A DNA stretch of 64,000 nucleotides from Candidatus Poribacteria bacterium. GTDB taxonomy: Bacteria; Poribacteria; WGA-4E; WGA-3G. The DNA is taken from the NCBI GenBank assembly GCA_965197475.1, contig CBDANF010000003.1, positions 3,680,001-3,744,000 on the forward strand, in the 5' to 3' direction. The notes beneath the pieces were generated by a model. That model ran no database searches and was not told the DNA's origin. It saw nothing but the letters and a program-made list of their open reading frames with translations. A program made the position numbers and the translations under genes. Positions 1 through 64,000 of the stretch are shown in pieces. Numbering within the stretch: position 1 is the stretch's first letter; each line of letters starts with the position of its first letter.

Positions 1-1350
1 TGGGGATTAATGGGAGCATTCGGTCCGTATCAAGGGCAAAATATCTTTGGAATCGGAAACGGTTTAGCACCCAGCCACATCATGGGTTATCTTAAATGGG
101 ATTTTGATGCTCGCCCGGAAAATGGTCGCCTCGGTTGGATTAAACCTGTTAACATCACACAAAGTGGTCAGGTATCTGTTCCAAGTTTTGAACTGTCTCC
201 CAAAACAGACAAACTTTTCAAAATTGATATTCCACATGCTCGGGAATCGTACACTATCATCGGTGGTGAGTCTCCATTACAGACCACTGTGACTAACAGA
301 GAATTTTTTCTTATCGAAAACCGCTATAAAGACTCCGGTGCTACTTTTGACACCTATCTACCCGAATCGGGTATCCTTATTTGGCACATTGATGAGACGC
401 AGGTTCGACGGCTGGGCAGTTATGATGCCGGACAGCAGATTTGGCTTGAAGACCCTAACGATCCTGAACACTTCGGTATCCGACCTGATGACCCCGGCTT
501 TATAGACATCCAAACTGTCACTGCGGGTGCAGCCTATTCTGCAGATGATGACCAAACTGCCTTTACGCCCGGAACTTTGCCTAACAGCAGCGCGAACAAT
601 GGAACGCCTTCCGGTATATCTATCACTAATATTGGCCCTGAGGGTATAATTATGCAGATGCTCGTCTCATTTGGCGACACTTATGAACCGAACGACACCA
701 TAGAAACAGCATTTCCAATCTTCTATAGCCAACCCTACTACTCCTTTCTATATGATGCTTCGGATACCCAAGATTATTATCAAGTTGAAGCTGCTCGCGG
801 CAAAACAGTCCGCGCTATACTCTCGGATATTCCAGTAAATCTGGATTACCGTTTATCACTCCTGACAATGACAGGCAAAACGGTGGCAATAGGAGAGAAA
901 GCACCTGATGCACTGGGATACCAAATTCTTTACCAACCCATGACACAGCAAACGTTATATCTCAAGGTAACATCCGATGGTGGATTTAGCAGCGTTGCAT
1001 CATACAAATTATTAGTAGAACAACTGGACCCCGAATCTTTCGCTCTCACTCAGACCCGTGTTTATCCAAATCCTTTTCGTCCATCAGCATCAACATCGGA
1101 AATGACGTTTGCGTATCAACTCTCCGCCTCTCAATCCGCAGAAACCGTATCTCTTGAAATCTTTACTATTAAAGGGGAAAAGGTCTACAGTAAGACACAT
1201 CAGAATGTGTTCGCCCCCGGAAAATTTCAGTGGGACGGCTCAAATCTTCGCGGAACCCCGCTTGCTTCCGGCATCTATATTTACCACATTGCTGCAACCC
1301 AGGGAAATTCGGTCGTCCGAGACATCGGTAAACTCAGTATCCTCAGATAG
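1..1350 (+). CDS. C-terminal part of a secreted M6-type metalloprotease-like protein with PPC-like and FlgD-Ig/T9SS-like C-terminal domains (5'-partial)
   Basis: EFFLIENR...LPESGILIWHIDE motif typical of immune inhibitor A/M6 C-terminal regions; DTYEPND PPC-like start; VYPNPF...WDG...LASGIYIY tail. Confidence 0.7.
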   Translation, partial: WGLMGAFGPYQGQNIFGIGNGLAPSHIMGYLKWDFDARPENGRLGWIKPVNITQSGQVSVPSFELSPKTDKLFKIDIPHARESYTIIGGESPLQTTVTNREFFLIENRYKDSGATFDTYLPESGILIWHIDETQVRRLGSYDAGQQIWLEDPNDPEHFGIRPDDPGFIDIQTVTAGAAYSADDDQTAFTPGTLPNSSANNGTPSGISITNIGPEGIIMQMLVSFGDTYEPNDTIETAFPIFYSQPYYSFLYDASDTQDYYQVEAARGKTVRAILSDIPVNLDYRLSLLTMTGKTVAIGEKAPDALGYQILYQPMTQQTLYLKVTSDGGFSSVASYKLLVEQLDPESFALTQTRVYPNPFRPSASTSEMTFAYQLSASQSAETVSLEIFTIKGEKVYSKTHQNVFAPGKFQWDGSNLRGTPLASGIYIYHIAATQGNSVVRDIGKLSILR

Positions 1351-1367
1351 TTAGTTGATATTCCTTT

Positions 1368-1508
1368 TATAGTAAATTCTATAATTATTTGGACACTGTT
1401 GTAGCACAGTCAGATACAAATGTGGATGTCCAAGGCGAAATGAATTGCGCGACTACAAACGCCGCAAAACCAAAGAAGAATGTCTACTTATTTCTATAAT
1501 TCACTATA
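1368..1508. repeat. MITE-like element with short terminal inverted repeats
   Basis: tatagtaaatt at 1368-1378 and aattcactata at 1498-1508 enclosing a GTAG...CTAC palindromic unit. Confidence 0.45.
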
Positions 1509-1544
1509 AAAACTGAATGATTCTGATTAAGCGACATAATCTTG

Positions 1545-1573
1545 TTGACGAAAAAACACAGGTATGGTATCTT
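1545..1573 (+). promoter_or_regulatory. putative sigma70 promoter
   Basis: TTGACG-17 bp-TATCTT with extended TG, upstream of the 1622 ORF. Confidence 0.5.
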
Positions 1574-1621
1574 AAAATTACGTCTTTTGACAAACATCTA
1601 AACTAAGTTGCCATACACAAA

Positions 1622-2791
1622 ATGGTAGGCAAGGAGGCAATTTTATCAATGAAATGGTTTAATAAGCAAACAAAATCATGTGAGAATGCACCGAGATATG
1701 TGAGGAGGAGTTTATACCGAAGCAAGCGAATCGACAGGCAGCGGAGAAAATTGACACTGCTGAATCTGGGGATACTCTTTTTATTAGGATTTGTCGTAGC
1801 AGGATGTGGTGGTAGGTCCTTAGCAAGTTTGTCGCCGATTCATCCTGTGGATAATATCGCAAGTGCATTAATGGAAAAAGGTGATAATCCTTCCCCAGAT
1901 GTGTCGATTCCAGCAATTCCTTCCATAGATCTTGCAAAGCCTATATTGGATAAACACGGACTGCAAACAGTCGGATATCGATTTGTTGAAGCAGAGACGG
2001 CGAATACTAAAGCTTTAACGTATTTATTCGCTTTTTCGGAATACGCGCACGCTATTGATAAATGGCATAATTTTTTGACAGACTGGATGGAAACAGAAAA
2101 ACAAATTGAATTGCCCACGGAAAACGAAGACAGGAAGAAAGTAGATGTCGTATTAGTTTCGGACTATCCGCAGGCTTTTAAAGTACAGGCGAAACAACCT
2201 ATCCTCACCAAAACACTGGATGACATTACTGTTTCCATCTGTTATTGGCGCAGGACAGATCTGGATCGAAAATATAATCTGGGTAACGCATTTTCACCTT
2301 TTTACGAAACTGAGGCACTCCGCCAAGGCGACAAAACGGATGTGTTTTACGTGAAGATTACCAACAATCGGAAGCAATCCATCATCTTTGATGTAAAAAA
2401 TTGCCAAATAGCTGACCAAGGTGAAAACTTCTACGAGGGACTTGATTATAATGATTTAAAGGATCGATTCACCTTTATGTCGCGTGCCTCTGGCCTTTAT
2501 GTTAAAAACAGTCTTGAAAAGGCGCGAGAGATCTTAATTGAAAAGCGTATGCCTATTGTTGAAAAACATGTTGGCGCGCCCCACCTTGGTGTTGAACCTG
2601 GAGAGAGTGTGGAAGGTTTCCTTCCATTCAGACAGACAAAACTAAATGCCCTTGCCCTCAGTGTGATTCTGCCGATTGAAAAAGTTCCACCTCCTGGAGG
2701 TGCCCAACGTTATCAAACGATAGAGTTTAAGTTCCCGTTTACGCACCACAGAGGTACTCGGGCTGCTCAACCTGCCCCACAACGTTATTAA
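1622..2791 (+). CDS. hypothetical lipoprotein/membrane-anchored protein
   Basis: 389-aa ORF; hydrophobic stretch ending in VVAGC lipobox-like motif; start codon uncertain. Confidence 0.7.
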   Translation: MVGKEAILSMKWFNKQTKSCENAPRYVRRSLYRSKRIDRQRRKLTLLNLGILFLLGFVVAGCGGRSLASLSPIHPVDNIASALMEKGDNPSPDVSIPAIPSIDLAKPILDKHGLQTVGYRFVEAETANTKALTYLFAFSEYAHAIDKWHNFLTDWMETEKQIELPTENEDRKKVDVVLVSDYPQAFKVQAKQPILTKTLDDITVSICYWRRTDLDRKYNLGNAFSPFYETEALRQGDKTDVFYVKITNNRKQSIIFDVKNCQIADQGENFYEGLDYNDLKDRFTFMSRASGLYVKNSLEKAREILIEKRMPIVEKHVGAPHLGVEPGESVEGFLPFRQTKLNALALSVILPIEKVPPPGGAQRYQTIEFKFPFTHHRGTRAAQPAPQRY

Positions 2792-2851
2792 GATAACGAC
2801 TTGTGCTAGTTACGTAATAGTTTTGTTGTTCTTCACAACTGTTCATATTCT

Positions 2852-2906
2852 GTAGGAGCGATCTCCGAATCGCGACACGGTATCGGGAATCGGAGTTCCC
2901 TCCTAC
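2852..2906. repeat. GTAG-type REP doublet (further copies at 27272-27323 and 29532-29583)
   Basis: gtaggagcgatctccgaatcg...gggaatcgga(g/a)ttccctcctac seen three times. Confidence 0.7.
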
Positions 2907-3049
2907 CTTTAGATGTCGTCAGGAATCGGAACAGTTGCGGAATTCAAACCCAAACGAGACAAACATGTGAAATATAAACATATTAAGATTGTTATGGGAA
3001 TACTTAACCTGATACGTTTTGTTCCGGTTATATATTTTCCTGCTCTCAA

Positions 3050-3096
3050 CTGAAAAGGCGTTTGATGTGGATAACCGCATCAAACGCCTTTTTCAG
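3050..3096. terminator. bidirectional intrinsic terminator between convergent genes
   Basis: aaaaggcgtttgatgtgg-ataa-ccgcatcaaacgccttttt long hairpin with A and T tails. Confidence 0.7.
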
Positions 3097-3136
3097 AATA
3101 TGGGAATGTGGTCTTTCACAGTAGATATACCGAAAT

Positions 3137-5119
3137 TCAGTTAACAATATCACAAGGTGGAAGAGAATCTAAAAATAGTTTGCCATAACTCCGGGTTCTG
3201 ATACGTGAATCCAGAATTACCACGATACCCTGATCGGTTTGTGTTCGGATAAGTCGCCCGAATCCTTGTTTAAGACGGAGTACGGCTTCCGGCAAACTGA
3301 ATTCCATGAACTCATTTCCGCCCTGTTCTTTAATCTGTTTGACACGTGCTTCAATGACCGGATGTGTTGGTACTTCAAACGGGAGTCTTGTGATAATCAC
3401 GCTACTCAGTGCTTCACCTCGTACATCAACGCCTTCCCAGAAACTGGAAGTCCCAAACAACACAGAATTTGTATCCTCACGGAACGCCTGTAGCATATCT
3501 GTCCGTGAAAGTTCTCCTCCCTGTTTAAAAGTATCAATACCGATTTCAGCAAGGTAGGGAGCAACCGCCTCGTAAACTTCATCCATCATCTTGTAGCTGG
3601 TAAACAGGATAAACGCTTTGCCATGCGTCAATTTGAGATAATGTTTTATTTCTTGAATGGCGGCGGGTATAAACTCAGTACTATTCGGATCTGGCATAGA
3701 ACGCGGAATATGAATTTTTACTTGCTCCTTAAAGTTAAACGGGGAGTGTAAAAGTAGCTCCTGGCACTCACTTATACCGATCCGGTTTTTAAAGTAATCG
3801 AAATTGCGATTGGTTGATAGTGTAGCACTTGTCATCACAACGCTCTCTTTTGCATCAAAGAGATTCTCCTGTAACATCCGGCTAACATTTATAGGAGTAG
3901 CGTTCAGAAGAATGCGAGGCGTTCGACCCCAACTTGAAGTTTCTACCCAGTAGATATAGTCTGTATCAGGTTGCCGAATCATTAGGTCCAGTTCTTCCCG
4001 AAGCCTTTTACATTGGTTATAGTATGAAGCCAATTCCTGTTCATCGTCATCCGTTGTGGCGTTATCGTGAAGTTGTTTAAGCGTCTTTTCGATGCGCGAC
4101 AACGGCGCGTCTAATACATTTCCTTTCGCAAAAACCTCAGCAACACTGTTTTCGTCAATTCTTTTTGTCGCAGTATATCTATCTGTATCGGCAAAGTACT
4201 CGGCAACGGTGTCAAAAAATAGGTTTGCTTGTTCACGTGCTTCATCAACCGCATTAATAAGTTGTGTTGAGTCAAATCGTGATGCTGTTCCGGTTTCGTT
4301 TCTCTGGTTGTGGAGTGCGTCTAACAACCATTTGACCTTGGTGTTGCTAATTTCAAGACTGGTATGATGTGTTGCTGTGGCTTCCAAATGATGTGCTTCA
4401 TCAATGATCAGGTAATCATAGTTGGGAAGAATCCCAGCTGATGGGTCAATACGCCGAATAGCCAAATCACTAAATAGGAGGTGATGATTGACGATGAGCA
4501 GGTCCGCTTCGTGCATCTCGTTCCGCGCCTTGAAGTAGAAACAGACATCGTAGGTAGGACATTTGCGACCAAGGCAGTTATCCCGATCAGATGCCACCTT
4601 ATCCCATATTTGAGACTTCGGTTGTATGGGGAGATCGGCACGGCTGCCGTCGATAGTCGTTTCGACCCAAGCAACAATATTCTTTACCATATCAACCTCT
4701 TCCATCGTGTCAAATAAGCCACGTTCATAAGTAAGTAAGCTTTCCAATCGTCGTCGCGAGAGGTAGTTACGCCGTCCTTTTGCAAGGACCGCCTTGAAAT
4801 CACGAGGAAGTACGCTTTGCAGAAACGGAATATCTTTGGTAACGAGCTGTTCCTGCAAGCTGATGGTATTGGTCGATATAACAACTGTTTGGTCTGTTCT
4901 AAGTGCGAGTGAAATGGCTGGAATAAGATATGCGAAACTTTTTCCGACACCCGTTCCAGCTTCAACGATCAGATGTTCAGATGCAGCAAATGCGCGGGCA
5001 ACCGCATTTGACATGTGAAGCTGCCCCTCGCGAAACTCATATCCCGAAAGATGCTGTGAGATGATACCGCCAGGACTAAAAATATCTCTAAGGGTCAAAG
5101 TTTTGGGTGTTTGTGCCAT
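3137..5119 (-). CDS. dinG: DinG/YoaA family ATP-dependent DNA helicase
   Basis: EAGTGVGKS Walker A, Fe-S cysteines CLGRKCPTYDVCF, DEAHH, FWEGVD and QGFGRLIR motifs. Confidence 0.92.
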   Translation of the reverse strand: MAQTPKTLTLRDIFSPGGIISQHLSGYEFREGQLHMSNAVARAFAASEHLIVEAGTGVGKSFAYLIPAISLALRTDQTVVISTNTISLQEQLVTKDIPFLQSVLPRDFKAVLAKGRRNYLSRRRLESLLTYERGLFDTMEEVDMVKNIVAWVETTIDGSRADLPIQPKSQIWDKVASDRDNCLGRKCPTYDVCFYFKARNEMHEADLLIVNHHLLFSDLAIRRIDPSAGILPNYDYLIIDEAHHLEATATHHTSLEISNTKVKWLLDALHNQRNETGTASRFDSTQLINAVDEAREQANLFFDTVAEYFADTDRYTATKRIDENSVAEVFAKGNVLDAPLSRIEKTLKQLHDNATTDDDEQELASYYNQCKRLREELDLMIRQPDTDYIYWVETSSWGRTPRILLNATPINVSRMLQENLFDAKESVVMTSATLSTNRNFDYFKNRIGISECQELLLHSPFNFKEQVKIHIPRSMPDPNSTEFIPAAIQEIKHYLKLTHGKAFILFTSYKMMDEVYEAVAPYLAEIGIDTFKQGGELSRTDMLQAFREDTNSVLFGTSSFWEGVDVRGEALSSVIITRLPFEVPTHPVIEARVKQIKEQGGNEFMEFSLPEAVLRLKQGFGRLIRTQTDQGIVVILDSRIRTRSYGKLFLDSLPPCDIVN

Positions 5120-5188
5120 GTGTTTCCACTATATTGCTATCAGTTCTTAATTAAAGTCCCAGATGTGCAAAACACTTTTAACCGAAGG

Positions 5189-6550
5189 CTATTTTTGCAG
5201 CTGAACCTTTAATTTTTCTGTGCCGTGGCTGCTCTTAATGTCAAGAATAAGTTCTAAAGCATCTCGCTCAAGCTGCAGAAACGCTTCAAGCGTTTGAACG
5301 TCGGTAATTTCTTTTCCATTGATTGCAAGGATGAGTGCTCCGCGCGGAATTTTTGCGTTGAACCCAGGGGCGTTTTCCTTTACCCTTGCGACGATTACGC
5401 CGCGGTCTTTATCTGATAGGTAGGTATATCTTTGAAAATCACTCTTTTCCAGTTTCCGTACTGCCAATCCAAGTGTTTTCCATGAAACAGATTCATCTAC
5501 AATAGGTAACCCTGCCATTTCCGGCGGCATTTCGTCAATTGTCACATTAAATGTTCTTTCTTTCCCACGCCGCAACACCTTGATGATAGATTGTTTGCCA
5601 ACTTGTGATTCTGCTATGAGCGTCTGGAATTCAAGGGATTTTTGCACCTTTTTCCCATTGTATTCAAAGATGATGTCACGCCATTCTAAACCTGCTCTGT
5701 GAGCAGGTGTTCCTATTCCTACTCTTTCAATGCGAATGCCTTTTGAGACCTCCTGCATGGAAATACCGAGGTAACCACGAATAATTTTACCATTTGCTAC
5801 CAGCTGATTGCCAATAGTGTTAACAAGATTGCTTGGAATCGCAAATCCCGCACCTGCTCTTGCCGGAGCGGGTGTATTTTCAACCTTACGAATTAAGGCA
5901 TTGATGCCGATAACTTCTCCATAGATGTTTAGTAGAGGACCGCCGCTGCTACCGGTGTTAATCCACGCATCCGTTTGGATGAAGTTTTGGTGACGAATGA
6001 CGCGCAATCCAAGGGGGACAGAACGTCCTTTACCGCTCACAATACCAGTTGTTACGGTAAAGTCAAGTTGAAAAGGGTTACCTATTGCGATGGCAAATTG
6101 TCCCACTCGAACCTTGTCGGAGTCAGCTAATGGAAGAATAGGGAATTCCTTTTCTCTCTCAACTTTTAAGACAGCAACATCTGTGATGATATCCGTTCCG
6201 ACTAATTTCGCATCAAGTATGCTACCGTCTAACAATTCCACTGCAAGCCGTTCCGCATCATGTACGATGTGGTCGTTTGTTAGAATATAACCGTCTTTCC
6301 GAAAAATAAATCCAGAGCCTTCTCGATAAAAATCTTTAGTTCTATTTCTGGCGACAACCCCTACAATAGCAGGTTTACTTTGCGCAGCAATATCAACAAA
6401 TGCGTTTTCAATGGCACTTAACAGTTCCAAATTGCGCGGTTGCTTGATTCGGGAGGCACATGAAGATAAAATGATAACAAAAAGGAGTGGGACACAATAA
6501 TAAATCTTTTTTCTCATCAAACAATTCCTTCTTTCAGAAGTTTTTATCAA
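5189..6550 (-). CDS. HtrA/DegP family serine protease with two PDZ domains (lipoprotein; likely start 6517)
   Basis: GSGF, TNDH, QTDAWINTGSSGGPL, GYLGI PDZ entry; LSSC lipobox. Confidence 0.92.
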   Translation of the reverse strand: MIKTSERRNCLMRKKIYYCVPLLFVIILSSCASRIKQPRNLELLSAIENAFVDIAAQSKPAIVGVVARNRTKDFYREGSGFIFRKDGYILTNDHIVHDAERLAVELLDGSILDAKLVGTDIITDVAVLKVEREKEFPILPLADSDKVRVGQFAIAIGNPFQLDFTVTTGIVSGKGRSVPLGLRVIRHQNFIQTDAWINTGSSGGPLLNIYGEVIGINALIRKVENTPAPARAGAGFAIPSNLVNTIGNQLVANGKIIRGYLGISMQEVSKGIRIERVGIGTPAHRAGLEWRDIIFEYNGKKVQKSLEFQTLIAESQVGKQSIIKVLRRGKERTFNVTIDEMPPEMAGLPIVDESVSWKTLGLAVRKLEKSDFQRYTYLSDKDRGVIVARVKENAPGFNAKIPRGALILAINGKEITDVQTLEAFLQLERDALELILDIKSSHGTEKLKVQLQK

Positions 6551-6716
6551 GATTATACCAAATTCTGAGGTTTTAAATGGAACAAAAGTTGCCGAAGTTA
6601 GGATAGATAACGTGAGTTCGGTAAAAAAACCGCTTGTAATGCAAACTGTTAGTTTGCACTACAACACGAGTAGGATAGTGGGTGTCAGATATGCGAAATT
6701 TGTCCACACCCCATTT

Positions 6717-8060
6717 TCAGTTAACTATTTTTAAATTGATCGCTACTTTTTGTGTGCCATGAATACTTTTAATATCAAGAACCATCATACCTGTTATGTT
6801 TTGTTTATCTTGAAGGAACGTTTCAAGGGTTTGAACGTCGGTGATTTCTTGTCCATTGATAGCAACGATGAGTGCGCCACGCGGAATTTTTGCGTTGAAC
6901 CCGAGAGAATCTTTCTTAACCTTTTCAACGATAATGCCGCGATCTTGATCAGTGAGGTAGGTATATCTTTGATAATTCCCATCCTCCAACTTTCTCAGGG
7001 CTAACCCAAGCTTTTTCCAAGAAACAGACTCAGTTTTAACAGAGCGTCCTACCAATTCAGGTGGCATCTCATCAATAGTCACATTGAGTGTGATTTCCTG
7101 TTTTTGTCGTACTACCTTAATGGGATATTGCTTGCCGATTTGGCATTCCGCAACCATCAATCTGAATTCATAGAGTTCCGGCACCTTTTCCTCATCGAAT
7201 TCAACGATGATGTCATTCCGTTTTAAACCGCATTGGGATGCAGGCGTGTCTGGTTTTACTTTTGTAATTTTGAGACCTTTTGAAACATTTTGCAGATCAG
7301 CATCAAAGTAGCCACGGATAACTCTTCCATGTGTAATCAGTTGATGCCCAATTTTTTTAGCGAGATTACTATTAATAGCTAAGGTTGATCCTTCTCCCGG
7401 GTTTAAGGAATTGATACCAATAACCTCGCCTTGGATATTCAGCAAGGGACCACCGCTACTGCCTGGGTTAATCCAAGCATCCGTTTGGATGTAATTATTA
7501 TGATATTGAAAGATCGTTGTTTTTGGATGAAAACAACGATCTTTGCCGCCGACGATACCTGCCGTCACAGTATACCTATATCGTAGTGGGTCGCCGATGG
7601 CGACAGCAAATTGTCCTATTCGAATCTTTGCTGAATCCGCCATCGTAAGAACCGGAAATTCTTCTTCTTGATCAATTTTTATAACCGCAATATCAGTGTT
7701 CTGATCGCCCCCGACCAATCTTGCATTAAACGCGCTGCCATCAAACAACGTCACCCTGATGCTTTTTGATCCGCGCACGACGTGTTCGTTGGTTAGGATA
7801 TAGCCATCTTTCCGAAAAATAAAACCGGAGCCCGTCCCTGATGTATCAATAGTTTTGTTATCCTTTCGTTCTTCTTTTCTAACGGAAAGACTAACAATAG
7901 CAGGCATACTCTGATTCACGATATTAGTAATGGCGTTTTCAAAAGAGCTTAAAATTTCAAAATCGCTTGGGGGGTTTATTTGGTTGGTTGACGTTGCACA
8001 CGAACTGATAATAGCGACGAAAATGAGTAAAAGAGTGCTTAAACTTGTGTTTCTTTTCAT
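6717..8060 (-). CDS. HtrA/DegP family serine protease, tandem paralog
   Basis: GSGF, TNEH, QTDAWINPGSSGGPL; ISSC lipobox; similar to 5189-6550. Confidence 0.92.
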   Translation of the reverse strand: MKRNTSLSTLLLIFVAIISSCATSTNQINPPSDFEILSSFENAITNIVNQSMPAIVSLSVRKEERKDNKTIDTSGTGSGFIFRKDGYILTNEHVVRGSKSIRVTLFDGSAFNARLVGGDQNTDIAVIKIDQEEEFPVLTMADSAKIRIGQFAVAIGDPLRYRYTVTAGIVGGKDRCFHPKTTIFQYHNNYIQTDAWINPGSSGGPLLNIQGEVIGINSLNPGEGSTLAINSNLAKKIGHQLITHGRVIRGYFDADLQNVSKGLKITKVKPDTPASQCGLKRNDIIVEFDEEKVPELYEFRLMVAECQIGKQYPIKVVRQKQEITLNVTIDEMPPELVGRSVKTESVSWKKLGLALRKLEDGNYQRYTYLTDQDRGIIVEKVKKDSLGFNAKIPRGALIVAINGQEITDVQTLETFLQDKQNITGMMVLDIKSIHGTQKVAINLKIVN

Positions 8061-8302
8061 CAGAATACCTCTTTAGTTTTATTTTTAACTATCGTAAAAC
8101 CTATAATTATTTATACACTTTTACACATGAATGGTTGCAACGTTCTATTGTAAAGATAAGAGGGTAACGAATTGCGCGACTATAAAAGGTGTTTTTGTTA
8201 ATGAAAAGCAATCATTTAGAAATGGTACAACATCTATTTTTGTATATTCCATTTTAACAGATTCTGGAGGAAATGTCAATTCATTTTTCTGACCGTATGT
8301 CT

Positions 8303-8331
8303 TTGACGAATCGGATTGGATGTGTTATACT
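8303..8331 (+). promoter_or_regulatory. putative sigma70 promoter
   Basis: TTGACG-17 bp-TATACT. Confidence 0.6.
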
Positions 8332-8372
8332 TTTGCCATTATAATCACGAACATTTAAGGAATCGCTGATAA

Positions 8373-10127
8373 ATGAATTTGCTACGTTACTCGCTTATTT
8401 TCATCTTCGTAACCACAATCGCTATCGCTGAAGAACCCACCCCGTTTGGCATTCCACCGTGGCAACCCACAGGCAGATACACACATCCCGATATTCGAGA
8501 GAGTTCTGGTATTGTTGTGAGTAAACAGTTTGAAGATGTCTATTGGACGTTGAACGACTCCGGCAACCCCGCACTCCTTTACGCAACAAAACGGAATGGT
8601 GAATCAATCCGAGAAATCAAAGTCCGCGGTACCCGAAATTTTGATTGGGAAGCACTCGGTATTGACGACAAGGGGCAACTCTGGATCGGTGACATCGGCA
8701 ATAACAGCAGAATGCGATTTGATTTAAATGTGGTTGTCGTGAAAGAACCGAACCCGTACACTGAGGCAGAAGCAAAAGTCATAGCGAAGTATCCGTATCA
8801 GTACCCTGATAAAAATGTAGATGCAGAAGGTCTGTTTATTGCAGATGGCATACCCTATATTGTGTCTAAAGAACAAGCAGGAGCGGTGCTTTACCGTTTT
8901 CCCGAATTGAATGCGGACGCGAAGCAGGTTTTGGAACGTGTCGGTGAGTTCGCAGGAGCGAAACAAGTTACAGGTGCTGGTATCTCGGAGGACGGAAAGC
9001 GATTGGCTGTCTGCACATACAATTCCCTCTGGGTATATCACGACGCTGCTGGCGACTTAGCACAGATGATTCAGAGAAAACCGTGGGTCTTGCGGCACAA
9101 TTTTCTTGGTGAGGCGATCTGTTTTGAAGGTTATAATCTCTATTTGACAAACGAAGCGCGCGATATCTACGCACTACCACAATTTTGGTATAAGAAACAG
9201 TGGAAAATACCACCCAAAAACACACAATCGGCAGTATCCTCGTTAGACGTGCAAGAGTCAGAGGGATATAAGTTAGAAAACTATCGTGATGCTGGGATTG
9301 ATATTGATGGTGGGCACGTTGCATTGGATGCCAAAATATCAGGCGCAGCAGTACATCAAAAGATTGAAGTTCCCTATAAAAACCTGTATGAAATCAGTGC
9401 TGTCTTGACCCAAGGACCGGAATATGGACAAGCAGAACTCACCGTTAATGGAACAAAGGTTGGTCAACCTTATGATTGCTACCACCCGGAACTGATTGCT
9501 GGAACGTTGGTAACTTTCGGCACTGTCTCACTGAACCAAGGAGATAACCAAATCATATTGAGGAGTGTCGGTAAATCAACTGAGGCGACAGGTTATAAAG
9601 TTGGAGTTGATTCCTATCAGATATTGCATGCTTCTCCGTTTGTTCGGCGTTATATGATTTTAGGTCCGTTTCCGAAGGCAGATGTCAACACGACAGTTCC
9701 ATTGATTTCTTCAGAAAACCTGCTGAATCTGAACGAAACTTATAAAGGAATTGAAGGAAAAACGATCCGTTGGCGTGAAGCAGAGACCAGAACAAGCGGT
9801 ATGCTGGATTTACGAGCGAACATCGGTATGAACACAGGCGTGGTGGGATACGCGGTTACATACATCTATACACCAAAAGCGATGGACACTGTTCTGCTGT
9901 TAGGCAGCGATGAGACGGTTACGGTGTGGTTAAACGGCACAGAGATTCACAAAAAGCGGGTCTACCGACGTATAACCCCAGATGCAGATACGATTCCGTG
10001 CCAGTTGAAAGCAGGATGGAACGCGGTTGTGTGTAGCGTTGAACAGAACAGTTGGACGTGGGCACTGTATCTACGGTTTACTGATGCAGAGGGTGTGCTT
10101 AAATATAGTCTCCAACCGAAAAAATAG
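8373..10127 (+). CDS. secreted hypothetical protein (beta-propeller N-terminus, carbohydrate-binding-like and PA14-like domains)
   Basis: signal peptide; ESSG...WTLNDSG...DWEAL...GDIGNN propeller motifs; GSDETVTVWLNG PA14-like motif. Confidence 0.7.
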   Translation: MNLLRYSLIFIFVTTIAIAEEPTPFGIPPWQPTGRYTHPDIRESSGIVVSKQFEDVYWTLNDSGNPALLYATKRNGESIREIKVRGTRNFDWEALGIDDKGQLWIGDIGNNSRMRFDLNVVVVKEPNPYTEAEAKVIAKYPYQYPDKNVDAEGLFIADGIPYIVSKEQAGAVLYRFPELNADAKQVLERVGEFAGAKQVTGAGISEDGKRLAVCTYNSLWVYHDAAGDLAQMIQRKPWVLRHNFLGEAICFEGYNLYLTNEARDIYALPQFWYKKQWKIPPKNTQSAVSSLDVQESEGYKLENYRDAGIDIDGGHVALDAKISGAAVHQKIEVPYKNLYEISAVLTQGPEYGQAELTVNGTKVGQPYDCYHPELIAGTLVTFGTVSLNQGDNQIILRSVGKSTEATGYKVGVDSYQILHASPFVRRYMILGPFPKADVNTTVPLISSENLLNLNETYKGIEGKTIRWREAETRTSGMLDLRANIGMNTGVVGYAVTYIYTPKAMDTVLLLGSDETVTVWLNGTEIHKKRVYRRITPDADTIPCQLKAGWNAVVCSVEQNSWTWALYLRFTDAEGVLKYSLQPKK

Positions 10128-10398
10128 GGCGGATTACGCAGATTTCGCGAATTATTTATCATAATTCCTCAAATTTTTACCTAATTCTCGTATTTTTCAA
10201 ATTTTACTTGATTTTTTTTGCAGAATGTATATAATTATCGTATTGAGACAATTATATACATTTACAATTATATATAACTGTCTTGATAAGATTGTATTGC
10301 AGGAAATTACTGTAATATTCGGTTTGCTTGACTGATGTAACCAATCCTTTTCAACAGACACACCACACAAGGATGCCATAAACAAAAGGAGGTATTAA

Positions 10399-11142
10399 AT
10401 GTTTCGCGATATTCTTACCAACAAGTGGTTTATTGGCGGTTTTTGCTTCCTGATCGTGTTTGCTATAGCGTGTGTGTTCTGGTACCGATACGATACGGCA
10501 CCTGACAGAAAATCGGCAGCGGAGACTGCTGAACTGCTCCGGCAATGGGCAGCTAAGAAAGCGGTAACTGATAGCGAGGCAGCTGATATACCTGCAGATA
10601 GTACAACGCCAAACACGGAGAAAACAACCAGGGCAGTGGCGGAAACGGACACAAGCACCGAGGCAGAAACCAAGACATACAAAGAAGGGGACATCTACAT
10701 TGGTAAGACACCCCCGCCAATACCGGTTTCTCAAGATCAGCTTGTCTCCCCTTACGGATTCGGACCCTATCCGGAATTGCCGGAAGGGTTCGGTCCCATT
10801 ACATGGCCCCGCAAACATGCTGAATCTGAGTTAATGATACGCATGGAGATAGAACTTCTAAATCAAGGTGTTCCTGTAGAAGGAATTGTTATGAAGAATG
10901 GCTTGATATATCCTATCATCAAAGGCATCTGTTATGTGGAATGGGGTGAGACATCCTACGGAAGACGATATCTCCGCCGCTCTACCGGTCATCCTGATGA
11001 TGGCGATTACATGGAAACCATTGAAGAAGAAAGAAGAAAGCGGCATGAAAGTGTCACTGCGTCTGACTTTCCTGGTATCCAACTAATACTGTATGAAGAG
11101 GGCGGTATAGACCCCTATACCTTCCTTGATTTACCAAAATAA
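10399..11142 (+). CDS. hypothetical N-terminally membrane-anchored protein, copy 1
   Basis: AGGAGG RBS; one TM segment; near-identical to 11617-12363. Confidence 0.8.
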   Translation: MFRDILTNKWFIGGFCFLIVFAIACVFWYRYDTAPDRKSAAETAELLRQWAAKKAVTDSEAADIPADSTTPNTEKTTRAVAETDTSTEAETKTYKEGDIYIGKTPPPIPVSQDQLVSPYGFGPYPELPEGFGPITWPRKHAESELMIRMEIELLNQGVPVEGIVMKNGLIYPIIKGICYVEWGETSYGRRYLRRSTGHPDDGDYMETIEEERRKRHESVTASDFPGIQLILYEEGGIDPYTFLDLPK

Positions 11143-11152
11143 GGAGAAACAC

Positions 11153-11299
11153 ATGAAACGTTTTATAAGTTACACACTGATTTTTACAATACTCGCGTGC
11201 ACCCTCACGGTGCTTTGGGCTGACACCAAAAAGAGAAATGTAAATCAGTATTGGGAAAATGCCTCACAACTTAAAAAATCACAGATGGGAATATCCTAA
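11153..11299 (+). pseudogene. truncated secreted protein, paralog of 12374-13114
   Basis: MKRFISYTLIFTIL start identical to the 12374 ORF; stops after 48 aa at a TAATCCTG-type tandem repeat. Confidence 0.6.
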
Positions 11300-11348
11300 T
11301 CCTGATAATCTGGTAATCCTGATAATCTGGTAATCCTGGTTCAGACAA
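11297..11348. repeat. short tandem repeat (taatcctgataatctgg)n followed by ttcagacaa
   Basis: two full units plus a partial unit. Confidence 0.6.
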
Positions 11349-11616
11349 TTTGCACAGATTAAGCGAATTTTTTGTCATAATTCCTCAATTTTCTACTAAT
11401 TTCCAAAATTATGCAAATTTAACTTGATTTTTTTTGCAAATTTGATATAATTCATTTTAAGACAATCGTTAATTATCTATAATTACTAAATAATTGTCTT
11501 AAGGTAATTGTATTGCAGGAAATTACTATAATACTCGGTTTGCTTGACTGTTGTGTTCTATTCTTCTCAACTGATATGTTGCATACGGGCGTGTCATAAA
11601 CAAAAGGAGGTCTAAA

Positions 11617-12363
11617 ATGTTTCGTGATATTATTGGCAATAAGTGGGTTATTGGGGGGTTTTGCTTCCTGATCGTGTTTGCTATAGCGTGTGTGTTCTGG
11701 TACCGATACGATACGGCACCTGACAGAAAATCGGCAGCGGAGACTGCTGAACTGCTCCGGCAATGGGCAGCTAAGAAAGCGGTAACTGATAGCGAGGCAG
11801 CTGATATACCTGCAGATAGTACAACGCCAAACACGGAGAAAACAACAGCTGGGACAGTGGCGGAAACGGACACAAGTGCCGATACAGAAACCAAGACATA
11901 TAAAGAAGGGGACATCTACATTGGTAAGACACCCCCGCCAATACCGGTTTCTCAAGATCAGCTTGTCTCCCCTTACGGGTTCGGACCCTATCCGGAATTG
12001 CCGGAAGGGTTCGGTCCGATTACATGGCCTCGCAGGAATGCTGAATCTGAGTTATTAACGCGTGTCAGGATCAAACTTCTAAAACAGAATGTCCCTGTTA
12101 AAGGGGTTGTTATGAAAAATGGTTTGGTATATCCTATCATCAAAGGCATCCGTTATGTGGAATGGGGTGAGACATCCTACGGAAGACGATATCTCCGCCG
12201 CTCTACCGGTCATTCTGATGATGGAGATTACATGGAACCCATTGAAGAAGAAAGAAGAAAGCGGCATGAAAGTGTTACTGCGTCTGACTTTCCTGGTATC
12301 CAACTAATACTGTATGAAGAGGGCGGTATAGACCCCTATACCTTCCTTGATTTACCAAAATAA
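11617..12363 (+). CDS. hypothetical N-terminally membrane-anchored protein, copy 2
   Basis: AGGAGG RBS; tandem duplicate of 10399-11142. Confidence 0.8.
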   Translation: MFRDIIGNKWVIGGFCFLIVFAIACVFWYRYDTAPDRKSAAETAELLRQWAAKKAVTDSEAADIPADSTTPNTEKTTAGTVAETDTSADTETKTYKEGDIYIGKTPPPIPVSQDQLVSPYGFGPYPELPEGFGPITWPRRNAESELLTRVRIKLLKQNVPVKGVVMKNGLVYPIIKGIRYVEWGETSYGRRYLRRSTGHSDDGDYMEPIEEERRKRHESVTASDFPGIQLILYEEGGIDPYTFLDLPK

Positions 12364-12373
12364 GGAGAAACAC

Positions 12374-13114
12374 ATGAAACGTTTTATAAGTTACACACTG
12401 ATTTTTACAATACTCGGTTGTAGCACCATTTCCCTTTTTGCTTACAACGACAAAGCCAAAAAGACCGTAAATAAGTATTGGGCAGGATGTATCGCAGAAG
12501 ATTGGGATGGACCTTTATTCGCTGAAGCCTATATTATAGCGGACATAGACTATCCAGGTGAAGGCGACAATTGGCGCGAAAAAATGTCGCACAGGCTTCA
12601 GGCAATTTTAAGAGGAGGCTACGGCATTCACCTTCAGGCGTACGCCAGAGTTGACGGTGAAGCCCCAAGATGGAACGGCAAAGTTGTTAATGATTACGGA
12701 GGCGAGTATGACTTATATGCAAGTGTCTGTTATGAGGATGATGCTAAAAATGATACGTGGGAAGGAGAAGTGGATGAGAAGGTAAAAGCAGAGGATTTCA
12801 TCATATTGGATGTGGACCGCACAAATTGGGATACTATACGCGCTATTAATCAATTTCCTTGTTGGGCATGGGGTGATATAGACGGATCCAGTCCTGAAAT
12901 AGTAGCGTGGAAATGGGTAGGTATTCCGTCTGGTGAATCGGGATCGGAAACCCGGTATGTAAAAGTGCGAGATTGGAATAGATCGCGCCCTGCACTGTCC
13001 CATAATGCGGTTGCAGATGTCTGGAACTTCTCATTTTATGACACTCGAGGTGAAAATAAATGGAACTGCTTTTTCTCAGGTGATACTTCCTGTCCCGAAT
13101 GCGGTGGTAGTTGA
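12374..13114 (+). CDS. secreted hypothetical protein with C-terminal CxxC
   Basis: AAGGAG RBS, signal peptide, ends C-FFSGDTS-CPEC. Confidence 0.7.
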   Translation: MKRFISYTLIFTILGCSTISLFAYNDKAKKTVNKYWAGCIAEDWDGPLFAEAYIIADIDYPGEGDNWREKMSHRLQAILRGGYGIHLQAYARVDGEAPRWNGKVVNDYGGEYDLYASVCYEDDAKNDTWEGEVDEKVKAEDFIILDVDRTNWDTIRAINQFPCWAWGDIDGSSPEIVAWKWVGIPSGESGSETRYVKVRDWNRSRPALSHNAVADVWNFSFYDTRGENKWNCFFSGDTSCPECGGS

Positions 13115-13138
13115 GGCACCGATTCCTATAGAAGAAAC

Positions 13139-13168
13139 AGGCAGGTAATCATTAAGGTTACCTGCCTA
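13139..13168. terminator. hairpin terminator between convergent genes
   Basis: aggcaggtaa...ttacctgcct stem. Confidence 0.55.
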
Positions 13169-13194
13169 TTCATTTAACTGCATAAAATGCGATT

Positions 13195-16100
13195 CTACAC
13201 CTGTTCAACACTCAGCGTCGCTGGTTCGCCGTTGAGTTTCTGATCAAGACTAAATGCATTCTCACCCGGAGATTCAACGACCTCAGTCGTCAAAGTCTCC
13301 GATAGGATATAATCCCGATGTGTTTCAAACGCTTCTACCACCAGCGCGGATGATGTGTTCAAACTAAGTCTAATCCGATCAGACACATTAAAATCGGCAT
13401 CCTTCCGCATGTTCTGTATTTTGTTGACAAGTTCGCGTGCCATGCCTTCAAGCACCAACTCATGCGTCAGTTCCGTTGAAAGTGCCACAAATTTCTTCGC
13501 GTCTACTTCTACAAAAAATCCTTCCCTATTCTGTGTCTGCACGTCAATTTCTGACTGCTCAAGCGTGTAGGTTTCACCAGACGCTTCAAGCTGAAGACTC
13601 CCGTTTGATTCCAATTCCGCTTTTATCTGCATAGTATCTGCGGTAGCGAGTGCCTTTGCGATTGCCTGCACGCCTTTGCCGTACTTTGGTCCCAACACCC
13701 GGAAATTCGGTTTGAGTGTAACTTGTGCAAACGCATCTAAATCTTCTGTGAAGACAATTTCCTTAACATTCAATTCATCGTGAACAAATGCTGCCAAACG
13801 ATTGACGGTCTCTTTTTCTGTATCGGATAATCCACCAAGCGTTATTTCAGCAAGTGGTTGGCGTGTCTTAATACCGGAACGATTCCGAGCGGCATGCCCC
13901 ATACTGATGACTTCGCGTGTGAAAGCCATATCGTTTTCTAATTCAGTATCTATCAACGCAGCATCTGCGGCTGGATATTCCGCAAGGTGGACACTGAGCG
14001 GCGCATCGGGGTCAAGCGAACCGACTAAGTTGCGGTAGAGTTCATCCGCTAAAAATGGAATAAATGGCGCAGCGAGTTTCGCTACAGTAACAAGCACCTC
14101 ATAAAGCGTTGCGTAGGCAGCTTGTTTGTCCTGTCCTGCTTCCGAACCCCAGAAACGGTCGCGGGAACGGCGAACATACCAGTTGCTAAGGTCATCCACA
14201 AACGCCTCAATGGCGCGAGGTGCATTCGTGAGATGGTAATTCTCCATGTCACCGCGCACCTTGTTAATTAAGGTATGCAGGCGGGATAAAATCCATTTGT
14301 CTACGATAGCACGTTCCGCAAACGGAGGTGCATCTTGCAAGACATCAACCTGTTCTAAGTTAGCATACATCACAAAAAAACTATAAACGTTGTGAAGCGT
14401 TCCCATAAACTTTTTCAACGCTTCGTCAATACCTTCAAGTTTGAAAGTCCGCTGTGCCCAAGGCGGTGATGCTGTGAACATATACCACCGCATTGCGTCT
14501 GCACCCTGCTCGTTTAAAATCGTCCACGGATCTACCGTGTTGCCCCGACTCTTACTCATCTTCTGCCCGTCTGAAGCGAGAATTAGTTCAAGGCAGAGGC
14601 AGTTTTTATAGGCGGGTTTGTCGTAGAGGAGTGTGCCGGTTGCTAAGAGACTATAGAACCACCCGCGGGTCTGATCGATTGCTTCCGAGATGAAATCTGC
14701 GGGATAGGCACGCTCAAACAGTTCCTTGTTTTCAAAAGGATAATGCCATTGCGCGGTGTGTGCACATCCTGAGTCAAACCAACAATCAATCACATCCTGT
14801 ATGCGATGCATCGTGCTACTGCATTTCTCACAGGTAAGCACAACGTCATCCACATAAGGACGGTGCAGTTCAATATCGTCAGGCACATCGGTGCCAAGTT
14901 CCTTCAATTCGGCAATACTACCAACACAGTGTTGATGTCCACAATCGTCACAAATCCAGATTGGTAGCGGTGTTCCCCAATAACGTTCACGACTCAATCC
15001 CCAGTCGATATTATTTTCCAACCAATTACCGAACCTACCGTCTTTGATATGCTCAGGGTACCAGTTGATTTCCTGATTGTGCTGACGCATTTGGTCTCTA
15101 ATGGTGGTCGTGCGGATAAACCACGATTCGCGCGCATAGTAGAGCAGCGGGGTATCGCATCGCCAACAGAACGGATATTGGTGAGTATACTCGGTAGCTT
15201 TGAACAACAACCCTCGTCTGTCCAAGTTCTCAATGATTTTCGGGTCAGCGTCTTTGACGTATTCACCTGCCCACACATCTTTAACCTCTGCGACAAATTT
15301 GCCATCTGCCCCCACCAATTGCACTAACGGTAAATTATATTTTTGCCCAATATCGTAGTCATCTTGCCCGAAAGCGGGAGCAATATGGACTATACCGCTA
15401 CCCTCAGTCGTCGTGACGAAATCACCTGGGACAACATAATGGCATTTTTCCGGATGTTGTCCACTGTCAAAAAGCGGTTCGTATTCCCAATTGAGTAGGT
15501 CAATGCCCTTATAGTTTTCAACGATTTGCGGGGGTTCATCGCCAAATAGACTCGGCATACATTCCTTCGCGAGGATGAGGTGTTGTCCGTTCTGTTCAAC
15601 GGCGACGTAATCGAAATCTTCACCGACAGCCACAGCAACGTTAGATGGTAACGTCCACGGTGTCGTTGTCCAAACAAGTAGATAAGTATTCTCTCTGTTT
15701 TTGAGTGGAAATCGCACAAAGATGGATGGGTCATCAACTTCTTGGTAACCGAGCGCGACTTCGTGGCTTGCCAAGGTTGTGCCACACCTATAGCAATACG
15801 GTTGCACCTTATGTCCCTGATACAATAGTTTTTTATCCCATGCTTGCCGCAACACCCACCAGACACTCTCAATGTAATCGTTTGACAACGTGATATACGC
15901 CTCATCTAAATTTACCCAGAACCCGATACGTTCTGTCATCTGCCGCCAATCCTGTTCGTATTGGAAGACGTTCTCTTTGCATTTTTCAATAAAATTCTGA
16001 ACGCCGTAAGCTTCCAGTTCCGCTTTATTTGTGATGTTGAGTTGCTTTTCGACCTGATATTCTACGGGAAGTCCATGTGTGTCCCACCCCGCTTTTCTGT

Positions 16101-16353
16101 GGACGTAATGTCCTGTCATGGTCTTATAACGGCAGACAGCGTCTTTCATGATGCGTGCAAGGACGTGATGCACACCGGGCGGGGCATTTGCAAACGGTGG
16201 TCCCTCAAGAAAAATAAAGGGTGGCGCGTCTTTGTACATCTCCATACTCTTCTGAAAGATGTCGTTTTCACTCCAGAACGCTAAGATCTGTTTCTCCTTC
16301 TCAGCAAACGTGAATTGCGGTGATACCTCTTCAAACATGCGAAATTCCCTCAT
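13195..16353 (-). CDS. ileS: isoleucine--tRNA ligase (IleRS2 type)
   Basis: EGPPFAN, HVLA (HIGH-like), GWDTHGLPVE, DWGLSRERYWGTPLP, KMSKS, type-2 C-terminal EGMARELVNKIQNMRK. Confidence 0.97.
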   Translation of the reverse strand: MREFRMFEEVSPQFTFAEKEKQILAFWSENDIFQKSMEMYKDAPPFIFLEGPPFANAPPGVHHVLARIMKDAVCRYKTMTGHYVHRKAGWDTHGLPVEYQVEKQLNITNKAELEAYGVQNFIEKCKENVFQYEQDWRQMTERIGFWVNLDEAYITLSNDYIESVWWVLRQAWDKKLLYQGHKVQPYCYRCGTTLASHEVALGYQEVDDPSIFVRFPLKNRENTYLLVWTTTPWTLPSNVAVAVGEDFDYVAVEQNGQHLILAKECMPSLFGDEPPQIVENYKGIDLLNWEYEPLFDSGQHPEKCHYVVPGDFVTTTEGSGIVHIAPAFGQDDYDIGQKYNLPLVQLVGADGKFVAEVKDVWAGEYVKDADPKIIENLDRRGLLFKATEYTHQYPFCWRCDTPLLYYARESWFIRTTTIRDQMRQHNQEINWYPEHIKDGRFGNWLENNIDWGLSRERYWGTPLPIWICDDCGHQHCVGSIAELKELGTDVPDDIELHRPYVDDVVLTCEKCSSTMHRIQDVIDCWFDSGCAHTAQWHYPFENKELFERAYPADFISEAIDQTRGWFYSLLATGTLLYDKPAYKNCLCLELILASDGQKMSKSRGNTVDPWTILNEQGADAMRWYMFTASPPWAQRTFKLEGIDEALKKFMGTLHNVYSFFVMYANLEQVDVLQDAPPFAERAIVDKWILSRLHTLINKVRGDMENYHLTNAPRAIEAFVDDLSNWYVRRSRDRFWGSEAGQDKQAAYATLYEVLVTVAKLAAPFIPFLADELYRNLVGSLDPDAPLSVHLAEYPAADAALIDTELENDMAFTREVISMGHAARNRSGIKTRQPLAEITLGGLSDTEKETVNRLAAFVHDELNVKEIVFTEDLDAFAQVTLKPNFRVLGPKYGKGVQAIAKALATADTMQIKAELESNGSLQLEASGETYTLEQSEIDVQTQNREGFFVEVDAKKFVALSTELTHELVLEGMARELVNKIQNMRKDADFNVSDRIRLSLNTSSALVVEAFETHRDYILSETLTTEVVESPGENAFSLDQKLNGEPATLSVEQV

Positions 16354-16370
16354 TAGTCTCAGTAATTGTT

Positions 16371-16416
16371 AAAAAACAAAACGCCCCACCGAAATTGTCT
16401 GTTTCAGTGATGGGCG
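16371..16416 (-). terminator. attenuator terminator upstream of ileS
   Basis: minus strand CGCCCATCACTGAAA-cagacaa-TTTCGGTGGGGCG followed by TTTTGTTTTTT. Confidence 0.85.
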
Positions 16417-16447
16417 CGTCTCAATAATACTTCTTATCTGCTTGTGA

Positions 16448-16576
16448 TTAACCCACCACAACACGACGAATAGCAATAATAATGTGTATGACGCGAAGGT
16501 GGTCTTGATGTCCGGCAGTGTCGCGCGCAGACCTTTTGTATTGCGATGTGAGTGTGGTAAGCGATTGATAAAGCAT
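16448..16576 (-). CDS. ileS leader (attenuator) peptide, 42 aa, Ile/Val-rich C-terminus
   Basis: hand translation MLYQSLTTLTSQYKRSARDTAGHQDHLRVIHIIIAIRRVVVG*; AGGA RBS; precedes the terminator. Confidence 0.8.
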   Translation of the reverse strand: MLYQSLTTLTSQYKRSARDTAGHQDHLRVIHIIIAIRRVVVG

Positions 16577-16612
16577 CTTATAATCCTGATTAGATTGTAT
16601 GTTTATTAATGT

Positions 16613-16642
16613 ATGATACTACATGCTATAGTGTGATGTCAA
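16613..16642 (-). promoter_or_regulatory. putative sigma70 promoter of the ileS leader
   Basis: minus strand TTGACA-18 bp-TATCAT. Confidence 0.6.
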
Positions 16643-16705
16643 ATCTTTTTGGTACAAATCCTGAGAATTAGTGTATAATGGATATAGTTGAAAGGAAACA
16701 CCTTT

Positions 16706-18182
16706 ATGGAACAAGAAAAAGATAGTTCACTCAAGCAGAATACCATAGAAACACAAGGTGCCACGGTTTGCCTTGAAATAGAAAACCCTTGCTATATAGA
16801 TGGAATTCTGGTAGCAGTTCAAGGTTTCCGGGGTAGTGGTTTCTTTGTAGAACGCGACAAAATTGTAACAAACGTTCATGTCCTTGCTGGAGCAACAAAA
16901 GTCACAGCAATGCACGTTGACACAGAAACAGTTTACACTATATTGAAGGCATCATAGCATTTGATGATATAAACGACCTCGCTGTTTTAAAGGTTGCAGA
17001 AGAACGGACATCATTTCCCCTCGGTGACAGCAGTATAGTTCGGAAAGGTGACCAAGTTTGTGTTATAGGTTACCCTAAGAAAAAAGTGAGCAGCGTGGAA
17101 AGCACTGTACACAGCATCCGAAATAGCGGCAAACACCTGTGGCTAAATTTTAAGCTTTATGAAGGGAATAGCGGAGGTCCCGTGCTAAACGTTAAAGGTG
17201 AAGTAATAGCCGTTGCCGCAGCTGGAGAAATATCTTTTGATAACAGCGCACCGGGGACAGGTAGAACCATTTCCTCCAATGTTCTCAAGTTTCTGCTGAA
17301 GGAGGAAAGAAACGTGGAACCTATTAATGTATGGCAAGAACGTTCACAAATACGTGCCTATGTAGCAGCATATGAAGGAGATGATAATCGAGAACAAGGT
17401 GAATATAAGGAGGCAATAGTACACTATGATACTGCTCTCAAACTTAATCCTGATTTGTCGGACATCTACAATAATCGAGCCTCAACTAAGTTTTCCATAG
17501 GGAGGTATGATGAAGCATTTGCAGATTCACTTACTGCTCTCCGACTCGAACCTGAACGATTTAGTTTTTCAGGTTTTGGGACATTCTGTTTATGGAAGTG
17601 GAAAATTGCCAAACTTTTTTTAATGAGTCTTATTCTCAGGTTTATAAGGAATGTATTTGGTGCAGATAATTGGTTGGCAATTCAAGGGCAGGTGAAGTTC
17701 CGTCTTGCCAAAGCAAGAGCTGAACAAGGAAATATAGCAGAAGCTCGAAATTTATACCGAGCGGGATTGACAACTTTACGGAAGCTATCAATCAAAGACC
17801 GAAGAGAGGAAAATTCTATAATGGGCGGGAATGGGTGAAATACCTCTTGGGGCAACTTGAAACTAAAAAAGGAAACACCGCGGAGGCACAAAAACTATAT
17901 CAAGAAGCGGCCTCCGACGGTGATGAAGCACTCCGGTTAGAGTCAAAGAATACTAAACGTCGGTCTGCTATCTATCACACTCGTGGTGCTGCAAAAGCTG
18001 CCTTAAGCGATCATTACGGTGCCATAGAAGATTTCAATGAATCCATCCGACTCAGACCAAAGAAGGCATTGTACTATAACGACCGTGGGCTTTCAAAAGA
18101 AGCACTCGGACAGCAGGAAGATGCGGAGGCAGATTTTGCGAAAGCAAAGGAATTAGACCAAGATTTTAAAGACAAGTCTTAG
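16706..18182 (+). pseudogene. trypsin-like serine protease + TPR protein, two frameshifts
   Basis: GSGFF/TNVHV in 16688-16957, GNSGGP and TPRs in 17086-17838, TPR tail in 17835-18182; colinear with 18216-19919. Confidence 0.75.
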
Positions 18183-18215
18183 AGACTAAGGCACAGGCAA
18201 TAGGAGAACATACCA

Positions 18216-19919
18216 ATGCAACAAGAAAGAGACAATCTATCCCAGCAAAATGTAGAAGAAATCATAGGTACAGTTGTTCGCTTGGAAAACGCCTATGAGG
18301 GTAAGGATAAAACCGGTAGAGGCAGTGGGTTTTTCATTGAACCTGACAAAATTGTTACCAACGTTCATGTTCTCATTGACGGCGAATTAGTCGGAGTAAA
18401 GTGTCAAAAAACAGGAACAGCTTACACTGTTGAAGGTATTATAGCCTTTGACGATATAAATGACCTCGCTGTTTTAAAGATTGTAGAAAAAGCTACGCCA
18501 TTTCCTCTTGGCGACAGCAGGAGGGTTCGGATAGGTGACCGAGTCTGTCTCATAGGTTGTCGTGAAGGAAAAGTAAACCGCGTGGAAGGCACTGTGGATA
18601 GCATCCGAAATAGCGGTAAACACCACTGGATAGAATTCAATATTCCTTCTGGACGAGGGTATAGCGGTAGTCCTGTACTGAATGCTAAAGGCGAAGTTGT
18701 TTCCGTTGTCCAATCTTCAGAAGCATATTCTAAACAAGATACACCAACAAAATACAGAACTATTTCCTCAAATGTTCTCAAACTTCCGTTGGAACATACC
18801 GGAGAAGTGGAGTCTCTTGAAACATGGCAAAATAGGGATCGCATACGTGCTTATGTAAAATATAATGATGGCTATCTTAGTAGTCAACACGGTGATATAA
18901 AGGAAGCAATAGCACTCTATGACGCTGCCATAAAACTCAACCCTGATGTGGCTGATGCCTACAATGGCAGAGCCGTAGCGAAGAAGTCCTTAGCGAAATT
19001 GGACGAGGCACTCCCTGATTCACTCGCTGCCCTCAAACTCAATCGGGAACGATTTAGTTTTTCGCGATTTGGGATATTCCTTTCATGGAAGTGGAGAGTT
19101 ATCAAACTTTCTGTCGCCTGCCGTTTGCAAAGATTCATAAGGAGTATATTTGGGGAAGATAAGTGGCTCAATATTCAAGTACAGGTGAGGTTACGTGTCG
19201 CCAAAACAAGAATTACGCAGGGAAAAACGTCAGAAGCTCTAAATATATACCAAGCAGTAATTGATGACTTTACTGAAGTTATTATTCAGGGACCGATTGA
19301 AGCGAAACAGAAAAACCTGAGCGCGGCACGAAGATTATATCAAGAGGCAATTGGCGATCTTACTGAAGTTATCAATCAAAAACAGAAGCCGGTACGATCC
19401 TACTATAACAGGGGAAGATCAAAATATATTTTCGGAGAATTTGAAAATCAACTGCAAAATTTGGATACGGCACAAAAACTTTATCAAAGTGCAATAAGCG
19501 ACTATACTGAAGCTATTAATTTAAAAATAGGAGGGTTGTACACCTACAATCACCGTGGACAGACAAAATATCAGTTAGCAAAGGTTGAAACGAAACAGGG
19601 GAATACCACAGCATCGCAAAACCTATATCAAGAGATCGTAGCCGATAATGATAAGGCACTTGGGTTAGAAGGAAAATGTGTCGCATGTCGTACTGCTATC
19701 CATCACATTCGCGGCGTGGCAAAAGCTGCACTTGATGATCATGAGGGTGCAATTGAAGATTTCAATGAATCCATTCGCCTAAATCCGAATAAAGCTCTCT
19801 ACTACAACGAGCGTGGGAAGGCAAAAGAAGCACTTGGGCGGCACGAAGCAGCAGAAGCCGACTTTACGAAAGCAAAAGAATTAGACCCGGATTTGAAAAT
19901 AAGTCAAACTAACAAATGA
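18216..19919 (+). CDS. trypsin-like serine protease + TPR repeat protein
   Basis: GSGFF, TNVHV, NDLAVLK, GYSGSP; multiple TPRs. Confidence 0.88.
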   Translation: MQQERDNLSQQNVEEIIGTVVRLENAYEGKDKTGRGSGFFIEPDKIVTNVHVLIDGELVGVKCQKTGTAYTVEGIIAFDDINDLAVLKIVEKATPFPLGDSRRVRIGDRVCLIGCREGKVNRVEGTVDSIRNSGKHHWIEFNIPSGRGYSGSPVLNAKGEVVSVVQSSEAYSKQDTPTKYRTISSNVLKLPLEHTGEVESLETWQNRDRIRAYVKYNDGYLSSQHGDIKEAIALYDAAIKLNPDVADAYNGRAVAKKSLAKLDEALPDSLAALKLNRERFSFSRFGIFLSWKWRVIKLSVACRLQRFIRSIFGEDKWLNIQVQVRLRVAKTRITQGKTSEALNIYQAVIDDFTEVIIQGPIEAKQKNLSAARRLYQEAIGDLTEVINQKQKPVRSYYNRGRSKYIFGEFENQLQNLDTAQKLYQSAISDYTEAINLKIGGLYTYNHRGQTKYQLAKVETKQGNTTASQNLYQEIVADNDKALGLEGKCVACRTAIHHIRGVAKAALDDHEGAIEDFNESIRLNPNKALYYNERGKAKEALGRHEAAEADFTKAKELDPDLKISQTNK

Positions 19920-19938
19920 TAAAGGCAATAGAAGGTGA

Positions 19939-20673
19939 ATGACCATGAAAGAGGGAAAAGATGCATTGTTACAACAACAAATTCTTGATAACAATAAAGA
20001 ATCTACAGTTTACTTGGAAATAGAAATTGATGACAGCGAAAACTTTGAATTAGACTCAGAATATCCAAACATTATAACTGCAACAGGTTTCTATGTAGAA
20101 CCAGACAAGATAGTGACGACCATAGCTGTTCTTGCCAAGGCTGAAACTGTTATTCCGTTCTCCCCAAATCAATATGAGACAATAAGGGAGCACTCCACAT
20201 CTCGCTTAGGTAAGAAACAGAACGAAATGGATATTTTCCCGTTGAGCCAATACAAAAATGTTCAGATTAACGGTAAGGAAGACATCACTATTGAAGGGTA
20301 ACCGCCTATGATGCAAAAAGCAATCTGGTACTTCTTAAAGTTGATAACATAAGTGTCCCACTATCCATCGGAAACAGCGACACCATCCAAATAAACGATC
20401 CAGTTTATATCATAGGATACCATTTAGAGACGGGATACGAGGGTAGAGCAGGTTACATTCAAGGCAGATACGGTGACAACATACGTTACCAAATAAAAAC
20501 CGAATTTATTACTGGGGCTTTCGGCAGCCCCGTTATGAATAAGAACAACGAAGTCATTGGTGTTGCTACCACAGGGTTAGATTCTGATATTGAGGATCTC
20601 AGCACTATGACTACAATTATGGTTTCCTCCAACGTGATCAATACTTTAATCGCTAATTCAGGAAATGTAATAC
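19939..20673 (+). pseudogene. degenerate trypsin-like paralog, frameshifted near 20298 and truncated by IS3
   Basis: TGFYVEPDKIVTT, GAFGSPVMN; catalytic His and Ser replaced; ends at the IS3 left end. Confidence 0.65.
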
Positions 20674-20752
20674 TGTACTGCCACCGGAAATTCGGGCCGC
20701 TCTCTAAGACAAGATTATGGTATAATATCCATCTCCTTGAAAGGAGTATCCG

Positions 20753-21043
20753 ATGGCGAAACGAAAACGAAGAAACTTCACCCCCGAGTTTAAAGCCGAA
20801 GTTGTTCTTGAGGCTCTCAGCGTTGAAAGTTCCCAAGCAGAAGTGTGTCGGCGACATAACCTCATCGATGAACAACTTTCAAAGTGGAAGCGACAGCTTC
20901 TTGAAAAAGCGGCGACCCTCTTTGAACCCGCTGATAAACAGTCTGATGCCTCTGCGGAGCGGATCGCCCAACTTGAGCAACTCGTTGGGCGGTTGACCTT
21001 GGCACTTGACATCCAAAAAAAAGCCTCAACTTACTTGAGTTAG
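20753..21043 (+). CDS. IS3 transposase OrfA
   Basis: RRNFTPEFKAEVV HTH; A8G slippery run at 21015-21023 leads into the -1 frame of OrfB. Confidence 0.9.
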   Translation: MAKRKRRNFTPEFKAEVVLEALSVESSQAEVCRRHNLIDEQLSKWKRQLLEKAATLFEPADKQSDASAERIAQLEQLVGRLTLALDIQKKASTYLS

Positions 21044-21048
21044 CCTCG

Positions 21049-21879
21049 ATGGAGCAGCGAGAAATGGTTACGGCATTACGGACAGACTTTTCGGTTCGGC
21101 AGATATGTGAGACACTCGGTTTCAACCGAAGCAACCTCTATTATCACTCCAAGCAGGCCCCGTGTGAAGCGGGCCTCCAGGATGAAATAGAGACGTTATC
21201 TTTGCTATATCCAACATACGGATATAGGCGTCCCACACAGTTGTTGGTGCGTAGCGGATACACCATCGGGTATAAACGTGTTGCCCGATTGATGAAGTCC
21301 GCCAACCTCTCGGTTTCTGTCAAGCGTGTCTGTCAAACCACGACATCCGTTGCGGGTGTGCGTCCCTGGAGCAATCGCCTTGAAAACCTTGATGTCTCCC
21401 GATGTAATCAGGTCTGGGTGGGCGATATTACCTACGTCCGCCTCAAAGGACACTTTATCTATGTTTGTCTGCTCATGGATGTCTTCACTCGCATGATCAG
21501 AGGGTGGCATATCAGTCAACACTTGACGCAATCTCTGACGTTGAAACCCTTGGAGACAGCATTATGTCAAAGTGTCCCAGAGATCCATCATTCTGATCAA
21601 GGCGTTCAATATCTTTCAAATGCGTCCATCTCACTGCTTAGGCATCATGGGATTGAGATTTCAGTCGCCCGGAGAGGGTGTCCTTGGGAGAACGGATATG
21701 CTGAAAGACTTATCCGCACGCTCAAGGAAGAAGAAGTTCATCTCAATGACTATGAGGACATCCACGAAGCAAGAACCCGCATTGGGCATTTTATTACACA
21801 AGTGTATAATCACAAACGCCCTCACTCTGCGTTAGGGTATTTGACACCTGTGGAATTTGAGCAAAAAAACTTGTCTTAA
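21049..21879 (+). CDS. IS3 transposase OrfB (DDE)
   Basis: YGYRR, WVGDITY, HHSDQGVQY, ENGYAERLIRTLKEE, YNHKRPHSALGY. Confidence 0.93.
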   Translation: MEQREMVTALRTDFSVRQICETLGFNRSNLYYHSKQAPCEAGLQDEIETLSLLYPTYGYRRPTQLLVRSGYTIGYKRVARLMKSANLSVSVKRVCQTTTSVAGVRPWSNRLENLDVSRCNQVWVGDITYVRLKGHFIYVCLLMDVFTRMIRGWHISQHLTQSLTLKPLETALCQSVPEIHHSDQGVQYLSNASISLLRHHGIEISVARRGCPWENGYAERLIRTLKEEEVHLNDYEDIHEARTRIGHFITQVYNHKRPHSALGYLTPVEFEQKNLS

Positions 21880-21994
21880 CTTTGCTAAATTTTGGTCTGA
21901 ATAAACGGTAGCACTTCATAGATTTTTATTTGATGGTTTTGGAAATCACGCGCCAAATTGCACAGTGACGATATAAATTTCAAAGGAAATTAAA

Positions 21995-23126
21995 ATGTAT
22001 AAAGACAAATTACATGAAATCCAAGCTATAATTGATGAGATTGAAAAACAAATTCAAGATGCTGAATGTGTGTTTCGAGGTGAACCAAAATGTTATGACA
22101 AAGTAGCCTGTGGTGCTCTACGAGAATACAGTAATGTCAAAGATACGTTTATGCCATCTACAATACTGACCGATATTCCTGGTCTAACAGTTGATACACG
22201 AGGTTTAGAAATTCACTTTAATTTTACAGCATCAAAGGAAGCAATTCAAGATAGTCAACAAGAGATGTTAAAAAATCTACAGCGTCGTATAGGCGAAGAA
22301 AACAACACGGATCACTTGAGTATGGTAGCTATACTACAACATATTGGTTACGGAACGCACCTACTGGATTTTACAAAAGATTATCGTATAGCTATGTTTT
22401 TTGCTTGTCGTAAAGAATTTGATGCAGATGGTAGAATCATACTTTTACGGACAGATAATGAAAAATACAAAATGCACAATATGTCTCAGAAGAAAGAATT
22501 ACACCTTGTAGAGGGTCGTGCTGCAGCACAAAAAAGTGTGTTAGTTGATTGCCCTGAATTGTATGTTGAGGAAGTTGATCATTATTATGTACGTAGAATT
22601 CCAAAAAACTTAAAAGTTCCTATTATGGAATATTTAAAAGCGAATGGGATTTCTGAGGAAACTATCTTCCCAGATTATTTAGGATTCATCAAAAAAGAAG
22701 AAGAACGTAAAGAAGCTCATAAGAATTTTCGAGAAGGTTTAGAACTTGAAGATAATGAAGATTACGATAAAGCCATTCAATGTTACAATAAAGCGATAAA
22801 TTTGAAGTATGACTTTGCTAGTGCTTACAAACATAAGGGTTATGTTTGGTGCATGAAAAAGGAATTGGAAAAGGCAGAAGAAGATTTAACAAAATCTTTG
22901 TATTTTGATCCTGTTGATATGAATACCGCTTTTAATGAAGTTATGTCCCTTGTAGAACCGGGTTTTTCTTATCATCATAGAAGTCGTGTTTATGCCCAGA
23001 AAGGCGAAAAAGATAAAGCACTACGCGATTGTAGAAAAGAGATAGACATTGACCCGAACTCAGCGAGACCATATTTTAATCGGGGACAAATTTATGCTAA
23101 TAATGGTGAATTAGAAAAAGCACTAA
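21995..23126 (+). pseudogene. FRG-domain + TPR protein, 5' part, split by IS; 3' part at 36205-36616
   Basis: VFRGE, LQHIGYGTHLLDFT, AAAQKSV FRG motifs; TPRs; frame runs into the IS after ...EKAL. Confidence 0.85.
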
Positions 23127-24482
23127 TTGATATTTATCAAAATTCTTCATATGTCAATGTTTATCAATGTTTTCTTGGTATTTGTTCATGAAAATGCTCG
23201 CTGAGATCAGACAGCATCTGCCTCTGTCCTGAAAGTTCAAGTTGTCCTTGATGAAAGGTTTTTCGCACGGAGCGACTGACCTGCTGTATCAAAAGGTAGC
23301 TCATCACTTTCACACCTAAGTTCGCATACGCGCCATTCCGTCCTTTTAGGCTCATGGATGCGAGGTTTAGGTCTGTTTTTAGATACCGCCAATACTGTTC
23401 TATACCGTGGTGTTGAGACCATATCCGCAGGATTTCACAAGCACGGAGTGGTTTCCCGAATACGAGCATTGTTCGGACTTTGCCACGGTCTGCCAAGAAC
23501 AACACCACTACTTTTCCAAAAGTTGGACTTGTGGCTTTAGTCCGATAGACCGGTTTATCGCACCCCCATTGATTGGAGAGGAGTTTGATCGACTTTTTAT
23601 GCTCCGAGAGTTTCACCTTTTTTTCATCAATCGTCATCACATAGTTGCTTTTTCCGTGCACAAGGATCGTTTCAAATCCCATTTCTCGCAAGGTGTCAAT
23701 CAAGTGGTGGCTGCCATACCACGAATCGAAGGTGATCGGATAGTTTCGGATATCTATTCCGGTCTCTTCAAAGAAGGACACCACTTCCTTGAACATAGTG
23801 ATGACACAAGAGGGTTTATCCGTGTTCCCGCGTCCTTGTTTGCTGACCAGTCGCATATTCAGCGGAATGATCTGATTTCCAATCTTTAGGACGATCCCCA
23901 ATATATTTTGCCCCTTCATCGGCTGTTTTGCTTGAGAAGACCACCAATTGGATGTGTAGGCGAGACCCTCTCCATAGCGGAAAACAAAGGTATCATCCAC
24001 ACTGATGACGATACGTAGACGCGATAGAGAAGCAGCACTTTTTGATACTGCCTCCTGTAGCACCTCTAACGCAATAGAACACCCGATACGCACAAAAAGA
24101 TGCTGCCAGAGATAAAGACTCATCGTGTTCAGTTCCCGATATAGCCTCGTTTTCGGAATAGACAACGCATCCGCCACTTGATCCGGGTTAGTGAGCCCAA
24201 ACAGATGGCAGGTTGACAAAAACACTAAGGTATGAACAAAATGCTGTTTCAAGGTCCGAAACTGTGAAGATAGAAGTTCTTGAAAAAAAGTGGTAGATTT
24301 GATAAGCTGAGTTAGCATGAGATATCCTCCTAATGTTTGTTTATATTCAAATCTGTAATTAGGATGCTATCTCATGCTATAAAAGTCAAGGAAAATGGAC
24401 ACAGCAAAAACGCATTTTCATGGTGCTATACCTTGTTTCTATTGATTATTATTAGGTTCAAGACCATTCTGAGAAATATCAG
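23127..24482 (-). mobile_element. IS4-superfamily (IS701/ISH3-like) insertion sequence, copy 1, 1356 bp
   Basis: IRs CTGATATTTCTCAGAAT and (C/T)TGATATTTATCAAAAT; near-identical inverted copy at 36617-37972. Confidence 0.9.
23164..24318 (-). CDS. DDE transposase
   Basis: SVDDT, TFDSWY, GIEQYWRYLK catalytic D-D-E. Confidence 0.88.
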   Translation of the reverse strand: MLTQLIKSTTFFQELLSSQFRTLKQHFVHTLVFLSTCHLFGLTNPDQVADALSIPKTRLYRELNTMSLYLWQHLFVRIGCSIALEVLQEAVSKSAASLSRLRIVISVDDTFVFRYGEGLAYTSNWWSSQAKQPMKGQNILGIVLKIGNQIIPLNMRLVSKQGRGNTDKPSCVITMFKEVVSFFEETGIDIRNYPITFDSWYGSHHLIDTLREMGFETILVHGKSNYVMTIDEKKVKLSEHKKSIKLLSNQWGCDKPVYRTKATSPTFGKVVVLFLADRGKVRTMLVFGKPLRACEILRIWSQHHGIEQYWRYLKTDLNLASMSLKGRNGAYANLGVKVMSYLLIQQVSRSVRKTFHQGQLELSGQRQMLSDLSEHFHEQIPRKH

Positions 24483-25893
24483 TACATGTATTTTAATCGG
24501 CATCTTGTGCCTTCTATGCCTTTTTAACCATGGAAACACCACCCTGGATGCACAGCAAATAACATCCATCCAGATTGAAGTATCAGATCTTGACCCAAAT
24601 TGGCGACCGGAAGTGAACAATTCGCTGACTTTTGAGATAAGTGTCACCGTCCCTGCCGATTTCTCCAGTGGGATGCTAGTCGCAGAGCTCCTAAATGTGA
24701 CAACCTATCCTGGTGCTTCTGGAAATATGTATTCTGTATTTGAGCATTACGGAGAAGATTCTGACGATCTTGGATTTTTTGTTAACATAGGGTGGACAAA
24801 GCCAGATGATAATAACAAGCGAAAACTTAGCTACAACATCTCGGAGACGGGGACGGTATCCCTTACCGTTCTTTGTCGTGACTACGCCGCTTATGGCGAA
24901 TTACAATTGACTGCATCTGGATCCGACGGCGCATCCACCCCGGTTACCTACACATCCAACACGGTTACCGTAAAAATACCCAGAGATGAAAACGGCAATA
25001 AAATTGCCGATGGCTGGCGAAACGATGCAACCGTGAACTACGGGCGGGATGACGATAATGATAGTGGCATCAATTCCAATTACGGCGATAACATCACTGT
25101 CCTCAACGAATACCGAGGTCTGTATGTCAACGGTGCCTGGACAGACACCGATCCCAATGCATGGGATGTTTTCGTCCAATCGAATGCTGGTATCGGTGGT
25201 GCGACTACTTTGCCTATGACCATACATCAAATGTCGTCATCGGAGGTAACGTGGGATGGGGGACAAGTCTACGACTTTGAAATTGAAAGAGAAAGCGGTG
25301 ATACATATAAACGAGTTTACGCCATTCGACTTACGAATGACCCAATGCAACTATCTAACTGTTACCATTACCAAGGTACTGCACTCGGTGAAATGGGACT
25401 TGGTCCTCCCTCATCCAACACAAGAGGTTGTATTTTTACTTCAAGGATATCAAAACATATCGGAGCTTGGGGGATAGGGGATACTACAGGTTTTACAAAT
25501 TCTATCATTGCCCATGAAATTGGGCACGGTGTTAGTCTTCATCATTGTCCGGATTATAACAACCCAAATTGCTATATGTGGGAGGTAGGAGACGGGGTAA
25601 ACCAATTTGTAACCCAGTTCGCCTGTCATCATGATCAAGACTATGCCCTATCCCCAACCACATCTGGTCCACAGTCTCCCGCTGGTGGATTTCGTCCCTA
25701 TAGAAAGTATATTTCCGCAAGCGGATTTTATACTATACAGCGCGAAGATGTTAATTTGGACGGTGTTGTTAATATTCTTGACCTAATCTATGTTGTATCA
25801 CGTATGGGTAGTACCGCTCCAACCACTGCGGATGTTAACAGGGATGGTATCGTTGATATTATAGATTTGTTGTATGTCACTACAGCATTTTGA
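24483..25893 (+). pseudogene. secreted zinc metalloprotease with dockerin-type C-terminus; native start displaced to 37973-37985
   Basis: AHEIGHGVSLHH zincin motif, CYM Met-turn, two DVNxDGxVxIxDL repeats; signal peptide cut by the IS. Confidence 0.8.
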
Positions 25894-26020
25894 ATTAAGT
25901 TTTTTCTCTGAAGAATAGCTGGGGAATTTATACCCTATGTCTACAATGACAGCAGTGTGTAGGTTGGGTAGAAGCAACTGAACCCAACCTACGCTGATAA
26001 GCAAAAGGAGGAACTGGACA

Positions 26021-27217
26021 ATGAAGACCAAATTGTTTTTAATTTTAATCATTCTGTTTGGGGCACTTGCATTTACCCCAAATACCTTTGCCCAAGATTC
26101 ACAGCAATGGCGTTTACGAGAAGAGACGAAAATATTTTTCGGTAAAGGTTACGTATTTGAGATAGCATATTCTCCAAATGACGAGCGTTTAGTGGTGGTG
26201 AGTTCTATTGGCACTTGGCTCTACGATGCACAGACAGGCGAGAAATTTGACCTACTTACAGGACATACGGATCTGATTACATGCGCAAAGTTCAGCCCGG
26301 ATGGAAAAAAACTTGCAACTGGAAGTTTAGACGGTACCATCTATCTACAAGATGTGGAAACAGGTACACACCTCTACACACTCACATGGAATTGGGGGAG
26401 GATCGGAGAAATATCGTTCGGTCCGTATGGAAAAAAAATAGTAGTTAGTAATGCGCTTGGTTTCATCGAGTTATGGGATGTGAACACAGGAAAGTACCTC
26501 CGTACTCTCCGGGTGCCAAGAAGAAATCAGATCAATAATTACCAAGCACTTACTTTGGTAGATGATTTCGTCTCTAGCATCGATTTCAGTCCGGATGGTA
26601 AAACTATCGTAAGTGGAGGTAGTGACAAGACAGTCCATCTTTGGAATGCCAATACAGGACAACCCATCCGAACTTTCATAGGACATACAGATTGGGTTAC
26701 GAGTGTCGTATTCAGTCCGGATAGCAAGACAATCGCAAGTGGCGGTTTTGATAACATCATCCGTTTGTGGAATGCCAATACAGGACAACCCATCCGAACT
26801 TTCATAGGACATACGGATTGGGTTACGAGTATCGTATTCAGTCCGGATGGCAAGACAATCGCAAGTGGCAGTGGAGACAGAACTATCCGTTTGTGGAATG
26901 CCAATACAGGACAACAACACCTCTGTCCCCTCACAGGGCATACGGATTCTGTCACAAGCGTTGTGTTCAGTCCGGATGGCAAGACAATCGCAAGTGGCGG
27001 TCATGACAGCACGGTGCTACTATGGGATATTGTCCCATCACAACTGCCCGAAGATGTCAATAAGGACGGTATTGTCAATATTAAAGACTTGATTGTTGTC
27101 GCGAATGCTTTTGGGGAAACGAAACCGGATCTTAACGGCGATGGAGTTGCTGATATACTGGACTTGCTCATTGTGGCATCAGCATTTGGGAATACGGTTT
27201 CTGCCACTGAAGAATAG
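26021..27217 (+). CDS. secreted WD40 repeat protein with dockerin-type tail
   Basis: signal peptide; GHTDWVTSVVFSPDG...IRLW repeats; EDVNKDGIVNIKDL. Confidence 0.9.
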   Translation: MKTKLFLILIILFGALAFTPNTFAQDSQQWRLREETKIFFGKGYVFEIAYSPNDERLVVVSSIGTWLYDAQTGEKFDLLTGHTDLITCAKFSPDGKKLATGSLDGTIYLQDVETGTHLYTLTWNWGRIGEISFGPYGKKIVVSNALGFIELWDVNTGKYLRTLRVPRRNQINNYQALTLVDDFVSSIDFSPDGKTIVSGGSDKTVHLWNANTGQPIRTFIGHTDWVTSVVFSPDSKTIASGGFDNIIRLWNANTGQPIRTFIGHTDWVTSIVFSPDGKTIASGSGDRTIRLWNANTGQQHLCPLTGHTDSVTSVVFSPDGKTIASGGHDSTVLLWDIVPSQLPEDVNKDGIVNIKDLIVVANAFGETKPDLNGDGVADILDLLIVASAFGNTVSATEE

Positions 27218-27410
27218 CACGCTTAATGCCACATAAACGGTAGGAGCGATTTTCAAATCATGACACATTCCGTAGGAGCGATCTCCGAATCGTGACCGGT
27301 CGGGAATCGGAATTCCCTCCTACCTTTGTCCTGGGTTTGTAATGATTTCCATAAAAAGGAGATATTGGACAATGAAGACTAAATTCCTTTTGATTTTAAC
27401 CATTTTGTTT
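27168..27410 (+). repeat. direct repeat of gene end + intergenic + gene start, second copy near 29428-29670
   Basis: near-identical sequence at an offset of 2260 bp. Confidence 0.85.
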
Positions 27411-29477
27411 ACAATACTTATATTTACTCTAAACACCTTTGCCCAAGATTCCCTGCAATGGCATCTACCCGAAGGTGCGAAAATGCGCCTCGGTAAAGGA
27501 CAGATACATGAGATAGCATACTCTCCAGATGGCACGCGTTTTGCGGTAGGAAGTTCTATCGGAACTTGGCTCTACGATGCGGAAACTGGTGAGGAACTTG
27601 ACCTACTCACGGTGCATACGGTTGCTGTCAGAAGCGTGGCGTTCAGTCCGGATGGAAAAAAAATCGCAAGTGGCAATCAGGACAACAAAATCCGCCTATG
27701 GGATGTGAACACAAGGCAACTTCTCCACACACTTATAGGGCATACGAAAGGTGTTATTAGTATAGCGTTCAGCCCGGATGGGAAAAAAATCGCAAGTAGC
27801 AGTTGGGACGATACAATCCGTCTGTGGAATACCGACACAGGCACACCCCTTCACACACTCACAGGGCATATAGGTGTTGCAGGGCATATAGGTGCGGTCC
27901 ATAGCATAGCGTTCAGCCCGGATGGCAAGACACTCGCAAGTGGCAGCACGGACAAAACCATCCGTCTGTGGGACGTTAATACGGGACAACTTCTTCACAC
28001 ACTCATAGAGCATGCGAATTATGTTGTTAGTGTAGCGTTCAGCCCGGATGGGAAAACACTCGCAAGTGGCAGCACGGACAGAACCATCCGTCTGTGGGAT
28101 ACCGATACAGGCACACTTCTCCGCACAATCACAATCACAGAGCGTATATGGGGGATTTCACACGTCGTATTTAGTCCGGATGGCAAGACAATCGCAGGTG
28201 GCATCACGGACAAAACCATCCGTCTGTGGGATGTTGATACGGGACAACTTCTCCACACACTCATAGGGCATACGAAAAGTGTTATTAGTGTAGCGTTCAG
28301 CCCGGATGGCAAAACACTCACAAGTAGAAGTGCGGACAGAACCATCCGTCTGTGGGATACCGATACAGGAGAACCCCTCCGCACACTCACTTTGCCTTTG
28401 CATTTGTTTTTTGCCTCTACTAACGCTGTGTTCAGTCCGGATGGGAAAACACTCGCAAGTGGCATCACGGACAAAACCATCCATCTGTGGGATGCCGACA
28501 CAGGACAACTTCTCCGTACGCTCACAGGACATACGTTTTCGGTCCGCAGCATAGCGTTCAGTCCGGATGGAAAAAAACTCGTAAGTGGCGGTGAGCGCAT
28601 TATCCGTCTGTGGGATATCGACACAGGCACACCCCTCCGCACACTCACAGGACACGCGTTTTCGGTCCGTAGCGTAGCATTCAGTCCAGATGGAAAAAAA
28701 ATCGCAAGTGGCAGTACGGACAGAACCATCCGTCTGTGGGATGCGGACACAGGCACACCCCTCCGCACGCTCATAGGACATACGAATATTATCAATAGTG
28801 TAGTGTTCAGCCCGGATGGCAAGACAATCGCAAGTGGCAGTGATGATGGCACTATTCGTTTGTGGGATGCGGACACAGGCACACCCCTCCACACAATCAC
28901 AGTGGAAAACCGTTTTATTAATAGTATCGCGTTCAGTCCAGATGGGAAAAAGATCGTAAGTAACGGTCGTGCCCGCACTATCCATCTGTGGGATGCCGAC
29001 ACAGGCACATCCCTTCAAACAATCATACTGTCTCGAGTTCACACAGTTGGTTTGACCTATATCGAGAGTGTCGCATTTAGCCCGGATGGCAGGACAATCG
29101 CAAGTGGTACTGGTTTCAATTATGGCGGTAGACAGGGAGACAACACTATTCATCTATGGGATGCCGATACTGGAGAACATTTACGCACCTTCACAAGGCA
29201 TGCATATCCTGTGGAGCACGTAACGTTTAGTCCGGATGGAAGCACGCTCGCAAGTGTAAGTGGGGATGGTACGGTGCTCCTGTGGGATATTGCACCTTCA
29301 CAACTGTCCGAAGATATTAATGGGGACGGTGTTGTGAATATTCAAGATTTAGTTGCTGTCGCGAATGCTTTTGGGGAAGCAGAACCGGATCTCAACGACG
29401 ATGGTGTTGTTAATATTCAGGACTTGATCATTGTGGCATCGGCATTTGGGAATACGGTTTCTGCCACTGAAGAATAG
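27372..29477 (+). CDS. secreted WD40 repeat protein with dockerin-type tail
   Basis: AGGAG RBS before MKTKF; many FSPDG/IRLWD repeats; EDINGDGVVNIQDL. Confidence 0.9.
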   Translation: MKTKFLLILTILFTILIFTLNTFAQDSLQWHLPEGAKMRLGKGQIHEIAYSPDGTRFAVGSSIGTWLYDAETGEELDLLTVHTVAVRSVAFSPDGKKIASGNQDNKIRLWDVNTRQLLHTLIGHTKGVISIAFSPDGKKIASSSWDDTIRLWNTDTGTPLHTLTGHIGVAGHIGAVHSIAFSPDGKTLASGSTDKTIRLWDVNTGQLLHTLIEHANYVVSVAFSPDGKTLASGSTDRTIRLWDTDTGTLLRTITITERIWGISHVVFSPDGKTIAGGITDKTIRLWDVDTGQLLHTLIGHTKSVISVAFSPDGKTLTSRSADRTIRLWDTDTGEPLRTLTLPLHLFFASTNAVFSPDGKTLASGITDKTIHLWDADTGQLLRTLTGHTFSVRSIAFSPDGKKLVSGGERIIRLWDIDTGTPLRTLTGHAFSVRSVAFSPDGKKIASGSTDRTIRLWDADTGTPLRTLIGHTNIINSVVFSPDGKTIASGSDDGTIRLWDADTGTPLHTITVENRFINSIAFSPDGKKIVSNGRARTIHLWDADTGTSLQTIILSRVHTVGLTYIESVAFSPDGRTIASGTGFNYGGRQGDNTIHLWDADTGEHLRTFTRHAYPVEHVTFSPDGSTLASVSGDGTVLLWDIAPSQLSEDINGDGVVNIQDLVAVANAFGEAEPDLNDDGVVNIQDLIIVASAFGNTVSATEE

Positions 29478-29631
29478 CACGCTTAATGCCACATAAACGG
29501 TAGGAGCGATTTTCAAATCATGACACATTCCGTAGGAGCGATCTCCGAATCGTGACCGGTCGGGAATCGGAATTCCCTCCTACCTTTGTCCTGGGTTTGT
29601 AATGATTTCCATAAAAAGGAGATATTGGACA

Positions 29632-31722
29632 ATGAAGACTAAATTCCTTTTGATTTTAACCATTTTGTTTGCGGCACTTACATTTACTCCGAACATTTTT
29701 CCGCAAGATTCACCGCAATGGCATCTACCCGAAGGTGCGAAAATGCGTTTCGGTAAAGGTAGGATATATGAGATAGCATACTCTCCAGATGGCACGCGTT
29801 TGGCGGTGGCAAGCTCCATCGGAGTTTGGCTCTACGATGCGGAGACTGGTGAGGAGCTTGACCTACTCACAGGGCATACAGGTAGAGTTATTAGTGTCGT
29901 ATTTAGTCCGGATGGAAAAACAATCGCAAGTGGGAGTACGGACAGAACTATTCGTCTGTGGAATGTGGACACAGGACAACACATCCGCACGCTTACCGGG
30001 CATGGAGGGACGGTCCAGAGCGTAGCGTTCAGTCCGGATGGGAAAAAAATCGCAAGTGGCAGTAGGGATCATACCCTCCGTCTGTGGGATGCGGACACAG
30101 GCACACTCCTCCATAAATTAATAGGACACCAGGGTGGAGGTGGTCGCGGCGATGTAGAAGCAACTTATGCCTACCTTAGCGTTGCGTTCAGTCCGGATGG
30201 GAAGACACTTGCAGGCGGTAATCAAACAAGTTTTATCAACCTGTGGGATGTGGATACAGGCATGCTCCTCCGTACGCTCATAAGGAATTATGATCATGGT
30301 GATGTCCTTAGCGTGGTATTCAGTCCGGATGGGAAAAAAATCGCAAGCGGCGGTAGCGACGGCACTATCCGTCTGTGGGATGCGGACACAGGCACACCTC
30401 TCTACAGGCTCAGCGGGATTACAGAGCATTTTGCTTTTGTTAATAGCGTCGTTTTCAGTCCGGATGGAAAAACACTTGCAAGTAGCAGTAGCCACCTCGG
30501 TACTATCCATCTGTGGGATGCGGACACAGGCACACCTCTTCGTATACTCACGGGGCATGCGGAGAGTACTTATAGCGTAGTGTTCAGTCCGGATGGCAAT
30601 AAAATCGCAAGTAGTGGGAGGGACAGCACTAGTGACAGCACTATCCGTTTGTGGGATGCCCACACAGGACAACCCATCCGCAAACTCACTGAGCATTTGT
30701 TTTTATCCTCTAACGTTGAGTTTAGTCCGGATGGGGAAATAATCGCAAGCGGCAGCAACAAAGGTACTATCTATCTGTGGGATACTGACACAGGTAAGCT
30801 TCTTCGTCTCCTCACGGGACATGATCGTCGGGTCGATAGCGTAGCGTTCAGCCCAGATAACAAAACAATCGCAAGTAGCAGTGCGGACAGCACTATTCGT
30901 CTGTGGAATGCGGACACAGGCACACACATCCGCACAATCAGAGCGTATGGCGATAGCGTCGTGTTCAGTCCGGATGGAAAAACAATTGTCAGTGGCAGGA
31001 ATTACCGCACTATTCATCTGTGGGATGCGGACACAGGCACACTCCTCCGCACAATCACATGGGATGCAGTTCGAGGCTTTTATAATGTGGTCCTTAGTCC
31101 GGATGGAAAAACAATCGCAAGTGGCAGTTGGGACGGACCTATCTATCTGTTGGATGCGGACACAGGCACACTCCTCCGCACAATCACAGTGCCTCTAAGT
31201 GCTGGCAGTACGCTCGCGTTTAGCCCGGATGGGAAAAAGCTCGTAAGTGACGGTGGTCGCAACCGCACTATACATCTTTGGGATGTGGACACAGGTACAC
31301 TTCTCCAAACACTTACATGGAGTGGAGGTGCTGTCTTTAGCATCGCTTTCAGTCCGGATGGCAAGACAATCGCAAGTGGCAGTAGCGACCATACCATCCG
31401 TTTGTGGGATGCCCAAACAGGAGGAGAACCCCGCCGCGCACTTATAGGGCATACGTATTTTGTTACTAGCGTCGCTTTCAGTCCGGATAGCAAGACAATC
31501 GCAAGTGGCAGTAGCGATGGGACTGTGTTACTATGGGATATTGCACCATCACAACTGTCCGAAGATATTAATGGGGACGGTGTTGTGAATATTCAAGATT
31601 TAGTTGCTGTCGCGAATGCTTTTGGGGAAGCAGAACCGGATCTCAACGACGATGGTGTTGTGAATATTCAGGACTTGATCATTGTGGCATCGGCATTTGG
31701 GAATACGGTTGCCGATCCGTAA
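29632..31722 (+). CDS. secreted WD40 repeat protein with dockerin-type tail
   Basis: same architecture; near-identical termini to the previous gene. Confidence 0.9.
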   Translation: MKTKFLLILTILFAALTFTPNIFPQDSPQWHLPEGAKMRFGKGRIYEIAYSPDGTRLAVASSIGVWLYDAETGEELDLLTGHTGRVISVVFSPDGKTIASGSTDRTIRLWNVDTGQHIRTLTGHGGTVQSVAFSPDGKKIASGSRDHTLRLWDADTGTLLHKLIGHQGGGGRGDVEATYAYLSVAFSPDGKTLAGGNQTSFINLWDVDTGMLLRTLIRNYDHGDVLSVVFSPDGKKIASGGSDGTIRLWDADTGTPLYRLSGITEHFAFVNSVVFSPDGKTLASSSSHLGTIHLWDADTGTPLRILTGHAESTYSVVFSPDGNKIASSGRDSTSDSTIRLWDAHTGQPIRKLTEHLFLSSNVEFSPDGEIIASGSNKGTIYLWDTDTGKLLRLLTGHDRRVDSVAFSPDNKTIASSSADSTIRLWNADTGTHIRTIRAYGDSVVFSPDGKTIVSGRNYRTIHLWDADTGTLLRTITWDAVRGFYNVVLSPDGKTIASGSWDGPIYLLDADTGTLLRTITVPLSAGSTLAFSPDGKKLVSDGGRNRTIHLWDVDTGTLLQTLTWSGGAVFSIAFSPDGKTIASGSSDHTIRLWDAQTGGEPRRALIGHTYFVTSVAFSPDSKTIASGSSDGTVLLWDIAPSQLSEDINGDGVVNIQDLVAVANAFGEAEPDLNDDGVVNIQDLIIVASAFGNTVADP

Positions 31723-31813
31723 ACCACGGACCGTAGACTTTGCTGTCCATTCAGCACATCGAGATGTTGAAAATAAAATCTGTAATTGCAGACAAGATTT
31801 CCAAGTAACTACC

Positions 31814-33412
31814 CTACTTTGACACATCAGATCTGCGCGGAAAAATCAAGATAGCATCTGAAACCGCGCGCCCTTGGAACCTTGACGTAGGACGAATCCT
31901 ACGGTTACCGCGTGCAGTCTTTGTGTTCTTCTCAGGTGCTGCTTTTTTGGACGGTTGTTTATCTGGTGACGACAGTTTAGCGTTCTTATAAGGTTGTTTA
32001 TCTGGTGACGACAGTTTAGCGTTCTTATAAGGTTGTTTATCTGGTGAAGCGGATTTAGATTTATTATCAGGTTGTTTGTCTGGTGCAGCGGGTTTTGATT
32101 TATCCTTAGACGGAGTCCGGGCGGGTTGTGGTCGCTTGACACTCACCACCTGATTCCGAATGATCATCATTGATGAATAACCGCCATCCAAATTGACAGC
32201 ATCTGTCGCGCCCCATTTCAGAAAAAGTTTCGCGAGTTTCTGCAACATAACACCGCGTCGCACACCCGGTTTCGCTCCAGTTATTGTGACAAAGAGGAGA
32301 GCACCATCTGCTTTTTTACCAACTGCGGTGCGCGGATGCCAAAAACTGTGAAACGCACGATCAAATCCTTCACGTTCATACACTTCTGTTGTAGATGTGA
32401 TACCATGCCTTAATAATAAGGGACCGCCGCCGATAATATGCGCAAAACTTGCCCACAAATTACTGTCCCCAACGCGTTCAGGAATAATTGTCTCGCTGAT
32501 CTTCACCGAATCGCCACGAGCGATATGTTCCAACAGCAATGCCCGCTTCTTTCCATTTGCTGAAAGAACATAACCATCAGCAGGAATGCGTGAACTTCCC
32601 TGTCCATCATAAATGTCCACCACCTCATCGTTTCGGACGGCAACTTCAACGCCATCATGCATCGTCAACGTTACGCTGTGAAAGTAGGGACGGTATAGTA
32701 CCAGTTCGTTTCTCAAACGCCCCCGATTGATACCGTCAATTATTAATGCCGTGCCATTTGGCAAGACAAGTTCATGCCGGAGGGCAATTCGATCTATATA
32801 CGCCTCAATTTTTCCATTGACGGTTCTAAACCCGATAACCCCGCGTCCCTGCTCTGGTTCGCTTACCCATTCACCATCAATTTTCAGTGCCCCGACCGAC
32901 TCTCCGCGAAAAGTGCCTGCCATCTCATAGAACCCGCCATTAATTGCAATAGGTGCTTGGTGTCGTTTCGCAATTGAGGGTAAATGTTCGGTGCCGATAC
33001 CCGCGCTTAGGGCGCGATACGGATGGATATCTACCGCATCTGGCTCTACTGAAAGGATGTTCGTCAACACACCGTCATCCAGTATCTGCCGATGGACAAT
33101 TCCAGGCAACACCTGCTTTGTCTCATCACTTCGCTCAGGATCGGTATAAGATTTGAAATAGTCCGGTATTTTTCCAAACCGCACCTCTCTGCCTACCCAG
33201 ATACCGATACAGATACAGAAAAACGTTAGCAAGCCAATTATTGTCCACGTACGCGGGTAGCGTTTGATAAAACGGATACATCGCCGTCCTAAGTAGATAA
33301 TATCAAACATTTTCTGTCGTGTGAGAACTTTACTTTGGTCTTGTTTAAGTTCGCGGCACCCGCGACGTTTTTCGTTTATATAGGAGTAAGGTTTTCTACC
33401 CGACTTTCCCAT
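31814..33412 (-). CDS. phosphodiester glycosidase (NAGPA-like) family protein; start may be nearer 33310
   Basis: AINGGFY, GGGPLLL, HPRTAVG, AVNLDGGYSS motifs. Confidence 0.85.
   Translation of the reverse strand: MGKSGRKPYSYINEKRRGCRELKQDQSKVLTRQKMFDIIYLGRRCIRFIKRYPRTWTIIGLLTFFCICIGIWVGREVRFGKIPDYFKSYTDPERSDETKQVLPGIVHRQILDDGVLTNILSVEPDAVDIHPYRALSAGIGTEHLPSIAKRHQAPIAINGGFYEMAGTFRGESVGALKIDGEWVSEPEQGRGVIGFRTVNGKIEAYIDRIALRHELVLPNGTALIIDGINRGRLRNELVLYRPYFHSVTLTMHDGVEVAVRNDEVVDIYDGQGSSRIPADGYVLSANGKKRALLLEHIARGDSVKISETIIPERVGDSNLWASFAHIIGGGPLLLRHGITSTTEVYEREGFDRAFHSFWHPRTAVGKKADGALLFVTITGAKPGVRRGVMLQKLAKLFLKWGATDAVNLDGGYSSMMIIRNQVVSVKRPQPARTPSKDKSKPAAPDKQPDNKSKSASPDKQPYKNAKLSSPDKQPYKNAKLSSPDKQPSKKAAPEKNTKTARGNRRIRPTSRFQGRAVSDAILIFPRRSDVSK
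31952..32085 (-). repeat. 39-bp coding tandem repeat (PDKQPYKNAKLSS-like)
   Basis: ggttgtttatctggtga unit recurring every 39 bp. Confidence 0.75.
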
Positions 33413-34779
33413 TCATCACAGGTCGCGTGGGTTCGCCGTACCGAAGCACCAATATAATTCGTTGGGGCGCGGAGTGCCTCACGTTGCGGTTCCGTTAACT
33501 TATCAAGGAACGGTCGAAAGATCTCATCCTCCCATAATAGTGTTGTCAAAGTTTTTCCAGTTTGACGTACTTGTGCTATCAACTTACGGGTATGATCGTA
33601 GGCATCTGGAAATCCGTAATATGCCATCAATAGATATATCGGTTCTGCAATTGTGTCTTCTGCACTCATCTCAAGGTTGCGTTGCATGTTCTCTATCTTG
33701 ACATCCATTTCATCTAACGCACGCCGCAGTCGATAGATTGAATAATCAAACGCCGTAAATAATTCCGTCAAAAATCGACTGGATGCAGAATTGGTCAGGT
33801 CGCGCTGATGTTCCAAAATGCTATCCATAAAAACGGTCTGCATGCGGGGAACAAACGCTTTCCACAAACTTTTGATGTTCTCATACGCCTCTGGATTAAC
33901 TTTGTGAGGCATCGTGGACGAACCAACAAGTTGCGGGTTATACTTCCTGCCGACCTCAGCGATTTCGGTGCGGTAGAGGTGCCGCATATCATCAGCGAAA
34001 TTCGCAAGCACTGTATATGCCGCTGTGACATGATACGCCACATCGGAGATAAATTCCGGTTCCACACACTGTGTTGACGTGTGCGTATCCGATGGCTTCA
34101 AACCGAGTAGTGCGAGAAAATCTGTCTCAATCTGTTCTGGACTATCATGTATTAGCGATAATCCGTTAAATGCTCCCACCGCACCAGAAAATTGTCCGCG
34201 TAGATTTTGTCCCGCTTCATGAATCTTCTCAATTCGGGTGCCAAGACGACTGATGTAGAGTGCTAACGCATAACCGAACGTTATAGGTTCTGCGTGTTGA
34301 CCGTGCGTCCTACCAATTTGCGGTATCTCTGCATGTTCACGCGCTAAGGCAATCAACTGCTTTTCCAGTTCAACCATGTCCGGAACAATAACGTTTTCGA
34401 TCAGTGCTTTGAATCGCAAGGCTGTTGCAGTATCTAAAATGTCTGCTGAGGTTGCGAACAGATGCACATACGGACGTGCTTCCGGGCTAATTTTGCTCCG
34501 AATCACATTGACAAGTGATCGGATGTTATGTCGAATACGTTTCTGTTCCTCGTATACTTCTTCTGCTGTTACCAGTTCCACTGCTTGTTCGACTTCATCG
34601 GCAATCGCTGATGAACAGACACCATAGTTTGCCAACGTGCGTGTCAACGCTGCCTCCACCTTTGCCTGATAGGTGACATATCCTGCCTCAGAAACATAGG
34701 GCAGGAGACGTTTCATAAAAACATCATCGCCGCCATAATATCTGAAATCTAAGGGACTGATGGCTTCGTAAAGCTGCAT
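33376..34779 (-). CDS. purB: adenylosuccinate lyase
   Basis: AISPLDFRY, GRTHGQHAEP, GSSTMPHKVNP signature. Confidence 0.92.
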   Translation of the reverse strand: MQLYEAISPLDFRYYGGDDVFMKRLLPYVSEAGYVTYQAKVEAALTRTLANYGVCSSAIADEVEQAVELVTAEEVYEEQKRIRHNIRSLVNVIRSKISPEARPYVHLFATSADILDTATALRFKALIENVIVPDMVELEKQLIALAREHAEIPQIGRTHGQHAEPITFGYALALYISRLGTRIEKIHEAGQNLRGQFSGAVGAFNGLSLIHDSPEQIETDFLALLGLKPSDTHTSTQCVEPEFISDVAYHVTAAYTVLANFADDMRHLYRTEIAEVGRKYNPQLVGSSTMPHKVNPEAYENIKSLWKAFVPRMQTVFMDSILEHQRDLTNSASSRFLTELFTAFDYSIYRLRRALDEMDVKIENMQRNLEMSAEDTIAEPIYLLMAYYGFPDAYDHTRKLIAQVRQTGKTLTTLLWEDEIFRPFLDKLTEPQREALRAPTNYIGASVRRTHATCDEWESRVENLTPI

Positions 34780-35041
34780 AGAACACTTTTCTCCAATTTT
34801 TTGGTTTATGGTGATTTATAAAAATAAATACTTTCACCACTCGGTAGGCGAGGTTTCCTAACCTCGCCGATGCAGAGTGTATAAAGAATTCTAAAATCTA
34901 CCATAATTGTATATTAAATGAATGAGAATGTAAAGCGTTTTGTTGGTCGAAGCAACGGTAAACCTTTGATAATTCAACAAATTTGTGATATACTTTGAAA
35001 CATATTCGCCAGCGGCATACCAATGACAATAGGAGAAAACA

Positions 35042-35338
35042 ATGAGCAAAGAAGTTTCTGCAATTGAACTGCAACAGAAGTTTGTTGAACTCCTTAATGG
35101 GGTTTACCACAACGGAGATCAGTTGATAATCAAAAATGCTAACAAGCCACTTGCTGCGATCGTTCCAATTGAAATCTATGATCGGTTGATTAAACAGCGA
35201 GAAGAAGCCTTTTCTGTGCTGGATAGAATTTGGGAGAAAGTACCAAAAGTGAGTGAAGAAGAAGCTCAAGACGATATAGAACAAGCAATTGATGAGACAC
35301 GCGCGGAGAAAGTATTGAAGAAAAGCGAGTTGTCTTGA
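35042..35338 (+). CDS. type II antitoxin, Phd/YefM family
   Basis: VSAIELQQKFVELLNGV...IIKNANKPLAAIVP; directly upstream of a PIN gene. Confidence 0.8.
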   Translation: MSKEVSAIELQQKFVELLNGVYHNGDQLIIKNANKPLAAIVPIEIYDRLIKQREEAFSVLDRIWEKVPKVSEEEAQDDIEQAIDETRAEKVLKKSELS

Positions 35339-35339
35339 T

Positions 35340-35762
35340 ATGCGTATCGTACTGGATACAAATCAGCATATCAGTGCGATTATTCAACCTAATGGGCGTC
35401 CAGCTCAAATCTTACGGCTTTGGCGTGCTGGTGTAATTGAACTTGCAATTTCTCCTCTCATATTGGAGGAGTTTGAGATAGTTGTATACCGACCACGTAT
35501 CCAACAAAAATACAACCTATCAGATGAGGATATTGCTGAGTATCTTGAGATGCTACGCGAATTTGCAATCATGGTCTCCGGGTCTATAACCGTTAATGCT
35601 GTACCAGATGATCCAGATGATAATATTATCATTGCTTGTGCATTGGAAGCGAAAGTTGATTTAATTATCAGTGGAGATAACCATTTGCTTGCGCTTGGTT
35701 CATATCAAGGAATTCCAATTGTCAAGGCAGCGGATTTTCTGAGTAATTACATTCCACGGTAG
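35340..35762 (+). CDS. PIN-domain toxin
   Basis: MRIVLDTN...DDPDDN...ISGDNHLL. Confidence 0.88.
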   Translation: MRIVLDTNQHISAIIQPNGRPAQILRLWRAGVIELAISPLILEEFEIVVYRPRIQQKYNLSDEDIAEYLEMLREFAIMVSGSITVNAVPDDPDDNIIIACALEAKVDLIISGDNHLLALGSYQGIPIVKAADFLSNYIPR

Positions 35763-35874
35763 AATATGTTCTATAATTCTGGTAAACCTTCTTGGCATTT
35801 GAAAATTGAATCACTGTTACAAATAGAGATATTTTCGAATTTTTTATGCGAAACATTAGCATTGGAGGAATGTA

Positions 35875-36087
35875 ATGCATCAAGATGAATTAGACATTGA
35901 AACCTACAAACAGGGACGGAAACTCTTAAGGATTGCAAATCGTGCTGCTAAAAAAGCACAGGAAGAAAACCGCAAAAAAGGGATTCCTAATGTTTACGAT
36001 ATAAACGGACACCTCTATTATGAATTGCCAAATGGGGAACTCACCAAAGAGGATCCGATGCAGAATGAAGAAAGTACAGATGTTTAA
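35875..36087 (+). CDS. small hypothetical protein
   Basis: GGAGG RBS; 70 aa; NRAAKKAQEENRKKGIPNVY. Confidence 0.65.
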   Translation: MHQDELDIETYKQGRKLLRIANRAAKKAQEENRKKGIPNVYDINGHLYYELPNGELTKEDPMQNEESTDV

Positions 36088-36204
36088 ATTGCATTGATTG
36101 AGCACACCAAGTATCGGGACGCGGGTATGGAGGGATTGTAGTCCAATTCTGAGAATTTTTTATCCTTGAAACGAATTGTACTGTCTTATCAAAAATGCCC
36201 GAAT

Positions 36205-36616
36205 TTAGTTCTCATTTCGTTCACTTCTTTTTTGTTGAATTATAGTGAGAAGTTTTAATGCTTCGGATTCGTTTGGATAGAGCTCCAAAACCCTGTTAAG
36301 ATCAATTTTCGCTTCGTCGAATTTACTTTTTTGACAGTAAAGTTTTGCACGGTTCTTCAGTACTTCAGGATCATCCGAGTTGATTTTTAGAGATTTATTA
36401 AAATCCTTTATTGCCTCATCTAATTTTCCTGCGCTAGCGTAACCTATTCCGCGAAAATTAAATACTGTAGGATCATCTGCATTCAATTTGATAGCTTTGC
36501 TAAAGTCATTCATTGCATTGTCAATGTTGCCTAAATGCCAGTAAACCTTACCTCTCAGTCCTAATCCTTTAGGATTATATGGCTCAATTTTCAGTCCTTG
36601 ACTAAGATCAATTAGT
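36205..36616 (-). pseudogene. 3' TPR part of the split FRG-TPR gene
   Basis: LIDLSQGLKIEPYN... TPRs; rejoins 21995-23126 in frame through ACTAA. Confidence 0.85.
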
Positions 36617-37972
36617 CTGATATTTCTCAGAATGGTCTTGAACCTAATAATAATCAATAGAAACAAGGTATAGCACCATGAAAATGCGTTTTTGCTGTGT
36701 CCATTTTCCTTGACTTTTATAGCATGAGATAGCATCCTAATTACAGATTTGAATATAAACAAACATTAGGAGGATATCTCATGCTAACTCAGCTTATCAA
36801 ATCTACCACTTTTTTTCAAGAACTTCTATCTTCACAGTTTCGGACCTTGAAACAGCATTTTGTTCATACCTTAGTGTTTTTGTCAACCTGCCATCTGTTT
36901 GGGCTCACTAACCCGGATCAAGTGGCGGATGCGTTGTCTATTCCGAAAACGAGGCTATATCGGGAACTGAACACGATGAGTCTTTATCTCTGGCAGCATC
37001 TTTTTGTGCGTATCGGGTGTTCTATTGCGTTAGAGGTGCTACAGGAGGCAGTATCAAAAAGTGCTGCTTCTCTATCGCGTCTGTGTATCGTCATCAGTGT
37101 GGATGATACCTTTGTTTTCCGCTATGGAGAGGGTCTCGCCTACACATCCAATTGGTGGTCTTCTCAAGCAAAACAGCCGATGAAGGGGCAAAATATATTG
37201 GGGATCGTCCTAAAGATTGGAAATCAGATCATTCCGCTGAATATGCGACTGGTCAGCAAACAAGGACGCGGGAACACGGATAAACCCTCTTGTGTCATCA
37301 CTATGTTCAAGGAAGTGGTGTCCTTCTTTGAAGAGACCGGAATAGATATCCGAAACTATCCGATCACCTTCGATTCGTGGTATGGCAGCCACCACTTGAT
37401 TGACACCTTGCGAGAAATGGGATTTGAAACGATCCTTGTGCACGGAAAAAGCAACTATGTGATGACGATTGATGAAAAAAGGGCGAAACTCTCGGAACAT
37501 AAAAAGTCGATCAAACTCCTCTCCAATCAATGGGGGTGCGATAAACCGGTCTATCGGACTAAAGCCACAAGTCCAACTTTTGGAAAAGTAGTGGTGTTGT
37601 TCTTGGCAGACCGTGGCAAAGTCCGAACAATGCTCGTATTCGGGAAACCACTCCGTGCTTGTGAAATCCTGCGGATATGGTCTCAACACCACGGTATAGA
37701 ACAGTATTGGCGGCATCTAAAAACAGACCTAAACCTCGCATCCATGAGCCTAAAAGGACAGAATGGCGCGTATGTGAACTTAGGTGTGAAAGTGATGAGC
37801 TACCTTTTGATACAGCAGGTCAGTCGCTCCGTGCGAAAAACCTTTCATCAAGAACAACTTGAACTTTCAGGACAGAGGCAGATGCTGTCTGATCTCAGCG
37901 AGCATTTTCATGAACAAATACCAAGAAAACATTGATAAACATTGACATATGAAGAATTTTGATAAATATCAG
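36617..37972 (+). mobile_element. IS4-superfamily (IS701/ISH3-like) insertion sequence, copy 2
   Basis: same IRs and length as copy 1, opposite orientation. Confidence 0.9.
36781..37935 (+). CDS. DDE transposase
   Basis: 384 aa, a few substitutions versus 23164-24318. Confidence 0.88.
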   Translation: MLTQLIKSTTFFQELLSSQFRTLKQHFVHTLVFLSTCHLFGLTNPDQVADALSIPKTRLYRELNTMSLYLWQHLFVRIGCSIALEVLQEAVSKSAASLSRLCIVISVDDTFVFRYGEGLAYTSNWWSSQAKQPMKGQNILGIVLKIGNQIIPLNMRLVSKQGRGNTDKPSCVITMFKEVVSFFEETGIDIRNYPITFDSWYGSHHLIDTLREMGFETILVHGKSNYVMTIDEKRAKLSEHKKSIKLLSNQWGCDKPVYRTKATSPTFGKVVVLFLADRGKVRTMLVFGKPLRACEILRIWSQHHGIEQYWRHLKTDLNLASMSLKGQNGAYVNLGVKVMSYLLIQQVSRSVRKTFHQEQLELSGQRQMLSDLSEHFHEQIPRKH

Positions 37973-38044
37973 ATGTAAATCTCATTTGAATCTCCTTTTT
38001 TCTATGATGGGTTTATGGTTAAATCTAAAACACTGGGACATTCT

Positions 38045-39517
38045 TCATTTTCTGTTTTGCGAGTTATTACGGCGAGATGGTTGTTTTGCTTCAAGGAGAC
38101 GTTCCATCTGTTCCGCAAGTTCAGGGTCCTTTTCTTTAAGCTTCTGCAAGCCTTTATCGGGACCGTATCGTTCAATCATTTCATAAGCGCGGATGGTGCG
38201 TTCCGGGGCAAATTGCGCATCACCGCCGTTGAGGTGTGCCGCGAATTCCTTGGATAGGAAGTTACTGGGGTCAATAGAATCCTCCGCGTTCATGATGCTC
38301 TCCGCCCATTTGAGGAACTCTTCTAACTCTCGCTGTGCGGCAGCGTGTTGTTGTTGAAATTCTGCACGTGTGGCTTCGGAGCGTGCGGCTTTTCGGTTTT
38401 CCTTGTCTGCCAGTTGATTTTCCGATGGATGGCGTTCCTGGGATGGAAGTTCCGGTAGCCAAGGGGTTTCTTCAGCAACCGGTGCAAACGTTTCTTCGTG
38501 TGTCATCTCTCCAATGTCCATTAGCATTTCATCGGATTCAGATATCGGAGAAGGTGTGCGCGAAATCGGTGCATATACGGGGCTGCCTCTTTCAATGGCG
38601 AGTTTATGTGCTTCAACGAGACTGCCGTTTTCTATCGTTTGCTGCTTTCTGTAGTAGAGCCATGCAGTTTTGAGATCGCCGAGTCGTTCGGACGCTAATC
38701 CCAAACTAAAGAAATTAGGTGTAGGGTTGAGACTGTTCGCTTTCTTGAGATGCTGAATTGCCTCATCTGGATGGTCGTAATGTAGTCGATATCCTAATGC
38801 GTTTAGTGCGCCGATATTCTCAGGATCTCTGTTGACGATATCTCGGTATCCTGCAGCCGCTGTTGCGTTATCCGGTTCTGCACTCAACAGCACCATTTGG
38901 GCATCTGGGTTGCCCGAATCTCTGGCGAGGACACGTCTCGCGTAAGTTTCTCTGTCTTTCCAACGTGCCCTTACTTTATAGAGGTAGTCGATAGCACGGC
39001 GAGGTTCCAATTCGTCTAAAATGAGTGGGTTATAAATTTGATATGTTTCAAGGAAGGTGACAGCATCCTCTGGGACCCTATCGCCGACAAGCACATCATA
39101 GTTTCTTTTATATGCTGCCTCAGTTATAACTTTTTCGCCATTTTTTACCTCGTGCATTGTGCCTGCAAGAACCATTTCTTGAAATATCTGGTTAAGGCGC
39201 GTCTGGATATCTGTTGGGAGGAGTGGCGGCGGTGGAATAGCACTTGTGATAGGGGGGATAGGTCCAATATTCTTCAGGGTGGAGTTTTGGCGGGCATTGA
39301 CCTTGGTACGCACGCGTTTGATTTTTGGCGGCGGGGTGTGCGGTGCTGCACCGGGTAGAGGTGGTTTTGCGGCGTTATGGGTGTTTGCATCTACTGCTTC
39401 TTGTGTTGCGTTCTCGGTCAGTCCATCGTAAATAAGCAACCCAATGTAGAGTAGCAGGAGTGCACCGAGCGCGCCAAGTAGAGAAGATTTCCAAAATTCT
39501 TTTATGAATGTCATCAT
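38045..39517 (-). CDS. membrane-anchored hypothetical protein with TPR-like segment
   Basis: AGGAG RBS before MMTFIK; N-terminal TM; ALNALGYRL...AIQHLKKA TPR. Confidence 0.75.
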   Translation of the reverse strand: MMTFIKEFWKSSLLGALGALLLLYIGLLIYDGLTENATQEAVDANTHNAAKPPLPGAAPHTPPPKIKRVRTKVNARQNSTLKNIGPIPPITSAIPPPPLLPTDIQTRLNQIFQEMVLAGTMHEVKNGEKVITEAAYKRNYDVLVGDRVPEDAVTFLETYQIYNPLILDELEPRRAIDYLYKVRARWKDRETYARRVLARDSGNPDAQMVLLSAEPDNATAAAGYRDIVNRDPENIGALNALGYRLHYDHPDEAIQHLKKANSLNPTPNFFSLGLASERLGDLKTAWLYYRKQQTIENGSLVEAHKLAIERGSPVYAPISRTPSPISESDEMLMDIGEMTHEETFAPVAEETPWLPELPSQERHPSENQLADKENRKAARSEATRAEFQQQHAAAQRELEEFLKWAESIMNAEDSIDPSNFLSKEFAAHLNGGDAQFAPERTIRAYEMIERYGPDKGLQKLKEKDPELAEQMERLLEAKQPSRRNNSQNRK

Positions 39518-39846
39518 ATCCGTTTCTCCTATATTTCGCTGCATAGCGGTAGCAATGTTGATAACAGTTTTAAACAAGATGATAAAATTCACTACAATTT
39601 AAATCATAATTACGTTTTGTAACGTGCACATCATACTATAGGTTTCAAAAAATGTCAAGTTAAAAATCGCAAATTTTTTGATGTTTTCACCTTCTTGTCA
39701 ATTCAATCATAAACGCGAATTTTGCAACAGCAATTAGTGCTCTTATAGTTTTGAACCTTTGATGGAACGTGTTTCAAATTTCACAGTGATAAAAAAGAGT
39801 GGATATTTTTTAACAGATATGATAAAATACATAATAACGAGTAAAT

Positions 39847-41793
39847 TTGAACATGGGTATCCCAACAAGAGGAAAAGACATGAAAAGAAATTCTGTTTTA
39901 CGCGGTTGCCATGGATCCGGAGCAAACACACGTAAGGTATTCCGCCGATTTTTGAAATATAATCTATTTTACCTGACGCTCCTTTGCCTTGTGTTTTCGG
40001 CAAAGGCGCAAGAACGTTTTGTTGATGCGGTCGGACCCGTTACGGTTCGTGAGGTGACATCAATCTCCCCCTTGGTTGTGCCGTATATTACGTGGGGTGG
40101 TGAATCTGCGTTGTTCCACGCCAACGGTGGATTGACAACCCAGCCCGGTACAATCATGGAAAAACTTGGGTTGAACCTAAAATTGGTGCCAGGTGACAAT
40201 TTTCAGCAGCAGGTCAAAGACTATCTCTCAGGTAAATCCCCTATCCTACGTGGTACTTTTAGAATGATAGCCCAGGCAAGTGAAGCTGTGGGACGCGATC
40301 CCAACACAAAGCCCGTTGTCTTTGGACAGTTAACTTGGTCAGCAGGCGACCATTTCGTAGGACGTGCTAACATTCGCAAGATTTCCGATCTTAGCGGCAA
40401 AAAGATTGCCATTCAAAAGGGCGGTCCGCACGTTGGGATGCTCTACGATATGTTGAAAACTGCCCGACTCTCAAAAGCAAATGTCCAACTCGTGTGGGTA
40501 GACGAATTAACAGGTGCAAATGGACCGGCAGAACGTTTCCGAAACGACACATCTGTCGCAGGGTGTTTTGTCATTACGCCTGACATGATAGGATTGACAG
40601 GCGGTCCTGATAATACTGGCACAGGGGCAGAAGGCACCGTGAAAGGTGCACACGTCGTCGTTAGCACTGCTACACTCTCCCGTTCAATCGCTGATGTATA
40701 TGCATGCCGAAAGGATTTCTATGATACTTACAAGCCCCTTATTGAGCGATTTTTTGCTGGTTATCTGAAGGGGTCTGAAGAGGTCATTGCCCTTAAAAAA
40801 GTTTATGAAAAAAGTGGATCGACACAATACAATAAGCTGCTAACAACGATGCAGACTATCTACGGAAAAGATGTGCTGCCAACGCTTGAAGAGGATGCAC
40901 ACGGCTTAATTGCAGATTGCACTTTTGTCGGGCAGCCCGGCAATGTCGCCTTTTTCAACGACCCGACTAATACTATTACGGGTTTTGAAGGATTCAATAA
41001 AGCAGGATTGGATATGGCTGTCAATTGGGGATTTGCAAAGCAACGATACGCACTCCTCCCCTCAGACCTGAATTTCAACTCTAACACCTTCAAGAATCTG
41101 CTTGCCACAACTGTAACTGCCTCTACGCAGCTAAAACAGACGCGTTTCAAAAAGGAAACTGTCCGCGCAGAGATTGAATCGTTTAATGAAGACGCAGTGC
41201 TTGATGAGAAAACGCTTATCTCCTTTACTATTCAATTTGATGCGAATCAGGACACGTTTAGTGCTACTCAATATAGTAGTGAATTTGACAGAGTGCTTGA
41301 ACTCGCCGCTAAATATGGTAACGCTGCCATTGCGATAAAGGGTCATAGTGATCCGTCGCGGACACTAAGTGTGCTGGTTAAAACTGCGATCCAAAAAGGA
41401 ATTTTGAAGCGAACTGGTACGCGCGGAAACTACAGATATTTTATGAATGGTAAACCTTTTAGCCTCGAAAATACTGCCGAATTAATTCGTCTTATAGAGC
41501 AGAAGATATTTGACGATGGTAGCGGCGTTGAAAGTCCTTACCAAGTGATGCGTGCTGCGCTCAAGCTATCAGAACAACGTGGTGAAGCGGTTAAACAGGC
41601 AATCATCAATTATGCCCGGCAAAAAAATGCACGTATTGATATTGATCAGATTGTACCGGTCGGTGTCGGCATTAAGGAACCTATTATTCCGAAGCCGACA
41701 AGCCCCGCAGAGGCTGCGGAAAACCGGCGTGTTGAATTTGCACTCATCAAGGTTTCGGCGGAAGCGGTTGCTGCCTCCGATTTCGACTTTTAG
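39847..41793 (+). CDS. periplasmic substrate-binding (NMT1/SsuA-like) + OmpA-like domain protein; start uncertain
   Basis: QLTWSAGD, DLSGKKIA, IADVYACRKDF; C-terminal IKGHSD...LSEQRGEAVK...NRRVEF OmpA motifs. Confidence 0.78.
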   Translation: MNMGIPTRGKDMKRNSVLRGCHGSGANTRKVFRRFLKYNLFYLTLLCLVFSAKAQERFVDAVGPVTVREVTSISPLVVPYITWGGESALFHANGGLTTQPGTIMEKLGLNLKLVPGDNFQQQVKDYLSGKSPILRGTFRMIAQASEAVGRDPNTKPVVFGQLTWSAGDHFVGRANIRKISDLSGKKIAIQKGGPHVGMLYDMLKTARLSKANVQLVWVDELTGANGPAERFRNDTSVAGCFVITPDMIGLTGGPDNTGTGAEGTVKGAHVVVSTATLSRSIADVYACRKDFYDTYKPLIERFFAGYLKGSEEVIALKKVYEKSGSTQYNKLLTTMQTIYGKDVLPTLEEDAHGLIADCTFVGQPGNVAFFNDPTNTITGFEGFNKAGLDMAVNWGFAKQRYALLPSDLNFNSNTFKNLLATTVTASTQLKQTRFKKETVRAEIESFNEDAVLDEKTLISFTIQFDANQDTFSATQYSSEFDRVLELAAKYGNAAIAIKGHSDPSRTLSVLVKTAIQKGILKRTGTRGNYRYFMNGKPFSLENTAELIRLIEQKIFDDGSGVESPYQVMRAALKLSEQRGEAVKQAIINYARQKNARIDIDQIVPVGVGIKEPIIPKPTSPAEAAENRRVEFALIKVSAEAVAASDFDF

Positions 41794-41814
41794 CTCGTTA
41801 GATAGGAGCCTCTT

Positions 41815-42729
41815 GTGAAACTGGTAAAAGCATGGTGTCTTCTTGTCCTCTATTTATTCGTTTTTGTTCAGGCAGGTATTGCAGAGAATGACCTTCATAC
41901 TGACAATATTGTCGTAATCCTTGATGCCTCTGGCTCTATGAGAGAAAAGTTTCGTGCAGACCAGACGAAGTCTAAGATGGACGCGGCTAAGGCAGCTCTC
42001 AAGGAGGTGTTGGCAAAAGTTCCTGATGGCACCAATATCGGGTTACTCGTATTCAGTGGTCGCAATATTCTGGACGATTGGGTGTATCCGTTGGGGCCAA
42101 AGGATACAGATAGACTGATAGCGGCGATTGATTTGCCACAGCCTGAGGGTGGCACCCCGCTCGGAAGATATATACGCATTGGGGCAAATCGTTTACTTGA
42201 GCAGCGGGAAAAACAGTATAACTACGGTAACTATCGGTTGTTGATTGTGACGGACGGTGAGGCACAAGATCAGGACAGAGTAGCGCAATATACACCTGAG
42301 ATTTTGAACCGACAGATTCGCGTGGACGTTATCGGTGTTGATATGAAAACCGATCACAAGTTGGCAACGGATGCGGATAGTTATCGCAGAGCGGACAATC
42401 CGGGTGAACTTGTGGCAGCAGTCTCGCAAATCTTTGCCGAAACTGGTGGAACTGGGACTGACATTGATGGTGAAGATGCATTTGAGGACATTGAACCGCT
42501 CTCATCGGAAGTCGCTTTAGACCTTATTCAACGAATTACAACACCGCCGAGAAATACCGCAATTACTGTCGCACCAGAAAAGACCGCGCCATTGCAACCG
42601 CAAACACCGTCGCCACAACCGATACCACAACCTGTCCAAAAACGCAGTAGTGGCAACAGCGGATGGATCATTATCGGTCTCATTGTCGTAATTGTAGGCT
42701 TTATTATTTTTAGACGAATGGGGAGATAG
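41815..42729 (+). CDS. vWA domain protein with signal peptide and C-terminal TM anchor
   Basis: DASGS MIDAS, GGTPLG, VTDGE; Pro/Gln linker and TM. Confidence 0.85.
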   Translation: MKLVKAWCLLVLYLFVFVQAGIAENDLHTDNIVVILDASGSMREKFRADQTKSKMDAAKAALKEVLAKVPDGTNIGLLVFSGRNILDDWVYPLGPKDTDRLIAAIDLPQPEGGTPLGRYIRIGANRLLEQREKQYNYGNYRLLIVTDGEAQDQDRVAQYTPEILNRQIRVDVIGVDMKTDHKLATDADSYRRADNPGELVAAVSQIFAETGGTGTDIDGEDAFEDIEPLSSEVALDLIQRITTPPRNTAITVAPEKTAPLQPQTPSPQPIPQPVQKRSSGNSGWIIIGLIVVIVGFIIFRRMGR

Positions 42730-42773
42730 TCGTTGGTTATCAAAAGTCCGTAGGTTGGGTTGAGTGCGCGAAA

Positions 42774-43071
42774 CCCACAACTGTCAATTTAAGGAAATAA
42801 ACCTGTATTTTGGATGTGTGTAGCCCCAGAGGGGCGAAAGGTGTATAGAACAGTCGTAACGCCCATCCACAAAGCCCCAGCGGTGCGAAAGGTGTCCATT
42901 ATATGTGGTTGTAATACACCTCATGCAGCATGCCATACGCGCATGCTGCACCGCTGGGGCTCAAGAGGGTGTTGGACTGTTTTCTATACACATTCCGCAC
43001 CGCTGGTGCTGCTGCCTTCTTGAATCAACACCTTTTTTGCTTATAGCGCACACTAAGTTGACAGTTATGGG
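42774..43071. mobile_element. MITE inserted in a REP loop, 14-bp target duplication
   Basis: TIR cccacaactgtcaatttaag and ctaagttgacagttatggg; ttgagtgcgcgaaa at 42760-42773 and 43072-43085. Confidence 0.75.
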
Positions 43072-43223
43072 TTGAGTGCGCGAAACCCAACAGCATACAT
43101 CTATAGACACCATAAAATGTTAGGTTCACGCTGTTCAACCCGTCGACTGTCATACGTGACATTCGACGTGGATTACCTAAATACTGTTTGCAATCATCGT
43201 TTATAGGTATTAGGAATAAAGAT

Positions 43224-44831
43224 ATGGAAGCCAAAAAAAGAAGCAGAATCATCATGGTGGCGAGTTGGCTGATTATCATCGGTATAATCGGACTTGCCTA
43301 TAAGTTTCTCGTTGAACCCCGTATTGGTGGTAGACGCGACAAACTCGTTGAAAAAACCAGTACGCAGCGATATGACCACGAAATTAAAGTGGCACACGAC
43401 TCTTTCCCCGGATACGCGATACTTCGATCAGACGCTGTAAAGAACCTACTGGATCGTCAATCGATTAAGCTTACCTTTGTTGACGATAAAGCCGATTATG
43501 TCCGCAGAGCACGCGACCTGAAAAGTGGTAAGGTGAAGATGGCAGTTTTTACCGTTGATGCCTACCTAAAAGCGGGTAATGTAATCGGTGATTTTCCTGG
43601 TTCAATTGTTCTCGTCATTGATGAATCCAAAGGTGCAGATGCGATTGTTGCACACAAGCGAGGCGTTGCAACCATCCCAAATTTGAGCAATCCGAAAGCG
43701 CGTATTGTGCTTACACCAGATTCACCGAGCGAAACACTCGCCCGAATTATGATTAACACGATGAGTCTACCGAGCCTCCCCGCTTCTTGGGCATCCGATG
43801 CAAACGGTGCTCAAGATGTCTATAAAAAACTCAAATCCGCGGATCCAGATGAGCCGTCCGCCTACGTTTTGTGGGAGCCTTACGTGACAAAGGCACTCGC
43901 GATTGATGGTGTGCATCTGCTGTTAGACAGTTCAAAACTGAAAGGTTATATTGTTGATGTGTTAGTGGTGCAGCGCGAATATTTAGACTCACAACGCGAA
44001 CTTGTTACACATGTTGTGCAGGCGTATCTGCGTGCAAACTATGATTATACTAACCAACCTGACGGGTTGCTGTCCTTAATCGAAGCGGACGCTAAGCAGT
44101 ACGGCGATGCACTTAACCGAAACGAGGCGAGTCAACTTGTTAAAGGCATTGAATGGCGGAACACCGTTGAGAATTACGCCCATTTCGGAGTAATTTCTGG
44201 GACAGAAGCAAAAGAGACTGAGAAACTTGAGACGATGATCGCTAAGATCATGCAAGTACTCGTCAAAACCAATTCACTCTCAGCAGACCCGTTGTCGGGG
44301 AAGTACGGAAACCTATTCTATGAAGGCATTTTGCGCTCACTTCACCATGATAAATTTCATCCCGGTGTGTTGAACGCAAGTGGCACGGACGGGTTAGATG
44401 ATATTTTCGTTGATACAGCACTTGTCGTAGAGGAGGAAGTTCGGGAAGAGACTGCGCTGAATCCGCTATCTGACACAAATTGGAACACGCTCGCGCCTGT
44501 CGCAGCGATGAAAATAGAACCGATCCAATTTGGTAGAGGGAATGCTCGCATTCATCGTGACAGCAAACGTGCCCTCACTGAAATTGCATCAAACCTTAAA
44601 TCGTTTCCGCAGTATTATCTCAGAGTTGTTGGTCACACGCGCAAAGAAGGAGACCCGGCGGCAAATAAAATTCTTGCTACACAACGATCTGATGCGGCTG
44701 CCAAGGCACTTAAAGAACTCGGTATCGGGAGCCACCGCATCCGTGCAATTGCGAGTACCCAAACCTCTACGAAGATGCAAGGAGGCGCAGCACAAAGCGT
44801 TACGTTTGAACTATTGGGAAAACCTTATTAG
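43224..44831 (+). CDS. membrane-anchored substrate-binding + OmpA-like domain protein
   Basis: N-terminal TM; DSFPGY, IDESKGADAIV, LWEPYV; VVGHT...LATQRSDAA OmpA motif. Confidence 0.78.
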   Translation: MEAKKRSRIIMVASWLIIIGIIGLAYKFLVEPRIGGRRDKLVEKTSTQRYDHEIKVAHDSFPGYAILRSDAVKNLLDRQSIKLTFVDDKADYVRRARDLKSGKVKMAVFTVDAYLKAGNVIGDFPGSIVLVIDESKGADAIVAHKRGVATIPNLSNPKARIVLTPDSPSETLARIMINTMSLPSLPASWASDANGAQDVYKKLKSADPDEPSAYVLWEPYVTKALAIDGVHLLLDSSKLKGYIVDVLVVQREYLDSQRELVTHVVQAYLRANYDYTNQPDGLLSLIEADAKQYGDALNRNEASQLVKGIEWRNTVENYAHFGVISGTEAKETEKLETMIAKIMQVLVKTNSLSADPLSGKYGNLFYEGILRSLHHDKFHPGVLNASGTDGLDDIFVDTALVVEEEVREETALNPLSDTNWNTLAPVAAMKIEPIQFGRGNARIHRDSKRALTEIASNLKSFPQYYLRVVGHTRKEGDPAANKILATQRSDAAAKALKELGIGSHRIRAIASTQTSTKMQGGAAQSVTFELLGKPY

Positions 44832-44838
44832 AATTATA

Positions 44839-44985
44839 ACGTGAGTTAGATAATAAGATCCAAATGTAGATGTCCGTTGGGTAGAGCGCAGCGAAACCCA
44901 GCAATTCAACCTCAACCGTTGGGGTGTAAAAATAGTTGGGTTTCACGTTGTTCTACCCAACCTACGGCATTTTTCGAACTCACGC
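44839..44985. mobile_element. IS982-end-derived MITE carrying a REP pair, 7-bp target duplication
   Basis: ends acgtgagttagataa and ttttcgaactcacgc match the IS982 end near 63526-63540; AATTATA on both sides. Confidence 0.7.
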
Positions 44986-45032
44986 AATTATAGTGAAAGA
45001 AAATATGTAGACATCTGTAGGAGGACAGAAAC

Positions 45033-45932
45033 ATGTCAATCAATAGAAAACAGACAAAGAAAACCAAGCATCGTTTCTCACGCCGTGCCTTCATCAAAAG
45101 TTCTGTGGGACTTGCGACTTCCGCGGCGGCTGGCGGCGGATTGCTTCGGTCAGCGGAGGCACAGTCCCAGTTTGGAGAATATATCCTTTATGATTCTACA
45201 CGCGATATGCACTGGGCTTATAATACACGCACTGGCAGGCGAGAATTCATTGAACACCATCACCCTGGCATGGATCCGACAGGCGAAAAATTCACATTTG
45301 TCCGGCTCAAATACCCCGGCGGCGATTGGTATACCAATCTCGTCAACACTTATCTCTGGCAATCAGATCTAATGTTTTCGCAGGTGCTTGCCAAGAATAC
45401 CGCAATTGATGTTAACCTGCGTAACCATCCACAGTACGTAGACATAGATGATTCTTGGCTGTTTAATTATCCGTTTCTCTATATGACAGGACACGGCAGA
45501 ACCCGGAGCGGAATGCGGCTTTCTGATGCTCAGATCCGCAAGTTGAGAGAATACTTTGAACGTGGCGGCTTCCTCCACGTCGAAGATTGTGATGCACGTC
45601 TTAACAACTACCGCGGCGGCTTGCGCCCGCATATCTACGAAATGATGCGGCAGGTCTATTCGGAAAAGAAATTTGAACATCTGGAGATGAGTCATCCGAT
45701 TTATCACACCCTCTATCCGCACGATGAGTACCTCGGCGGCGATAAACGTATCCGCGGCATCTCCGATTACGACGAGGCAATCATGGATGGAGACCGCGTG
45801 ATTGTCTATTTTTGTCCCAGCGATCTAAATTGTGCGTGGGAGGGCAGACCGTGTAGTCCCGGCGGCGAGGAACAACGGATGTGGGCATTTGAGCAGGGTA
45901 TGAATGTTGTGGCGTATGCCCTTACGCGGTAA
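45033..45932 (+). CDS. Tat-exported DUF4159 family protein
   Basis: SRRAFIK twin-arginine signal; FVRLKY, YPFLYMTGHG, YFERGGFLHVED. Confidence 0.8.
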   Translation: MSINRKQTKKTKHRFSRRAFIKSSVGLATSAAAGGGLLRSAEAQSQFGEYILYDSTRDMHWAYNTRTGRREFIEHHHPGMDPTGEKFTFVRLKYPGGDWYTNLVNTYLWQSDLMFSQVLAKNTAIDVNLRNHPQYVDIDDSWLFNYPFLYMTGHGRTRSGMRLSDAQIRKLREYFERGGFLHVEDCDARLNNYRGGLRPHIYEMMRQVYSEKKFEHLEMSHPIYHTLYPHDEYLGGDKRIRGISDYDEAIMDGDRVIVYFCPSDLNCAWEGRPCSPGGEEQRMWAFEQGMNVVAYALTR

Positions 45933-45992
45933 TTTATAGTCAAATCGAAACAAGGAATACCACGGTAGGAGCGGTTTCCTAACCGCTCCTTT

Positions 45993-47240
45993 TTATGTAC
46001 GTGTGAATGTCCGTGGAAGTTGTGCAAACAGTTTTTCGCGAAAACGTTCGTAGGCAAGGTTTGTCCCTGCGATGTTACCCGATGCGGGTCCGATTTGGAG
46101 TTGCGCAACGGTGCCTGAGCCAAACAGATTCTCGATTGGGTGGAATTGTAAATTGGAATCTAACTGCGGAAAACCACAGACAAGTGGGATCGGGTGCTGC
46201 CGAATTAGTTCTCTTAGGAATCCGTAACGGCGAAGATTAAATCTATACCCCGTTGCAAGAATAACACGGTGAACATTCGTAATCATTCCGTGTGTTGTTT
46301 CAACCTTTAAGCCCTGTGCAGAGTTATCCTCTTTCACAGCGACAATGTTGTGGATATTGGTTTCAGGATAGATATGTACTTTTGCGGTATCCTTCAGAGT
46401 TTCCATCACATCGGAAGTGATGCTACCTTCCCCTCTGTTTTCTTGGATAATTTGGTATCGCCGCTGAAAATCGGTCTCGCTTTCAAATTCGGTAAGTGCT
46501 TTGGGACCTAACCAGATCGGCGGAAAATCGAACTGTTCTGTCTTCAACTGCTTCCGAGCAATTAGCACCACGTGATACCCGCGTTCACTGAGACTTCTCG
46601 TAAGCGTTCCTGCTGTCAATCCACCCCCAACTATCACCATTTTACCGCTATTCTCTACCCATTGTTTGCAATTCACTGAAAATTGGGATGCGTGTACAAT
46701 CCTATCCGGATATTGGCGTTGCCATTCGGCAAACTCAGGTGGTACGTAAGCGCAATCCTCAGCACCGATAGCAACAATAACACAACGACTGCGAAACCCT
46801 TGATTGTTTGCCGAAATCAAGCGAAACGGATATTTTCCTGCCCCTTTGTCCCACCGTAATTTAGCCACCTCAAACTGATAGTAGACAGGATACTTCACGA
46901 TTTCAGCAAGTGCATCGTTGCAGAAATCCCAAAAGATCGCGGTAGATGGTTGCGAGTATGGCGGTGCCAATTCATTTGTTCGGTTGTGGCATTCAGCATA
47001 TTCAACGATACCTAAAGGATCGGGGGTAATATGATGCACTGCTGGGGAACGGAGAAACGTCATACCTTGACATTCCGTTTTGCTTCTCCATTCGGTGAGC
47101 GGTTGAGGATGCCGGTCTAAGATTGCGATGTGTCGTGCTGCTGTCGGCATGTCGCGTAGCAATCGGAGGGCAATAGAGATGCCGTGAATGCCGCCGCCGA
47201 TAATGGTAATCGGTATGTTACGATGAGCAAGAGTTTTCAT
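45993..47240 (-). CDS. FAD/NAD(P)-binding oxidoreductase
   Basis: IIGGGIHG, GMTFLRSP, IVGGGLTA, VILATGY. Confidence 0.85.
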   Translation of the reverse strand: MKTLAHRNIPITIIGGGIHGISIALRLLRDMPTAARHIAILDRHPQPLTEWRSKTECQGMTFLRSPAVHHITPDPLGIVEYAECHNRTNELAPPYSQPSTAIFWDFCNDALAEIVKYPVYYQFEVAKLRWDKGAGKYPFRLISANNQGFRSRCVIVAIGAEDCAYVPPEFAEWQRQYPDRIVHASQFSVNCKQWVENSGKMVIVGGGLTAGTLTRSLSERGYHVVLIARKQLKTEQFDFPPIWLGPKALTEFESETDFQRRYQIIQENRGEGSITSDVMETLKDTAKVHIYPETNIHNIVAVKEDNSAQGLKVETTHGMITNVHRVILATGYRFNLRRYGFLRELIRQHPIPLVCGFPQLDSNLQFHPIENLFGSGTVAQLQIGPASGNIAGTNLAYERFREKLFAQLPRTFTRT

Positions 47241-47257
47241 ATTCGCATTACAAAAGC

Positions 47258-48097
47258 TTAATCTGTATGGGGTCCGGGTAGGTGTACACTTTTTAGCGCG
47301 AAGGTTTGTGTCTGAAATGTATCGGTAGCGCGGTAACGGCTGAATCTATACCGAACAACACCGACTGAAGGCGCAACCCAATATACTGCAGGAGGACTAA
47401 TCAGACGAATTGACGGGTCATCACTGATGCCGTAAACTATCTCCTCGTAAACAAGATATGTATTGTAACTTCCCGCAGGCACGGTAACTGGCACATTCTT
47501 ATCTGCGACAAAACGGGTAGCAGAAACAGGTATTCCTGCAGTTTTTTCAAAAACAACCCATTCCTTGCCGACTTCCAATGGAAAATCCCATAGCCGACGT
47601 GGTGGAAAATGTTTTTGGTGAATTACTGGATTTTCGAACGAATGTAAGATATCAAATGCGGATTCTATAAACGCTTGCGGTGTTTTTGTAAAGTAGGTAG
47701 CCAAAATTGGATATGAGCATCCTTCAAAAAAATCAGTATCTAATCGAATGTAGTATGCATTCCCTGCCAAGTGATCAACTACTTCAAGGTCGCATTCGTC
47801 GAGTTCGGCGGGACTAATTTCCCTGATGGTCGTTTGTTGGCGATGTGTCGTTCCGCTGATGTCGCGAGTGCCGCCAATGCGTAGCGTGTGTTCCTGCCCA
47901 GTGTCAACATTGATGTATGTCCATGCTGATCCCGTATCTGTCGGGAAATCAATAGCGTTGAACACTCCTACTGTATCGGGTGAGGGCAGTGTGGTTTCAC
48001 CGTGCGGATCAATCAGTCCTTCTTCGCCACAACTCATGAGAAGCAGTAATAGAACGAGAATGACATAACGAGATACTGAGAACCGATAACTATTCAT
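47258..48097 (-). CDS. hypothetical lipoprotein
   Basis: LMSC lipobox; VTVPAGSY and WVAPSVGVV motifs; TAATG overlap with the upstream gene. Confidence 0.72.
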   Translation of the reverse strand: MNSYRFSVSRYVILVLLLLLMSCGEEGLIDPHGETTLPSPDTVGVFNAIDFPTDTGSAWTYINVDTGQEHTLRIGGTRDISGTTHRQQTTIREISPAELDECDLEVVDHLAGNAYYIRLDTDFFEGCSYPILATYFTKTPQAFIESAFDILHSFENPVIHQKHFPPRRLWDFPLEVGKEWVVFEKTAGIPVSATRFVADKNVPVTVPAGSYNTYLVYEEIVYGISDDPSIRLISPPAVYWVAPSVGVVRYRFSRYRATDTFQTQTFALKSVHLPGPHTD

Positions 48098-50742
48098 TAT
48101 TTCACCACAGAGAATTTTCCGGTACTTTGGAATCCATTTCCATCGGTAGCACGGAAAAAGTAAAGTCCGGTGCAGACGTTTTCGCCGCGTTGGTTTGTGC
48201 AATCCCATTCGGATGCGTTATCAATTACCTTAATTAAATTGCCTAATACATCGTAGATTTCAACTTTTAATCCTTTTGGATAAAAGGTTAGATGCCCCCC
48301 TTGCCCAGCACGAAGCGGATTAGGTGCAACCAATACGTTTCGGTTTGTGTTATTCACAACATACTTGAAGGTTTGTCCTTGCCAAATTTTATTCCCTGTT
48401 ATACCAGAAGGCGTTTTCCCGCTAATCTTATAGAGATAGATGCCTGTCGGTGGAAAACCGTTTGTGCGTAGGGTTCCGCGCCATTTTGTCGCCGACTCTT
48501 GCGTCAAAATGATGGTATAACTGTCTTTGTTAGGACTTTTTACCAACAACTGCGGAGCACTTTGCAGGGAACGTGTGCTTTGAACTTCAACATACCACTC
48601 ACCTGTGCGATGTGGTTGTGTAGTAATGAAGAATGCAGGTGCCTCGTTTGCTGTATCAACACTTGGCGTAATACTATCCGGTGCTATGCTTGGTGTTCCC
48701 ATAATGCCTATCGCGTCAACAGGCACAACGGCATATAAATAATGAACCTTTTTGTAATAATAAACGTGATCTGGATCGGTAAAGTCTAAATCAACATCTT
48801 GGAAGATGGTAGTATCTTCAAATTGGGTTTGATTTAGACTCACACGTCCAACGATAGTTATATTATCTTCAGGGATGCCGTTACCATCGCGGTCAGTAGC
48901 GGCGATCACTTCATCGGAATTTTGAAAAGGTTGGGGGACATCCGTTTCGTGCTGTAGTAGAGAGCGTTTTCTGACGATTACAACTCCCCGAATACCAGCT
49001 AGATTGTCAATATTCCACGTCACAAGAGGTCCATTAGTGCCTTGAGAGACTTGAGCGTTTGAAAGTTGACCTGTCGGAGGTGCACCTGCCATATAACTGA
49101 TAGAACCGCCAAAAGTACCACCGGGAATTATAACCTGTTCAACATCAGGGTGCATATTAATAAGAACGAGCGTAATTTCCTGAATGTCTCCTCCAAAATC
49201 TGTGAACGTCATTTGCGCTTCTTGGGAGCGTTGATAGGTGAATGCTTCTCTGATTTCGGTGCTTCCGTTCCGTTTTTTGACGACAAATTTGGCTGCCCAT
49301 CCACGCAGTCCCGTAAATGTGTGTCGGTTTAATTCCCTTTGAATTCTTGCTTGGTCGGTTTGTGTCAAGTTACTCATATCTATGGGTGCAAGGTCTGCAC
49401 CATCAATTTTAATTCCGAATTCCGGCATAATACCTGCTGGACGGAAGACAATATACCGACACGAAAAATGTTCTGGCATTGCTTCTGAATTGAAATCGGT
49501 ATGAATCGGATAATGCGTGTGAACGTCGTTTAGATGAATGGCAACAGGTGGAAACCGATCTGCGTTCCTATAGCCGGGAAGTTCGCTGTTTGTATTGGCG
49601 CGAGTATGTGTGAAATAGTTCCACACCGTAAAAGTTTTGAATGCTTCGGCAAGCGTCGTGCCGTTATTGATAAAGACATCGTCGAAATTAGCCATCTCAC
49701 GATAGCTTCCATCGGTGGAGTCTCTGTAAAATTGCCGTATGATGTCATAGCCAAACCTTTCTGCCATATACAGTGCCCATACTACCGAACCGTACTCGTG
49801 GTCACCGATGCGGCTTTCAAGCGAAATATCGGGAATGAGAAACCAACGGCGGAGTTGATGGATGTAATAGTTGTAAGAATTTGTTTCGTTAGGTTCATCA
49901 GGATCGGGGAGCGTATCGCCATCGTCAATTACTCCACCATCGTAAGTCATAACTTCTATCCACGTAGCGGATGCCTCCATGAACCATGTCGGCATATAGG
50001 CATTGTAGGCGAACTGAATGCCGTGCAAAAATTCATGTGCACACGTTGTTTCAAGATAACGTATTCCCTCCGCTTTTCCAACATAATCGTAAATACGGGA
50101 ATTGATCATGAAATAGGGTGCCACTGTCAACGCAGTGGATAATACACGACCTTCAAACCAGTCTGCGGTTGTGATACCGAGTGCGGGGAATGTAAAGAGA
50201 TATACATCAAATCTACGGTCGCCTCCATTTTGTGCTGCCCAAATATCAATGTATGGGGTCTTGAAACCCATCAGGTCAATTTGGAGGTGATGAGCACGTT
50301 CCATAGCATCAGCACAGAGATCGACATAATCAGGAACACCGTTGCGCGGGTGAAAATCCTCAAGCGGCGGGGCATGCGGTCCAACGCGCGTGTAATGAAG
50401 TCTGAAGTGCGGTGTGTTGAAATGTTCTGACAATTTGATATCACCGAAAAAACTACCGGGGAGTCCAGGTCGTAGGAAAATTGGCTTAAGTTCCTGACGA
50501 TATGTTGAAGGGATATTTTGCCAATTCTTTGCGATGGTGACAAAACTATCGGTTGCGCATTCCGTTATTTCGTTTAGGGTGTATCTTGGCTTGAGATTGG
50601 TGAACTTTCGGGCAGTTTGGATTGCACTTTGGAGTTCAGCGTCTGGGGGGAGTGTGTTTCCGACAGATAGAAATGTTACAAAGAATAGGATAATGGGAAT
50701 AGACAGTGATTTCATTGTTTGTGTTAGTTTATGTGTGTACAT
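48097..50742 (-). CDS. secreted zinc metalloprotease (MXAN_6640-like) with T9SS/FlgD-like C-terminus
   Basis: HFRLHY, NGVPDYVD, AHEFLHGIQ, WFMEASATW; APNP...YDVLG...TGLYFF tail. Confidence 0.8.
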   Translation of the reverse strand: MYTHKLTQTMKSLSIPIILFFVTFLSVGNTLPPDAELQSAIQTARKFTNLKPRYTLNEITECATDSFVTIAKNWQNIPSTYRQELKPIFLRPGLPGSFFGDIKLSEHFNTPHFRLHYTRVGPHAPPLEDFHPRNGVPDYVDLCADAMERAHHLQIDLMGFKTPYIDIWAAQNGGDRRFDVYLFTFPALGITTADWFEGRVLSTALTVAPYFMINSRIYDYVGKAEGIRYLETTCAHEFLHGIQFAYNAYMPTWFMEASATWIEVMTYDGGVIDDGDTLPDPDEPNETNSYNYYIHQLRRWFLIPDISLESRIGDHEYGSVVWALYMAERFGYDIIRQFYRDSTDGSYREMANFDDVFINNGTTLAEAFKTFTVWNYFTHTRANTNSELPGYRNADRFPPVAIHLNDVHTHYPIHTDFNSEAMPEHFSCRYIVFRPAGIMPEFGIKIDGADLAPIDMSNLTQTDQARIQRELNRHTFTGLRGWAAKFVVKKRNGSTEIREAFTYQRSQEAQMTFTDFGGDIQEITLVLINMHPDVEQVIIPGGTFGGSISYMAGAPPTGQLSNAQVSQGTNGPLVTWNIDNLAGIRGVVIVRKRSLLQHETDVPQPFQNSDEVIAATDRDGNGIPEDNITIVGRVSLNQTQFEDTTIFQDVDLDFTDPDHVYYYKKVHYLYAVVPVDAIGIMGTPSIAPDSITPSVDTANEAPAFFITTQPHRTGEWYVEVQSTRSLQSAPQLLVKSPNKDSYTIILTQESATKWRGTLRTNGFPPTGIYLYKISGKTPSGITGNKIWQGQTFKYVVNNTNRNVLVAPNPLRAGQGGHLTFYPKGLKVEIYDVLGNLIKVIDNASEWDCTNQRGENVCTGLYFFRATDGNGFQSTGKFSVVK

Positions 50743-51231
50743 TATTCTTATTTAAATGTGAGTTCGGTATAAGAAATTTGACGTTCTTGAAGATTTTTAT
50801 TTCTGGTTACCTATTTACGCAATTATGGATATTCTCTACAAACATATTGATAATTTCAGAGTAAATGCAAAATGGTTGCGTTGACAAAATGTTGATAACT
50901 CTTATTAGAACTGACTTCATGGGTAGTTTTGCAGTATAGGCTTTTTCAGAGTGAGTACTCTGAAAAGAAAACAATACTTTGGTCAATTCACGTTATTGAG
51001 CTAACTTGCAGAATTTGCAAGTTATGGTAAAATTCATAATTACTTATACGCTGCTGTAGCGCAAACTGTCAGTTCACACAGATACGGAAACACAAACTAA
51101 CAGTTTGTGCTACAACATAGGACGGTAGGTGCGGTTTCAAACCGAACTTCCCAAAAGTGTTCACATATTTTAGGATTTTACTATATTATACACGCTGGAG
51201 GGATAAAATTCAAGGCGAAACGAAGATATTA

Positions 51232-52116
51232 CAGAGCCATTCAATTTTCGAAATACATATTGTTGTATAGGTTATCATCATGTGTGGCCTGACTTTTCAC
51301 GCCACACATGATGGACTTCACCTTAGAGATTAGTCTAAAATCATTTGAGGTGAAAAATGACAAAACAAAAGTCTTGTCATCTACTTGAAATGTTAGTAGA
51401 AGTTCCTGATTCTCGCAAGTCACAAGGCAAACGCCATCCGCTCCCAGCTATTTAGGTCTCACGGTTGTCGCAATGCTGTGTGGGTATCGCAGTTATAGTG
51501 CTGTTGAAAACGGACACGGTTGGATACAAACACGCACGCTTACTGCCAGCACCGCCTCACAGACTATTTGGCATGGCCGGGGCTTGCACAAGTAATACCA
51601 TTTCTAAGTGAGTATATTGCATTAATTCGTAGGTTGGGTAGAGCGGAGCGAAACCAATAGCTGTCAACTTAAGAAAATATCTGTGTTTTTATGAACACTT
51701 CTCAATAGGCATGATGATTGAGACTGTCCTACATATAGTCCCTACGGGGTTGAAGACGACATATCATTATCACAAAAATCCTTAAGTTGACACATAAGGG
51801 TAGAGCGGAGCGAACCCAACAAAAGTGTGAAAAGTTGGGTTTCACTGGCCACCTCGCTGGAATGTGTAAGTATGTAATTTAAGATATGTTTGGCTATCAG
51901 CATTTTCTTTCTCAGTTTCGTTCTACCCAACCTACAGGTTACTATGACAATTTGTCAATTAGATATGGTATAATGTGTGCATTACGAAATGCGGTGATCA
52001 GTCTTTTGCGCACATCTGGATACGCTGAAATAGCATATTCACGCCGATATTTTGCCGCACATCCAGAGCAAGCACTCAAATTCATCGGGAGAGATACCGA
52101 AAATTGAATGGCTCTG
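51232..52116 (+). mobile_element. internally deleted ISAs1 (H-repeat) family element
   Basis: perfect 19-bp TIR CAGAGCCATTCAATTTTCG; fragments VPDSRKSQGKRHPL, ENGHGWIQTR, WPGL, ALRNAVISLLR. Confidence 0.8.
51654..51800. mobile_element. MITE inserted in a REP loop, 14-15-bp target duplication
   Basis: TIR ccaatagctgtcaacttaag and cttaagttgacacataaggg; tagagcggagcgaa on both sides. Confidence 0.7.
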
Positions 52117-52608
52117 TATTTTGATGCCAGTGCCCTTGTCAAACGTTATACCCAAGAAATTGGTAGTGATAAAGTCAATTTCATTTTCACTAATGTTCCT
52201 TTGAACCGCCTAATGTGTTTAATTCAAGGTGTTGTTGAACTGTTTTGGATTTGTGTGAGAAAGAAAAATGATGGTCGAATTACAAACCTTGATTTTTCTC
52301 AAGCGGGAATTAACTTTAATTATGAAATAATCGACAGTTACTCAGATTTCAAGACGATTTCCATTCCAGATACGCTTGTTTTAATCTCAATGTCTTTGAT
52401 TAAAACCTACTCGCTCAATAGCGTTATCGCAATGGTATTGCGCTCAGCGTTGGACATCGCAACAGAACTTCGTAATACCGGTGACACGTTAGTACTCATA
52501 GCCTCAGACCAACGTCTTCTCAGAGCAGCTCAAACTGAAGGACTGTTTGTCTTTAACCCAAAAATTGATCCACTACAGATACTTACAAATTGGATAACGC
52601 ATATATGA
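52108..52608 (+). CDS. VapC-like PIN domain protein
   Basis: YFDASALVKRY...ASDQRLLRAA. Confidence 0.8.
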   Translation: MALYFDASALVKRYTQEIGSDKVNFIFTNVPLNRLMCLIQGVVELFWICVRKKNDGRITNLDFSQAGINFNYEIIDSYSDFKTISIPDTLVLISMSLIKTYSLNSVIAMVLRSALDIATELRNTGDTLVLIASDQRLLRAAQTEGLFVFNPKIDPLQILTNWITHI

Positions 52609-53657
52609 ATACAAAAATTGGTATAGGTATAATAAGTTTTGCACATGGACACGCGAACTCATACTGCAACAAGATGCAGACGTTTGACGATGTCAAACTC
52701 ATTGGATGTTGGGACGATAACCTTGAACGCGGCAAAAACGCCGCATCACAATTTGGAATGAACTTCTCACCTCACCTTGAAGATGTTGTCAATAACCCTG
52801 AAATAGATGCTGTTATCGTAACTTGTGAGACAAATCGTCACGCGGAGATGGTGGAGGCAGCAGCATCAGAAGGCAAACACATCCTTTGTCAAAAACCGAT
52901 GGCACTTACCTTGGAAGATTGTGATAAGATTGCTGAGGCGGTGCAAAAATCTGGTGTTAAATTCATGATGGCGCATCAGATGCGTCGTGACTCTGCCAAT
53001 ATAGCAATGAAAGAATTGATTGAGAGCGGTGTGTTGGGTAAAATTGGGATGCTGCGCCGCCGACACTGCATCAACGTTCTCTTTAACAAGGCTTTTGTAA
53101 CGGGCCCGAGTCGTTGGCACATTGATCCAGTAAAAAATATGGGCATGTTCATGGATGATGCGTCTCATGCTACCGATTTTATCTACTGGATGCTCGGTAA
53201 GCCAAGCAGTGTCATTGCTGAAATAGATAACGTTTTAACAGATGTTGCCCCTGATGACACGGGTGTTGCTGTCTATCGGTTTCCGAGTGGTGCAATGACA
53301 ATTCTGATAAATACCTCTGTGACACTTGCCGGTGAAAATACGACTGAAATCTATGGTGATGAAGGCGTTGTCATTCAGAACTATGGGGATGGACCTTCGT
53401 GTAACGTTCCACGTTCTGAAGACGCAGTGGCGTTAAAACTTTATACGCGAGATGAACCGTCATGGAAAGACCTTGGGATCGAAATCCCAAACAGCCACGG
53501 AGAACGGATTGCTGGTGTCCCACGTCCGTTTATTGACTGCTTGAAAAATGATACGGAGTCTGATGTAACAGTAGAAGATGGAAGGGTTTCTGTGGAGATG
53601 GTTTTGGGCGCGTATCGTTCGGCACAAGAGGGCAGGCGTGTTAAGTTTCCGTTATAA
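52605..53657 (+). CDS. Gfo/Idh/MocA family oxidoreductase
   Basis: GKHILCQKPMA, DDASHATD. Confidence 0.9.
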   Translation: MNTKIGIGIISFAHGHANSYCNKMQTFDDVKLIGCWDDNLERGKNAASQFGMNFSPHLEDVVNNPEIDAVIVTCETNRHAEMVEAAASEGKHILCQKPMALTLEDCDKIAEAVQKSGVKFMMAHQMRRDSANIAMKELIESGVLGKIGMLRRRHCINVLFNKAFVTGPSRWHIDPVKNMGMFMDDASHATDFIYWMLGKPSSVIAEIDNVLTDVAPDDTGVAVYRFPSGAMTILINTSVTLAGENTTEIYGDEGVVIQNYGDGPSCNVPRSEDAVALKLYTRDEPSWKDLGIEIPNSHGERIAGVPRPFIDCLKNDTESDVTVEDGRVSVEMVLGAYRSAQEGRRVKFPL

Positions 53658-53698
53658 AGGAAAATAGAATACTATCCGAATTTACTCCAAACGCTGCT

Positions 53699-54433
53699 TT
53701 AAGGACTGTTTCGGCGCATGATACTCAGAATCTGTCCTGTCATGCCGCTGTCAGGAGACTGGGTTGCGAGGAACAGCGCAGATGCGACAACCTGCTCTGG
53801 CTCCTTCCACGGATCACTTTGTGCTCTGATGATATTGTCATCTTTCCAAACAGGTTTTGAGAGTTCTGTTTTAACTGGACCGGGTATCAGGACATTGGCG
53901 ATGATACCGTCCTGCCACACCTCTTCAGCAATTGCTTGTGTCAACCCGTGCAAAGCCGCTTTAGATGCACAATAGATGCTAAGGTTCGCATGACCAACCT
54001 GTCCCATTCCTGATCCAATGTTGATGATATTTCCACTTTTCTGCTGCTGCATAATAGGCAACACCGCACGGCAACAGTGGACGACACCCATGACGTTGAT
54101 CTTCCATACCTCATCCCACGCCTCATCGGTAGTGTCTAAAAACAAGCCTCTTGGATTGATACCAGCGTTATTGACAAGGATATCTATTTGTCGGAAACTA
54201 TCCATAGTCTTCTTGACAAGATTTTCCACTTCAGTACGATTCCGTATATCAGTTGGCACTGCAAGAACATTTCCACCATTTGCTGAAATCACATCTGCTA
54301 CGTTATTAAGTTGATCATGGCTTCGTGCTGCGATCACAACATAAGCACCTTCTGCAGCGTAAGCAATGGCAATTGCTCTGCCGATTCCCCGTCCAGCACC
54401 AGTAACAATAGCGACTTTGTTAGTTAGTTGCAT
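53699..54433 (-). CDS. SDR family oxidoreductase
   Basis: TGAGRGIG, NNAG, YCASK. Confidence 0.92.
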   Translation of the reverse strand: MQLTNKVAIVTGAGRGIGRAIAIAYAAEGAYVVIAARSHDQLNNVADVISANGGNVLAVPTDIRNRTEVENLVKKTMDSFRQIDILVNNAGINPRGLFLDTTDEAWDEVWKINVMGVVHCCRAVLPIMQQQKSGNIINIGSGMGQVGHANLSIYCASKAALHGLTQAIAEEVWQDGIIANVLIPGPVKTELSKPVWKDDNIIRAQSDPWKEPEQVVASALFLATQSPDSGMTGQILSIMRRNSP

Positions 54434-54485
54434 AGATGTTCCTTCCGTTTTATATCAAATGAATATGCATTTGTTTTATAGGTAG

Positions 54486-55310
54486 TTAAGAATCGCTTGA
54501 ACCTTTCCATACGTTAATAAGACGGGTCAATTGTGCGCGACTTGATTGAACTTTACGTTTTAAATCAGAGGCGAGAGTCGTAAGTAGGTCCCTCCCACTT
54601 TTATCTTCGGATTCTACTTGCTGCTTCAAGTGATAGGTACGCCCTGCCTTAACCCTGTTTATCTCGGACCGCAATTCACTCGTTGCTCTATTAAGGTTTC
54701 GCAATTCGGATTGTAGCCGTTCCCTTTTTTCTGCAATTGTATATTCAGAATCAATCGGAAAGTCAGTTTCTCCGAAACTTAAACGCTTCAAGATTTCAAC
54801 GTCTTGCTCCTGATATGCACGATTTATAAGCGGCATTAACTGTTCTCGCCGGTTTTGCTCTTCAGAATGCTTTGCTTTGTCTGGATGAAACCTTTTAGCA
54901 AGTTTACGGTAGAGATTTTGCAAGAACTTCACTTCTTGATCTGGAAGTTCGTTTTTTTGAGATTTTTGCTGATCTTCTTTCTCCGTTTCACAAGCATCAA
55001 TGCGTGAACGGTTTTCCCTGAAGCACGATTTAACCCGTGCTTCAATTTCTGTCTCACTCACATCTTCTCGGCGTAATTGCAGTCGAAGACGATACTCCTT
55101 TGTTTCAAGCTCAACCTTATCAAGCTCAAGGTAATAACGTCCAATGTGAGCATTGTACCTGTGCTGGAATAGGTCAACCTCTGATTGCAGGTGATCCATA
55201 GTCACAGTAAGTTCTTCAACCTGTTCACGTTTTTCCTCAATAGCATTAAGTAATCGATGAATTTCCTTTTCCTCATTGCTATTGATGTAAACTAAGGTAG
55301 TCGGTTTCAT
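54486..55310 (-). CDS. coiled-coil J-domain protein
   Basis: [13 protein letters not shown]...INRAY. Confidence 0.82.
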
Positions 55311-55669
55311 GGCTTACGATATGTGATACGGCCTCGTGTCAAATCATAGGGAGACAGTTCTACGGTTACCTTGTCACCCGGCTCAATTTTGATCCAGAAT
55401 TTTCTCATTCTACCAGAAATATGGGCGAGAATTTTATGCTTGTTATCCAACTCGACACGAAACATGGCGTTTGGTAAAGGTTCAACAACAACACCTTCGA
55501 CCTCAATTTTACCATTTTGAAGTTGGGTTCGTTGAGTAGATTCTTTATCAAGATCGGCATCTACAGAATCATCTCGTTGTTTTTTAAGTTTTTGTTTACG
55601 ATTTGATCCGCCTTTTTTACCGGACCTTGGTTGGAATTTCCGCTTTTTTCCTGCGGGTTTACGTTTCAA
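55307..55669 (-). CDS. infA: translation initiation factor IF-1 with a long basic N-terminal extension
   Basis: [20 protein letters not shown]...[13 protein letters not shown]; TTG start with AAAGGAG RBS. Confidence 0.9.
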
Positions 55670-55728
55670 AATATGGGTCTCCTTTCAAAAATAGATTTTG
55701 TTAGTCTCTTTGAAAAAACAAACAGACG

Positions 55729-56523
55729 CTAAGATTCATCATCAAAACTAAAAGATTTACCTGATTCAACAACAAGTTCCCTAAAATAATTTACTGCTAA
55801 TCGCAGCTGCTTTTCGGAATCTGCTCTATCAGAGTGAGTTGAAACGAGGTCAACGGGCATTTTATTGCCTTCCACATTACGTAGGGCAACATAAGCCTTT
55901 AGATATACATCTGGATGACGTTCCATCACTTTCTGCATCAGTGGTGAAACTTCCGCTTCAAACATATTTACATAAATCCGTGCGGTACTAATCTCAGCAC
56001 GGTAACGTTCGCCTATCAAGGGTTGAATATGAGTTTCGAAAATCGCTTTCATCTCGCGTGGTGGACCTGGCATCATCATAATAGTAGATTGCTTATGAGT
56101 AACACTTATGCAGGGTGCCCATCCCGCAGGATTCTGAAGTACTTGTGCTGTTTCTGGCACAGTTGCCATCTTGGTTAGTGCTTCATTAAGCGGATCGTTT
56201 TCAGACATCTCACGGCGTTTTCGGTATTCTGCCATGGTCTCTTCATTCACAACAGGTTTTGTGCCAATGAGTGATGCGACAACAGTCACGGTCATATCAT
56301 CCGGTGTTGGTCCGAGTCCTCCCGTTGTAAGAATAAGTGCTGTTTCACGTTGAATTGCACCATCCAACGCATCAGTCATCTCATCAAAATTATCGCGTAG
56401 CATAGTTACTCGGTGTAATTCCCCACCGTATTGTAGTATCTGCTGTGCAATCCAGTGGGCGTTGGTATCCTGAATTTGTCCGAGGACTAACTCAGTTCCA
56501 ATTGAAAACAGTTCTATCGCCAC
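55729..56523 (-). CDS. CinA-like molybdopterin-binding domain protein
   Basis: IGTELVLGQIQDTNA, TTGGLGPTPDDMT, MPGPPREM. Confidence 0.88.
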   Translation of the reverse strand: MAIELFSIGTELVLGQIQDTNAHWIAQQILQYGGELHRVTMLRDNFDEMTDALDGAIQRETALILTTGGLGPTPDDMTVTVVASLIGTKPVVNEETMAEYRKRREMSENDPLNEALTKMATVPETAQVLQNPAGWAPCISVTHKQSTIMMMPGPPREMKAIFETHIQPLIGERYRAEISTARIYVNMFEAEVSPLMQKVMERHPDVYLKAYVALRNVEGNKMPVDLVSTHSDRADSEKQLRLAVNYFRELVVESGKSFSFDDES

Positions 56524-56594
56524 CTAATTCTCCCTTTTACAAAACCTGTTTAAGGAACTCATACGCTCCGACACCGTAAAAACTATATCCCGTT

Positions 56595-56792
56595 TCAAAC
56601 AAGATCGAGCATCTCCGCATATTGTAACACATTTGATATATAGTTGTCTATACAATGACGTAAAACACGCTGCCATTCTTCCGCTTCTGCTACAGTCGTT
56701 GCCCGGAATTCCAATTCGCGTGGTATTTCAGCATATAATTGGTGCGAAAAATCTAAGGTGTCAAGGTATTGTTCACTGGACATCTTTTTCAC
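56595..56792 (-). pseudogene. probable truncated gene fragment (N-terminus resembling acetylxylan esterase-like hydrolases)
   Basis: LEFRATTVAEAEEWQRVLR then loss of protein-like sequence. Confidence 0.35.
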
Positions 56793-57011
56793 TTTTTAGT
56801 AACGCAATAAGTAGTTTTGGACATGATAAAATCTGTGAATTTTAATTTCTCATCTATAAGTGTTTATACAGATAATCTGATTGCAATTCATTTGTATAAT
56901 ACTGCTATTTATAGTTTGTATCAAATGACCCCATGAGTTATACTATTAGTATTCGTTAAACTAACGAGTAGATGTCCTCGGATCCCCGATAATCTATTCA
57001 TGGAGGTCAAT

Positions 57012-57812
57012 ATGAACCGCAAGAAGGATACCGCTTACGGTATCACTCGGCTCGAATCCAAGAATGCCAGAGCCGCGATTATTCAGAAGATTTCAGCAGA
57101 CTTTAATCTAATGCCTCTCGTTGCTGAAGCCTACTATAAACAGATTTCCACCTACTTTGAACAACACGCCGATGTGCACCTGACATCAGGGCAAATCTGC
57201 TACGAGGCAGTCGCCGCAGAGGAACCCGCAGGTAAACATATCGCTTTAGCGAAAAAAGTTTCCTGTCGGCTAACTCTCAATGACACAAACGCCGATCTTG
57301 AAGTCTTAGCGAATTATGGTCTCGCAGGACTCAGACGGCATCGGATCCTCCGATTGACCCAAGAAGCTTATGACCAAGATGCCTTACTGAGCTACGAGGA
57401 TTTAGCTGTATTATTAACCACCAGTCCTGCTACAGTCAAACGCGACATTCGACACTTGAAGCAGGATGGGTATTTCGTTATGACGCGCGGGACGAAACAC
57501 GACATGGGCCCCGGCACTTCTCATAAAACCCAGGTCCTGGAGTTATATTTCAAAGCCTATACCTTCACCGAAATCGAGAAAAAGACGAACCACAGCGAAC
57601 GAGCTGTCTACCGCTACTTGAAAGACTTTACACAAGTCGCTACGCTCCATCATCAAGGCTTTCCTAACGCACAGATACGCCTGATCACCCATCTATCTGA
57701 CCGGTTGATCCGCGAGTATCTCTCACTCTATGAGGAATACCAACACACAGATCGCATGACCCAACTCCTTCACCCAGAACCTGAGGACACAAAAAAGGGG
57801 GACCTCTCATGA
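57012..57812 (+). CDS. DUF1670-like protein A
   Basis: GGAGG RBS; EAYDQDALLSYEDLAVLL, TRGTKHDMGPGTSHK, TNHSERAVYRY. Confidence 0.8.
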   Translation: MNRKKDTAYGITRLESKNARAAIIQKISADFNLMPLVAEAYYKQISTYFEQHADVHLTSGQICYEAVAAEEPAGKHIALAKKVSCRLTLNDTNADLEVLANYGLAGLRRHRILRLTQEAYDQDALLSYEDLAVLLTTSPATVKRDIRHLKQDGYFVMTRGTKHDMGPGTSHKTQVLELYFKAYTFTEIEKKTNHSERAVYRYLKDFTQVATLHHQGFPNAQIRLITHLSDRLIREYLSLYEEYQHTDRMTQLLHPEPEDTKKGDLS

Positions 57813-58693
57813 GCAAACCTCTAACCCGCACGCAAATCAACGAGAAGAAATTCAGACGCATCAACGATAAGTCCCTACGACAGTTGCTCATTCACCGCTT
57901 TCTCAATGACTATGGTTATGACAAAGGCGAAGTCACTGCCACCGCCATTGTTGATGATATTCTTAAGACCGTTGAAGACTATTTCGTGATTACCCTTCCT
58001 TTGGAGAAACTCGCCACCGGCGATCAACTCCCGGATGAGCGTTTCTTGAGTTATGGACAACTCGTTTGGATGGCCGTCCCTATTGAAGAGCATCCAGAAA
58101 GAGGAAAGTCCATCGTCAAAACCCGCATGAAACCCGTCATCCTGACTTACCTCGCCGCAGAGGATATTGAATCCTTTCGCAACGGTTTCACCTCCCGGCA
58201 ATTGCGGATCAATCGCTTGGTCCGCTGGTGTCATCAAGCTTATGACCAAGGGGCATTATTGACACAACTCGACTTGGCAGTTTTGCTCAATGTCTGCGAT
58301 GCCGTTGTCTGTGATTATGTTAATGAATGGCAAAAAACCACTGGAGAACTCTTGCCCACCCGTGGCAATATCCATGACTTATCGGGGGCTATTACCCATA
58401 AGAAAGAGATCATAACCCTCTATCTTCAAGGACATCTCACCCCCAGGATTGCCGCAAAGACCAAACACTCTAAGGAGGCAGTTGACCGATACATTCGCGA
58501 TTATGAGAGCGTCAAAGTCGTTCGGAAAGCAACCGCAGATATTGATAAAATCTCACAGATTACACGACTTTCTAAACGCGTCATCTCTCAATATCTCGAC
58601 CTCATACCGCAGCACCAACTCCAAGCCATAGATGCAGACCTTGCCAATTCAGACTCAAACGATGAAGCCACTCACCAAGGAGAAGCCCAATGA
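57809..58693 (+). CDS. DUF1670-like protein B, translationally coupled paralog
   Basis: ATGA overlap; QAYDQGALLTQLDLAVLL, TRGNIHDLSGAITHK, TKHSKEAVDRY. Confidence 0.8.
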   Translation: MSKPLTRTQINEKKFRRINDKSLRQLLIHRFLNDYGYDKGEVTATAIVDDILKTVEDYFVITLPLEKLATGDQLPDERFLSYGQLVWMAVPIEEHPERGKSIVKTRMKPVILTYLAAEDIESFRNGFTSRQLRINRLVRWCHQAYDQGALLTQLDLAVLLNVCDAVVCDYVNEWQKTTGELLPTRGNIHDLSGAITHKKEIITLYLQGHLTPRIAAKTKHSKEAVDRYIRDYESVKVVRKATADIDKISQITRLSKRVISQYLDLIPQHQLQAIDADLANSDSNDEATHQGEAQ

Positions 58694-58760
58694 GACCCTA
58701 ATCCTATGTTCCCGACGAACTTTACTTCGCAAAACCGGGGCAGGTGCCTTGAAAATATGG

Positions 58761-58789
58761 TTGACAACCGCTACTGGTTTTGCTATACT
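58761..58789 (+). promoter_or_regulatory. near-consensus sigma70 promoter facing the element's right end
   Basis: TTGACA-17 bp-TATACT. Confidence 0.7.
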
Positions 58790-58795
58790 TTAGAC

Positions 58796-58900
58796 ACGTT
58801 TATCGCTAAACGCATCATTTCTCAAAGAGGATGCTCGCGATCCCAACGCAACCCACTCATCAACGATCGCTGGGAAGCCAATAAACATCAGCCTTCCAGC
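58796..58900. ncRNA. candidate structured RNA (four abutting stem-loops) in the element's right end
   Basis: stems 58797-58812, 58812-58834, 58837-58870, 58869-58900, starting at the predicted TSS. Confidence 0.4.
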
Positions 58901-59064
58901 TATCCTATGGTCATTTGATACTATTTAAGAAACGACACGATATCTTCACTTATATTACCACAATAATGGAAGAATGGCGGCGTCTAATTTCGTTATAAAA
59001 GGTTTATATCTCTATAACAGATTGTAAAAATTCAACATATAGTAATCTCAATATAGACTCTTAT

Positions 59065-60270
59065 CTACAAAGTAATGCCCAACTCCTTTGCAATTGTATA
59101 AACATCTTTATCACCACGTCCAGATAGGCATACTACGATGGTTTTGCCGTCACCAAGTTTCGGCGCAAGTTCACGTAGGTACGCAATGGCATGCGCGGAT
59201 TCTAATGCTGGAATGATTCCCTCAGTCTCCGACAACAACTGAAATCCTTCCACGGCCTCTGTATCGGTAATCGGCACATATTCCGCTCTACCAATTTCTC
59301 GATAATAACTGTGTTCCGGACCTACACCAGGGTAATCTAACCCCGCGGAAATCGAATGGGCAGGTGTTATCTGTCCATCATCTTCTTGCAATAGATAGCA
59401 CTTTGCACCGTGAAAAACACCAACACTTCCTGCAATGAGCGGTGCGGCGTGCCGTCCGCTACGGATACTCTCACCTGCTGCTTCAACACCGATAAGGCGA
59501 ACAGACTCGTCATGATAAAATGGATGGAACATACCGAGAGAATTACTGCCACCGCCAACACAGGCAACGACACAATCCGGTAAGATACCCTCCTGTTCTA
59601 AAATTTGTGCTTTCGCTTCTTCGCCGATAACAGCTTGGAAGTCTCTAACGATCATGGGGTAAGGATGCGCCCCGACAACTGAGCCGAGAAGCAAATATGT
59701 TGTGCGGACATTTGTAACCCAATCTCGGAAACAGGCATTGATGGCATCTTTGAGCGTACGTGAACCTGAATTGATAGGCACAACTTTTGTTCCCATCAAC
59801 CGCATGCGGAATACGTTGAGTGCTTGTCGTTCTATATCCTCTTCACCCATATAGACTTCGCATTCCATATCAAACTTAGCAGCGACGGTTGCTGTCGCTA
59901 CGCCGTGTTGCCCCGCACCGGTCTCGGCGATGATACGTTTTTTGCCCATCCACCGTGCAAGCAATATCTGTCCGATTGCACTGTTGATCTTGTGTGCGCC
60001 TGTATGGTTCAGGTCTTCTCTTTTAAGGTATATTTTTGCGCCACCGAGGGTTTCAGTTAACCGTTCTGCATAGTAGAGCGGATTTGGTCTCCCGACATAT
60101 TCACTGAGGTAATACCGAAATTCCTTTTGAAAATCGGAATTATCTTTGAGTGTTGTGTATGCCTCTTCCAATTCTAAAAGTGCGGGCATAAGAGTTTCGG
60201 GGACATATCTTCCACCGAACTGTCCGAAGTGTCCTGTTGCATCAGGAAGTTGTTGCATGTAGTTCTCCAT
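59065..60270 (-). CDS. trpB: tryptophan synthase beta chain
   Basis: [48 protein letters not shown]. Confidence 0.97.
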
Positions 60271-60294
60271 TTTGTGTTGTGTTTAGTTGTGCTA

Positions 60295-61311
60295 TTATGT
60301 TTTCTTTTTCATGAGTGATTTCGTACGAAGGTTTGGACGTTCCAAAACCGATGGGTTTACAACCGATTCCGGCAGTTGACCAGTTAATACTTGTGCCACA
60401 CACGTAGCGGCGGTGACCTCTAATTCAAGGATTGATTCTTCAGAGATAAAAGCAGCGTGCGGTGTGATGACCACATTGTCAAGACTGAACAGAGCTTCCT
60501 CCGATTGTGGCGGTTCGGTTTCCAATACATCCAAACCTGCACCTGCAATCTCACCATTTCGCAGTGCGTCAGTAAGTGCTGCTGTGTTTACAATCCCGCC
60601 TCGCGCAGTGTTGATTAGGAACGTTGTCGGTTTCATTATACGAAATTCGTCAAAACTGAACATGTGTTCTGTCTCAGGTGTCAAAGGTGCGTGAATCGTG
60701 ATAAAATCTGATGTTTTGAGAAGTTCTTGAAAAGAGACTTTTTCCGCACCGTGATATCGAATTAATTCAGATGAGGCACGCGGAGAATAGATTTTCACAG
60801 CAAGTCCAAATGCTTTCGCTTTTGGGATAATCGCCTTTCCGATGTGTCCGAATCCTACAATACCTAAAGTTTTTCCACGTAATCTGAACATCTGAGGTCC
60901 GATATTCTGATCCCATATACCAGATTTAACTGCCGCATTGAAACGTGGTATTTTTCTGACACAAGCGAGCAGAAGTGCCATCGCGTGGTCAGAGACTTCA
61001 TCAACACAATATGTTGGAACATTAGTAACGATGATCCCGTTCTCAGTGGCACTTTTCACATCAATGTTGTCTAACCCGATACCGCAACGAGCGATAATTT
61101 GACACTTTTTGGCTGCGTCAATGACACACTTGCGAATCGGTTTCCAACATGTGAGAATACCGTCCACCGTCGGCGCGAGGGTGAGGAGTTCTGCTTCCTC
61201 ACCTGTTTCCGCCACAGTAAGTTCTGCCCCAACTTTTGCAAGTACCTGTCGTTCGGGTTCAATAGATGACCAAGCGTAATCGGTTATGAGGACTTTCCAT
61301 TTGTTTAACAT
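60295..61311 (-). CDS. D-2-hydroxyacid dehydrogenase (CtBP-like)
   Basis: GIVGFGHIG, INTARGGIV, GLDVLETEP, TPHAAF. Confidence 0.9.
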   Translation of the reverse strand: MLNKWKVLITDYAWSSIEPERQVLAKVGAELTVAETGEEAELLTLAPTVDGILTCWKPIRKCVIDAAKKCQIIARCGIGLDNIDVKSATENGIIVTNVPTYCVDEVSDHAMALLLACVRKIPRFNAAVKSGIWDQNIGPQMFRLRGKTLGIVGFGHIGKAIIPKAKAFGLAVKIYSPRASSELIRYHGAEKVSFQELLKTSDFITIHAPLTPETEHMFSFDEFRIMKPTTFLINTARGGIVNTAALTDALRNGEIAGAGLDVLETEPPQSEEALFSLDNVVITPHAAFISEESILELEVTAATCVAQVLTGQLPESVVNPSVLERPNLRTKSLMKKKT

Positions 61312-61398
61312 ATTTGTTGAAATCTCGGTTAAAAAACCGTTCCTACAAGAGACATCCATATCAAGGAGACGATTAGTGATTGTCTTCGGCATCTCTAA

Positions 61399-61569
61399 CT
61401 AAGATGATTCGGGATGTGGCTTACTGCTCTGCTTGAGGAGTTCAATCTCTGCGCGAAGTTCTTTAAGTTCTGTACGGAGTTCATCTTGCCCATGTTGTTT
61501 GATCATAGTAAAGACCTGTTGCACTCCAATTACTACCAATGTTACTGCCATAATGACTATTAACAACAT
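61399..61569 (-). CDS. small TM + coiled-coil ORF abutting the IS3 end, possibly 5'-truncated
   Basis: MLLIVIMAVTLVVIGVQQVFTMIKQHGQDELRTELKELRAEIELLK..., 56 aa. Confidence 0.45.
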   Translation of the reverse strand: MLLIVIMAVTLVVIGVQQVFTMIKQHGQDELRTELKELRAEIELLKQSSKPHPESS

Positions 61570-61608
61570 TGAAGTGCTACCGTTTATTCAGACCAAAATT
61601 TAGCAAAG

Positions 61609-62439
61609 TTAAGACAAGTTTTTTTGCTCAAATTCCACAGGTGTCAAATACCCTAACGCAGAGTGAGGGCGTTTGTGATTATACACTTGTGTAATAAAAT
61701 GCCCAATGCGGGCTCTCGCTTCGTGGATGTCCTCATAGTCGTTGAGATGAACTTCTTCTTCCTTGAGCGTGCGGATAAGTCTTTCAGCATATCCGTTCTC
61801 CCAAGGACACCCTCTCCGGGCGACTGAAATCTCAATCCCATGATGCCTAAGCAGTGAGATGGACGCATTTGAAAGATATTGAACGCCTTGATCAGAATGA
61901 TGGATCTCTGGGACATTTTGACATAATGCTGTCTCCAAAGGTTTCAACGTTAGAGATTGCGTCAAGTGTTGACTGATATACCACCCTCTGATCATGCGAG
62001 TGAAGACATCCATGAGCAGACAAACATAGATAAAGTGTCCTTTGAGGCGGACGTAGGTGATATCGCCCACCCAGACCTGATCACATCGGGAGACATCAAG
62101 GTTTTCAAGGCGATTGCTCCAGGGACGCACACCCGCAACGGATGTCGTGGTTTGACAGACACGCTTGACAGAAACCGAGAGGTTGACGGACTTCATCAAT
62201 CGGGCAACACGTTTATACCCGATGGTGTATCCGTTACGCACCAACAACTGTGTGGGACGCCTATATCCGTATGTTGGATATAGCAAAGATAACGTCTCTA
62301 TTTCATCCTGGAGGCCCGCTTCACACGGGGCCTGCTTGGAGTGATAATAGAGGTTGCTTCGGTTGAAACCGAGTGTCTCACATATCTGCCGAACCGAAAA
62401 GTCTGTCCGTAATGCCGTAACCATTTCTCGTTGCTCCAT
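61609..62439 (-). CDS. IS3 transposase OrfB
   Basis: same DDE motifs as copy 1. Confidence 0.92.
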   Translation of the reverse strand: MEQREMVTALRTDFSVRQICETLGFNRSNLYYHSKQAPCEAGLQDEIETLSLLYPTYGYRRPTQLLVRNGYTIGYKRVARLMKSVNLSVSVKRVCQTTTSVAGVRPWSNRLENLDVSRCDQVWVGDITYVRLKGHFIYVCLLMDVFTRMIRGWYISQHLTQSLTLKPLETALCQNVPEIHHSDQGVQYLSNASISLLRHHGIEISVARRGCPWENGYAERLIRTLKEEEVHLNDYEDIHEARARIGHFITQVYNHKRPHSALGYLTPVEFEQKNLS

Positions 62440-62444
62440 CGGGG

Positions 62445-62735
62445 TTAGCTCAAGTAAGTTGAGGCTTTTTTTTGGATGTCAAGTGCCAAGGTCAACCGCC
62501 CAACGAGTTGCTCAAGTTGGGCGATCCGCTCCGCAGAGGCATCAGACTGTTTATCAGCGGGTTCAAAGAGGGTCGCCGCTTTTTCAAGAAGCTGTCGCTT
62601 CCACTTTGAAAGTTGTTCATCGATGAGGTTATGTCGCCGACACACTTCTGCTTGGGAACTTTCAACGCTGAGAGCCTCAAGAACAACTTCGGCTTTAAAC
62701 TCGGGGGTGAAGTTTCTTCGTTTTCGTTTCGCCAT
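62445..62735 (-). CDS. IS3 transposase OrfA
   Basis: identical protein to copy 1. Confidence 0.9.
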   Translation of the reverse strand: MAKRKRRNFTPEFKAEVVLEALSVESSQAEVCRRHNLIDEQLSKWKRQLLEKAATLFEPADKQSDASAERIAQLEQLVGRLTLALDIQKKASTYLS

Positions 62736-62814
62736 CGGATACTCCTTTCAAGTAGATGGATATTATACCATAATCTTGTCTTAGAGAGTGGCCCGAATTT
62801 CCGATGGCAGTACA

Positions 62815-63540
62815 AGAACATGTCTGTGGCAGTCTCCGCTGGGCGTTTCCAAACCTTGTCAGCTATAGTCGGTTTGTGCAACTTGCCAAAGAGGTTTTGA
62901 TGCCGTTGTCTATTTATCTGAACACTCGTTTCGGTGAATGTAGTGGAACTTCCTTTATTGGCTCAACGACACTTCCAGTTTGCCACAATCGTCGGATTTC
63001 AACGCATCGTGTCTTTGCTGATGGGGCAGAGCGATCCAAAACCTCTATGGGGTGGTTCTATGGGTTCAAACTGCATCTCGTTATCAACGATCAAGGCGAT
63101 CTTCTGTCTGCTATGGTGACACCCGGAAACACGGATGACCGGCAACCCGTTCCACAGTTGACCAAAGGACTATTTGGTAAACTTTATGCTGATAAAGGAT
63201 ATATCAACAAAAAACTGCGAAATGAACTGCGGGAAGGTGGTGTGTCACTCGTTTACAAAGTGCGCAAGAACATGAAGTCAGAACCCTTGTCTGATATTGA
63301 CGCAGAACTCCTGAAAAAACGGATGCTCATTGAGTCAGTAAATAAAGAACTCAAAAGCCAGACAGAAATCCAACATACACGGCACAGAAGTTATGCTAAT
63401 TTTCAGGTGAATACAGTTGCTGCCTTGATCGCATATACCAATCTGAAGAAGAAACCTTCACTCAAACGCAAAGAACTTAAGGAAATTAAATATCCGTTTC
63501 CAATGATAAGTAACCACTAAACTATTTATCAAACTCACGT
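62815..63540 (+). mobile_element. 5'-truncated IS982 family element
   Basis: FPNLVSYSRFV, GWFYGFKLHL, LYADKGY, RMLIESVN; right end ttatcaaactcacgt; first catalytic Asp appears replaced (FIGST). Confidence 0.85.
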
Positions 63541-63579
63541 TAAGGTTAAAACCTCGCAAGCGAAAACCGATTACCATTT

Positions 63580-64000
63580 CTATAACACATCGCGTAGGAA
63601 ACGTGCAGTGTGCGATTCCCCAACCTTGGCGACCTCTTCAGGTGTGTCCATCGCAATAAGATATCCACCGTCATCGCTGCCCTCTGGACCCAAATCGATA
63701 ACCCAGTCAGCCGATTTGATAACATCCATGTTGTGTTCCACAGCGACAATCGTATTACCAGCGTCAACAAGTTTATTGAGCACGTTAAGTAGTTTTTGGA
63801 CATCATCAAAGTGCAATCCGGTCGTCGGTTCATCCATGATATAGAGGGTAGTTCCGGTTTGACGACGGGCAAGTTCCTTCGCAAGTTTGACGCGCTGCGC
63901 CTCACCGCCTGATAACGTTGTCGCAGCTTGTCCCAACTGGATATAGTCCAAACCGACATCCGCTAATGTTTGGAGTGGACGTTTGATGCGATTGATATTG
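63580..64000 (-). CDS. uvrA: excinuclease ABC subunit A, C-terminal end (5'-partial)
   Basis: [47 protein letters not shown]. Confidence 0.92.

What the first reader, a model, noticed from the sequence alone, without database searches (positions are those of the whole stretch)
56918..58921. Candidate new mobile element class: a TIR-bounded 2.0-kb cassette encoding only two DUF1670 paralogs
Seen: a perfect 13-bp inverted repeat (GTATCAAATGACC at 56918-56930, GGTCATTTGATAC at 58909-58921) tightly brackets two translationally coupled paralogs (266 and 294 aa) and about 215 bp of non-coding right end. It sits in AT-rich intergenic DNA between unrelated genes. I see no DDE, HUH, serine-recombinase or IS110 motifs. 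There is no adjacent target duplication, but CTATTTA occurs at 56905-56911 and 58921-58927; crossover there would give a circle junction IR-TATTTATAGTTT-IR, like a recombinase site. Known: to my knowledge DUF1670 has no assigned function; the family call is from motif recognition. Inference: the pair acts as a heteromeric recombinase. Both proteins conserve TRGxxHDxxxxxxHK and TxHSxxAVxRY, the latter resembling the His...Tyr nucleophile motif of tyrosine recombinases (spacing 8 versus the usual 9), plus HTH segments.
Basis: partly seen in the sequence, partly recalled or inferred. Interest (0 to 1): 0.92.

Follow-up and report, generated by a model that had tools for sequence, protein, structure and literature searches.

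The report
Site-specific insertion element encoding only DUF1670
This 2-kb cassette is a real, actively spreading jumping gene that carries only two DNA-binding proteins of unknown function and no recognisable transposase, and it inserts precisely at the last codon of secreted-protein genes without damaging them.

Summary
The cassette occurs 20 times in its own 5.7-Mb genome: 18 full copies at 92-100% identity, one internally deleted copy and one 450-bp MITE-like copy. It is patchy among relatives. The true element is window 56911-58924 (2,014 bp), flanked by a 2-bp repeat (TT). 18 of 20 copies sit, always in the same orientation, on the Lys-stop end of genes with a T9SS type A sorting domain. 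The element's right tip rebuilds AAA-TAG, so the target protein is unchanged. A 76%-identical sublineage has the same termini but instead targets the centre of a REP-like palindrome. Distant lineages keep the tandem gene pair and nearly the same terminal repeats. Both ORFs are under purifying selection (omega 0.03-0.19). Neither protein shows any known catalytic domain or fold; both models are multi-HTH. The proposed tyrosine-recombinase motif lies in an HTH recognition helix and is not supported. Best reading: an autonomous insertion sequence of an undescribed family whose DUF1670 pair is its transposition machinery; catalysis by the pair itself is inferred, at about 45%.

The parts
56909..56910 (.). 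Left flanking dinucleotide TT (2-bp target duplication or crossover core)
   Evidence: 19 of 20 copies have TT on both sides. Unoccupied palindromic targets gain the element plus 2 bp. The L069/L070/L080 lineage has CG on both sides instead.
56911..57011 (+). Left end, non-coding (101 nt). The tip is ATAGTTT; the sub-terminal inverted repeat GTATCAAATGACC lies at 56918-56930.
   Evidence: Homology between the 20 copies starts here. The first 30 nt are identical in the 76%-identical G029 lineage. The same tip and repeat occur in distant metagenome lineages.
57012..57812 (+). ORF1, DUF1670 paralog A (266 aa), predicted multi-HTH protein
   Evidence: PF07900 E 4e-62, plus HTH_11 and other HTH hits. 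omega is 0.09-0.15 among copies and 0.10 against lineage B. Model pLDDT is 81.8, with no fold match at E<=1e-3.
57809..58693 (+). ORF2, DUF1670 paralog B (294 aa), overlapping ORF1 by ATGA
   Evidence: PF07900 E 1.2e-61. omega is 0.03-0.19 among copies and 0.07 against lineage B. Model pLDDT is 84.9, with no fold match at E<=1e-3. H197, H220 and Y228 are invariant in 80 homologs.
58694..58924 (+). Right end, non-coding (231 nt). The inverted repeat GGTCATTTGATAC lies at 58909-58921 and the tip is ...ACTAT.
   Evidence: It is at least as conserved between copies as the ORFs. The 70-aa frame at 58706-58918 has no family hit, and the A-B alignment of this region carries gaps of 7, 1 and 2 nt. There is no Rfam match. 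The + strand fold has z = -2.3.
58761..58789 (+). Outward-facing sigma-70-like promoter (TTGACA, 17 nt, TATACT, with an upstream TG) reading through the right tip
   Evidence: 11 of 12 consensus matches. Both hexamers are conserved in the 76%-identical lineage B, as TTGGCA and TATACT. Function is inferred, not shown.
58925..58926 (.). Right flanking dinucleotide TT. Together with the right tip it reads AAATAG on the minus strand, which is Lys plus stop for the target gene.

Best explanation
**What it is.** This is an autonomous, site-specific insertion sequence of an undescribed family. It is 2,014 bp long and has sub-terminal inverted repeats built around a near-palindromic core, TCA(A/T)ATGA. 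It gains 2 bp (TT) on insertion.

**How I think it works.**
- Its only genes are two DUF1670 paralogs made of tandem HTH and winged-HTH domains. I take them to be its transposition machinery.
- They probably act together. They bind the conserved repeat at both ends, pair the ends, and recognise the target DNA.
- My preferred reading is that they also carry out strand cleavage and joining, using the invariant block RG-x-x-HD-x-G-x-x-x-(T/S)HK ... HS-x-x-x-V-x-RY.

**Where it inserts.** It inserts between the last sense codon but one and the final Lys codon of genes ending in a T9SS type A sorting domain. Its right tip supplies AAA-TAG, so the target protein is unchanged. This makes a multicopy 'safe harbour'. 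A sister lineage uses a REP-like palindrome in the same way.

**The promoter.** An outward promoter in the right end would drive ORF1-ORF2 across abutted ends, in a circle or a tandem junction.

**Shown:** mobility, precise ends, target specificity, restoration of the target ORF, purifying selection on both genes, co-conservation of the gene pair with its termini, and absence of any known catalytic domain or fold.

**Inferred:** that the pair binds the ends, that the two proteins form a heteromer, that they catalyse the reaction, that a circular intermediate exists, and what the promoter does.
For: **Copies and ends**
- There are 20 copies in the own genome, 9 of them >=99.4% identical at different loci.
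- The end sequences are found nowhere else in the genome.
- The family is present in only 8 of 31 genomes searched (own genome plus relatives), with between 1 and 39 DUF1670 matches per genome.

**Target**
- 18 of 20 copies abut a ...RKMLILK*-type gene end.
- 17 of the 45 sorting-domain genes scoring above 99 bits are occupied. Of the 28 empty ones, 27 end in Lys-stop.
- TIGR04183 scores above its cutoff in 3 of 3 target genes tested.
- 7 of 7 distinct copies from six other same-genus genomes show the same arrangement.

**Empty sites**
- The G049 ortholog (95% identical) ends ...ACGG-AAGTAG-cggtcagg. Its downstream DNA (98% over 155 nt) lies at the left end of another copy in this genome.
- Unoccupied and occupied palindromes in G029/G020 differ by the element plus 2 bp.

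**Not gene conversion**
- Identity falls from 99.3% to 63.5% exactly at the right tip.

**Genes and termini**
- omega is 0.03-0.19.
- The tandem pair is present in 19 of 22 distant metagenome loci. Nearly the same termini occur in lineages whose ORF2-type protein is only 35-40% identical to the query lineage P0391.
- Sorting-domain targeting recurs in those lineages.
- Natural 2x and 3x DUF1670 fusions exist.
- Internally deleted copies that keep both ends occur in the genome and in the community.
Against: - No catalytic domain, motif or fold was found in either protein. Every similarity is to HTH or winged-HTH DNA-binding modules.
- The invariant His, Asp, Lys and Tyr residues sit where DNA-contacting residues of an HTH would sit. 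Reading an invariant DNA site could therefore explain them.
- No circle junction or excision product was seen. Only assembled contigs were available, and contigs cannot show absence.
- The genome is 92.7% complete by marker genes, so a trans-acting enzyme could be missing from it or unrecognised.
- ISfinder could not be queried, so a prior listing cannot be excluded.
Confidence: 0.45

Rival explanations
1. The element is autonomous for recognition only. The DUF1670 pair binds the ends and the target, while DNA breakage and joining are done by a ubiquitous host enzyme. This would resemble the way IMEX elements borrow XerCD; a host topoisomerase or other nuclease is also conceivable.
For: Both proteins look purely DNA-binding. 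The family occurs in very different hosts, including an archaeal control genome, so any helper would have to be a widespread housekeeping enzyme.
Against: The junctions allow only a 2-bp shared core. That does not fit the 6-8-bp overlap of Xer-type tyrosine recombinases. The targets are dozens of dispersed sites, not dif. The invariant polar block is conserved in both paralogs across about 1,000 clusters, which is more than simple site recognition usually needs.
Confidence: 0.3
2. The element is non-autonomous. A conventional transposase encoded elsewhere moves it, and the DUF1670 genes are passengers or regulators.
For: No transposase domain lies inside the element. The window holds an IS3-like transposase ORF at 61609-62439, so other IS enzymes exist in this genome.
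Against: The element's end sequences occur only at its own 20 copies. The pair and its termini are co-conserved at 35-40% protein identity in many metagenomes, on contigs of about 2 kb that hold nothing else. Both genes are under strong purifying selection within a multicopy family. Passenger genes of non-autonomous elements do not behave like this.
Confidence: 0.1
3. Targeting is RNA-guided. The outward promoter would make a non-coding RNA from the 231-nt right end that pairs with target and donor DNA, as bridge RNA or seekRNA does in IS110/IS1111. The DUF1670 proteins would be its partners.
For: - The right end is a long, conserved non-coding region with a strong conserved promoter.
- The inverted repeats are sub-terminal, there is at most a 2-bp core, and targets include a REP-like palindrome. 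These are features shared with IS1111/IS110 (passages of PMC11187229 read).
- The region between the ORF2 3' end and the right tip is the part that differs most between two sublineages with different targets.
- In lineage A, an 11-nt stretch at element positions 1808-1818 matches the target junction at 10 of 11 positions.
Against: That match is not significant (p about 0.085). Lineage B shows nothing (p 0.37-0.92). There is no Rfam family. Predicted structure is modest (z -2.3 and -1.4). There is no DEDD/IS110 protein.
Confidence: 0.08
4. One reading: the pair is a heteromeric tyrosine-type recombinase that uses the His...Tyr of TxHSxxAVxRY and recombines at the CTATTTA core.
For: H and Y of this motif are invariant in 80 ORF2-type and 24 ORF1-type sequences.
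Against: The motif is the recognition helix of an HTH. No tyrosine-recombinase fold appears among 418 and 760 Foldseek matches; the best E-values are 0.93 and 0.14. The left TA(T/C)TT is target DNA and only TT is shared, so there is no 6-8-bp overlap region.
Confidence: 0.03
5. The element spreads by homing. A site-specific break in empty paralogs would be repaired by gene conversion from an occupied paralog.
For: The target is a conserved coding sequence shared by a paralog family, as with homing endonuclease genes.
Against: There is no co-conversion. Among 8 recent copies, identity is 99.3% in the last 240 nt of the element and 63.5% in the first 240 nt of the flank, no higher than among empty paralogs (60.0%). 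The left flanks share no homology. Insertions also occur in non-homologous sites.
Confidence: 0.01

Closest known systems
IS1111 / IS110 family insertion sequences (DEDD transposase guided by seekRNA or bridge RNA)
   Same: Sub-terminal inverted repeats, a long non-coding region next to one end, high target specificity that includes REP-like palindromes and conserved coding sequence, and no or minimal duplication. Promoter logic across abutted ends is also similar. (Passages of PMC11187229 read; abstract of PMC11208160 seen in the listing.)
   Different: There is no DEDD_Tnp_IS110 or Transposase_20 domain. The element has two HTH-only proteins instead of one enzyme. No significant guide-target complementarity was found.
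IS630 / Tc1 / mariner (for example ISY100)
   Same: Terminal inverted repeats, a fixed 2-bp target dinucleotide that is duplicated, and end binding by a bipartite HTH domain. DUF1670 gives weak HTH_23/28/29 hits, and the Pax paired domain appears among weak fold hits. (ISY100 abstract seen in the listing; the TA duplication rule is recalled.)
   Different: There is no DDE/D catalytic domain. The dinucleotide is TT (CG in one lineage), not TA. The extended target is strongly sequence-specific. There are two paralogous proteins.
REP- or dif-targeting IS and integrative elements that rebuild their target (IS1202 family at dif; tRNA-gene integrases)
   Same: They use a repeated or conserved 'safe' site, and the interrupted gene end is reconstituted by element sequence. 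(IS1202 abstract seen in the listing; the tRNA-integrase analogy is recalled.)
   Different: Those elements encode DDE transposases or tyrosine integrases. This one encodes neither.
Pfam PF07900 DUF1670
   Same: Both proteins are full-length members.
   Different: The family has no assigned function. Searches for 'DUF1670' and 'PF07900' returned no papers.

Membership tests
PF07900 DUF1670 | Score above the Pfam gathering cutoff (25 bits) over most of the 220-position model | tested here: met
   ORF1 scores 209.9 bits over model positions 3-220. ORF2 scores 208.3 bits over positions 31-220.
Insertion sequence (generic) | Multiple copies with identical ends at unrelated loci, and empty-site alleles | tested here: met
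   20 copies. Empty orthologous and paralogous sites were found.
Insertion sequence (generic) | Encodes a recognisable transposase (DDE/DEDD, HUH, serine, tyrosine or Cas1) | tested here: not met
   No such domain in Pfam, NCBIfam, PHROGs or PADLOC. No such fold for either model.
Tyrosine recombinases | Catalytic-domain fold carrying the R-K-H-R-H/W-Y residues | tested here: not met
   Foldseek against the PDB gave 0 matches at E<=1e-3 for both models and listed no tyrosine recombinase. The profile search against PDB sequences hit only a designed HTH repeat protein.
Tyrosine recombinases | A 6-8-bp overlap region identical in both partner sites | tested here: not met
   Only TT is shared between the element junction and the targets.
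IS110 / IS1111 | DEDD (RuvC-like) domain plus Transposase_20 domain | tested here: not met
   No hit.
IS110 / IS1111 | Non-coding-region RNA with short segments complementary to both target strands | tested here: inconclusive
   The best match has p about 0.085 in lineage A, and there is none in lineage B. Short split guides could escape this test.
IS630 / Tc1 / mariner | DDE/D catalytic domain and TA target duplication | tested here: not met
   No DDE domain. The duplication is TT or CG.
Serine recombinases | N-terminal resolvase catalytic domain with the nucleophilic Ser | tested here: not met
   There are only weak matches to the HTH part of resolvases: HTH_7 at E 0.13, and 5cy1, 2r0q and 1gdt at E 1.5-1.9. 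A 2-bp core would be compatible with this chemistry, but no catalytic domain is present.
T9SS type A sorting domain (target genes) | TIGR04183 score above its cutoff (23 bits) at the extreme C-terminus | tested here: met
   36.0, 35.3 and 30.5 bits at residues 413-499 of 501 in 3 of 3 target genes tested.

The most novel reading that the evidence does not exclude
The DUF1670 heteromer is a new class of prokaryotic transposase or recombinase, built entirely from HTH modules. Its catalytic centre would be the invariant RG..HD / (T/S)HK / HS...V.RY block. It would be unrelated to the DDE/DEDD, HUH, serine, tyrosine and Cas1 enzymes and spread across bacteria and archaea. Its protein-encoded site specificity has been naturally retargeted between lineages, from sorting-domain gene ends to a REP-like palindrome.
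Probability: 0.4. Interest if true: 0.95.

Novelty: categorically new. Interest (0 to 1): 0.88.

Why it matters
All characterised prokaryotic transposable elements move with one of a handful of enzyme classes. This is a clearly active element family, widespread in metagenomes, whose only conserved genes belong to none of those classes.

- If the pair is the enzyme, it defines a new DNA-recombination chemistry or fold and gives a function to DUF1670.
- If it borrows a host enzyme, it is a new kind of parasitism of host recombination by a small multicopy element.

In either case it shows an unusually clean 'safe-harbour' strategy. The element inserts at the final codon of dozens of paralogous secreted-protein genes and rebuilds the Lys codon and the stop.

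The ingredients for a direct test are now defined: 2,014 bp, two ORFs, known ends, and known natural targets with occupied and empty forms.

Tried and rejected
- **Heteromer prediction.** ORF1+ORF2 gave no verdict: scores 0.18, 0.31 and 0.10 against a mark of 0.32. It counts neither for nor against binding.
- **Guide-RNA test.** Ungapped matches between the non-coding ends and the target consensus, both senses, against 200 shuffles, gave nothing significant. The shuffles preserved only mononucleotide content, and short split guides could be missed.
- **Rfam scan**: no family.
- **Other protein libraries.** PHROGs, PADLOC, the ESM atlas (whole ORF2 and its residues 1-135) and the PDB sequence profile gave only HTH regulators or nothing.
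- **Plasmid collection,** tblastn: no match.
- **Sequencing runs**. Only assembled contigs were available. No circle junction and no clean empty-site joint for the window copy was seen, and this is not evidence of absence. RNA-library contigs cover the element while the neighbouring bins are near zero, but DNA carry-over cannot be excluded and the strand is unknown.
- **Empty site for the window copy itself**. Its two flanks map more than 100 kb apart in relatives, so no direct empty allele was obtained. I did not follow what lies beyond the left flank in relatives.
- **Homing by gene conversion:** rejected.
- **Larger parent element:** rejected for this assembly.
ISfinder cannot be queried here. 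Supplementary files of papers were not consulted.
- **'Not in print'** rests on searches (DUF1670, 0 papers; PF07900, 0 papers; nothing relevant in the listings).
Full report
**1. The observation**

The 13-bp perfect inverted repeat is present at 56918-56930 and 58909-58921. ORF1 runs 57012-57812 (266 aa from the ATG behind GGAGG) and ORF2 runs 57809-58693 (294 aa); they overlap by ATGA. Both proteins are full-length PF07900/DUF1670 members (E 4e-62 and 1.2e-61) with additional weak HTH hits. They are 35% identical over 192 aa. NCBIfam adds nothing above its cutoffs.

**2. It is a mobile element**

BLAST of the cassette against its own genome (5.70 Mb, 3 contigs) finds 20 copies:
- 18 full-length copies at 92-100% identity;
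- one copy with an internal deletion;
- one 450-bp derivative that keeps about 296 nt of the left end and 161 nt of the right end.

Nine copies, the window copy among them, are at least 99.4% identical to each other but sit at different loci. The 22-25-nt end sequences occur only at these 20 places, even when 2 mismatches are allowed. So this assembly holds no larger parent element with the same ends.

Among the 31 genomes searched (30 relatives plus the own genome), 8 have DUF1670 matches, from 1 to 39 matches per genome. In public sponge-metagenome assemblies the word depth over the element is roughly 20-300 times that of its flanks, and several internally deleted forms are assembled. Close and distant homologs are often found on contigs of about 2 kb, which is the signature of a collapsed repeat.

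**3. True ends and insertion signature**

Alignment of the 20 junctions shows a constant right end...GGTCATTTGATACTATTT. It also shows a constant left end that starts at ATAGTTTGTATCAAATGACC. The five bases before the left end vary between otherwise near-identical copies: TATTT in 5, TACTT in 12, CACTT in 2 and other in 1. Together with the preceding flank base, these read on the opposite strand as AAA or AAG followed by TAA, TAG or TGA. They are therefore target DNA, the original Lys-stop of a gene.

Three comparisons fix the event:
- **Ortholog comparison.** The ortholog of one target gene in genome G049 (95% identical) ends ...ATACGG-AAGTAG-cggtcagg. In this genome the gene end is joined to the right tip of one copy. 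The downstream DNA (98% over 155 nt) is joined to the left tip of another copy, so flanks were exchanged between copies after insertion.
- **Palindrome comparison.** In genomes G029 and G020, unoccupied copies of a palindromic repeat read ...GAGTTTTTT-CTTCAAAAC.... Occupied ones carry the element plus two extra T.
- **A different dinucleotide.** In one distant metagenome lineage the dinucleotide on both sides is CG instead of TT.

The element is therefore window 56911-58924 (2,014 bp), flanked by a 2-bp duplication or crossover core. The inverted repeats are sub-terminal, 7 nt from the left tip and 3 nt from the right tip.

**4. Target specificity**

In 18 of 20 copies the right tip abuts, always in the same orientation, the 3' end of an ORF on the opposite strand. 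That ORF ends ...AAYWDGxN..GE.VASGxYFYxL....TRKMLILK*. Three of 3 such genes tested carry the TIGR04183 T9SS type A sorting domain above its cutoff, at their extreme C-terminus (Pfam FlgD_ig and Por_Secre_tail).

A model built from these tails finds 45 such genes scoring above 99 bits in the genome. Of these, 17 are occupied and 28 are empty, and 27 of the 28 empty ones end in Lys-stop. One occupied remnant falls below the ORF length limit used, which explains 18 against 17.

The element's right tip plus TT reads AAATAG on the gene strand. The interrupted gene therefore keeps its final Lys and gains a TAG stop, and its protein sequence is unchanged.

Seven of 7 distinct copies from six other same-genus genomes show the same arrangement. 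So do distant metagenome lineages: L069, L070 and L072 hit the tail model at E 1e-10, 1e-15 and 3.5e-7, and L073 ends ...STKKMLLLK*.

Gene conversion cannot explain the spread. Among 8 recent copies, identity is 99.3% over the last 240 nt of the element and 63.5% over the first 240 nt of the flank, about the same as among empty paralogs at 60.0%.

The window copy and one other copy lie in non-canonical sites that still have TT at the junction. The window site matches the canonical right-flank consensus at 8 of 13 positions (my count from the sequences).

**5. A sister lineage with another target**

Elements in G029, G020 and G028 belong to other families of the same order. They are 76% identical to this one and have the same tips and repeats. 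In 5 of 6 copies with both ends mapped, they sit in the centre of a palindrome, GAAACCGAGTTTTTT^CTTCAAAACTCGGTTTC. That palindrome is repeated 115 and 59 times in those two genomes, against 0-1 for a reversed control. Target choice has therefore changed while the ends stayed the same.

The most divergent stretch between the two lineages runs from the ORF2 3' end to about 85 nt from the right tip.

I tested an RNA-guide explanation in the manner of seekRNA, after reading passages of PMC11187229. No significant complementarity was found: best p about 0.085 in lineage A and 0.37-0.92 in lineage B. There is no Rfam family and only modest predicted structure. I keep this explanation as a minor rival.

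**6. The proteins**

Both ORFs are under strong purifying selection. omega is 0.03-0.19 between copies within the genome and 0.07-0.10 between lineages. Different dS values for ORF1 and ORF2 within the same copy show mosaic recombination between element lineages.

The family has about 1,000 clusters at 50% identity (1,017 at E<=1e-3). These include natural fusions of two (519-532 aa) and three (930-952 aa) DUF1670 units. Among the 9 long forms scanned, none carries a known catalytic domain; one has a C-terminal CHC2 zinc ribbon.

Across 80 ORF2-type sequences, H197, H220 and Y228 are invariant, and 14 further columns, among them R139, P183, G186, D190 and K198, are at least 90% conserved. The ORF1-type alignment has the equivalent R159, G160, D164, H171, K172, H194, R201 and Y202 invariant.

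The AlphaFold models are confident, with pLDDT 84.9 and 81.8. Each shows an N-terminal helical part, a beta-hairpin, a long helix, and then a winged HTH and two further HTH-like helical units. The block G..LP.RG..HD.G lies where the wing of an HTH_11/DeoR-like winged helix lies. (T/S)HK starts helix 1 of the next HTH, and HS...V.RY is its recognition helix (the assignment to wing and helices is my reading).

Foldseek against the PDB gives no match at E<=1e-3 for either model. Only partial overlaps appear, with MntR/DtxR, SelB and ScpB winged helices, the Pax paired domain, resolvase HTHs and Cbp1. Profile searches against PDB sequences, PHROGs, PADLOC and the ESM atlas add only HTH regulators. 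The tyrosine-recombinase idea is therefore not supported.

**7. Conservation of the system**

Twenty-two metagenome loci were retrieved with a distant member, P0391 (its cluster representative, P0258, is 39% identical to ORF2). The proteins at these loci are 35-89% identical to P0391. Nineteen of the 22 show the same tandem same-strand pair; the other three are one single-frame locus, one short contig and one cut at a contig end.

In the lineages at 35-40% identity the pair is bracketed by almost the same termini:
- TT-ATAGTTTAGGTCAAATGACC...GGTCATTTGATACTAT-TT in L072;
- CG-TAAGTTTGTATCATATGACC...GGTCATTTGATACTAT-CG in L069, L070 and L080;
- GTTCATATGACC...GGTCATATGAGC in L076 and L078.

No such repeat was found for the GC-rich groups L060-L064 and L067. 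An exception is a TCATATGACC word just after the pair in L065.

The conserved core TCA(A/T)ATGA is a near-palindrome. I infer that it is read by two copies of the invariant HTH, one from each paralog. That would explain both the invariant recognition-helix residues and the need for two paralogs. The family also matches in the archaeal control genome Methanosarcina acetivorans.

**8. Expression logic**

A near-consensus promoter (TTGACA, 17 nt, TATACT with an upstream TG; 11 of 12 matches) at 58761-58789 points outward through the right tip. It is conserved in lineage B. No comparable promoter was found upstream of ORF1 inside the element.

I infer that it drives ORF1-ORF2 only when the ends are abutted, in a circle or tandem copy, as in IS families that form junction promoters (passages). 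In the integrated state it would read antisense into the 3' end of the target gene. Contigs from two sponge metatranscriptome runs of one study cover the element while adjacent bins are at or near zero. This is compatible with transcription but does not prove it.

**9. Mechanism and odds**

Shown:
- a precise, oriented, sequence-specific insertion with a 2-bp gain;
- conserved sub-terminal repeats;
- only two genes, both selected.

Inferred: the DUF1670 pair is the element's own machinery (about 85%). Within that, I put 45% on the pair also being the catalyst, about 30% on a borrowed host enzyme, and about 8% on RNA-assisted targeting. Outside it, about 10% goes to a conventional transposase acting in trans. 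The remainder goes to the tyrosine model and to homing.

A 2-bp core fits three chemistries: a staggered cut with repair (as in IS630/Tc1), serine-type exchange, and IS110-type exchange. It does not fit a tyrosine recombinase.

**10. Novelty**

Searches of the paper library for 'DUF1670' and 'PF07900' returned no papers. Other searches returned nothing that describes such an element. Source names for homologs are only 'DUF1670 domain-containing protein', 'hypothetical protein', 'Protein of unknown function (DUF1670)', 'biotin operon repressor' and NarL/FixJ- or CsgD-family regulator labels.

On the evidence here, this is an active, widespread IS-like family that fits none of the known transposase classes.

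Noticed in passing
window 61609-62439 (-): A 276-aa ORF whose sequence looks like an IS3-type OrfB integrase-core transposase. This is judged by eye from the translation, not by a profile search. It is a second, conventional IS near the element.
   Followed up: no
window 56800-56845: A short sequence of about 30-45 nt just left of the element matches 14 other places in the genome at 87-96% identity (query positions 1-45). It appears to be a separate small repeat family. A 16-nt inverted repeat (56667-56682 / 58968-58983, 94% complementary) also brackets the window copy at a distance.
   Followed up: no
window 55900-56800 and 59065-60000: The genes left and right of the window copy map more than 100 kb apart in same-genus genomes such as G049 and G003. 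The window copy therefore lies at a synteny breakpoint.
   Followed up: partly
own genome, contig C3, 3209406-3212253: About 2.85 kb is present here but absent from the orthologous region of G049. This may be another insertion.
   Followed up: no
G029:C1, for example 1894625-1895413 and 3456504-3457156: The palindromic repeat targeted by the sister lineage often occurs in regularly spaced arrays, with periods of about 159 and 193 nt. Its nature is unknown.
   Followed up: no
G017, G014, G047 and others (query positions 2928-3038): Right-end fragments of about 80-135 nt occur in same-genus genomes. G017 is among them, and it had no DUF1670 match. Some extend into the flanking gene. They may be fossil right ends kept because they supply the stop codon. 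G047 has paired left and right fragments about 470 nt apart, which looks MITE-like.
   Followed up: no
protein P0336 (400 aa): A DUF1670 protein fused to a C-terminal CHC2 (DnaG-type) zinc ribbon.
   Followed up: no
own-genome copies C3:3438304, C2:37424 and C3:685907: ORF1 and ORF2 of the same copy show very different synonymous divergence from the window copy, for example dS 0.011 against 0.255. The copies are mosaics produced by recombination between element sublineages.
   Followed up: partly

Follow-up and report, generated by a model that had tools for sequence, protein, structure and literature searches.

A predicted outward promoter and a conserved palindrome at the right end of a DUF1670 insertion element of Poribacteria: a proposed promoter/operator module

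The stretch of a Candidatus Poribacteria genome analysed here (64,000 nucleotides, hereafter the window) carries a non-coding segment between the second gene of an insertion element and the right end of that element, in which a promoter-like sequence is followed by four inverted repeats. What does this segment do? The initial annotation raised four possibilities: an RNA cofactor or guide encoded by the element, by analogy with the bridge RNAs of IS110, an antisense regulator, a leader that drives the genes only after circularisation, or a folded single-stranded DNA end. We favour, with moderate confidence, a promoter/operator module: 58761-58924 would regulate in cis at the right end of a site-specific DUF1670 element and would not be a gene for a folded RNA. 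The module would consist of three parts: a promoter (P_out) directed toward and across the right terminus, a leader of about 70 nt with conserved blocks, and a family-wide palindrome (58865-58904) beside the terminal inverted repeat (IR). The features concerned, in window coordinates, are these:

56909..56910, no strand: left TT dinucleotide, from the comparison of empty REP-like sites (GAGTTTT-TT-CTTC) with occupied sites
56911..56930, plus strand: left terminal inverted repeat, ATAG-TTTG-TATCAAATGACC, from the boundaries of 18 genome copies and kept in metagenome relatives
56916..56944, plus strand: P_L, left-end promoter candidate, TTGTAT (-35, inside the left IR), 17 nt, TATACT (-10), from the TAnnnT spacing in left ends
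57000..57812, plus strand: ORF1, DUF1670 protein (PF07900, 4e-62, plus HTH families), start probably at 57012 with GGAGG upstream
57809..58693, plus strand: ORF2, DUF1670 paralogue of ORF1 (PF07900, 1.2e-61), overlapping ORF1
58761..58789, plus strand: P_out, TTGACA, 17 nt, TG-n-TATACT, from promoter scan and conservation
58796..58864, plus strand: leader, predicted to be transcribed, with conserved sequence blocks (stems 1-3) kept in alignment A1
58865..58904, no strand: imperfect palindrome (extended stem 4), arms GATCGCTGGGA / TTCCAGCTATC, present in 37 distinct right ends
58909..58924, plus strand: right terminal inverted repeat, GGTCATTTGATAC-TAT, the end of which, read on the minus strand, gives the host gene A+TAG
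58925..58926, no strand: right TT dinucleotide, from the junction comparison

That the segment is the right end of a DUF1670 element, as first annotated, was confirmed by the two PF07900 matches. The window copy spans 56911-58924 (2014 bp, from ATAG to CTAT). It is one of 18 full copies, 92-100% identical, in the 5.7-Mb genome, which also holds one 5'-truncated copy and one internally deleted miniature that retains the equivalent of window positions ~58771 to the end. Two copies in this genome, C3:845180-847202 and C2:1160543-1162560, have the same left flank over at least 45 nt and different right flanks, which suggests a rearrangement between copies on different contigs. The left flank of one genome copy (L002:3545-4344) is itself a repeat in many copies, which matches genomes G003 and G020 at dozens of places; genomes of this genus are rich in further mobile or repeated DNA. 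The structure model of ORF2 (pLDDT 87.5) matches helix-turn-helix (HTH) and winged-helix DNA-binding domains only. Foldseek returned nothing for this model at E<=1e-3, the best hit of a VIA fold search was of HTH type (Z 6.4 over 49 residues, with residues 1-125 barely covered), and the sole match in a PDB sequence search was 8vd6_A ('CAP REPEAT', 6.8e-5). On the family matches and this model, both element proteins are HTH-only, with no recognisable catalytic fold. The DUF1670 proteins compared in alignment A2 have in common the motif LPTRGxxHDxGxxxTHK and, further C-terminal, an invariant His and Tyr. The family amounts to 1017 clusters at 50% identity, and some of its forms are ~930-950 residues long with three DUF1670 stretches. 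Near-identical proteins carry the source label 'Candidatus Poribacteria bacterium', and the RNA runs that contain the element are sponge metatranscriptomes. A literature search by family name (DUF1670 / PF07900) indicates that the element family appears to be undescribed; the accessible parts of the literature on insertion sequences and transposases of Poribacteria concerned unrelated work only. The family itself is a more remarkable object than its promoter/operator right end.

The limits of the element, ATAG...CTAT, and the 2-bp junction repeat were established because empty and occupied REP-like sites could be compared. Three related genomes (G060, G047 and G038) contain a REP-like palindrome that is found empty as GAAACCGAGTTTT-TT-CTTCAAAACTCGGTTTC (44, 43 and 29 pattern matches, respectively) and occupied as ...GAGTTTT-TT-ATAGTTTGTATC...GATACTAT-TT-CTTCAAAAC. 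It is in the loop of this palindrome that a sister lineage (L069-L072 and L086-L100, in these three genomes) inserts. Some of the empty copies lie in dense clusters, e.g. at ~1.895-1.898 Mb in G047. The junction dinucleotide, TT or CG, is identical on both sides in 26 of the 35 elements for which both ends were found. At the ends of the window copy, 58909-58921 pairs with 56918-56930 as a perfect 13-nt IR, and further copies of this repeat inside the ends are not in excess (18 matches at up to 3 mismatches versus 22 expected). Conservation of the left end is limited to ~29 nt, and no hairpin matching those of the right end is kept there. Distant high-GC pairs of DUF1670 genes are found on MAG contigs of Thermoanaerobaculia and Actinomycetota (L101, L102), with ends ...CATTTGAGCCTATTT or similar; the stretch from ORF2 to the right IR contains long imperfect palindromes whose arms measure 21-27 nt.

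In the genome of the window, 16 of the 18 full copies have a homologous right flank and stand tail-to-tail with convergent genes ending in ...RKMLILK*. These gene ends match TIGR04183, the T9SS type A sorting domain (37.2 bits, cut-off 23). The insertion point is located after base 2 of the last sense codon, which is AA|R (Lys) here and CG|R or AG|R (Arg) in other lineages, and the left flanks ttac, ctac, tcac, ctat and ttat are the reverse complement of the third Lys base plus TAA, TAG or TGA. The element end supplies A+TAG, and therefore the host protein is unchanged, its Lys or Arg codon and its stop codon being restored. According to tblastn, 18 of the 52 T9SS-tail gene ends in this genome of a sponge symbiont are occupied by the element. 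At least five unoccupied T9SS-tail genes of the same genome carry the motif GTCTGAACCAGGATTT(T/A)CA 3' of the stop codon, possibly a further repeat or a terminator. The site of the window copy, ctat-TT-aagaa, is non-canonical and still resembles the core yTAy-TT-cAGAA; no empty counterpart of this site was recovered from relatives, whose intergenic DNA does not align.

The promoter proved to be present as annotated, with TTGACA at 58761-58766, a 17-nt spacer ending in TGc and TATACT at 58784-58789, and would start transcription near 58796. P_out scores 11/12 with an extended TG and is the best promoter-like site in 56400-59400, a region in which 11 such sites were found against 5.9 +/- 2.7 in shuffles. 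Over the whole 64-kb window only three sites, including P_out, are within one mismatch of TTGACA-N17-TATAAT (0.60 +/- 0.70 expected). Its conservation was examined in two sets of relatives. For the first, 61 related genomes were searched, 35 of which gave a match, and 47 distinct right ends were obtained. The pattern TTGnnn-N16-18-TAnnnT is present in the upstream part of 28 of them. Of these 28 ends, 24 have a spacer of exactly 17 nt, with the -10 box ending 133-140 nt before the terminus, and 24 retain the TG. The spacer sequences themselves diverge between lineages, e.g. ACCGCTACTGG..., ATCACTACCCG... and CGCGATATCC.... The 19 right ends without the pattern are those that share the terminal part only. 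For the second set, metagenome relatives were found from one protein and from a 4-sequence alignment. Eighty loci were fetched, 63 had a recognisable terminus and 59 were analysed, leaving out the near-duplicates L108, L113 and L152 and the doubtful L133. A score of at least 10/12 was found on the outward strand in 18 of the 59 right ends versus 2 on the opposite strand, and for all 14 members of the window clade (ORF2 73-91% identical) the outward score is at this level. Two of the 18, L135 and L177, score through sequence inside ORF2. In L112, L115, L117-L122 and L125-L127 the promoter is placed directly 3' of the ORF2 stop codon, with only 40-53 nt left between the end of its -10 box and the terminus. 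These comparisons support a functional, conserved sigma-70-type promoter pointing out of the right end. Promoters that face outward have precedents at the ends of other transposons; P_out is kept throughout one clade of a family that appears to be undescribed.

In the integrated state P_out would be silent for ORF1 and ORF2, because it points away from them. If excision as a circle or insertion in tandem brought a right end to lie 5' of a left end, P_out would read into ORF1 and ORF2 and would boost the left-end promoter, a weak one with its -35 in the left IR. Tandem insertion is to be expected, because the right junction CTAT-TT-CAGAA recreates the target motif. As for the left-end candidate P_L, TAnnnT follows a TTGTAT-like hexamer at exactly 17 nt in 21 of 43 left ends, and in 16 out of 16 of the window clade. 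The annotated idea of a leader that drives the genes only after circularisation is possibly right. Neither a circle nor a tandem junction was found in the genome assembly, a type of data that drops rare forms, and no joint of right and left ends is listed among the RNA contigs described below. At two loci of relatives (L126 and L184) the right-end 16-mer abuts a left end across 2 nt; what lies there is an isolated 16-nt remnant rather than a complete copy upstream. Isolated remnants of the right end, 20-28 nt long and seen as short 100% matches at gene ends, are also common in relatives. In the window lineage the TATACT of both promoters is followed by similar short palindromes (56939-56965 and 58784-58812), CGTTA-aac-TAACG and CGTTTA-tcgc-TAAACG, which are absent from the G060 lineage and may represent a shared operator or 5' stem-loop. 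The ~137 nt from the -10 box to the end show conserved blocks with 1-3-nt indels only across ~30% divergence. This constraint exceeds the needs of a mere leader, which counts against the promoter/operator reading. If the right end is a promoter/operator module and not a guide RNA, the element may be switched on by end-joining, and its target specificity is to be sought in the proteins.

The palindrome beside the IR could be the operator or end-binding site of such a module. Its arms, GATnGyTGG.../...CCArCyATC, are kept in 37 distinct ends. Position 4 is found as C.T, G.T, G-C, C-G and A-T, and position 6 as C-G, T.G, T-A and C.A. Neither strand is favoured, because mispairs of the G.U type (33) and of the C.A type (19) both occur in the eight outer pairs. 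Symmetric change is also expected for the site of a dimeric protein. An inverted-repeat check of 15 right ends identified 13 with a repeat of at least 7 pairs, and in 4 of these 13 (L115, L119, L121 and L112) the arms bracket the -10 box. The palindrome would act as DNA, because arms bracketing the -10 box would leave one arm transcribed. The arms of L115, L119 and L121, GATGyCTG... (GATGTCTG...CAGACATC), are like those of stem 4 in the window; those of L112 are inverted copies of the IR motif itself, and in 7 other right ends the best repeat is the right IR with its own inverted copy. Between lineages the arms are alike over 8 nt only, at unequal distances from the IR (4 versus 10-12 nt); that the palindromes of the window and of the sister lineages are homologous is plausible. 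Most likely, the palindrome binds the element's own HTH proteins, either as operator or in end recognition.

How much of this right end an element needs can be judged from relatives. The distance from the ORF2 stop codon to the terminus ranges from 16 to 232 nt across 63 loci. In L105, both ORFs are intact (300 and 302 codons), ~14 nt separate the ORF2 stop codon from the IR, the junctions are the same TT, and the flank is a T9SS tail (25.4 bits, cut-off 23); this element is a single copy in an incomplete genome. Judging from such relatives, the right-end module appears dispensable for mechanism and target choice where the same target is used. Among 30 right-end loci from relatives, 7 have ORF2 upstream and the rest are ORF-less, keeping 53-250 nt of the right end. 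ORF-less, internally deleted derivatives of 370-1300 bp are common in relatives (L027, L038, L047, L049, L050), and one is found in the genome of the window (C3:94110-94561). Across the 18 genome copies the segment 58761-58924 is among the least variable stretches.

In the leading rival reading, P_out would act on the host. It would then give an outward transcript, antisense into the convergent host gene, and/or the palindrome would form, on the minus strand and just 3' of the restored stop codon, a hairpin that shields the element from host read-through or provides a new mRNA 3' end. Host RNA polymerase would read into the element, because it always sits between a host stop codon and a host terminator. 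The tail-to-tail position of 16 of the 18 full copies, the 18 occupied ends out of 52 and the strength of the minus-strand hairpin fit this reading. So do RNA-library contigs that cross the right junction into a T9SS-tail-type flank (X2 at 58931). However, these assembled metatranscriptome contigs (Logan) are unstranded, come without start or end mapping and possibly include DNA. They cover the element, among other stretches at 58768-58926 (X1), 58771-58919 (X2), 58768-58923 (X3) and 58537-58860 (X5). Their ends near 58768-58771 are probably sequence variants rather than transcript ends, because they coincide with the breakpoint of the internally deleted copy. Moreover, lineages without P_out are found at sites of this kind, no U-tract follows the minus-strand hairpin, and the scan predicted no terminator at this place. 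For an element that leaves the host reading frame intact, antisense transcription against 18 host genes would also be costly. We consider this reading unlikely. As to the annotated antisense regulator, a role against a host gene is possible, rather than one against the element's own genes. The predicted duplex of the candidate RNA with the ORF1 5' UTR is no better than shuffles, and that with the ORF2 start (-30.8 versus -22.1 +/- 3.1 kcal/mol, 3/200 shuffles as good) is marginal after three tests.

It is improbable, in our judgement, that P_out drives a structured non-coding RNA of ~130 nt (58796-58926) serving as cofactor, scaffold or guide for the DUF1670 proteins, in the manner of the bridge and seek RNAs of IS110/IS1111 or of TnpB right-end RNAs. 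The four annotated stems are indeed all present: cgttta/taaacg (stem 1, 58797-802/58807-812), gcatc/gatgc (stem 2, 58812-816/58830-834), gcgatc/gatcgc (stem 3, 58837-842/58865-870) and gctgg/ccagc (stem 4, 58869-873/58896-900), the last arm ending 8 nt before the right IR (58909-58921), as had been noted. As an abutting set they cannot all form in full, since base 58812 is common to stems 1 and 2 (1 nt of overlap) and 58869-70 to stems 3 and 4 (2 nt). RNAfold of 58790-58925 gives no four-hairpin layout and retains stem 2 and the extended stem 4, with a z-score of -2.29 for the plus strand (2/200 shuffles as good) and -1.54 for the minus strand (14/200). The fold of this segment is marginally better than chance and the promoter clearly above chance. 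The plus-strand value speaks for an RNA, as do a strong promoter of its own in a non-coding end behind the genes (the position of the seekRNA in IS1111), the length and sequence blocks kept in ORF-bearing Poribacteria lineages, proteins without a catalytic fold and site-specific insertion with a shared 2-nt core. ORF-less derivatives can be without the segment, as expected of a trans-acting product.

The comparison of homologous ends points the other way. RNAalifold of 31 homologous right ends yielded three trivial pairs (-0.34 kcal/mol), and no common fold was found on either strand, nor in close or distant subsets of these ends. The stems do not covary: the pairs changed on both sides number 6 versus 6.4 in shuffles (348/500 as high) and the further pair types 18 versus 19.1. 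In the stems 75.2% of cells pair versus 71.0% in shuffles, an excess that related sequences can show here without structure. The sole hint that the stems are conserved is one divergent genome copy that keeps stem 1 with one double change, two G-U changes and one mismatch. Stems 1-3 are replaced by a different small hairpin in L109 and missing in L038, and the leader is absent from sister lineages, where the predicted transcription start is ~35-46 nt from the terminus. Rfam 15 gave no match at E<=1 in 56000-60000. A small conserved ORF can be set aside as well: the ATG frame that begins at 58831, 17 codons long, is cut to 10 or 6 codons in relatives or lost altogether. The annotation had reported no convincing match of the loops to the flanks. 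RNA-target complementarity is within the shuffle range (longest exact matches 5-8 nt, 8-100% of shuffles as good, a measure that short split guides would escape), and the match of the candidate RNA to the left end is the IR only. L047 has a G060-type end at a T9SS-tail site, while the G060 copies are in REP-like sites, and relatives with 14-16-nt right ends use the same target. With no consensus fold, no robust covariation, complementarity not above shuffles and a module absent from intact relatives with the same target, the proposal of a conserved four-hairpin RNA cofactor or guide is not supported. A variant of it is that the Poribacteria lineage acquired a promoter-driven ~130-nt RNA used in transposition, as scaffold, as guide, or as a transcript that extends into the flank, takes along the sequence of the site now occupied and directs new insertions to paralogous T9SS-tail gene ends. 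This is quite improbable; if true, a mobile element not related to IS110 or TnpB would be assisted by RNA.

There is a very slim chance that the stems are single-stranded DNA hairpins recognised at the end, as in IS200/IS605. A subterminal imperfect palindrome is present 20 nt from the terminus, and left flanks are often TTAC, the target of IS608. However, the element is bounded by terminal inverted repeats, its junctions show a 2-bp repeat, the TTAC-like flank (yTAy/TCAC) is the reverse complement of the third Lys base plus TAA, TAG or TGA, no matching hairpin is kept at the left end, and no HUH protein is among the family matches. The annotated folded single-stranded end of this kind is largely refuted. 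Finally, that promoter match and stems are chance features of a non-functional spacer is scarcely credible: the fold z-scores are modest and AT-rich DNA holds many promoter-like sites (the 11 versus 5.9 above), but hexamers, TG, spacing and position are kept across lineages despite divergent spacers, and the stretch is among the least variable of the genome copies.

The promoter/operator reading can be placed among known systems. In insertion sequences with circular or tandem forms (the IS911/IS3, IS30, IS21 and IS110 families) a strong promoter element at the right end faces outward and serves the transposase genes only once the right and left ends have joined; their own left-end promoter is weak, with an overlap into the left IR. 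Here too, a promoter points outward at the right end, and the left-end promoter candidate has its -35 in the left IR. In contrast to these families, P_out is complete and not split between the IRs, at a distance of 135 nt from the end (40-53 nt in sister lineages), and no circle is present in the assembly. A split promoter of the IS3/IS911 type was considered and rejected: at a TT-spaced junction the TTGATA of the right IR would meet CAAATG 17 nt later. A complete promoter near the end and directed outward is also known from pOUT/RNA-OUT of IS10, ISAba1 and Bacteroides insertion sequences. RNA-OUT of IS10 overlaps the 5' end of the transposase mRNA, whereas P_out lies at the opposite end of the element from the start of the genes and outside all of them.

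With IS110/IS1111 and their bridge RNA or seekRNA the element has in common a non-coding end segment beside the genes, site-specific insertion that includes REP-like palindromes, and a 2-nt core at the junctions. It differs in having no DEDD/RuvC-like recombinase (PF07900 and HTH families only), no conserved two-loop RNA structure and no guide-target match above shuffles; moreover, it has terminal inverted repeats, and its module is dispensable in relatives. From IS200/IS605 it is set apart by its terminal inverted repeats and 2-bp junction repeat, with no HUH/Y1 family match. In the features tested that define bridge/seek RNA systems and IS200/IS605 ends, the segment does not agree with either. 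In Tn7 and Mu the transposase-binding sites at the ends overlap a promoter, and the promoters read inward into the transposition genes. The ends are asymmetric there as well as here, the longer right end bearing protein-binding repeats, putative in our case, and a promoter; this likeness suggests autoregulation by an end-binding protein. P_out differs in its outward direction, and ORF-less derivatives need ~53-100 nt in cis. In its predicted working, the segment would come closest to an outward or junction promoter as known from insertion sequences, together with end-binding sites of the Tn7/Mu type.
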